A program made the translations under genes and the position numbers. A DNA stretch of 63,376 nucleotides, filler included, from Octopus bimaculoides (lineage: Eukaryota): assembly GCF_001194135.2 (NCBI RefSeq). It is 4 parts of 4 records of this genome, joined end to end, with 100 filler letters (N's around TTAATTAATTAA, not from the genome) between each part and the next. Parts side by side here need not be neighbours in the genome. Positions count along the whole stretch, not along the records: positions 48,444 to 63,376 come from NC_068989.1; 3 more parts are not named here. One strand, 5' to 3'. Of this stretch, positions 1 through 63,376 are shown piece after piece. The notes below the pieces were generated by a model. It did not search any database. It was not told where the DNA came from and saw nothing but the letters and a program-made list of their open reading frames with translations. How positions within the stretch are numbered: position 1 is the first letter of the stretch; every line of letters begins with the position of its first letter.

Positions 1-16
1 ATATATATATATATAT

Positions 17-180
17 ACGACAGGCTTCTTTCAGTTTCCATCTACCAAATCTACTCTCAAGACTTTGGTTGGTCCGAAGCTGTAGTAGAAGACACTTGCC
101 CAAGGTGCCACGCAGTGGGAGTGAACCCGGAATCATGTGGTTGGTAAGCAAACTACTTACCACACAGCCACGCCAGCGCC
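17..180 (-). mobile_element. tRNA-derived SINE family B, 5' head half (internal (TA)n at window start)
   Basis: Reverse complement reads GGCGCTGGCGTGGCTGTGTGGTAAGTAG...GGTTCACTCCCACTGCGTGGCACCTTGGGCAAGTGTCTTCTACTAC; A/B-box-like head shared with copies at 13395, 17460, 18858, 40080. Confidence 0.85.
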
Positions 181-885
181 TATAAGCCAATCTTGCACCT
201 ACAATCTGGAAAATGATCTCTCTTTTATCTTAAGAAGTCCAAATGTAGTTCTATAAAATCCGAAATTGAATTCAGATATTAATCCAAAGTAAAAGATTAG
301 GGTAACTACTAGAGTGTCGAGCAGGAAACTCTGTGGTAATTGTCCCAACTCCTTGCTTTCAGACATCAGTGTCTATAACGATAATGGTGCCAGTTTATAA
401 GCGGCCCAAGAATTAATAAGGTTCCAAAGAAAATTATGTAAGATATTCCAAAGACTTGATTCCAAGTGATGTAGTAATACGAATGACATTATAGCAAAAA
501 GGATTTATTTCATTGGGGTATCGACTTCTGTATATTTGTGGAATGACTCAAGAAATAGTAAGAAACTGGCGCTGGTAGGAATTAAAATACAGACGTAAAA
601 TGGTGACACTAAATACTTTAATTCTATGCGCTAACATTTCTACTTTAACTCATCAATGTTTGGTGAATAGTAATAATGCTAATGCATTATTTAGATGTGA
701 AAACGATTGGTAAAACGGGGCAAGACGTATTAAGGATTACATTGATCCTCAACAAAATGAGAGAAATAATTTATTTTATTGATACTGGATTAGTAAAAAT
801 ATTTAGATGGAATCTAAATATTGAACCTTTATTTATACGAAACACGGTTTTCAAATGCATAGTCCGTAGCTTTCACCACCACCAT

Positions 886-990
886 GACGACGACGACGAC
901 GATGAAGAAGAAGAAGAAGAAGAAGAAGAAGAAGAAGAAGAAGAAGAAGAAGAAGAAGAAGAAGAAGAAGAAGAAGAAGAAGAAGAAGAA
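886..990 (+). repeat. Compound (GAC)5-GAT-(GAA)~29 microsatellite
   Basis: Direct reading; accounts for the poly-D/poly-E ORF in the track. Confidence 0.95.
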
Positions 991-3900
991 GCACTGGTTG
1001 ATGTATGTGTAATGTCTCGCTCCCCTCTCCCTCTCTTTTCACTCTATATGTGTGTATTTTTACATATGCGTGCGTGTGGGCATGTGTGTGTGCATATGTG
1101 TGTGTGTGCATATGTGTGTGTGTGTGCGTGTGTGTGTGTGTCTGCCTTCAGTGCCAAAACGTAATATCGCCAAAACAGGTTGAATATCCAATCATCAGTA
1201 CCAAATTGCCAGATTCTAAACAGATGCGCCCATTCGTCTCACTCCGAATAATGAGAGTCCGATTCTTTTCCACCGACTCTATTACAAATATAGTGAACAT
1301 ATTTAGATGATATTTAAATATAAATATGTTCGTTTCCCCCTTTTCTCTCTACGATTCAATGTCTAGATGTAACAGAAATAATTTCCAAAAGAGTTTGAAA
1401 TATTTATTATTTTAATCATACGAAACAATTTAAATCTATTATGAAACCTCTATCCTTTAAATATCACAAACCAGAGAGAGCTTTTACACAGTCGCTCCAT
1501 CGGTTACAAATAGCAAACAAATCTTCAGGATTGACACGGTTGGAATTCTTTAATCATCGATCCGATAGATAATGCTTGCTCTGGAGCTAAACACCACCAC
1601 CAACCACAAATAACGACATCAACAACACGTATTTGCTTAGCTTCAAGTCAATCTTCAACTAGACCTATGATCAAAACCGTTCCAACTGTGACCATCTGTT
1701 TTATTTATTGTTATTTACAGACGGGAAGATCACGGATGGAACTCTTTAGAATATAGTTCTGCTCGAATAAGGTAGGCACGAGGCTAAACAACATCTAATA
1801 TTTAATTTAATAGCAGCGTTTGCAGTTGAAACTTTGTAAAATAAAATACTGTTTTAATAGAAAACACGGATAGTTACTAACAGAGATATTTATGGTAGAT
1901 GCATCACCACGGTGGTGCAAATTGATTTTAGAAAATGTAACCAAAGGTGTGAATTGCATTCAATAATAATTCTGGAATAATACTACGACATCCCAGATGG
2001 GTGTATTTATTCTGTTAAAAGTATTTATATTGAACACGAGATTTTTTAACTACTATACAAATATACATCCTCAAACTGTTCCCGCAGTAAGCTATTTGAT
2101 AATTCTTCAACTATTACTCAAAACTCATATACAGAAGAATCTAAAACTTAAATTATATGTGACTCACAATATATATTATTTGCATTATTGCTGATACCTC
2201 AGGCGATACACAATATTAACATTTGTTCATAAACACATGACTACCAAACAGTTTAATAATAAACGTTAAATTTACCCCCAAGATACGCTGTGTTTTGATG
2301 TATGAGAGTATGTTAAGATACAGAAAGAGAAAGAGAGAGAAAGAGAGAGAGAGAGGGGGTGAAGGTGTGATTTAATAAATGATGATAAATTCCTTCTAAT
2401 CCGATCATAGTCAAACAGAGATAGAAAGACGGAATTTGAAATTGAAACACAAAAGGTTGAAATTAAATACTGTAATTCTATGCGCTACCATTTCTCTTCA
2501 ACTCGCCAAATAATGTCTTATTTAACCATAAAACCAATTGTTGAATTGATTGGATCGATTTCCAGTAATTGACTGGAATTTATTTTATTGACTGCTGAGT
2601 GATGCATAGCAGTTAGCTCGGTGAAACTTGAATATATAATGTTAGCTAACCCGTAACTCCACCGATACGTTTTCCGAGATCGCGTACTTAATCCTATTGT
2701 CGTTATTTCTAATGTTAAAAACATTGTAAAATAATCAACCATAACCTTTTAACTACTGCTGAGTCATTATTCAAGTGATTTACAGCTTTTCTTACTCACT
2801 GTGTGTCTCAATAAGCATTTCCTTATTTGCCTCAAGGATGACGAATGAAGAGATCAAACAAGGAAAACGACAAAAACGACGTGATTTCATTTTGTTTTAT
2901 TTTATTTTATTTTTCTTGACTCTTAGAATTCATAAAGCCGTTTACCCTGTTGCAGGGATTCAAGGCCAGCACTTCTGAGGGGAAGGGCAAGTCGGTTACA
3001 ATGACCCCCAGTATTTGACTGACATTTTATCTTATGGAGGGAAAACATAGTCAACTTTGGCAGGATTTGAACTGAGAACGTAAAGAGACGGAAGAAAATG
3101 CTGCAAAGCTTTCTGTCCGAAATGATAACGGTTTTGTCTGCTTGTTATCTCACGATGTGAGTTTATTGTGAATCAGTTATTAAAAACATAGAAAATAGTG
3201 GCGAATACCTAAGTTGGTACAGTTCTTACACATTTGAGAAAGAGAAAGGTGACATGTATCTTTCAAACGAATACTACAAAGGTCACGTGGAAAATTTGAC
3301 TGGTGATTATTGCTGCTGCCATCTGTAGTTGCTTTCCAAGAAAGTGAGGGAGAGAAAGAGAGTTTACTAAGAAATAAAAGGGAGGGTAAAGTTTCCCTTT
3401 CAGGGGAGAGAACGGCTGAGGGTTTATATTTTTTTTTTTGCTTTATTTTTATTATGAGAGGTATTTTTCTTATGAATGAGAGAACATATGAAATAATATT
3501 TCCATATGATTCAATTTTTTTTCATTTTCAGTGTCTTAGTAGCAACAAACGTCATTTTCCTTAAAGTTGGTAACATCCCAGACGTTTCTCAGTTATCAAG
3601 CACTCTCACAATGAGCCATGTACCAGTGATATAAATCAACAAAGATATGTTTGAACTATTTTAAAGCTTTCTTCATAGAAGAATAAAATAAATACACTGC
3701 TGAACCATTCGTCTAACACTGTCTCTTTAAAATGGTATAATCCATATCAACACAAAACAAGATTAAGATTAAAAAAATATGCATTTTCCAAGAGACTTGT
3801 AGTGAGAGGATGATTGAAGACTGATATGGTTTCAAAACTTAAGTATTGATTTCTTCAAAACGAAGGCCATAGAAATAATTACAACAAAACAAAGGAAATT

Positions 3901-4599
3901 TATAGTTTTCTAAAATAAAAATGGATTTACATGCTTGTCAATGTTATTCGATCCGAGGACTAATTTCTTGGCTAAAGTAGAACATCAGATAATTAAGGTT
4001 GGCTGTCACATGAATGGAATTCAGCAATTTGCTTCATATTTATAAATCCCCCCACCCCCGCAAAAGAAGAAAACAATTCCAGAAAACAATACTAAGCTTA
4101 AGAGTAAATATAGTCAACTGACTTTTAGGAAAACGTATTGACTGAAAGTATTTGCGCAACATCTATTGACAATAACACGTATTCTGGGTTGTTTTTTTTT
4201 TATTTTTATTAAAAACTACCAATCCTAGTAAAATGTCTGTAATAAATACATTGAGCTCAATTTAATCAACAATACTCTATCCTCTACATAGTGCATTATT
4301 GTGTTGCGTTATTGCATCTAATAAAATGAATTGCTATACAAGAGTATATTTGTCGCATATGAGATACGATATGTTCTACACACAAACATAATATATTATG
4401 AGCTGTATTCTCTAAAAGGTAATTTATCTAATAAAAAAGATCTTTTGCTTATAAAAATGTTACTCTCACTGATGCAGTCACAATAAACCGCCTGTTTTTC
4501 TTCTTTTGTGCACTCATCATCATCATCATCATCTATCATCACCATCATCATTATCCTTGTCATTGTCATCATCCCCATCATCATTATCATCATCATTAT

Positions 4600-4870
4600 C
4601 ATCGTCAGTCCCTTGACATAACAGTCTCAGGGTCCTCGAACTCATAGGGTTACCTGGTTTCCACGGCGTATTAATGATCAAAATCACATTACCTTTAAAC
4701 GGGATGCCCTTCTATCGTAGGGTTTCTCATTTATGGATGAGTACAGCGAAGCGACGTGAAATGAAGTGTTTTGCTCAAGAACACAATGCTACGCCCGGTC
4801 GAGGAATAGAAACCATAATCTTGCGATCGTAAGTGCAACACCATAACCACTACGCCATGTGCCTTCACCT
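4600..4870 (-). mobile_element. tRNA-derived SINE family C, diverged; tail adjoins (CAT)n at 4514-4603
   Basis: Reverse complement GTGAAGGCACATGGCGTAGTGGTTATGG... resembles the younger copy at 60195-60506. Confidence 0.7.
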
Positions 4871-5399
4871 CCTGTGCATTATACCCATGTCCAAATTCAT
4901 TTGGTTAACCTACTTTGCCCGTTTCATACCTATTACCCTCTTATTATATACTTTAGCTAAATCTTTCTAGAAGATGCGCTAAACTACCGATACTCTCATT
5001 TTGGAGCGATTGCAAAATATGTGCGCTCAGCTTCATTACTTTGGACTTAATTACATAGAAAAAAAATTAGTCCATCATAATACTGTTATAAACAGTTCAG
5101 TGAGTATGATATGAAATTGCTTCTAAAAATTGTATCGTAACCTCATATTCACCAGAGATTTCATTATGTAAATGTACGCTTAATTATGCACAATGTTACT
5201 CATCGTATTGATAGGAATATGTACTGGACAATCTAGTAATGCTACATGCGATATACTGACGTACTATCCAGAAGTATATGGATCTCTAATCCTTATAACA
5301 ACACAAACACAGAGTTTAATATTGACCATTGAAAGTCTTTTGAACTTATAAGAGATTTACACGTAATTCTGCATTAAATTTCACCAAGAAAATAATTGG

Positions 5400-5650
5400 T
5401 GTATTGTTGTTGTTGCTATTGAGTCATTTAGCCCTAGGTGAACTCTGATTGAGAAAATTTATGCTCAGTGCATTCTAGCCGTAACCATCCATTATCCATC
5501 TCTTTGCAGGCGTCTCAAGGACAACGGTTTTTTAATGGGTCCCCTGCTTATCAAGGCGGTAGGGTGTGTTTTGAGGAAAATGTGGCTACGATTTCCAGCG
5601 GGTCTGACAGCAGCATAGGGATTTACCTGGTGGGTTACGAGAATAAATAT
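5400..5650 (-). mobile_element. Dispersed retroposon-like repeat family D with (CAA)n tail; related pieces ~1620-1700, 11320-11540, 16570-16720, 38790-38860, 60960-61050
   Basis: Shared TTAGC..AGGT...CTATG..CA....ATTC.AGC..TGACCATC and GCT..TATTTCT.GCAG motifs among copies. Confidence 0.5.
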
Positions 5651-5855
5651 TTATTCTAGCCAACTGATTAGCGTTTATCTATATCACAACTATACCATTT
5701 TAAGCTGCGATTTATCGAAGCAATTATAACAACTATCGATACATTTTGTATATTCTCTTGATTAACATAAATCGCCAATAGCCGCATCGGCGGAAGTGTC
5801 AGCCTAACTGTAAGGTAAAGAATGTATACTTCGATGGCAATATTTCTGCCTCAGT

Positions 5856-7290
5856 CAAGGTGGCGAGCAGGCAAATTTGTTGGCACGCTGGCAAAATGCT
5901 TAGTGACGTTTCGTCCGGTTTTAAGTTCTGTATTCAAGTTTGCCTTTCGGGGTCGATAAAATGAGTACTAGTTGAGTACCGAGGTCTATGTAATCAACTT
6001 ATTCCCTTATCCGAAATTGCTGGCCTCGTGCCAAAATTTGAAACTAATGTTTCTGCTTCTATCAAGGAGGTGAGCTGACAGAATCGTTAGCATGGCGGGA
6101 AAAATGCTGGCAGAAACGGTTAGCACGCCGGGCGAAATGCTTAGCGGTATTTCGTCTGCCACTGCGTTCTGAGTTCAAATTCCGCCGAGGTCGACTTTGC
6201 CTTTCATCCTTTCGGGGTCGATAAATTAAGTACCAGTTACGCACTGGGGTCGATATAATCGACTTAATCCGTTTGTCTGTCCTTGTTTACTTGTGGGCAG
6301 TAAAGAAATAGGTATTTCGTACGTCTTCACGTTTTGAATTCAAATTCCGCCGAGGCTGACTGCGCCTTTCAATCCGTTTGTGGTCGATAAAATAATGATC
6401 AGCTGAGTACTGGGGTTGATGAAATCAATTTACCACCTCCCCGAAATTACAGGCCTGGTGCCAAAATGTGAAACCAATATTCTGATTTTTTACATCATAC
6501 ACTGTTCAAACTCTGCGAGTGTCAAATTCACTTTTATCCTTTCTGGTTCGATGAAAAAAGGACCAGTCAAGTACTGGAGTCAATGGTATCGGCTAATCCT
6601 CTCGTTTGAAACTGCTGGCCTTGCTCCTAAATCAGACATAATTTGAAGGCAGTGAGGTAATAGAATCATAAGAGTGCTGGAAAAAATTGCCTTGCTGTAT
6701 TTCTTCCGGTTCTTTATGCTATGACCCCCGCCGAAGTCAACTTTTTAGATCGTCCGTCTACGATCGATAAAGTAAGTTCCAGTCATGAATTGTAATCAAC
6801 GCTATCTGTGCTCTACCCCCAGGCAAAACAGCTAGACTTGTGCCTAAACTAGAAACCATTATTCATATGGGCTGTGGATCAGCAGAATCTGCAGTGCATC
6901 GGTAAAACGCGTTATTGTATTTATTCTGTCTATTTACATTTGATTGCAAATTCGTCTGCTGTCAACTTTTCTTCCGTCGTTTTATTTTTAACTTACATGA
7001 ACGATAACATAAAGCACTTCCTAGATGAGTACGAATATCAGTGCAATCAACTAACCCTTTCCACCTAATATCTGGCTTTGTGCTTAAATTAGAATTTCCT
7101 TTTTTTTTTTTGTTTTGGCGGTGCGGTGGCAATCTTTTATGTTCCGAATTCAGAAGCCACCAAGGTTAACTTTACCTTCTGTCTTTCCTATCTCAATAAA
7201 ATAAATGCCGCCAGTCAAGTACTGGATGCTATTGAAGCGTCTAAATTTTCCATTGAATTTGTGGTAATCTGCCATGTTAGAAACAATTAT
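5856..7290 (+). mobile_element. Head-to-tail array of ~7 SINE family A copies
   Basis: Repeated units GGCG.TGAGCTGGCAGAA...GAGTTCAAATTCCGCCGAGGTCGACTTTGCCTTTCATCCTTTCGGGGTCGATAAA...GGCCTTGTGCCAAAATT at ~5858, 6064, 6310, 6500, 6646, 6866, 7115. Confidence 0.8.
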
Positions 7291-7605
7291 TTTGTCGCTT
7301 TATGAAGTATTTCTATATTTTTTATGGAATCTTTCCGGGTTTTTTTTATTCCTTGATCCAAACAACGCAGGAAATCCAAGAATGGACAAAAGAGCTTATG
7401 ACTCTTGATTTGAATTATTCCAATCAGGCAAAAAGGATTTTTACATATGTCTCCATTTCACTCTGACATTCCCAGTGAGACCAGATCCAATACGGTGTCA
7501 CTCAATGTGATTTTAAGAATCACGCTAAACAAACTGAGTATTTTCCCCAGCACTTTGCCATTTAGGATTTACGATTCCTCTGCCTTCGCAGAAGAAAGCA
7601 TATCT

Positions 7606-7795
7606 TTTATCTTTTAGTGTTTCAGTCATTAGACTGCGGCCATGATGGGGCACCACCTTGAAAAATTTTTAATCGAAGGAATCGACCTCGTGTTTATTTT
7701 TAAGTTTGGTACTTTTCCCAATGCCGAACGGTAAACACACCATCACTGGAAGTCAAGCAGTGGCCGGAGGACAAACAGAGACAGAAAGACACACA
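7606..7795 (-). mobile_element. SINE family B 3' half, abutting the R4/Dong fragment
   Basis: TGTTTCAGTCATTAGACTGCGGCCATG...GGACAAACAGAGACAG matches the family B tail. Confidence 0.75.
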
Positions 7796-7799
7796 AAAT

Positions 7800-8544
7800 T
7801 CATTTTATTTTTATCATTCTGAAAGACTCGGATAATTATTAATTACCGGTTATTCTTTACTTGAAAGCAGGCAATAACAAATCACCAAAGGTTTCAAGTA
7901 GTGCCTTCTCCTGTGACTCAAAGAGACAATACTCTCCTTAGGATGCAAGCTGTACCCAACGATGCTGTCTTCTGGATCACTTCGAGCCTGACAGCAACTC
8001 CAATATTCTTAAGATGTTTTTCAAAGCTCTTGGAAACTGCTCCTAATGCTCCAATTACCACCGGTATCACCATTACTTTCCTCATGCCCGATAACTTTCC
8101 TATCTCGTGCCGCAGTGGCAGGCATTTCTCAATCTTTTCTGTTTCCTTACATTTCACCCTCGAATCGCATGGTATTGCAACATCTATTATCTTTACTTCT
8201 GTTTCGTCTTTATGGATGAGCACGATATCTGGCCGTCTCGCCTCTATGACTGGATTGCACTGTATGTTAAAATCCTAGAGTATTTTGTAACGTTCGTTTT
8301 CCGTTACTCCCTCTGGCTTGTGTTCATACCATTGCTCGGCTCTCCCGAGGCTTGCTTTACCGCACAACAGCCAGTGGCCATATCTGGCCACATTGTCGTG
8401 TCTCCTTTTGTACTGGCGTTCTGCGAGCTTACAGCACTCACTTACAATATGGCTTATACTTTCTCCCTCCTCAGAGCACATCCTGCACTGTGGTGAGTCA
8501 GTGCTTTTATCAATGTGATATTTAGAGTAGTTTGTTCTGAGAGC
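7800..8544 (-). mobile_element. R4/Dong-clade non-LTR retrotransposon 3' fragment (CCHC knuckle + restriction-like endonuclease), 5'-truncated
   Basis: Translations CRMCSEEGESISHIVSEC...RRHDNVARYGHW...WYEHKPEGVTENERYKIL and IIDVAIPCDSRV...KETEKIEK...VIPVVIGALG...IQKTASLGTACILRRVL; stop at 7918-7920. Confidence 0.9.

Positions 8545-8605
<61 letters not shown>
8545..8605 (+). repeat. (TAT/ATT)n microsatellite at the 5' junction of the R4/Dong fragment
   Basis: Direct reading. Confidence 0.95.
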
Positions 8606-8607
<2 letters not shown>

Positions 8608-10366
8608 AACATCCAAATAATTTTTTTCTAGGAAAAGAAGATTCTAAGTATCATTTCCAATTAAACAGATTAAGAAAACAGTTTCTAATTCTTAAATTCT
8701 ACTGAAAAATAAATAGATAAATACAGAAAAGAAATAAACAAGTATCCAACTTATCCAGAAAAATAGGAAGTTGTCTCTGATTATAGTTTAACAAATTGAA
8801 CATCACAACTTTCTTTGTTTTCGCTGTCACATCGTAATTAGCTAATTTGCAACACGAAACCATGTGGTGAGAGAACAGCCGACTGCATCAGTTCCTACAC
8901 TAACAGAGAGGAAATAATCAGCAAGCAGTGACGACTGCACAAACGGTAGCTTTCACAAAAGTCGTTCGACATTCTATAGAGGCTGTCGAAAGTTTAATGC
9001 TAGTCCCTGAGTTATAATATTTTTTCTGAACTAGTCAACCTCCTCAGAGAGCGGGAGAAAAGAAAATACTGAAAACTAAAGTGAAATAACGAATGATTTG
9101 CCTATTTACTCTTAACACGTTCACAGATATGCTGATCGCTCTTATGTTCGTCAGAGAACAGCTTCTCTTTTATGACGACTATGTATTCATAACACACTCA
9201 ATTCGTAACTACGAGAGATACTAAGACACCGATGTTTCGAGATGTTGTGTCTTGTCAGCTGAAGTACTCGGATTGATGAATCTAACAAGAGTTGATGACT
9301 TTCTTTATAATTTCAGCGATCAAACTGATTGCTGCTCAATACTGATAATTAAATGGTAATATGCACGGTGAATAGCGAGTTTCGAAACGATAACTTCCTT
9401 ATTCATATTTAATACATTCCGGCAGATCCGAACACAAATATGTTAATCGTTGTTGTGACCGTCATAGGAGAATAGCTTTTCGTATATGATGAAACTTCAG
9501 GGTGATGAGACTCAGTGAGTCGAAACATCATTTAACATATTTGCTTTCGAATATGCCGGAACGTACTTAAGAGTAAATATGTGATTCATCGTTTCGAATC
9601 TCGCTGTTCACTGTGCATGTAACGATCTATATGAACCGGTAGCAGAGATGGTTTCCTTTTATGGATGGTAAACGCAATCCATCACCTGTTTTCATGCCAT
9701 CACCTATCATTGAGTGGTTATAATGGAGTTCGCTTTGCTGCAGTGACTCGAACTAGTTTTCAAATCTCAGAATAACTTCCTCTCACCAATTAGACAGGCA
9801 CTGAAAAAGTTTTATGGATGCTGCATTTTTGCTTCTTGGATTAAACCATTAATTAAAAAAGTATATGACGTATTATTACTTTATTTTCCGGAACAACACG
9901 GGACATAATTTTGAACATGTTTTGGAACGGTTTCTTACCGTCATCAATGTGAAATCATAGCGGAAGAAATATCATTTCGAAGTAACAGATAAACATGCGC
10001 GTGCCTGTACGCACGTGCGTGTCTGTATATGTATGTATGCGTGTTTGTGTGCGTGCGTGTATCTGTGCGCGCATGTGTGTGTTTAATGTGTGAAGTATTA
10101 AAGAACTATTACAGAATAAACCATATATAGTAAGGAAAAAAGCTGTATCAGTCTATAAATGAGAATGACATATCAGAACTATTTTATTTCTAAACAATTG
10201 TATTTTTCTCTCAACAAATATACTTTTCTCTATATTCATTTAGGGAGTCAATGATTTCGGATTGTAATGATGAAGCTATACTTCACCAATGACGCCTAAA
10301 CAAGCAGAAAACATACGGAGTTTAATCTCGTCTTGAGTCGTGGGGAAAATAAACACTCACTCATAC

Positions 10367-10367
<1 letters not shown>

Positions 10368-10420
<53 letters not shown>

Positions 10421-10945
10421 NNNNNNNNNNNNNNNNNNNNNNNNNNNNNNNNNNNNNNNNNNNNNNNNNNNNNNNNNNNNNNNNNNNNNNNNNNNNNNNN
10501 NNNNNNNNNNNNNNNNNNNNNNNNNNNNNNNNNNNNNNNNNNNNNNNNNNNNNNNNNNNNNNNNNNNNNNNNNNNNNNNNNNNNNNNNNNNNNNNNNNNN
10601 NNNNNNNNNNNNNNNNNNNNNNNNNNNNNNNNNNNNNNNNNNNNNNNNNNNNNNNNNNNNNNNNNNNNNNNNNNNNNNNNNNNNNNNNNNNNNNNNNNNN
10701 NNNNNNNNNNNNNNNNNNNNNNNNNNNNNNNNNNNNNNNNNNNNNNNNNNNNNNNNNNNNNNNNNNNNNNNNNNNNNNNNNNNNNNNNNNNNNNNNNNNN
10801 NNNNNNNNNNNNNNNNNNNNNNNNNNNNNNNNNNNNNNNNNNNNNNNNNNNNNNNNNNNNNNNNNNNNNNNNNNNNNNNNNNNNNNNNNNNNNNNNNNNN
10901 NNNNNNNNNNNNNNNNNNNNNNNNNNNNNNNNNNNNNNNNNNNNN

Positions 10946-10975
<30 letters not shown>
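10368..10975. repeat. (CA)n - assembly gap (10421-10945) - (TA)n
   Basis: Direct reading. Confidence 0.95.
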
Positions 10976-10978
<3 letters not shown>

Positions 10979-11807
10979 TGTATTTATGAATGTATGTATG
11001 TAAGTAAGTATGTATGTATATGTATGAATATACGTACATATACATATATATGCACACAAACGCAGTGCGATATAGATATGAATATTTTGGTCATCGACCA
11101 ATATTTTCTCTTCGTTCCATACTTATGTTTATTTAACTTTACAATGTTGACACTAAATATGTTGACAGCCATTTATTTAATTTTCATCACGTGGATAGAA
11201 TCTTAGAAATAATCAAATTTGGAAACTACTTATCTGAAAGTTTTGTTGTTTCTAAGAACTGTCTGCTTTTAGATAAATAAATATCGTAGTTCTTGTTTCT
11301 TTTGTTATTGCTGTTTACTCACAGATTAGCTTTGATTTAGAAAACCTATGAGCAGAGGAATTCCAGCTATGGCCTTCCACTTGTTGTCTTCTGGGTGGAG
11401 AATGTTTCAAGCATAATTCTTACAGGACTACACTACCCAATCTCTTTTTTTTTTATGATGGTAGAATGAAATTTAGGGGCAGGTGCTTCTATTACTAGCA
11501 GATATAGTAACCACATATAAGATCTATTATTGGGTGGAAGTGAAAATGCATTAAAAATAATGGCAACTCTTAGATATAAGAAAATTTAAAACTAAGCATG
11601 AACGGTTTAAAAACACAGGTAACTTCGGGCGCCAGGTTTTCCTATGACCTGTCAGTATGGAGATTCCTTTCTACTAGTTTATTTGTTCAAATAGAGTCGC
11701 CATCCATTGCTGGCTTGCCAACAACACAAAATAAGCACGTGTTTAGGGCATCAAGGGAAGGGGGAACCGCATAACTGGTAAATGGCTTACGGTACAAAAG
11801 AAATCAC

Positions 11808-12074
11808 TTGAAACTTGCTAAAATAAACATTTCTGAGTGTGCCTTTCCAAATGTAGACATTGCCTTTCGCATATATTTAACATCAGCGGTCAGAAATTTC
11901 TTGGCTGAGCGTTCATTTTCTCAGTTGGAATATATTAAAAATCCCAATAGAATAACTGTGCAACATGTCAGGCTGCATGCCTTATGTCTAAGTATAGAAG
12001 CGAGTATCTTACGTAAGATTAATTCTGAGGATCTGATCAAAGACTTCGCAATTAAAAAAGAAGAAAACTATTAA
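11808..12074 (+). pseudogene. hAT transposase C-terminal dimerization domain remnant
   Basis: FPNVDIAFRIYLTSAVRNFLAERSFSQLEYIKN...RLHALCLSIEASILRKINSEDLIKDFAIKK matches the hATC pattern (FPN..IALRI.LT.P......ERSFS.LK.IK). Confidence 0.8.
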
Positions 12075-12200
12075 AATATCATTAAAGTGGAAGCATAGAA
12101 AAAATAGACATTATTTTCCCTCTTACCATTAGTTTTGTTTCATTTTGGAAAATAAAAATTAGTTTAACAGTTTCTCTTTGTTTACATTTTGAGTTACATA

Positions 12201-12391
12201 CAAGGGGGTGCTGAAAAGTTCCCTGTTTTGGGTAAAAGAAAATACAGGAGGATCAATTAATATTCCCCTTTCAGATTCACACACTTATTGCAGCGGTCTT
12301 TCTAAACCCTATAAAAGAACTCTGAATGTTGGGCCTCCAATTAGGCCTTTCATGAAATCCTTAAAACCAGGAACTTTTCAGCACTCCCTCA
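12201..12391. mobile_element. Mariner-type MITE (~190 bp)
   Basis: TIRs CAAGGGGGTGCTGAAAAGTTCC (12201-12222) / GGAACTTTTCAGCACTCCCTCA (12370-12391); TA on both sides. Confidence 0.85.
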
Positions 12392-12489
12392 TATATATGA
12401 GATCACCAAGATCTTGTAAGTCCTTAAAGTCTCTATGTGTCTTAATCCGGCCCTGTTTGCCAGGTCTCTCGCAACTTCATCATATTACT

Positions 12490-12527
<38 letters not shown>

Positions 12528-12549
12528 AGCTGAGAGGATCATAGCAATT

Positions 12550-12650
12550 TGAAATCAAATGTTTTGTTCAGGAACACAACGCTCACTTCAAGAATCGAAA
12601 TCACAATCTTACGATCACAAGTACAACACACTAACCTCTAAGCCAGACGC
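12550..12650 (-). mobile_element. SINE family C head fragment
   Basis: TGTTTTGTTCAGGAACACAACG...CACTAACCTCTAAGCC parallels 4750-4870. Confidence 0.55.
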
Positions 12651-39134: not shown

Positions 39135-39310
39135 AAGGTGGCGAGCTGATATAATCGTTACTTCGCCGGAAGAAGTGCCGCTAAGCAATTCGTCCTGAGT
39201 TTACGTTCTGAGTTCAAATGCCACCGGGATCGAATTTGCCTTTTATCTTTTCGGGGTCAAGAAAATAAGTACCAGTGGGACATAGGGGTCAACGTAATCG
39301 ACTTATGCTC
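39135..39310 (+). mobile_element. SINE family A followed by (CT)n(TA)n
   Basis: AAGGTGGCGAGCTGATATAATCG...TTCTGAGTTCAAATGCCACCGGGATCGAATTTGCC. Confidence 0.8.
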
Positions 39311-39320
39311 TCTCTCTCTC

Positions 39321-39390
<70 letters not shown>

Positions 39391-39409
39391 TACATATATT
39401 CTTTTATTC

Positions 39410-40245
39410 TTTACTTGTTTTAGTCATTTGACTGTGGTCATGCTGGAGTACCACCATTAGTCGACCGAATCAACTCCAGGACTTATTCTATTCTTTGTAA
39501 GCCTAGTATCTATTCTATCGGTCCCTTTTGCCGTGCTGCTAGATTACGGGGACGTAAGCACACCAACATCGGTTGTCTAGCGGTGGTGGAAGGACAAACA
39601 CAGACACACAAACATATACATGTGTATTTTCTTTCAAATTTCTATTTTTATTTTCATTTGATTTTACCATATTATTAAGTTTAAATAAGGGCATATATAT
39701 NNNNNNNNNNNNNNNNNNNNNNNNNNNNNNNNNNNNNNNNNNNNNNNNNNNNNNNNNNNNNNNNNNNNNNNNNNNNNNNNNNNNNNNNNNNNNNNNNNNN
39801 NNNNNNNNATATATATATATATATACATATATACTTTTAAATATCTGGCGTTCTGTTGTCTTTCATTTATTTGTTCACTTCTGGGCTACGAAAGGTCTTT
39901 GTACATTTTTGTTGGTCCTAATCATTCATACTAGTGTGTAATTCCTGACGAAGAATCTAATTTGTATTTCATGAAAAGTCTTTGTCTTTGGAACTAATTA
40001 GACTCCGAAACAATTTGTAGAATGTATATTGGTTCGGTACCAACTTGGATTTGAATTGAATTAGAGGTTCGTCTACACTTATACGACGGGCTTGTTTTAG
40101 TTTCTCTCTACCAAATCCACTCACAAAGGCTTTGGTTGGCTCGAGGCTATAGTAGAAGACACTTGACTAAGGTGCCACGCAGTGGGACTCAACCTGGAAC
40201 CTTCTGGTTGGGAAGCAAGCTTCTTACCGCACAGTCATGCCTGCG
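39410..40245 (-). mobile_element. SINE family B split by a gap and a Penelope-like insert (~39840-40075)
   Basis: Tail half 39410-39620; head half 40080-40245 resumes at TATACGACGGGCTT, where the internal microsatellite normally ends. Confidence 0.75.
39941..40023 (+). ncRNA. Type I hammerhead ribozyme candidate (Penelope-type)
   Basis: Stem I ATTC/GAAT; CTGACGA 39945-39951; stem II GAATCTAAT/ATTAGACTC; GAAA 40007-40010; stem III ACA/TGT; GUA cleavage triplet ending 40019. Confidence 0.55.
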
Positions 40246-41162
40246 ATATACGTGCTCATATATATAAACATGTATTTTGTATTGATAGTGAACAATATGA
40301 TCTCTCCACTATCATACTTAGCATCACTTAACCCATACTCAAGCTCTCTCTTTCTCTCGTTCTTTCTCATTCTTTCTCGCTCTGTCTCTGCGTTTCTTAT
40401 TAACTACACTGTAGCCAACACAACTACGATGCTTGCGCTGAGTTATTTCCTGTAACATTTTAAAGGGAGGTAAAGAAGCGTTATTTCTCCACGCGAGCGG
40501 AAATTCATTTTGGCGATGTGGTAATGCCTATTTTTGAACCAGAGAACGATATATTCACACACACACAGAGCTTACACGTTTCCCCCGAGGCTATCAATAA
40601 TCCATAATAAATAAATCTTTTCTTTTACAAAAATAAAAAAATGAAGGGTGAAACATTAGCACTGATGTTCGTTCCGTTTCTTTTTACCAAGTTACACAGT
40701 CTATATACACCTACAGTATGAAAGAGTATGTCTGAAGAGTTGTTGCTTAGGTGCAACAGTCATAAATTCGCCCGTAATATTTTGACCAGCTTTATGCAAT
40801 AACCAGTTATATACATCCGGACGTCACATAAAACTTTAACCGCCAAGGTATGTGTATGTATGTACATACATGCATACATACACACATATAATTTTTTCCG
40901 CCTTGTACGGATAATAATACACACACACACACACACGCGCTTATTGTAGTCACACGGTGTCATCTGAGCACTTCAAGCACCAGTTTTATGTTTATTTTTG
41001 CTCTTCGGTTTAACGAAGTTATAAAATTATCCTCTTAAATGTATATATATATATATATATATNNNNNNNNNNNNNNNNNNNNNNNNNNNNNNNNNNNNNN
41101 NNNNNNTTAATTAATTAANNNNNNNNNNNNNNNNNNNNNNNNNNNNNNNNNNNNNNNNNNNN

Positions 41163-41179
41163 GATAGACAGACAGATAA

Positions 41180-41249
<70 letters not shown>

Positions 41250-41355
41250 GGATAGATACATACATACATACATACATACAGACAGACAGACAGACACACA
41301 TACACACACACGCTCACACACACCCACACACATGCACACACGCACACTCACACAC
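41163..41355. repeat. (GATA)n/(CATA)n/(GACA)n/(CA)n compound microsatellite; (TG)n at 41611-41750
   Basis: Direct reading. Confidence 0.95.
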
Positions 41356-41366
41356 TTCTATATATA

Positions 41367-41604
41367 TTGGGTTGGTGCATAATTATTGCGGCTTTTTTTT
41401 TCAACAAAATCAATAATAACGTGTAATAAAAACACATTTAAATGATAATTCTAGAGCATATTCCCCATCAGCTTCAATTACTGCTTCCCATTTGCTTGGC
41501 AGACGGTCAGATCATCACTTAAAGATATTTTTGTGAAATATTGTTATTGTCTTTGTTGAATAAAATTTGTTGAAAAAAAGCCGCAAAAATTATGCACAAA
41601 CCCA

Positions 41605-41605
<1 letters not shown>
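41367..41605 (-). mobile_element. Internally deleted mariner element
   Basis: TIRs TTGGGTTGGTGCATAATTATTGCGGCTTTTTTT / AAAAAAAGCCGCAAAAATTATGCACAAACCCAA; TA TSD; minus strand DRLPSKWEAVIEADGEYALE* is a mariner transposase C-terminus. Confidence 0.85.
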
Positions 41606-41697
<92 letters not shown>

Positions 41698-41989
41698 TGC
41701 GCGTGCGTGCGTGTGTGTGTGCGTGTGCGTGTGTATGTATGTATGTATGTTTGCATGTATTTATAATTATTATGAAGCATTGTGTAGAATATGTTGTATA
41801 AATGATCGTGGGTGGAGCCAGCAGAATGCGAAGTAAATGCAAGGCAAATCCCAAGAAAACAAATCCATGAATGAATGCAGACTTACTTTGCATTCAGTAT
41901 TTCAAGGTAATAACCCCCATTTTCAAGAAAATGATGAATGTTGCCGATGTGCGTGTGTGTGAGCATGTGTGGAGTGGACATGCGCGGAA

Positions 41990-42340
41990 AGGTGCTGCTA
42001 GAGAAACCATCTAGACTACTGTAACTCTCTTCCTTTGTTGATATTTCGTTTTCTTTGGTGTATGAGAATGGCTTCAGAGATTTTAAGTTTGCCCCTGTTC
42101 CGCTGTGTTGCTCTGATGTGCACTGTGAAATCCCAAGACTGGCATTTCCGTAGATGTTTCTTCACGGCAATGTCTGCCTTGCATGTGTTCCTTTATACGT
42201 ACATGCAGTTTTCTTACTGTACTTTCTATGTAGGATGCGCCACATTTTCCACAGTTGATCTCGTAGACAACATAAGTCTTCTGACACAATTGAGGGTTAT
42301 TGATGGGACAATTTGATATGTACACTCTTTGGAGTAGTGA
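41990..42340 (-). mobile_element. Penelope-like element GIY-YIG endonuclease remnant
   Basis: VVYEINCGKCGASYIESTVRKLHVRIKEH matches the PLE GIY-YIG signature (VVY.I.C..C...YIG.T.R.L..R..EH). Confidence 0.85.
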
Positions 42341-42738
42341 GAGGTATTGTTCTTGGGCAGAGATTTACATCTACTTTTTCATTTTCATTTACTTTTACTT
42401 TTCCTTACTTCGGTTCACCTTTACATTAACCACATTAATTAAAGCATTTTAAATGATCTTATCCTGTTCTGCCTTATTTTGTTTTCTCCTTCCTTTAATT
42501 TATACCCGCTAACTCGGAGGTTTGCTCGGGATCCCCAGCTCCAGCCTCCATTGTGAACTTGGATCCTAACGGATTACTAATTGCAGCACATAAGCAGCGT
42601 ACCTATTAATGGTTTAGATCATCAGTGGCTCAAATCTATCCTTGAGTAGACAAACGCAAAAGGGACACTAAACACGTTTATTTAGAGTTATATAGATGGA
42701 CCAAAACAGTTTGACTCAAACCCCTTCAACTGTTTTGA

Positions 42739-42780
<42 letters not shown>

Positions 42781-44489
42781 TATATATAGTCATTTCAAAT
42801 AAATGATCGATTCAAGTAAACGAATAAAATTAACGGACAACAAGCAACAAGAGAATGTGCACCAGGAATGTATTAGCATGACGCTCGTTGAAAAGACCGA
42901 GTTTGACTTTTCGTGCATAGCTTTTTATCAGAAAGGAGAAAGGGGAATGTCCATAGAAGGCAAAGAAATCTCCAACATCATGTAAAGTCATAAATGACAA
43001 AGAAACAGGTTGGTGAAATCTTATTTCACATGAGAAAATTCTAATATCACGGCAAATTGTTTCGTAACTTAAAAACATGTGAATAAATTACTAACATGCC
43101 TGCATTAATGCAAAATGCAAAGAAAAAAATATCTACTATTTAATACAAACTTTCTTCCACGTGACAACGTAGCTTAAATTCTGAATCATTAATGCAGGCA
43201 AGTAATTTATTCATTATTAAATATGATAATATAAATTATTTACATGTTTTTCAAGCTACGAAACAATTTGTTGTGATATCAGAATTTATTTATTATTACA
43301 TAAAATTTCATGAAACTATTTCTTTGTCACTTATGAATTTATACATTCCTCATCGTTCTCTCTTGAGTCGTACTATATATTCTATATGTTTTGTAGAATG
43401 ATACATTAACAAGCATTTTTTATGAGTACTACCGAATTACTCGAATCCATAATTTGTGACTTCAGTATATATATTCACACACGTACACACATACGAGAAT
43501 ATATATATATATATATATGGACAGAGAGAGAGAGAGAGANNNNNNNNNNGAGAGAGAGAGAGAGAGAGAGGGGGGGCAGAAACAAAGACAGATAGATACA
43601 AAGACTATTGCACACAATTCATTTTATGGCATGGAAGAAATGCACAGCACTAGCTAGGATATTGACGTTCTTACAAGCATTTATGGAACTATAATTATAT
43701 AAAGTTACAATCTTTTGATAGTTCTAATCCAAGAGCATCGCAACCTGTAAATACATAAATCATTTACAGGTTATAACTTTCAACTTATTATTTCGAAATG
43801 CAATTTTTAATAGCCGATTCCGGTGAGTTAATTTCAATTAAATGATAATGATTTACTGCATTAATTTGATTGTGTGACCAACGACCTTTTCACTCAAATA
43901 ACGTCTATGGATAAGTGGGTAAATGTACTTACTACCTGTAACTATATTCGATGTGCTAAGCTGAGAGTAGCACAGTAACAATTATCTTTTTATTAAGAAT
44001 GTGTAAAATCAGTGAAACGATCAATAATCAAATAAGTGACTATTTAATATATCATTTGTAGATGCCCAACTATGGAGGTCTTTTTCGTACTTCTTCAAAT
44101 CAAATTGCGCCGAAATTTTAGCGATAGTGCTTTCTAAAATGGCAAAATATCATAATTACACACTTTGGAAAATAACATGATTATATTATCTACGGTTATA
44201 TGAACATTCACGTATTACCGTTCTCAGTAATGTTATTATGGAAATGATTATCATCATTGTCATTTTCATAATCACCAACAGATTCAACTTCATGGATGTC
44301 ACAGTTATTAATTTCATCATCATCAGCGGCAGTGTAATTGACTTATAACGAAGTGCCATAGAAGTTAGAAATATTCCTGGATATAACTAGAGAACAGGTT
44401 ACTCAAATTTCAAGCAACAAATGATATGCTATATTTATACCCTGATATGATGTTTGCATACATTCACTTACTCCGACTATTTTGTTCTA

Positions 44490-44880
44490 TCATCTTGACG
44501 TTGATATAGCAAACACGAAGCATTCATAGATAATTGTCCATCCAGGTGACATGTCCTGCTCAGCGTAGCTGTATCTTCAGAGTTGATTTGATGCTAATAA
44601 CTTTCACCTGCTCTAAGACCTCGACGTTAATTGACAGAGTCATTCAACTGGATGCTGAAGATGATAAGAATACAGCGCACATGAAATCACTCAAGAATTG
44701 TAGTCGGTACCAATAGATAACATACAACTGTGAGCCCTACAAGAGGGTTGATAGGAATACCGGTTCTGTTTACACTGGTTTTGGTCCTTTTCTTAGTTAT
44801 TGTTCCAGATTCTTTTGCACCATACAGTGTAGTCTGTTCAATGCACTGACTACCTTGGTCATAAGTTATACTGCTTTCTA
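44490..44880 (-). mobile_element. RTE-clade LINE, RT C-terminal remnant
   Basis: Degenerate match to TK..VY.A.VL.TLLYG.E.W..Y...L..FH.RCLR.IL...W.D...N.EVL; the + strand shows the typical antisense TCPAQRSCIF read-through. Confidence 0.65.
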
Positions 44881-46369
44881 AGCCATATCGCGATTCTACA
44901 AAGCACAGTATATGTGGAAATATGGGTTAAACTGGTTCTATAAAACTTCAGGTATGACCCACCTTACTCTAATTTCAATATTGATACTCATTATATGCAC
45001 ATACTTAAACATCATGTGAAATTGATATTTCAGCTTACTAATTAATACATTAAACATGTAATTAAGACAACATTAAAATAGGTGAGCTCACGGCATTAAT
45101 TTTGACATCACAGAAAAATTAAATTTTTCAATTAACTCGTTATTTTTTACGTAGAAGACATCTCTATTGCGCCTCATTCATTCCTTCAAATTGTCATACG
45201 TTATATATATTTAAAACAATAATTATATCACTGTCGTCTAAAGTCTGGCTAGTACTGGTAAAGCTATTCTTCGTTTAGAAAGCCGATTAAGCCCGAAGCG
45301 AGTATAGAATATTACTAAATTAAGATAAACTCCTCATGTCGTGCGCCATATAATCTTTAATTACTATGCATTGTTTTATGTTATTATTTAAATTCCTAGA
45401 GTTGTTTCGTGTCTTTCTTAAAGATATTACACGTCCAGATAATTAAATTTCTCTTGCTAATAATGTCTATTATCAATTTAGATGATGCTTTGAATCAATG
45501 TTCTAATATGTTACCACCTCATTACATGTAAATGTAGTTTTTTGTATAAGTGTGCGCAATATATATGAGAAAGACCTCCGAAAACGTGGTCGTGGTTCGA
45601 GAAAATTCCTAGATTACTTTTTGCTACGCCTATGTTCGTGAATACCCTTTTCACTGTGACTCTCAGGATTACTATGAACAAGACACTAAGCTGCCGAAAT
45701 CATGTAAAACGCGGCACTGTTTTTTTACCAATATGAAATTAAATCATATAAGTCACACAACACATGTCATGTATTTTTTTTTTAAAGTTAAGGTCAACAT
45801 TCGATATGCAGACTTGAATTATGTAGACCTAAATAATTCACATCATAACTGAAATGCGTATGATAGGTTCAATCACGTTTTGAAAGATGTATAAAACAAT
45901 ATTGATACTTCAAACTTAAAATGTTAACATAAAAAAAAAATGCCCGTTTTGAGGTAACTGTTACAGAATTATGGAACCATGAACAGAGAAAAGCAGAATT
46001 ATTATTGGCGAAATATTGACTCGCAATGTGCAAGGAAATACTGAAATCCCCATAGGCAATCATGCGTATTCTCTCAAAAATTTATAATGCTAATACTGGA
46101 AATGATACGACCAGTATAAATACAGGAGTATAAAAATAAGCGTTTAAGATTAATATCATAGCCAGCAATTCTGCAAATGGGGAATTTGACAATTATACAC
46201 CGTCTTCATTTTATTATATGTTATTTAGTTTATTCGAGATTCCTCCTGATTGCTTCAAATTAGGCATTGTAACATCTAGGCTTTCGTGAAATTTCCATAA
46301 ATTCCGGTATCAATATGTGTGAGAGTGTGCGTGCGTTTGTGTGTGTGGGTGTGGGTGTGTTGTGTGTGA

Positions 46370-46419
<50 letters not shown>

Positions 46420-46996
46420 GCCAGTGACTGTGTGTGTTTGTGTGTCTGCGTATGTGTGTATATTTTCTTACATACAATGAAGACATAAATAGGCATTCAT
46501 TAATGCACACATTCCTCTTAATATCACCGATTTTGCTTGATTACACATTTATGTTTCTATTTCGCCGTCAACAGATATGTGTGTATTTCCTACAAAATTA
46601 CAAGTGATCATCAATTTCTTATACCTACAAACTAAACTATTGCGTTCCTCAAATCTAAATGTCTTTCTACTATCTGTGTAGCTTATATCTTAATGAATTG
46701 TACATCTGCTGCTTAGAAACCCTTAAGGATTATAAACTTTATTGTATTTATTCAGTGTATAATATATTCATTTTCCATAATAATATTTTCATTAAATTAT
46801 ATGCATGATCCCTGCTACAATATATATAAACAATATCAAACCTAAGGACAGAAAAGTGTGCAGCGGCGTCGAACTCCATCCTTCAGTAAAATCCAATCAC
46901 GTAAAATCGGCTATTGAAAAAGTGATTGCACTGGTGGTGCCCCAGCATGGCCACTGCCTGGGGCCAAAACATGTAAGAGAATAAAAGAAAATATAT

Positions 46997-47036
<40 letters not shown>

Positions 47037-47333
47037 NNNNNNNNNNNNNNNNNNNNNNNNNNNNNNNNNNNNNNNNNNNNNNNNNNNNNNNNNNNNNNNN
47101 NNNNNNNNNNNNNNNNNNNNNNNNNNNNNNNNNNNNNNNNNNNNNNNNNNNNNNNNNNNNNNNNNNNNNNNNNNNNNNNNNNNNNNNNNNNNNNNNNNNN
47201 NNNNNNNNNNNNNNNNNNNNNNNNNNNNNNNNNNNNNNNNNNNNNNNNNNNNNNNNNATGTATGTATATACACATACATATACATGCATACACACACACG
47301 CATATATATTTATATCCATATACATAAATACAT

Positions 47334-47509
47334 TGTTGTAATCCAATGTCGGACTGTTGTAACCTTCACTCCGATATAAAAGTATACTTAGTTAGACAAG
47401 TACGAACACGACTATTACCAACTTTGCTGAGTTCTCGACGACTCGACTTCCTACGTCGCAGTATTTGTAATGACTAGCACATATCAGTCGTCAAGTGGGA
47501 GAGCTGTTC

Positions 47510-47546
<37 letters not shown>

Positions 47547-47990
47547 GTTATTATTATTATTATTATCCCCATAACATCTCCCCCTTTTAAGTTTTTCTTT
47601 TGCTCAGGTTGTGCAATTTCATTTCTTTTTATTAATAATAATGTTTTACATCACCCCACCTACCTTTTTTCTTATACAGTTAAAATATGATATTTGTTCG
47701 TTTGGCATCCATTTCCCGGAACTCCGTATATTTTCTTTTTCTTTCTCTTCTGCGTCTAGGTTCAATTATTTGTAGTGGCGTTGGAATTTACAAAGTACCA
47801 TATAAACATTTCATTTGTTTTTCCATTCTCTTGGGTTCGCTTTCAACGTATCATTTTTTTTTAGTTGATTTATGTGCCTCTTATATACCCATTTTCTTCC
47901 TTTTACCAAGTACGGCATTTTTCGTATGTGTGGAGGAATTTAAACCATGTTTCGTGGTCTGCTACCACAACAGCTCCTTTATAGGATCCA
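47334..47990 (-). mobile_element. Gypsy LTR retrotransposon 3' end: integrase C-terminus, PPT and 243-bp 3' LTR (47334-47576)
   Basis: LTR termini TGTT...AACA; PPT AAAAGGGGGAGA (47577-47588, minus) abuts the LTR; VKGRKWVYKRHINQLKK and PRRRREKRKY...EMDAKRTKY-like tail. Confidence 0.75.
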
Positions 47991-48200
47991 GTTAGCTCAA
48001 GACATCATCAGGAGGAACCTCGTCCGGTTTCGGCCCCTACTCCTCTACGTTTTGACGTGACGGGGCCCCTCCTTTCGGAGGTGTATTCAGCTCTGGTGTT
48101 GGATGCATGTCTTCTTTCTTCTATTCCCAGGCCTCTTCGATGCAGCATCAACGAGTGTCAGCGTCCGACTGATCGTCATGTCAAATTCCCCTTTTTATAT

Positions 48201-48343
48201 CTGCTGCTAGGTTCCAGCAGGCAGCCCCAGCTAGTTGTCACGTGACACTGTCTAAATTTCCCGCTGCTAGGGTCCAGTAGGCAGCACCAGCAAGTTGTCG
48301 CATGATACTGTCTAAACTTCCCGCTGCTAGGCTCCAGCAAGTA
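48201..48343. repeat. 60-bp tandem repeat (2.4 units, cut by gap)
   Basis: Units start at 48201, 48261, 48321 (C.GCTGCTAGG.TCCAG.AGGCAGC.CCAGC.AGTTGTC...TGA.ACTGTCTAAA.TTC). Confidence 0.9.
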
Positions 48344-48443
48344 NNNNNNNNNNNNNNNNNNNNNNNNNNNNNNNNNNNNNNNNNNNNTTAATTAATTAAN
48401 NNNNNNNNNNNNNNNNNNNNNNNNNNNNNNNNNNNNNNNNNNN

Positions 48444-48760
48444 TACCTAGCTCAGATACCAGGAAACCCCAAAATGGCTGAAGTTCAAAAGATAGTGCTC
48501 ATGGGAACTGCCCATATCCTACGTAAAATACTGTCTATGTGATCTCAAATTTTAAAGCAAACACATAATTTTCTTATGGTTTCTTAAACATTCACTTGAA
48601 CAAAACTGTACAAATCCAAATATATGGTACCCTAGGCATAACACCTACATGAACTTCTAACTTGTTGTCTCTTGAGGTCTCTGGGTGAGACTTGGATCCA
48701 ACTTGTACAAATGCAAAACAAAAGTCAAACATAAAATAATAATAATATTATTAATAATAA
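48444..48760 (+). mobile_element. R4/Dong-clade LINE 3' end with (TAA)n tail
   Basis: YLAQIPGNPKMAEVQKIVLMGTAHILRKILSM* then a 3' UTR ending AAAATAATAATAAT. Confidence 0.85.
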
Positions 48761-48879
48761 CAATGGTGGTTATAGTAATCGCTATTGTCAGTACATTTTC
48801 CTGTTGTTGACGTACAGATACTGTCGTATCAGTAGCTTTTCTTTCATAGCCAATGTTACATTGAAATTCGACAAGAATG

Positions 48880-49095
48880 ACATGCAAATTATATTTCTAA
48901 ACAATTTAGAAAGATCCCGTGGTAAATACCACGGTAGAGGCTGCTTGTCAATTACATCGACTTCAGTGCACAAATGGTACTTAATTTATCGACCTCGTGT
49001 AGATAAAATGCAAAATCGACCTCGGTGATCTCAGAACGGGCGAAATGTTGCAAAGCAATTTGTCCGCGCGGTAACGATTCTGCCAACTCAATCGA
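48880..49095 (-). mobile_element. SINE family A
   Basis: GTACTTAATTTATCGACC...GCAAAATCGACCTCGG...TAACGATTCTGCCAACTC. Confidence 0.75.
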
Positions 49096-49609
49096 TAGAT
49101 ATTTTGGGACCTTACATGCAAAGAAAAATAAGCTATACATCCCTCTAATCCGGGCGAGTCTCACTCCGTCAGCTCAGATTGAGACACGCACTTCATGTAG
49201 CAAATCAATAAGTTTAGAGTAGCCCACTTTGAGGAGTCTCGCACTGGTTCCGTTAAGGCCAGGTACTTACCCACTAGTCATTTGACAAACAGCTTTGGTT
49301 ATTTTTTTTTCAAACTAGGGACGTTCACTGGCACTTTTTTGACAAGGTGCTGGTCTAAGTGAAGTCGACGTTGGATGAGCTGTTGAGAAGATCGTCTTCG
49401 TGCTCTTGGCAACAGTTTCTTATTTTGTTTGGTTTATCTAGTGACCTTGGCACTTCCTTTAACCACAATTGGATCATAGAGCACTTATGACCATATACAT
49501 TAGATAAAAGATTGTAATAAGTTCTTGAAACACGTGCATCCGCAGCTTTTTGAACTTCAGCTGATCTAGCGTTCCAACATGAGTTTTGTATTTTCCTTAG
49601 ACGCTTTTG

Positions 49610-49781
49610 CAGGGCCGTCTTACCAGCATTATCGGCCCCCTGCTGCATCAATTCACAGGACCTTATAATATCTACTTATTGAGAGAAAACCACAACATAC
49701 ACAGATCAGAATTGGGCCCCTAGACCCGTGAGGCACCCGAGTAACTGCATAGTATGCCCATCTTGTCCTAAGATGGTACTG
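49610..49781. mobile_element. hAT-type MITE (172 bp) inserted in the RTE
   Basis: TIRs CAGGGCCGTCTTA / TAAGATGGTACTG; 8-bp TSD CGCTTTTG (49602-49609) / CGCTTTTC (49782-49789). Confidence 0.8.
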
Positions 49782-50238
49782 CGCTTTTCGACAAGAGCCT
49801 TCATTGCTTTTACCTTCTTCAGAGATCCTGTCTGCACATGGCTAAAGGTGTTATTAAGAAAAGTCTTGTTTACTATTGTTTGTTTCTGCTCTAAAATATT
49901 TTTTATACTTCTTCTTCTTCGGTGTCATCGAAGCAGACTGCATTGTTGCTTTCTTTCTTCACATCCGAGTATTTCAAGTAAAATATTATAGAGTTTAGGT
50001 TTAGAGTCTAACCAAATGTTATTTTGATCTAGCGATGCGAGGATGTTGATTGCTTCCACAATCTGCTTTTGAGTAACACTTTCAAGTTTTAATATATTTC
50101 TACGTTTAGAACGGCAAGTGACTGAATGCCTATATTTGACTTTCAGAATCTTTTCTGTTTTCTGAGATCTTTTATTTTTAAATTGTTTGCATGCCTGTTT
50201 GTTTATGCATTATTTTGTCAGACAGAAAAACTTTTGAG

Positions 50239-51404
50239 TCTTTTCTGCTACTGTTACAGTTTTCGAAATTTTAAAATTAAGTGAAAATTTTGGGTTTATT
50301 GATGTAATTTTTTCACGCTGAATCTGATTTTGTTATTCACTTGTTCTGGAAAAATTTTCGAAAGATATTCACTAAAAATATGTTACTAATTGATTAACCT
50401 CAGGTTACCACACTGGTCAGACTGACCCTAAATGCCACCCTAAACCCTAATTCTAATCCTAAATCTCAACCCTAACCCTAAACCTTTAATCCTAATTCTA
50501 ACCCTAAATCTCAATTCTAAATCCTAACTCTAACAATAACCCTCAACCCAAAACACTAATTCAAATCCTAAACCCCAACTTTGACTCTGACTCTAACCTA
50601 AACCCAAATTCTAACCCTAAACTCCAAACCTAAATCCTAACCCTAAACCCTAATTTTAACTTTAAACCTCAACCCTAAACTCCAACTCTAACTGTAACCC
50701 TAAACTCTAGCTGTAACCATAAACCTCAGTCCTAAACCTTACCTCTAACCTTAACCCCTAGACCTTAGTTTTAATCCTAAATCTCAACCCTAAACTCTAA
50801 CCCTAACTCTGACTCTAAACCCTAATTCCAACCCTAAACATTAACTCTAACCCTAGTGTGTCTCAAACTTTCGTTTTTGAATTTTCACTACAAAAAATGT
50901 ATTAACTGTTTATATGACCTGAACTACAGTAGTATAACGTACAGATTTTTTTGTTTATTTTTGTTTTGGGTTTTGTTTCTTGTAATCTAACGCACACTTT
51001 GTTTTTTGCAATTTTTCGTAAAAAAGAATTTCATTGAAGAGTTTTCGTTTTTATATTGCCTGTTCCAAAGTTTCACATAACTTTATTAATTTAAACTTAT
51101 TAATATTTCAAAACTTATTAAAACTTTCATCATCTTAATATATTTATTTCATTTTGTTTGATAAACGTTTGTCGTCGTAATGTTGTGATAGACAGCTATC
51201 ATGCAGAAAATGCCAGCTTCCAAATCTTGTTTTCTGATTGAGTAAAAATGATCAAATTTTAAATCTCTAATATTTTTCTAAAACTTTTCTGGAACAAGTG
51301 AATAACAAAATCAGATTCAGCGTGGAAAATTCCATCAATATACAAAATTTGAAAATGTTCACTTAATTTTAAAAGTTCGATAACTGTGACAGCAACAGAA
51401 AAGA
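50239..51404. mobile_element. Non-autonomous DNA element with ~130-bp imperfect TIRs, inserted in the RTE
   Basis: 50239-~50370 is the reverse complement of ~51270-51404, including CACGCTGAATCTGATTTTGTTATTCACTTGTTC. Confidence 0.8.
50425..50855. repeat. Degenerate telomere-like (CCCTAA/CCCTAAA/CTCTAA)n array inside the TIR element
   Basis: Dozens of 6-7-nt CCCTAA variants over ~430 bp. Confidence 0.85.
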
Positions 51405-51859
51405 TCCGATTTGATCTTATAAAAAGAAACCTTCACAAGATATTAGTCAGTTTAGCACTTTATGTCTCACATGACCCTCACATCAAAGTGATTTTGTCGA
51501 TCACAGAAACGTGTAATGATCAAGTGTATTAAATACCTATGTCCAAATCATATATATGTGTGTGTCAATGTACGTGCGTAATGCATATTTTGAGATATGA
51601 ATATACATGTATAATCTAAGTATGTGTGTGCGTATGTATATATATATATGTGTGTGTATGTGTATGTATATATAAATATATATATATGTGTATGTGTGTG
51701 CGTATGTACATATATTTATGTTTATATACATATGTGTGTGTGTGTGTGTGTATACATATGTACATATATATATATATATATATAATAATACAAAGAATAT
51801 ATATACATGTATACACACATATATGTACATACTTACATCTACATGTGTATATACATGCA

Positions 51860-52180
51860 TATCAGGGTACAGGACGTTAGAACAATAAACTACAGACAAC
51901 GGAACGAACACATAGGAAAACGGAAAGCACCTTGGAATATCCCTTCATCAGCTGTCTCTATTCTATCTAGACGTTTCGAAGACCAGACAGGACGTACTCT
52001 AGAATAGTCTCTTCCTGAGTAGTGGATCAACCCACTACACAGAGGATTCCAAGGTGGCAAACACAAACCAAGACAGGAAAAAATGGACAGTGAAAACAAC
52101 ATTCAAAAGCCGTACGGCCAAACGCAAATCTGAGGTAGAACGCTAGTAGTTCGTCTTGCCTTCACAGCGATACAGAGAGA
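51860..52180 (-). mobile_element. Penelope-like terminal region with hammerhead-like motifs
   Basis: Minus strand CTA-CTCAGGA-AGAGAC...GTCTTC-GAAACGTC-TAG (52022-51967), then a second CTGATGA at 51951-51945. Confidence 0.45.
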
Positions 52181-52189
52181 GAGGGGGGA

Positions 52190-52530
52190 TTCTTTATTAT
52201 GATAATTTATATCGTATACAGAAAAGGACAGGACAGTACAGGACATAACAAACAAATAGTGCTATGCGAGTTCATATTATAATAACTTTAAAATTTTCCA
52301 CTTTTCACACACAAACTATGGCCGTGAAGTCCAGCGACTACACCTTGCTTCCACCACGAATGAGATTAAGTAGGGACAATCACGCCCAACTTCCTTGCTA
52401 CATCCTTCCATCTTTTCTCGAATACACTTCGCGACAGGTGTCTCTTCTCCAGCCCTATCTTGCTCTTCAGATGATATCTGAAGTAATACAGCAGACCAGG
52501 GCCGGAGATGAAGGATCCTGTCACGAGTCC
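52190..52530 (-). mobile_element. Tx1/L1-clade LINE 3' end (ORF2 last 54 aa + 3' UTR)
   Basis: 52530-52366 GLVTGSFISGPGLLYYFRYHLKSKIGLEKRHLSRSVFEKRWKDVARKLGVIVPT* aligns with the C-terminus of the 58378-58824 ORF. Confidence 0.8.
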
Positions 52531-52545
52531 TTGCATTTTAGACAT

Positions 52546-52576
<31 letters not shown>

Positions 52577-52825
52577 CGTATATGTGCATATACACATGCT
52601 TATATGCATATAGCCATGCGTGCATATATATGAGTGTGTTGTATCAGTAATATATTGTGTTGCTTTTGCGCATAGCTCCACCCCAACAATATTCACTATT
52701 TACTTTTTTTACTTTTTTAATTTGATGCATTAGATGCATTAACCTAACTTGTTATGTATTTATTAAAAGCTTCGTTGTATACTAAATAACTGAGCGTTGA
52801 GTTATCGGCTGAATATCCTATCTAC

Positions 52826-52915
52826 CCAATCAATTAATTTAAGCCAAAAAGATTTTGGCCAATCATAATCGAGGAAAGAATTTATATTTATAGCCTCATT
52901 AAAAGTACTTTATTC
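52826..52915 (+). promoter_or_regulatory. Putative promoter of the 164-aa ORF: two CCAAT boxes 33 bp apart, AT-rich TATA-like element, Inr-like TTATTC
   Basis: CCCAATCA (CCAAT 52826-52830), GGCCAATCA (52859-52863), TATATTTATA 52883-52892, TTATTC 52910-52915. Confidence 0.45.
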
Positions 52916-53103
52916 CGGAAGGCTTTGTTGGGATTGGAAGTCGCTTTCATTAATGTTTTAACCACATTTTTAACTCTTCCAGTACGGTTGATTTGGCAGC
53001 AATCAAAACTAAGAAGAAATAACCAGCCTTCGATATAAACAAAGCAATAAGCTGGTGGATACCGAATTTTCCATTGTATTGCCGACGATAAAGTAATTCT
53101 TTT

Positions 53104-53598
53104 ATGATGGGAGGAATTTTTGCAAGGTTATTTTCCTTTTTTAAATGCCACCGTTCTACAGGCGATTTCTATTTAACAGCCAAACTTCCCCCGAAGCAAA
53201 AGGTGGTCACAACTTTTATGTACACTAAATCCAAGCCTATTAATATTCCTTATAAAATTCCTCACGCACCCCACCTCAAACGTCGAAAAGTCAATTTTCG
53301 ACTGAGCAGCAGTGACTCTGGAGAAAGTAGTAGTCTTTCTTCCCAAAGCTCTGTTAATTGCAAGAAGCGAGTGCTCTACTCGCAATATCGGCGGTTAAGG
53401 GTTGAAACTGAACTAGAAGAGAACGATGGCAAATATAAACGCTTGACTTCTGGCTTGGAAAGGTCTTCCGAAAAGTATTCCAATGAAACTACGACTCACG
53501 AAATTCCTGTAAATCGCATCTCCCGAAAATATAAAACCTATTGTAAGAAAACTGGAGAAGATTGTGATTCTATCGATTGCAAACCACGAAAACCTTGA
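53104..53598 (+). CDS. Intronless hypothetical 164-aa (163 from Met2) basic, Ser-rich, probably disordered protein with linear regulatory motifs
   Basis: Longest non-repeat, non-TE ORF in the window; in-frame TAA at 53089-53091 just upstream; normal complexity; MGGIFARLFSFFK, RKVNF, DSGESS; lies in a SINE- and microsatellite-free island. Confidence 0.55.
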   Translation: MMGGIFARLFSFFKCHRSTGDFYLTAKLPPKQKVVTTFMYTKSKPINIPYKIPHAPHLKRRKVNFRLSSSDSGESSSLSSQSSVNCKKRVLYSQYRRLRVETELEENDGKYKRLTSGLERSSEKYSNETTTHEIPVNRISRKYKTYCKKTGEDCDSIDCKPRKP

Positions 53599-54774
53599 AT
53601 CTCACATTTTAGAGATTTTTTTTTTTCTTTTTTTAGTACTTTTACTTTCCAGTAATGTTGAACTGTTATCAGATTTTTATTGTTTATTGATTGACGTTTG
53701 ATTTTTATCTAGAAATGCATTGTTTGTATATATAATACTATCAAATAATTCTAGTAATCTATATATAACTACTATAGATTGTTGTTTTCTTAAATAACTC
53801 CGTGAAATTCTGCCGACGCTAGTATTTTTTTTTTTATTTTGAGGTCGATGGGAAAATCTCAAATAATCACAAGAAATTAATTTTATGTGAATTTTTTATT
53901 TCTTTTTTTTTTGTAATTTTAAAATCTTTTGACTAAATGTTTTAGTATTCATTTTAAAACGGAGACTTGACCTGCCACGAATAATATTGACTACATTATT
54001 TCTTCTGTTCTAATTGTAGATTTTATTTCTAAACTTTACTCTCAAACATCCACAGTTTATTTTAATGCTAATATTCAATTTTTAAATCGTTGCAGAAGCA
54101 TTTTTTTTTTAATAGAACAAATATTTTCTAGAATTTACTGGGAGATAAATGAGGTTCTTGCTCATTCCTTTTGTTAATTATGAATGCTGCGTTTGCTATT
54201 GTCGAATAGCTGATTCTAATTTGCAAAGATAAATTTTCTGTCTATTTCTTCGCGACTAAAAAATACTTGCAAGCCCTAATTAACTTTTCATATATTTTTA
54301 ATCAACAAAATAATTTCATTCGGATTTTTAACTCCTGAAGTATTTGAATAATTTTAGGTTAGGTCATCTGAGTAAAGCTTCATTTTAGAAATTTCAATTA
54401 TTAAACTGCAAATTTAAGATATGGTTTTACTTACTGGTGAGTACTTCACTACTATGCTCCTAAAACAACATTTTATTGTAGGAAGATTACAATTTGGATA
54501 ACACTAATTCGTTGAGAGTTAATCTTTTAAATTGTCGCGTCGTTTGGATGAAAAAAAGATTTTGACAATCTCTCACTGAAAAATTAAAATCTCAACGGCA
54601 ATCTCTGTTTTGGAAGTCAATTAAATGTTTATTCTCAGGCTTTTCATGACGTTCCAGCTCCAAACTTAACTAACTATATGTATTATTTTTGTTTTTTCTT
54701 AGTTCAATATAGGACAGAAAACAATACCCAAACAACTGAGTTAATATTTCACAACCATATTTCACAATTTTGTC

Positions 54775-55960
54775 TACCTTTCTGAGTTCAAATTCTGCCG
54801 AGGTCGACTTTACCTTTTATGCTTTTGGAGTCGATAAAAGATGCACTAGTTAAACACTGGGGTTAATGTAATCGACTAACCCCTTCTCTCAAATTTCAGG
54901 CCTTGTATCTATAGTAGAAAGGATTATTATATAGGATGTTCTCTGGAATAAATAATTATATTTAAATATAACATTTCCAGAAAGTTCCAAACTTCTCTAC
55001 ATTTTTTGCCTGTTTTTGTCTCCAGTAAACTGCTTAGAGGTTCCGTATCGTATCTAGAACAGAGTTGGGAGAAAGGCACAAAATATTGTTCACGAAATAT
55101 GAACTCCTGAATCTCTATCTTGTGCACTGAGTTTCAAAATATTTATAATAGTTTTAACATTGGCATTAATGTCTTCTAGAGTTTTTCTAAAGCTTAATGG
55201 ATGATAAAAACTACATCGAACCTTCGCCAGTTTATCCTGCATTTAAAAAAATCAGGCTGCGTGTCTAATGTATAAAGTAATTATATCTACATGATCAGGA
55301 ATCTAAGCAAAAAGTGGAGAAATTTGATTAAGACGAAGGCAGCGAAATGATTGAATCGTTGGCGCGCGAACAAAATAGTACTTAGCGGCATTCTTTCCGA
55401 CATTTTACGCTTATAGTTCAAATTCTGCTAAGATCCACTTTACCTATTATCTTTCGGGATTGGTAAAATAAATACCAGTTTAACATTAAAGTAGATGTAA
55501 TCGACTTATCCCCACCAGATCCTTAAATTTGCCGGCCTTGTGCTGAAATTAGAAGGCTGGTAAAATCGTTAGATCATCGAGCAAAATATTTAGCGGCATT
55601 TCTTCCGACTCTGTATGCTACCAGGTCAACTTTGCCTTTCATCCTTTCAGAGCCGATAAAATAAAGTACCAGTCAAGTACTGTAGATAATGTAATCGACT
55701 TTCCCCCTCCCCTCAAATTGCGGGCTTATGCCAAAATTAGAAGTATTATTATTATAGCGGTGGATTAACAAAATCGTTGGAGAGTCAGAAAAAATGCCTT
55801 GTGGTATTTGTTGTCTCTTTATATTCTGAGTTCAACTTCTGCCGCGGTTGACTTTGCCTTTCATCCTTTCAAGATCAATAAAATAAATCCTACTGGGATC
55901 GCTGTAATCAATCTCCACTCGTCCCATCAGAATTGCTAGCTTTGTGCCATAATTAGAACC
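54775..55960 (+). mobile_element. Cluster of 4 co-oriented SINE family A copies, last three head-to-tail
   Basis: Cores at ~54780, 55410, 55620, 55825. Confidence 0.8.
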
Positions 55961-57818
55961 ATATAAATTTACCGCGAGCCCTCTCTAAACCGGTAGTGCA
56001 TCAGACAAATGCCTGGCGCTGTTTAGTTACGTCCCTTTTACATACGTTAAAACCCTTCACTCTGGGTTGACTTTTACAGTTCATCATTAAAAGCGGGTAG
56101 ATGTTAAGATACACCCGCTATCGAACGGATTTCGTTTAATCAACAATTCGTTGTACCAAGACTTGTAATCTTGTGCTTAAATCAGATTATTTTTTTCTCG
56201 TTATCATCAAATAAGTGTACCGTGCGGCAAGAGAAATTCTTGTATAAATAATGTTAACTATTGTCCTATTAATGGATTCTGTCATTTGACCGTGGCCATG
56301 CTGGAGCATTTTTAATCGCTAGGTAGTTATTTCTCGTTCTCGTAAAATACGAAATACCAAGTGAGTTCAAATTTCTCTAAGGCCACTTTGCCTATTAGCA
56401 TCAAAGCGAATTATTCAGTCTGACATAGAGACTGCAAGATATTTGTATTTGAACGTCACATGCGTTTTACCCTTCTGGCCCAGGCTGCTGTACAATGGAA
56501 GAAAAACCCGGAACCACACAGTCACGAAGCGAACTTGTTAAAACCATGCATCCATTCCAACGCCCAGGATATTTCGAATATTTCCAGAATTTTATAACTG
56601 AATGATTTTTTAAGATATTATGCAGAGTTCATTCACCTCTCAAGGATATCAACACCATAATTGAATTAATTTCGCTTCATGCTGGAATTGGGACCCTTAA
56701 CGCACTTGTGAAAAATACAAGAACTGCCATAAGCATTACTATTTTTTTTCTTGCAAAAGGATTACAAGTTTTGTTCCTGCTAAGTCAAAAGAACTTAATA
56801 TTTGTATAGTGTTCACAGCTGAGAAAGACGTGAGCCTCCAACTACCCAAACAGCGATGTCTGGTTTTAATTTGGGCTGCAAATCTGTCACTTTACTCAAA
56901 CTATTAATATTTCGTTTCTGCATAAAGCCATTCCACTTTTTAATGCAATCGTATGTATTGTTTGTGTTATCTCATTATTTCTCTGGACAAGGGGAAATCC
57001 AAAATTGAATAAAACCTGCAGTTGACTTGTGTTGAACAGTTCCGCATTTGCCAAAAGCGATTTTACCATTATGCCCTCTGGTATTTGTAATGATGCCAAA
57101 TTCAACAAAAATTCTAAGATAATTCTACTCGCACGTTCTATTTTTACTCGGAACACTTTGAGAAAATGTTGTTATTGATTGTACTTTCATATCTGACGTT
57201 GGTGGATCATTCTCTTCTAGCCTTTCTTTCCAAAATCGTATGCAAGAGGATTCTTTTGAAACATCTACAGGAACGATGACCATGATGAAATTTCTTCAAT
57301 TTGTTACCCATATATATTCCAAAGCAATCCCATATTCCCAAACTGTTAATGATGCTGGGAAAGCTAATCACTGCAGACCAGCAAACCAGTTCTTCTCACT
57401 TAAAGTATAGAACTTTGTATTTTTAGTCAAACGTATTAGTCTTCCATTAATCCTATTATGCTTGAGGTGGGGTGCCCTTTGAGTCCTCCACTCGTGAGGG
57501 TTTTTTTTTTTTTTGGAGGGGGATGCAAGGATGCAGATTTGGTATAATCTTGAACAAAATCTTTCAAACGAAATTCAGTCAACGGAAACCAGCAGGAAGC
57601 ATCCATCCTTGTGTTGAGTGATAGACTTAATGTGTCCTTTCCTTCGACACCGCCATCTACAACTTGAGTGCTTTTAGCTGAGTCTGCCCCGTTGCAAGTA
57701 TTTTGACCGTATCTCTGGTCTGAGTAAACTTCAACCTTCCACTAACGAATCAGGGGAAGCCCTAAAAGAAGCTATACGATGCTGCCCTTTGACTAAACAG
57801 TACAAAAGGTGGTAATGA

Positions 57819-57851
<33 letters not shown>

Positions 57852-57854
57852 ATC

Positions 57855-57888
<34 letters not shown>

Positions 57889-57925
57889 ATTTTCTCTTTC
57901 TCTCATTTTCTCTTTCTCTCTCTTC
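57819..57925. repeat. (TC)n/(TCTATC)n microsatellite
   Basis: Direct reading. Confidence 0.95.
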
Positions 57926-58019
57926 CTCGCTGTTGACTCCAGATAATACTTGGAACTTTCTTGAAGGACTTCTGAGGTGAAAGAAGACCGTAATGCTGAA
58001 TTAAACAAGTTGCAGTATT

Positions 58020-58150
58020 TATTACCTCCACATTCGCTAAGGCGAAGGTATTATTTTTAGTCGTGTTTGTTTATTATTTGTTTGTCCTTGGACAAGATAT
58101 CTCAAGAAACGCTGGATGGATTCGGATGAAACTTTCAGGGATGTTTGGCT
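58020..58150 (+). mobile_element. Helentron/DINE-1-like element, 5' part, truncated at the Tx1 3' end
   Basis: ATTACCTCC, hairpin TTCGC-TAAG-GCGAA, AACGCTGGATGGATTCGGATGAAACTTTCAGGGATGTTTG shared with 28337. Confidence 0.7.
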
Positions 58151-58154
58151 TTAT

Positions 58155-58850
58155 TATTGCCCATACAGGCGCACAAAGAGGGGGGACAACACAATATGAA
58201 CGGGGTCATATATAACTGTATGATTTTTAAAATTTACAATAACAGATGATTAACGAATGGAACACAAAAAACATTTACATGTACAAAAATAACACAATGA
58301 GGCATTAAAAACAGGTAAGCTCTAATCCCACGAGCCCTGTCTTTAATACCGACACCTTGGTCATCTTTCTGACGTGTTCACGCAGGGCCTTTCACTCCCA
58401 ACATACGTGCCACACGCGTCCATCGTTTATTGAACGCACACACTGACAGACACCCCCTTTCCAGCCCCACCTTCCTTTTAAGGTGAAAGGTAAAAACATT
58501 CACCAGAGCGAGGCCGGCGACGAAGCTGTCTGTCACAATCCCTTCCATCATTGACTTCCATATCACCTCTCTCGCAATTGCTACTACTACGAGAAAACAA
58601 TTCTTACCTTCTTCCGTAAGGAAATCCAGCGGATTAATTTTTAGAATTGACTCAGGTGATAGTTGTACTCTTCTTTCATCTGACAACAGGTGTTCTACAT
58701 AAACCCACACTTCTGAAATTCCCGGACACTGAACAATAGTGTGCAGGACGGTTTCCACCTCCCGCTCACATCTTGGACAGGCCGACGGCCCACGATGGCT
58801 GTTCATAACAAAGGTCACAAACACAGCCCTTTCATCCTGACTAAACTGTT
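58155..58850 (-). mobile_element. Tx1/L1-clade LINE 3' fragment with CCHC zinc finger
   Basis: ORF 58378-58824: CPRCEREVETVLHTIVQC...VW...AREVIWK...FNKRW; 3' UTR ends ...AATAATAAAG. Confidence 0.85.
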
Positions 58851-59335
58851 TAAAATAAATTAATTATAAGTTCATGACAGATTTTAGTATTAATGATACT
58901 TGACATCGTAAGCTACTAAATCGACACAAATGAATAACAGATCAACTCATGAGATTTGAACCAAGATTTTTTTTTTTTTTTTGCTTGTCATGTGACAGAT
59001 ATACAGGGATAAAGAGGAAATTAATAAGTGTGAGCTTAAATGAAATCGAACCAATGACCCATTTGTTAACGCCTCTATGTATTTATCTGTGCACTACAAA
59101 ATCCCTAGCAGATTTAGTATAGCCGAATGGTTAAGTTCGCCTTGCATCCACGAGAACTTGGGTTCGATCTTACTGCATAGCATCTTGGTTTACTGTCATT
59201 TTTCGATAACTTCGAGTTGACCCATACCTTGTGAGTAAAACTAGATTGACGAAAGTTGTATAGAAGCGTAGCAAGTAGATTTTTTATCTGCCACACATAC
59301 TGTATCCCCTTGACCCAGCCTGAAAACTATCTTAA

Positions 59336-59986
59336 CCCTTTGAGCCCTGACCTCCTGACCCTTATTTGACCATATACCTGACTTCCTGAGCAAAATAAGC
59401 AGAAAATTGGGTTAGTCTCAATTACAGAGAAGCCTACCTGACCCCTAGTGCCAATATTCCACCTTGGTATACCAATCGGTCCAGCAAATTGATCCCCTTT
59501 TGATGCAGATGAACCTTGCATTCTTGGCAACAGACGGTTGATTTGACTGCTTTGACCGGATAATCCTTGTAAGGAACACTGGGATTTCACATACAACACA
59601 CAGTATTTGTAGACCAATCCTCTGCAATGTGTGGATGGTGGCGGCCTACGTTTTGCAGACGAACAGGGACTTCTCGATTACGAGCTCTACGAACAGCTTT
59701 TGTGCGAAACTCACCGACTAGTCCCACACTGTACTGATCCAGAAATGTGTGGAATGTGTACTTTTTGGCCTTCTCAGGATTGTAGATAACCCTCATAAGA
59801 AATTTCACGAAAAGCCTTCTTGGCCAGCGATAATGGCGTCTTGTCTTATAAAGTTTCGACATTTGATCGTCGGATAAAAATAAATCGCCGTACTTTAGTG
59901 CAGATGCACTCCACCGGTAGAGCGGTGCTACGGTATAGAGAAAAATAAGCCATCCACTGGTAAACCGGTGTTACGGGCTCAAAGGG
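59336..59986 (-). mobile_element. Internally deleted piggyBac (651 bp) retaining the transposase C-terminal Cys-rich domain
   Basis: TTAA (59332-59335) + CCCTTTGAGCCC ... GGGCTCAAAGGG + TTAA (59987-59990); frameshifted RLQNVGRHHP...CVVC...ARFICIKRGSICWTDWYTKVEYW. Confidence 0.9.
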
Positions 59987-60194
59987 TTAAGGGTATACGT
60001 GTCTGTGGAATACTCAGCCACTTGTTAATTCAAGGGCGGATAATTCAGTTGATCGTATAACTGAACTCTCATGGTGTGAGAATTTTGATTGAGATCCATT
60101 TATAAACTCCCTAACAATTCTAGCTGTCAAGTTACACACGGATATTGACTGAGAAAATCTGTGAATATTTTATTGGTGGAAGTTCCAGGAAAAT

Positions 60195-60506
60195 TGTTGT
60201 TGTTGTTTGTTTTTTCTCGAGCCATGCCTGGCTCATAAGGGCCGGTTTCCAAGTTTCATTGGTGTATAAGTTCCCCACCTGGACGGGATGCCGGTCCATC
60301 GCTGGTGAGCTGCTAGATGCAGGAGGAAAGAGTGAGAGAAAGTTGTGGCGAAAGGGTCAGCAGAAGTTCGCCATTACCTTCTGCCGGAGCCGCGTGGAGC
60401 TTAGGTGTTTCACTCATAAACACACGTATCGCCTGGTCTGAGATTCGAACCCGCGATCCCTCGAACGCGAGCCCGCTGCTCTAACCACTAGGCCATGTGC
60501 CTCCAC
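60195..60506 (-). mobile_element. tRNA-derived SINE family C, young CpG-rich copy with (CAA)n tail
   Basis: A box TGGCCTAGTGG, B box GGTTCGAATCT, central GCGATGGACCGGCATCCCGTCCAGG, tail GGCTCGAGAAAAAACAAACAACAAC. Confidence 0.85.
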
Positions 60507-60509
60507 AAG

Positions 60510-60670
60510 GAAAATTGCTTAGCAGCATTTCGTCCGTCTTTCTGTTCTGTGTTCAAATTCCGCCGCGATCGACTTTGCCTTTCATCCTGTTGAGGTCGAT
60601 AAAAGAAGTACCATTTAAACACTAGGGTTGATCTAATCGACTTAACCCTTCCTCCGAAATTGCTGAATAT
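60510..60670 (+). mobile_element. SINE family A, 5'-truncated
   Basis: GTTCAAATTCCGCCGCGATCGACTTTGCCTTTCATCC...CCGAAATTGCTG. Confidence 0.8.
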
Positions 60671-61880
60671 TAAATTGGATGAGTTGCTAAATTTCTTTCA
60701 ACCACTTGAAGTTCTGTAACTTTTCACCAGATTATTATTTTTTTTTTTTTAACGTAGTTCAAATGTAGATTTGTATTTTTCCTAAAAATTGCATGCATTA
60801 ATAACACACATTCCCAGCGTTATGTTTATGATTGGATATAATAAACATATTTAGAATCGCTATGAATTTAGGGCAATATTAACGATGCATTGGTGCTCTA
60901 AATAAGAACGAAAACCATCAATACCGCCAATTATGTTATATCATGTGTTGTCGTTTCTGTTTTTCAGACGCTATGGTGTAATCTAATGAAGGGTTGCCTG
61001 CTATTTCTGGCAGGCCTAGATATCACATACAGGTTTCTTCTTTGTCGTCTTATCTTTGTCTTCACTGATTTCCATGATATCAGAATACGCCGGCCTACGC
61101 TATGTTGGCAATGGACGCTTTCGATTGGCTAAAATTACATAACTTTGTGTAACTTTTATTTTATTATTAATTTCTAGAAGAAAAGGTGTGCGATTTTCGT
61201 CAGCAGCAGAACCACACCAGACCTACATTTTTAAAAAATAACTTTATGAAAATTTGTGACCTTCCAGTAACTGGAAGAAATTTAACAAGATCTGTGAGGG
61301 TGAAGTGAGGACTATATACATTAATAACTGCTACGTCTTTTATTCCTGACTACTTTTCAAGTTACGATGGAGCAGTGATACACTGCGTTTGTAATTCTGC
61401 ACCAACTTTCACAGAANNNNNNNNNNNNNNNNNNNNNNNNNNNNNNNNNNNNNNNNNNNNNNNNNNNNNNNNNNNNNNNNNNNNNNNNNNNNNNNNNNNN
61501 NNNNNNNNNNNNNNNNNNNNNNNNNNNNNNNNNNNNNNNNNNNNNNNNNNNNNNNNNNNNNNNNNNNNNNNNNNNNNNNNNNNNNNNNNNNNNNNNNNNN
61601 NNNNNNNNNNNNNNNNNNNNNNNNNNNNNNNNNNNNNNNNNNNNNNNNNNNNNNNNNNNNNNNNNNNNNNNNNNNNNNNNNNNNNNNNNNNNNNNNNNNN
61701 NNNNNNNNNNNNNNNNNNNNNNNNNNNNNNNNNNNNNNNNNNNNNNNNNNNNNNNNNNNNNNNNNNNNNNNNNNNNNNNNNNNNNNNNNNNNNNNNNNNN
61801 NNNNNNNNNNNNNNNNNNNNNNNNNNNNNNNNNNNNNNNNNNNNNNNNNNNNNNNNNNNNNNNNNNNNNNNNNNNNNNNT

Positions 61881-62155
61881 TTGGTAGACGGAAACTGAAG
61901 GAAGTCCGTCGTATATATGTGTATATATATATGTATGTGTGTGTATATGTTTGTGTGTCTGTGTTTGTCCCCCCCCCCACCATCGCTTGACAACCGATGC
62001 TGGTGTGTTTACGTCCCCGTAACTTAGCGGTTCGGCAAAAGAGACCGATAGAATAAGTACTAGGCTTACAAAGAATAAGCCCTGGGGTCGATTTGCTCGA
62101 CTAAAGTCGGTGCTCCAGCATAGCCGCAGTCAAATGACTGAAACAAGTAAAGAGT
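61881..62155 (+). mobile_element. SINE family B (middle + tail), young; head lost in gap 61397-61880
   Basis: TTGGTAGACGGAAACTGAAGGAAGTCCGTCG-(TA/TG)n-...GCCGCAGTCAAATGACTGAAACAAGTAAAGAG. Confidence 0.9.
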
Positions 62156-62584
62156 ACTGATCTTATTGGCCCTCTTTCACCAAGTCACTAAGTTACGGGG
62201 ACGTAAAGAAACCAACACTGGATGTTAAGCGGGGGGAGGGGCGATATATGTATAATTCCACGCTGTTTCCGTCTAACTTATTCACTCGTAAGGCATAGAT
62301 TATAGTAGAAGGCACTTGCTAACAGTGCCGCACAGTGGAACCCGAAACCACGCCGTTGCAAAGCCTGCATCTTATCCATATTTTGTTATCCTATCCCATC
62401 CAGTATGTGTCTCTTATGTGAACGAGTATTCTATACAAAAATATAAAAGAAAACATTAAAAATTCAAGGCGGGATCCCAGCATGACCGTAGTCTAATGAC
62501 TGCAACAAATAAAAGAGAAAAATCAAATTATATTACAGTCGTGGATATAAGTATGGAAGATAGATGTGAAAATTGGAATTTTTA

Positions 62585-62800
62585 CATTCTTTTCTACTCT
62601 AGGAACAAGGCCCGAAATTTTGGGGGAGGCAGTCGATTAGATCGACTCCAGTACGCAACTGGTACTTGCTTTATCGACCTAGAAAGGATGAAAGGCAAAG
62701 TCGACTTCGGCAGAATTTTAAACTCAGAACATAAGGACAGATGAAGTACCGCTAATCATTTCGCCTGGCGTGCTAACGATTCTGCCAGCTCGCCGACTTC
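62585..62800 (-). mobile_element. SINE family A
   Basis: GGCCCGAAATTTT...GAAAGGATGAAAGGCAAAGTCGAC...TTCTGCCAGCTCGCCG. Confidence 0.85.
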
Positions 62801-62899
62801 GAATTTTTTATATTAAATCCCCAGTTATATTTAATTTGCAATATACTACTACATGTCCAATAGTTTGGAACATAGGTGATAAAGTTTATCTTGAACATA

Positions 62900-63110
62900 T
62901 CTTTTATCTTTTACTTGTTTCGGTCATTTGACTGCGGCCATGCTGGGACAACGCCTTGAAGGGATTTAGTCGAACAACTCAACTCAAGGACTTTATTTAA
63001 GCCTAGTGCTTATTCTGCCGGTCTTTTACCGAACCGCTAAGCTAAGGGGACGTAAACACACCAACACCGGTTGTCAAGTAGTGGTGAGGGAACACACACA
63101 CACAAACACA
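62900..63110 (-). mobile_element. SINE family B 3' half
   Basis: TTTTACTTGTTTCGGTCATTTGACTGCGGCCATGCTGG...GGTTGTCAAG. Confidence 0.85.
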
Positions 63111-63192
63111 CATACATACATAGGAATACAAAATACAAAATGGCTGACAGTTAGCAAGGTGAGACACACATAAGAAAGAAGAAAGCAAAGGA

Positions 63193-63232
63193 CCACTGAT
63201 GAGGTCACAGAAGTGTGACGAAAGAACTCTGG
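63193..63232 (+). ncRNA. Minimal type I hammerhead ribozyme candidate
   Basis: CCA-CTGATGA-G-GTCAC(AGAAGT)GTGAC-GAAA-GAAC-TC-TGG; core nucleotides intact, stem III minimal. Confidence 0.5.
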
Positions 63233-63376
63233 CCGAAATAGGATTAATGTAATATAATGTAATATAATATAAAGCTGAAGCAAATTAACACCAAATATAC
63301 AGTGCGTGTGTTTTTATTGGCTAAACTGGCAATATGACCATCCCCAAGTACAACAACATATATATATATATATATA

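What the first reader, a model, noticed from the sequence alone, without database searches (positions are those of the whole stretch)
53104..53598. Orphan intronless gene candidate combining a membrane anchor, PP1 docking site and phosphodegron
Seen: a 164-codon ORF of normal complexity, with no TE motif I recognise, in a ~2-kb island (52650-54770) free of the SINEs and microsatellites that fill the rest of the window. From Met2 the N-terminus MGGIFARLFSFFK closely parallels the myristoylated amphipathic helix of ARF1 (MGNIFANLFKGLF), but no GTPase domain follows. It also has RKVNF (53284-53298, fits the PP1 RVxF consensus), DSGESS (53314-53331, fits the beta-TrCP DSGxxS degron) and KRVLY (53365-53379, fits cyclin-docking RxL). 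Established: these motif classes mark short-lived phosphatase and cell-cycle regulators such as PPP1R15 and Emi/Cdc25-type proteins. Inference: a small, possibly lineage-specific, membrane-tethered, degradation-controlled PP1 adaptor. Short motifs arise by chance, so only conservation can settle this.
Basis: partly seen in the sequence, partly recalled or inferred. Interest (0 to 1): 0.75.

Follow-up and report, generated by a model that had tools for sequence, protein, structure and literature searches.

The report
Octopus-only orphan gene, function unknown
The 164-codon reading frame is a real, single-exon protein-coding gene found so far only in octopuses and the argonaut, but the "phosphatase-docking plus degron" story built on its short motifs mostly fails the conservation test, so it is an uncharacterised lineage-restricted gene and not a recognisable PP1 regulator.

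Summary
The ORF is a real gene. Only this frame is open in four octopod taxa: the window, Octopus vulgaris, an unnamed octopod from SRA reads, and Argonauta hians. It has no frame-breaking indels where about 9 are expected. dN/dS is 0.18-0.47 in the C-terminal block. Against Argonauta, synonymous sites are saturated (pS 0.84-0.98) while pN is 0.25-0.28. A 54-nt upstream block (palindrome, CCAAT box, TATA-like box) is identical in three octopodids. It is the longest identical run in the island, and the CCAAT-TATA layout recurs in Argonauta.

No relative was found outside Octopoda in 5.8 billion proteins or 1.84 billion cluster representatives. Pfam, NCBIfam and PDB gave nothing, and AlphaFold gave no fold.

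The motifs fare badly:
- **DSGxxS:** a window-lineage novelty (ancestral DSEE).
- **RxL:** expected by chance (73%) and not conserved.
- **RVxF:** kept in three octopodids, absent in Argonauta, 19% chance.
- **Gly2:** invariant. The ARF-like amphipathic pattern is not.

The constrained parts are PINIPYKIP and the block SQ[YF]RR[LF]RVE..GKY..L.SGLER.SE..EIP.N.

Best reading: a small, basic, disordered, probably N-myristoylated orphan protein acting through that block. Transcription is unproven.

The parts
52837..52890 (+). Putative core promoter. This 54-nt block is identical in the window, O. vulgaris and the unnamed octopod. It contains the palindrome GCCAAAA-AGA-TTTTGGC (52843-52859), a CCAAT box (52859-52863, GGCCAATCA) and a TATA-like TTATATTTATA (52882-52892). 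The inferred transcription start is about 52910-52925.
   Evidence: this is the longest three-way identical run in the 2.2-kb island, twice the longest run inside the CDS. CCAAT lies at -248 and the TATA-like box at -225 from the ATG. Argonauta has CCAATCA at -280 and TTATATATAA at -261, although its sequence is otherwise unalignable. Promoter function is inferred, not shown.
53089..53091 (+). In-frame TAA upstream of the start codon, conserved in the three octopodids. The ORF therefore cannot extend 5' without splicing.
   Evidence: 6 codons upstream of the second ATG in all three; alignment.
53104..53598 (+). Single-exon coding sequence of 164 codons plus TGA. The likely initiation codon is the second ATG at 53107 (A at -3, G at +4), giving MGGIF... 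with Gly at position 2.
   Evidence: The O. vulgaris annotation (CAI9728350.1) also starts at the second ATG, and Argonauta has a single ATG in the context ATAATGG.
53107..53145 (+). N-terminal segment MGGIFARLFSFFK. Gly2 is invariant in 4 of 4 taxa and the first 12 residues are hydrophobic. It is a candidate N-myristoylation site.
   Evidence: The PROSITE PS00008-type pattern is met in 3 of 4 (Argonauta has Phe after Gly). Amphipathicity is not significant.
53236..53262 (+). PINIPYKIP (residues 45-53). It is invariant in the three octopodids, and SKPI.I is recognisable in Argonauta (SKPISI).
   Evidence: 9 of 9 invariant.
53284..53298 (+). RKVNF. It matches the RVxF consensus, sits inside a basic patch (KRRKV) and is followed by a Ser/acidic cluster.
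   Evidence: RKVNF/RKVNF/KRVCF in octopodids. EMSF in Argonauta. Chance expectation is 19%.
53305..53331 (+). Ser/acidic cluster SSSDSGESS (CK2-type S..[DE] sites). It includes the window-only DSGESS.
   Evidence: SSSDS is invariant in octopodids and there is a Ser-rich stretch in Argonauta. The G is derived on the window branch.
53365..53532 (+). Conserved C-terminal block, residues 88-143: [KR].V[LF].SQ[YF]RR[LF]RVE...E..GKY..L.SGLER.SE...EIP.N. This is the most constrained part of the protein and the only part with strong identity to Argonauta.
   Evidence: 41 of 51 invariant in octopodids; omega 0.18-0.47; profile hit to Argonauta at E=8.4e-10 falls in this block; Argonauta versus Octopus pS 0.84-0.98, pN 0.25-0.28.
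53599..54640 (+). Putative 3' UTR or downstream conserved DNA. It has patches of three-way identity and two conserved ATTAAA hexamers (54400-54405 and 54620-54625).
   Evidence: The transcript end is inferred only. No transcript was available.

Best explanation
This is a genuine, single-exon, Octopoda-restricted orphan gene driven by a conserved CCAAT/TATA-type promoter. It encodes a small (163-164 aa), strongly basic, Ser/Thr-rich protein that is probably intrinsically disordered.

Shown: the frame is maintained by selection across octopods, with uneven constraint. The N-terminal two-thirds drifts quickly. Gly2, PINIPYKIP and a roughly 55-residue C-terminal block are held.

Inferred: translation starts at the second ATG. 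The exposed Gly2 is N-myristoylated, which tethers the protein weakly to membranes. The conserved C-terminal block is the partner-binding module. The Ser/acidic cluster next to a basic patch is a phosphorylation-regulated segment, so the protein would act as a lipid-anchored linear-motif adaptor, in the manner of BASP1 or MARCKS, and not as an enzyme.

A PP1-docking RVxF may have been added in the Octopodidae lineage, but it is not a family-wide feature. The DSGxxS and RxL matches are incidental.
For: - **Gene reality:** only frame +1 is open in all four taxa. There is one 3-nt indel and no frame-breaking one, against 8.7 and 4.4 expected. Stop-free survival after 99 random substitutions has P=0.015. 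NG86 omega is 0.37-0.72 overall and 0.18-0.47 in the C block. Against Argonauta, the C block has pS 0.84-0.98 and pN 0.25-0.28.
- **Structure of the gene:** it is single exon in O. vulgaris and A. hians annotations made by different pipelines.
- **Promoter:** a 54-nt invariant block with a CCAAT box and a TATA-like box, and the same layout in Argonauta.
- **Orphan status:** nothing outside Octopoda in three word-index searches, even at E<=10, and one exhaustive HMMER scan. Pfam, NCBIfam and PDB gave nothing.
- **Disorder:** AF2 mean pLDDT was 33.5 and 45.3, with no confidently modelled element in either run.
- **Composition:** K+R 34 against D+E 16, and S+T 33 of 164.
- **Gly2 and start codon:** Gly2 is invariant, and the second ATG has a strong context.
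Against: - No transcript, ribosome-profiling or peptide evidence could be obtained. The exact window protein is not in the protein or contig collection, and the octopod SRA contigs are genomic because they end in a microsatellite and a SINE.
- The O. vulgaris protein cluster has a single member, so no other annotation in the collection contributed a protein at 90% identity or more.
- Codon-position differences against the unnamed octopod are nearly flat (0.18/0.21/0.22), so most of the protein is only weakly constrained.
- Argonauta has Phe after Gly2, which fails the PROSITE myristoylation pattern, and its N-terminus is not amphipathic.
- Low pLDDT may only reflect the 3-4 sequence alignment.
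- The mechanism (myristoyl anchor, C-block as binding module) is inference from sequence alone.
Confidence: 0.55

Rival explanations
1. One reading: a membrane-tethered, beta-TrCP-degraded, cyclin-docked PP1 adaptor. RVxF recruits PP1, DSGxxS gives phospho-dependent turnover, and RxL gives cell-cycle coupling.
For: An RVxF match with typical basic N-flank and acidic/Ser C-flank is retained in three octopodids (RKVNF, RKVNF, KRVCF). Gly2 is invariant. A different and better-conserved SG motif, (T/E)SGLER(S/C)SE, lies in the C block and could in principle be a non-canonical phosphodegron.
Against: DSGxxS is present only in the window, through a derived E>G change. RxL is lost in two of four taxa and is expected by chance in 73% of shuffles. 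RVxF is absent from the Argonauta protein and expected in 19% of shuffles. I saw no SILK, MyPhoNE or hydrophobic-pair accessory motif in the sequence. There is no similarity to any PP1-regulator family in Pfam or the PDB.
Confidence: 0.1
2. Not a functional protein gene: a chance ORF inside a conserved non-coding element or lncRNA, or a gene now decaying in the Octopus lineage.
For: No expression evidence was obtained. Between the window and O. vulgaris the ORF diverges faster (88.9% identity) than every other part of the 15-kb piece (92-94%). Codon positions are almost equally diverged against the unnamed octopod. The best-conserved DNA is upstream of the ORF, not in it.
Against: An open frame of 164-204 codons is kept in four taxa, including Argonauta, where flanking DNA is unalignable and synonymous sites are saturated while pN in the C block is 0.25-0.28. 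Frame-breaking indels are absent (P=1.6e-4) and stops are absent (P=0.015). Omega is below 1 in every comparison. Rfam gave no hit.
Confidence: 0.12
3. Fast-evolving lineage-specific gene in an evolutionary conflict or reproductive role. The protein is real, but its excess divergence reflects positive selection, gene conversion from an unseen paralogue, or a locally raised mutation rate, and not adaptor housekeeping.
For: The ORF has 55 mismatches against 34.9 expected after correcting for base composition. Third positions are 16% diverged against 6.8% for surrounding DNA (P=4e-5). A/T sites change 2.3 times faster inside the ORF than outside. Both the window and O. vulgaris branches are accelerated. 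CpG decay does not explain it. The gene is intronless, an orphan, and carries a TATA-type promoter.
Against: Omega never exceeds 1. The excess includes synonymous sites, which selection on the protein cannot explain. No paralogue was found within 10 kb either side or among annotated proteins. Counts are small (13 and 7 synonymous changes).
Confidence: 0.15
4. Transposable-element or virus-derived ORF.
For: It is intronless and surrounded by SINE-like copies. A reverse-transcriptase zinc-finger remnant lies 5 kb away.
Against: It is single copy in the piece and in each 20-kb orthologous locus. Only three homologous protein clusters exist in 5.8 billion proteins. There is no TE or viral domain; the Pfam hits are only chance-level (E=0.36-0.76). 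No terminal repeats bracket it. The position is orthologous, with colinear flanks, in three taxa.
Confidence: 0.03

Closest known systems
BASP1 / MARCKS / GAP-43 type N-acylated, basic, intrinsically disordered membrane-associated proteins (from established knowledge; no homology)
   Same: Small protein starting MGG..., with invariant Gly2, basic patches next to phosphorylatable serines, no predicted fold, and the coding sequence in one exon.
   Different: No detectable sequence relationship. The polybasic patch is not conserved in Argonauta. Lipidation is untested. The conserved C-terminal block has no counterpart in those proteins. This is a 'works like' comparison only.
RVxF-type PP1-interacting proteins (for example inhibitor-1, PPP1R15, spinophilin)
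   Same: A consensus RVxF with a basic N-flank and an acidic/Ser C-flank in three octopodids, in a disordered context as in most PP1 regulators.
   Different: The motif is absent in the Argonauta orthologue. Accessory motifs are absent. There is no homology to any PP1-regulator family. The motif has a 19% chance expectation.
ARF/ARL small GTPases (N-terminal myristoylated amphipathic helix)
   Same: MGGIFARLFSF and MGGTITTLFSC resemble ARF1 and ARF4 N-termini over about 10 residues (ARF sequences from memory), and the Gly2 position matches.
   Different: No GTPase domain follows, and no Arf Pfam hit appears even at E<=10. The amphipathic moment is not significant and is not conserved. The similarity is too short to test for common descent.
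Taxonomically restricted ('orphan') genes of cephalopod genomes
   Same: Restricted to one order, short, intronless, disordered, fast evolving, and annotated only as 'hypothetical protein'.
   Different: Unlike many orphan calls, this one has cross-family conservation (Octopodidae plus Argonautidae), measurable purifying selection, and a strongly conserved promoter block.

Membership tests
Protein-coding gene under selection | Reading frame kept open across species, against the indel and stop expectations from flanking DNA | tested here: met
   no frame-breaking indels (8.7 expected, P=1.6e-4); P(no stop)=0.015; only frame +1 is open in 4 of 4 taxa.
Protein-coding gene under selection | dN/dS below 1 | tested here: met
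   omega 0.37-0.72 overall and 0.18-0.47 in the C block; against Argonauta, pS 0.84-0.98 and pN 0.25-0.28 in the C block.
Protein-coding gene under selection | Transcribed and translated | not testable with these tools
   No transcriptome was accessible. The SRA contigs are genomic. The window protein is absent from the collection.
RVxF-type PP1-interacting protein | [RK]-x(0,1)-[VI]-{P}-[FW] conserved in orthologues | tested here: inconclusive
   Present in 3 octopodids, absent in Argonauta (EMSF, no match elsewhere). 19% of shuffles carry a match.
RVxF-type PP1-interacting protein | Accessory docking motifs (SILK, MyPhoNE, hydrophobic pair and Arg after RVxF), or homology to a known regulator family | tested here: not met
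   I saw none when reading the sequence. There is no Pfam or PDB relative.
RVxF-type PP1-interacting protein | Physical binding to the PP1 catalytic subunit | not testable with these tools
   Needs a pull-down or ITC with V63A/F65A controls.
beta-TrCP substrate (DSGxxS phosphodegron) | DSG(x)2-3[ST] conserved in orthologues | tested here: not met
   Window only. The others have DSEENS or DSEDDG. The G is derived on the window branch.
Cyclin-docking RxL protein | [RK]xL motif conserved at the same position | tested here: not met
   KRVLY, KRVLY, RRVFF, KNVLL. 73% of shuffles carry a match.
N-myristoylated protein | Gly at position 2 after the initiator Met | tested here: met
   Invariant in 4 of 4 if the second ATG (strong Kozak context) is used.
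N-myristoylated protein | NMT substrate pattern G-{EDRKHPFYW}-x(2)-[STAGCN]-{P} | tested here: inconclusive
   Met in 3 of 4. Argonauta GFVLSK has Phe at the excluded position, though it has favourable Ser6 and Lys7.
N-myristoylated protein | Covalent myristate on the protein | not testable with these tools
   Needs metabolic labelling or mass spectrometry.
ARF/ARL GTPase | Small-GTPase domain (P-loop, switch regions) after the N-terminal helix | tested here: not met
   No Arf or Ras Pfam hit at E<=10, and no PDB GTPase hit.
Transposable element | Multiple dispersed copies, terminal repeats, or TE protein domains | tested here: not met
   family size of 4. No curated TE library was available, so this is not an exhaustive test.

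The most novel reading that the evidence does not exclude
An Octopoda-specific regulatory protein born de novo or diverged beyond recognition. Its lipid-anchored, disordered body acquired a working PP1-docking RVxF only in Octopodidae. Its coding sequence is subject to a local process that drives substitutions, including synonymous ones, at about twice the neutral rate while the frame and a 55-residue module are preserved. That process could be gene conversion, transcription-linked mutagenesis, or recurrent selection. If so, this would be a tractable example of motif gain wiring an orphan gene into a conserved phosphatase network.
Probability: 0.1. Interest if true: 0.55.

Novelty: new member of a known kind. 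Interest (0 to 1): 0.3.

Why it matters
Cephalopod genomes hold many lineage-restricted genes whose reality is doubtful. This one can be shown from sequence alone to be maintained by selection across Octopodidae and Argonautidae. It also has a sharply conserved promoter, which makes it a credible target for expression mapping and knock-down.

It is also a cautionary case. Three textbook linear motifs in one small ORF looked like a coherent mechanism, yet two of them disappear once orthologues are aligned. The truly constrained residues were not the ones pattern-matching picked out.

If the residual PP1-docking possibility or the raised substitution rate proved real, the gene would be of moderate interest for orphan-gene evolution. 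As it stands, it is an uncharacterised hypothetical protein.

Tried and rejected
- **Domain and structure libraries:** Pfam, NCBIfam and PDB sequence searches on all four proteins and the profile gave only chance-level hits: IMUP E=0.76, Pap_E4 E=0.36, 2ipq E=0.58.
- **AlphaFold2:** runs with 3- and 4-sequence alignments gave pLDDT 33.5 and 45.3. The models are unusable, so I ran no fold search.
- **Exhaustive profile scan:** besides Argonauta, the only hit was a bacterial repeat protein (P0005, E=1.3e-4). I judged it spurious from its sequence.
- **ARF-like amphipathic helix:** the hydrophobic moment does not differ from shuffles (0.24-0.94 of shuffles reach it) and is lost in Argonauta.
- **CpG decay as the cause of excess ORF divergence:** rejected. 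CpG o/e is 1.0-1.2 and only 2 of 28 changes are in CpG context. Base composition explains only part of the excess (34.9 expected, 55 observed).
- **SRA contigs as transcripts:** rejected. They are colinear with the genome and end in a microsatellite and a SINE. Two runs differ at two positions, apart from one extra terminal base, so this is resequencing of one species.
- **Synteny with Argonauta within 10 kb either side:** only the ORF and SINE-like repeats are shared. The CLAMP-domain neighbour in Argonauta has no counterpart in the piece.
- **Non-coding RNA:** no Rfam family in the piece.
- **Literature:** searches for the run and protein accessions found nothing.
- **Exact look-up of the window protein:** the 163- and 164-aa forms are not on record.
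- **Signal peptide or neuropeptide-precursor reading:** rejected by eye. A charged residue interrupts the short N-terminal hydrophobic run in all taxa. No predictor was available.

Full report
**1. The observation**

The piece 48444-63376 contains a 164-codon ORF at 53104-53598 on the + strand, running from ATG to TGA.

| Motif | Coordinates | Residues |
|---|---|---|
| RKVNF | 53284-53298 | 61-65 |
| DSGESS | 53314-53331 | 71-76 |
| KRVLY | 53365-53379 | 88-92 |

The N-terminus reads MMGGIFARLFSFFK. The ORF sits in a roughly 2-kb stretch free of the SINE-like family and the microsatellites found on both sides. SINE-like copies lie at 54780-54886, 55415, 55607, 55787, 60508, 62631 and 48947. 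An in-frame TAA at 53089-53091 closes the frame upstream. The second ATG (53107) has A at -3 and G at +4, so MGGIF... is the likelier product.

**2. Relatives**

A search of 5.8 billion proteins found only two relatives:
- An Octopus vulgaris 'hypothetical predicted protein' (CAI9728350.1, 164 aa, 82% identity).
- A 165-aa protein at 61% identity, from Logan assemblies of runs SRR11869391 and SRR11869394. The species is not given.

An exhaustive HMMER profile scan of 1.84 billion cluster representatives added one more. This is Argonauta hians Ahia01_000635400 (204 aa, E=8.4e-10). It aligns over its whole length, with 40% identity to the window protein. The scan also returned a bacterial repeat protein, which I regard as spurious. 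Repeating the word-index search with the four-sequence profile, even at E<=10, gave nothing further. Pfam, NCBIfam and PDB sequence searches gave only chance-level matches. The family as visible here is confined to Octopoda.

**3. Is it a gene?**

The O. vulgaris locus (L002) is colinear with the window over the whole piece, at 92-94% substitution-only identity. The unnamed octopod contig (L001) is colinear with 52626-54690 at 75% identity. It ends in a microsatellite and a SINE, so it is genomic DNA and not a transcript. The two SRA runs differ at two positions, apart from one extra terminal base.

The evidence for coding:
- **Indels.** Within the ORF there is a single indel, 3 nt long. Flanks predict 8.7 frame-breaking indels against L001 (P of none = 1.6e-4) and 4.4 indels against O. 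vulgaris (P of no frame-breaking one = 0.016).
- **Stops.** Random placement of the 99 observed substitutions leaves the frame stop-free in 1.5% of trials.
- **Frames.** Only frame +1 is open in all four taxa.
- **dN/dS.** Nei-Gojobori omega is 0.37, 0.57 and 0.72 for the three octopodid pairs. It is 0.18-0.47 in alignment columns 101-150.
- **Argonauta.** Synonymous sites are saturated (pS 0.78-0.98), while pN is 0.25-0.28 in residues 88-137 and 0.42-0.47 in the N-terminal part.
- **Annotation.** The gene is a single exon in the O. vulgaris and A. hians annotations, which were made by different pipelines combining ab initio, transcript and homology evidence.

I conclude that the ORF is a protein-coding gene under uneven purifying selection.

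**4. Promoter**

The longest run identical in the three octopodids across the 2.2-kb island is not in the CDS. It is at 52837-52890 (54 nt), against 28 nt for the best run inside the CDS. It contains:
- The palindrome GCCAAAA-AGA-TTTTGGC (52843-52859). From general knowledge, its arms are NFI-type half sites.
- A CCAAT box in the NF-Y-like context GGCCAATCA (52859-52863).
- TTATATTTATA (52882-52892).

CCAAT and the TATA-like box lie at -248 and -225 from the ATG. Argonauta has CCAATCA at -280 and TTATATATAA at -261, although its upstream DNA is otherwise unalignable. This is the layout of a Pol II core promoter, with a start site about 25-35 nt after the TATA-like box. That is an inference, since no transcript was available. 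Two ATTAAA hexamers (54400, 54620) are conserved in the three octopodids.

**5. The motifs under conservation**

| Feature | Other octopodids | Argonauta | Chance in shuffles | Verdict |
|---|---|---|---|---|
| DSGESS | DSEENS, DSEDDG | no counterpart | 0.4% | Window only; G arose by E>G on the window branch |
| KRVLY (RxL) | KRVLY, RRVFF | KNVLL | 73% | Not conserved |
| RKVNF (RVxF) | RKVNF, KRVCF | EMSF, no match elsewhere | 19% | Octopodids only |
| Gly2 | invariant | invariant | - | Conserved |

Taken together, 6 of 16 motif residues are invariant in octopodids, against 92 of 165 columns overall.

The PROSITE-type myristoylation pattern holds in 3 of 4 taxa. The ARF-like amphipathic character is not statistically distinguishable from shuffles and is absent in Argonauta. 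No GTPase domain follows.

The parts that are constrained are:
- PINIPYKIP, 9 of 9 invariant, with SKPISI in Argonauta.
- The SSSDS serine cluster.
- Residues 88-143, [KR].V[LF].SQ[YF]RR[LF]RVE...E..GKY..L.SGLER.SE...EIP.N, with 41 of 51 invariant across residues 93-143.

The block contains a conserved (T/E)SGLER(S/C)SE.

**6. What the protein is like**

It is basic (K+R 34 against D+E 16) and rich in Ser/Thr (33 of 164). AlphaFold2 gave no confident element in either run (mean pLDDT 33.5 and 45.3). This is consistent with disorder, but it is also what a 3-4 sequence alignment would give.

The most economical reading is a small disordered protein with three working parts:
- An N-terminal Gly2 lipid anchor (inferred).
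- A phosphorylatable Ser/acidic segment beside a basic patch (inferred).
- The conserved C-terminal block as the module that binds partners (inferred from constraint).

This is how BASP1 and MARCKS-type proteins work, but there is no homology to them. PP1 docking remains possible for Octopodidae only.

**7. An unexplained feature**

Between the window and O. vulgaris, the ORF is the most diverged part of the piece. Its identity is 88.9% overall and 86.0% in 53329-53578, against 92-94% elsewhere, SINE-filled DNA included (Fisher P=0.001).
- Third codon positions differ at 16%, against a background of 6.8% (P=4e-5).
- dS is 0.255, and 0.37 in the amino-acid-conserved block.
- Both sister branches are accelerated.
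- CpG decay is not the cause.
- Base composition accounts for only 34.9 of the 55 mismatches, and A/T sites change 2.3 times faster inside the ORF than outside.

Gene conversion from an unseen paralogue, transcription-associated mutagenesis, and sampling noise on small counts all remain open.

**8. Rivals**

- **Chance ORF or lncRNA.** Contradicted by the frame, indel and dN/dS evidence, but it cannot be fully excluded without expression data.
- **Transposable-element or viral origin.** Contradicted by single-copy orthologous placement, a family of four, and the absence of TE domains or terminal repeats.
It fails on two of three motifs.

**9. Verdict**

The gene is real and orphan, restricted to octopods. 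It is already present in databases as a 'hypothetical protein' in two genomes. It appears unannotated in the window's species, because the exact protein is not in the collection. The attractive mechanism proposed from motifs is mostly not supported. Interest is modest. The useful outputs are a defined conserved module, a defined promoter block, and a short list of tests.

The species of the window is not given. From its roughly 93% identity to O. vulgaris in neutral DNA, I infer a congener or near relative.

Noticed in passing
window 53104-53598 versus L002 10001-10495: The ORF diverges about twice as fast as surrounding neutral DNA between the window species and O. vulgaris, at synonymous sites as well (third positions 16% against 6.8%). 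No frame-breaking change has accumulated. CpG decay does not explain it, and base composition explains it only partly.
   Followed up: partly
window 52837-52890: A 54-nt block identical in three octopodids, the longest such run in the island. It holds the palindrome GCCAAAA-AGA-TTTTGGC, a CCAAT box and a TATA-like box. The CCAAT-TATA layout also occurs upstream of the Argonauta gene (L003 about 9720-9750).
   Followed up: partly
window 50239-51404: A degenerate telomere-like (CCCTAA)n array (50437-50855) is bracketed by inverted repeats of about 130 nt (50239-50369 and 51269-51404, 89-90% complementary). The whole unit is also present at the orthologous place in O. vulgaris (L002 3110-4508). 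It may be a TIR-bounded element carrying an interstitial telomeric repeat.
   Followed up: no
window 58378-58824 (-): A 148-aa ORF with a weak match to the reverse-transcriptase zinc-binding domain (PF13966, E=3e-4, below the cut-off). It is probably a non-LTR retrotransposon remnant, and it is shared with O. vulgaris at about 90% identity.
   Followed up: partly
window 54780-54886, 55415-55468, 55607-55660, 55787-55886, 60508-60651, 62631-62721 (inverted), 48947-49025: At least seven copies of one SINE-like family (core ...GTTCAAATTCTGCCG.GGTCGACTTTGCCTTTCATCC...). The same family ends the SRA contig L001 and recurs in the O. vulgaris and Argonauta loci.
   Followed up: partly
window 61417-61879: An assembly gap (run of N) flanked by TG/TA microsatellite. 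ORFs listed across it are artefacts.
   Followed up: yes
L003 15681-20615 (-): In Argonauta hians the nearest called neighbour of the orthologue is a CLAMP-domain (PF14769) gene about 5 kb downstream on the opposite strand. No counterpart is visible in the window piece or within 10 kb either side in O. vulgaris.
   Followed up: partly
L001 versus L004 (SRR11869391 and SRR11869394): Two resequencing runs of an unnamed octopod give the same 2.2-kb contig with two single-base differences. One is non-synonymous in the ORF (Ser/Thr at residue 80). The species could not be identified from the tools.
   Followed up: partly
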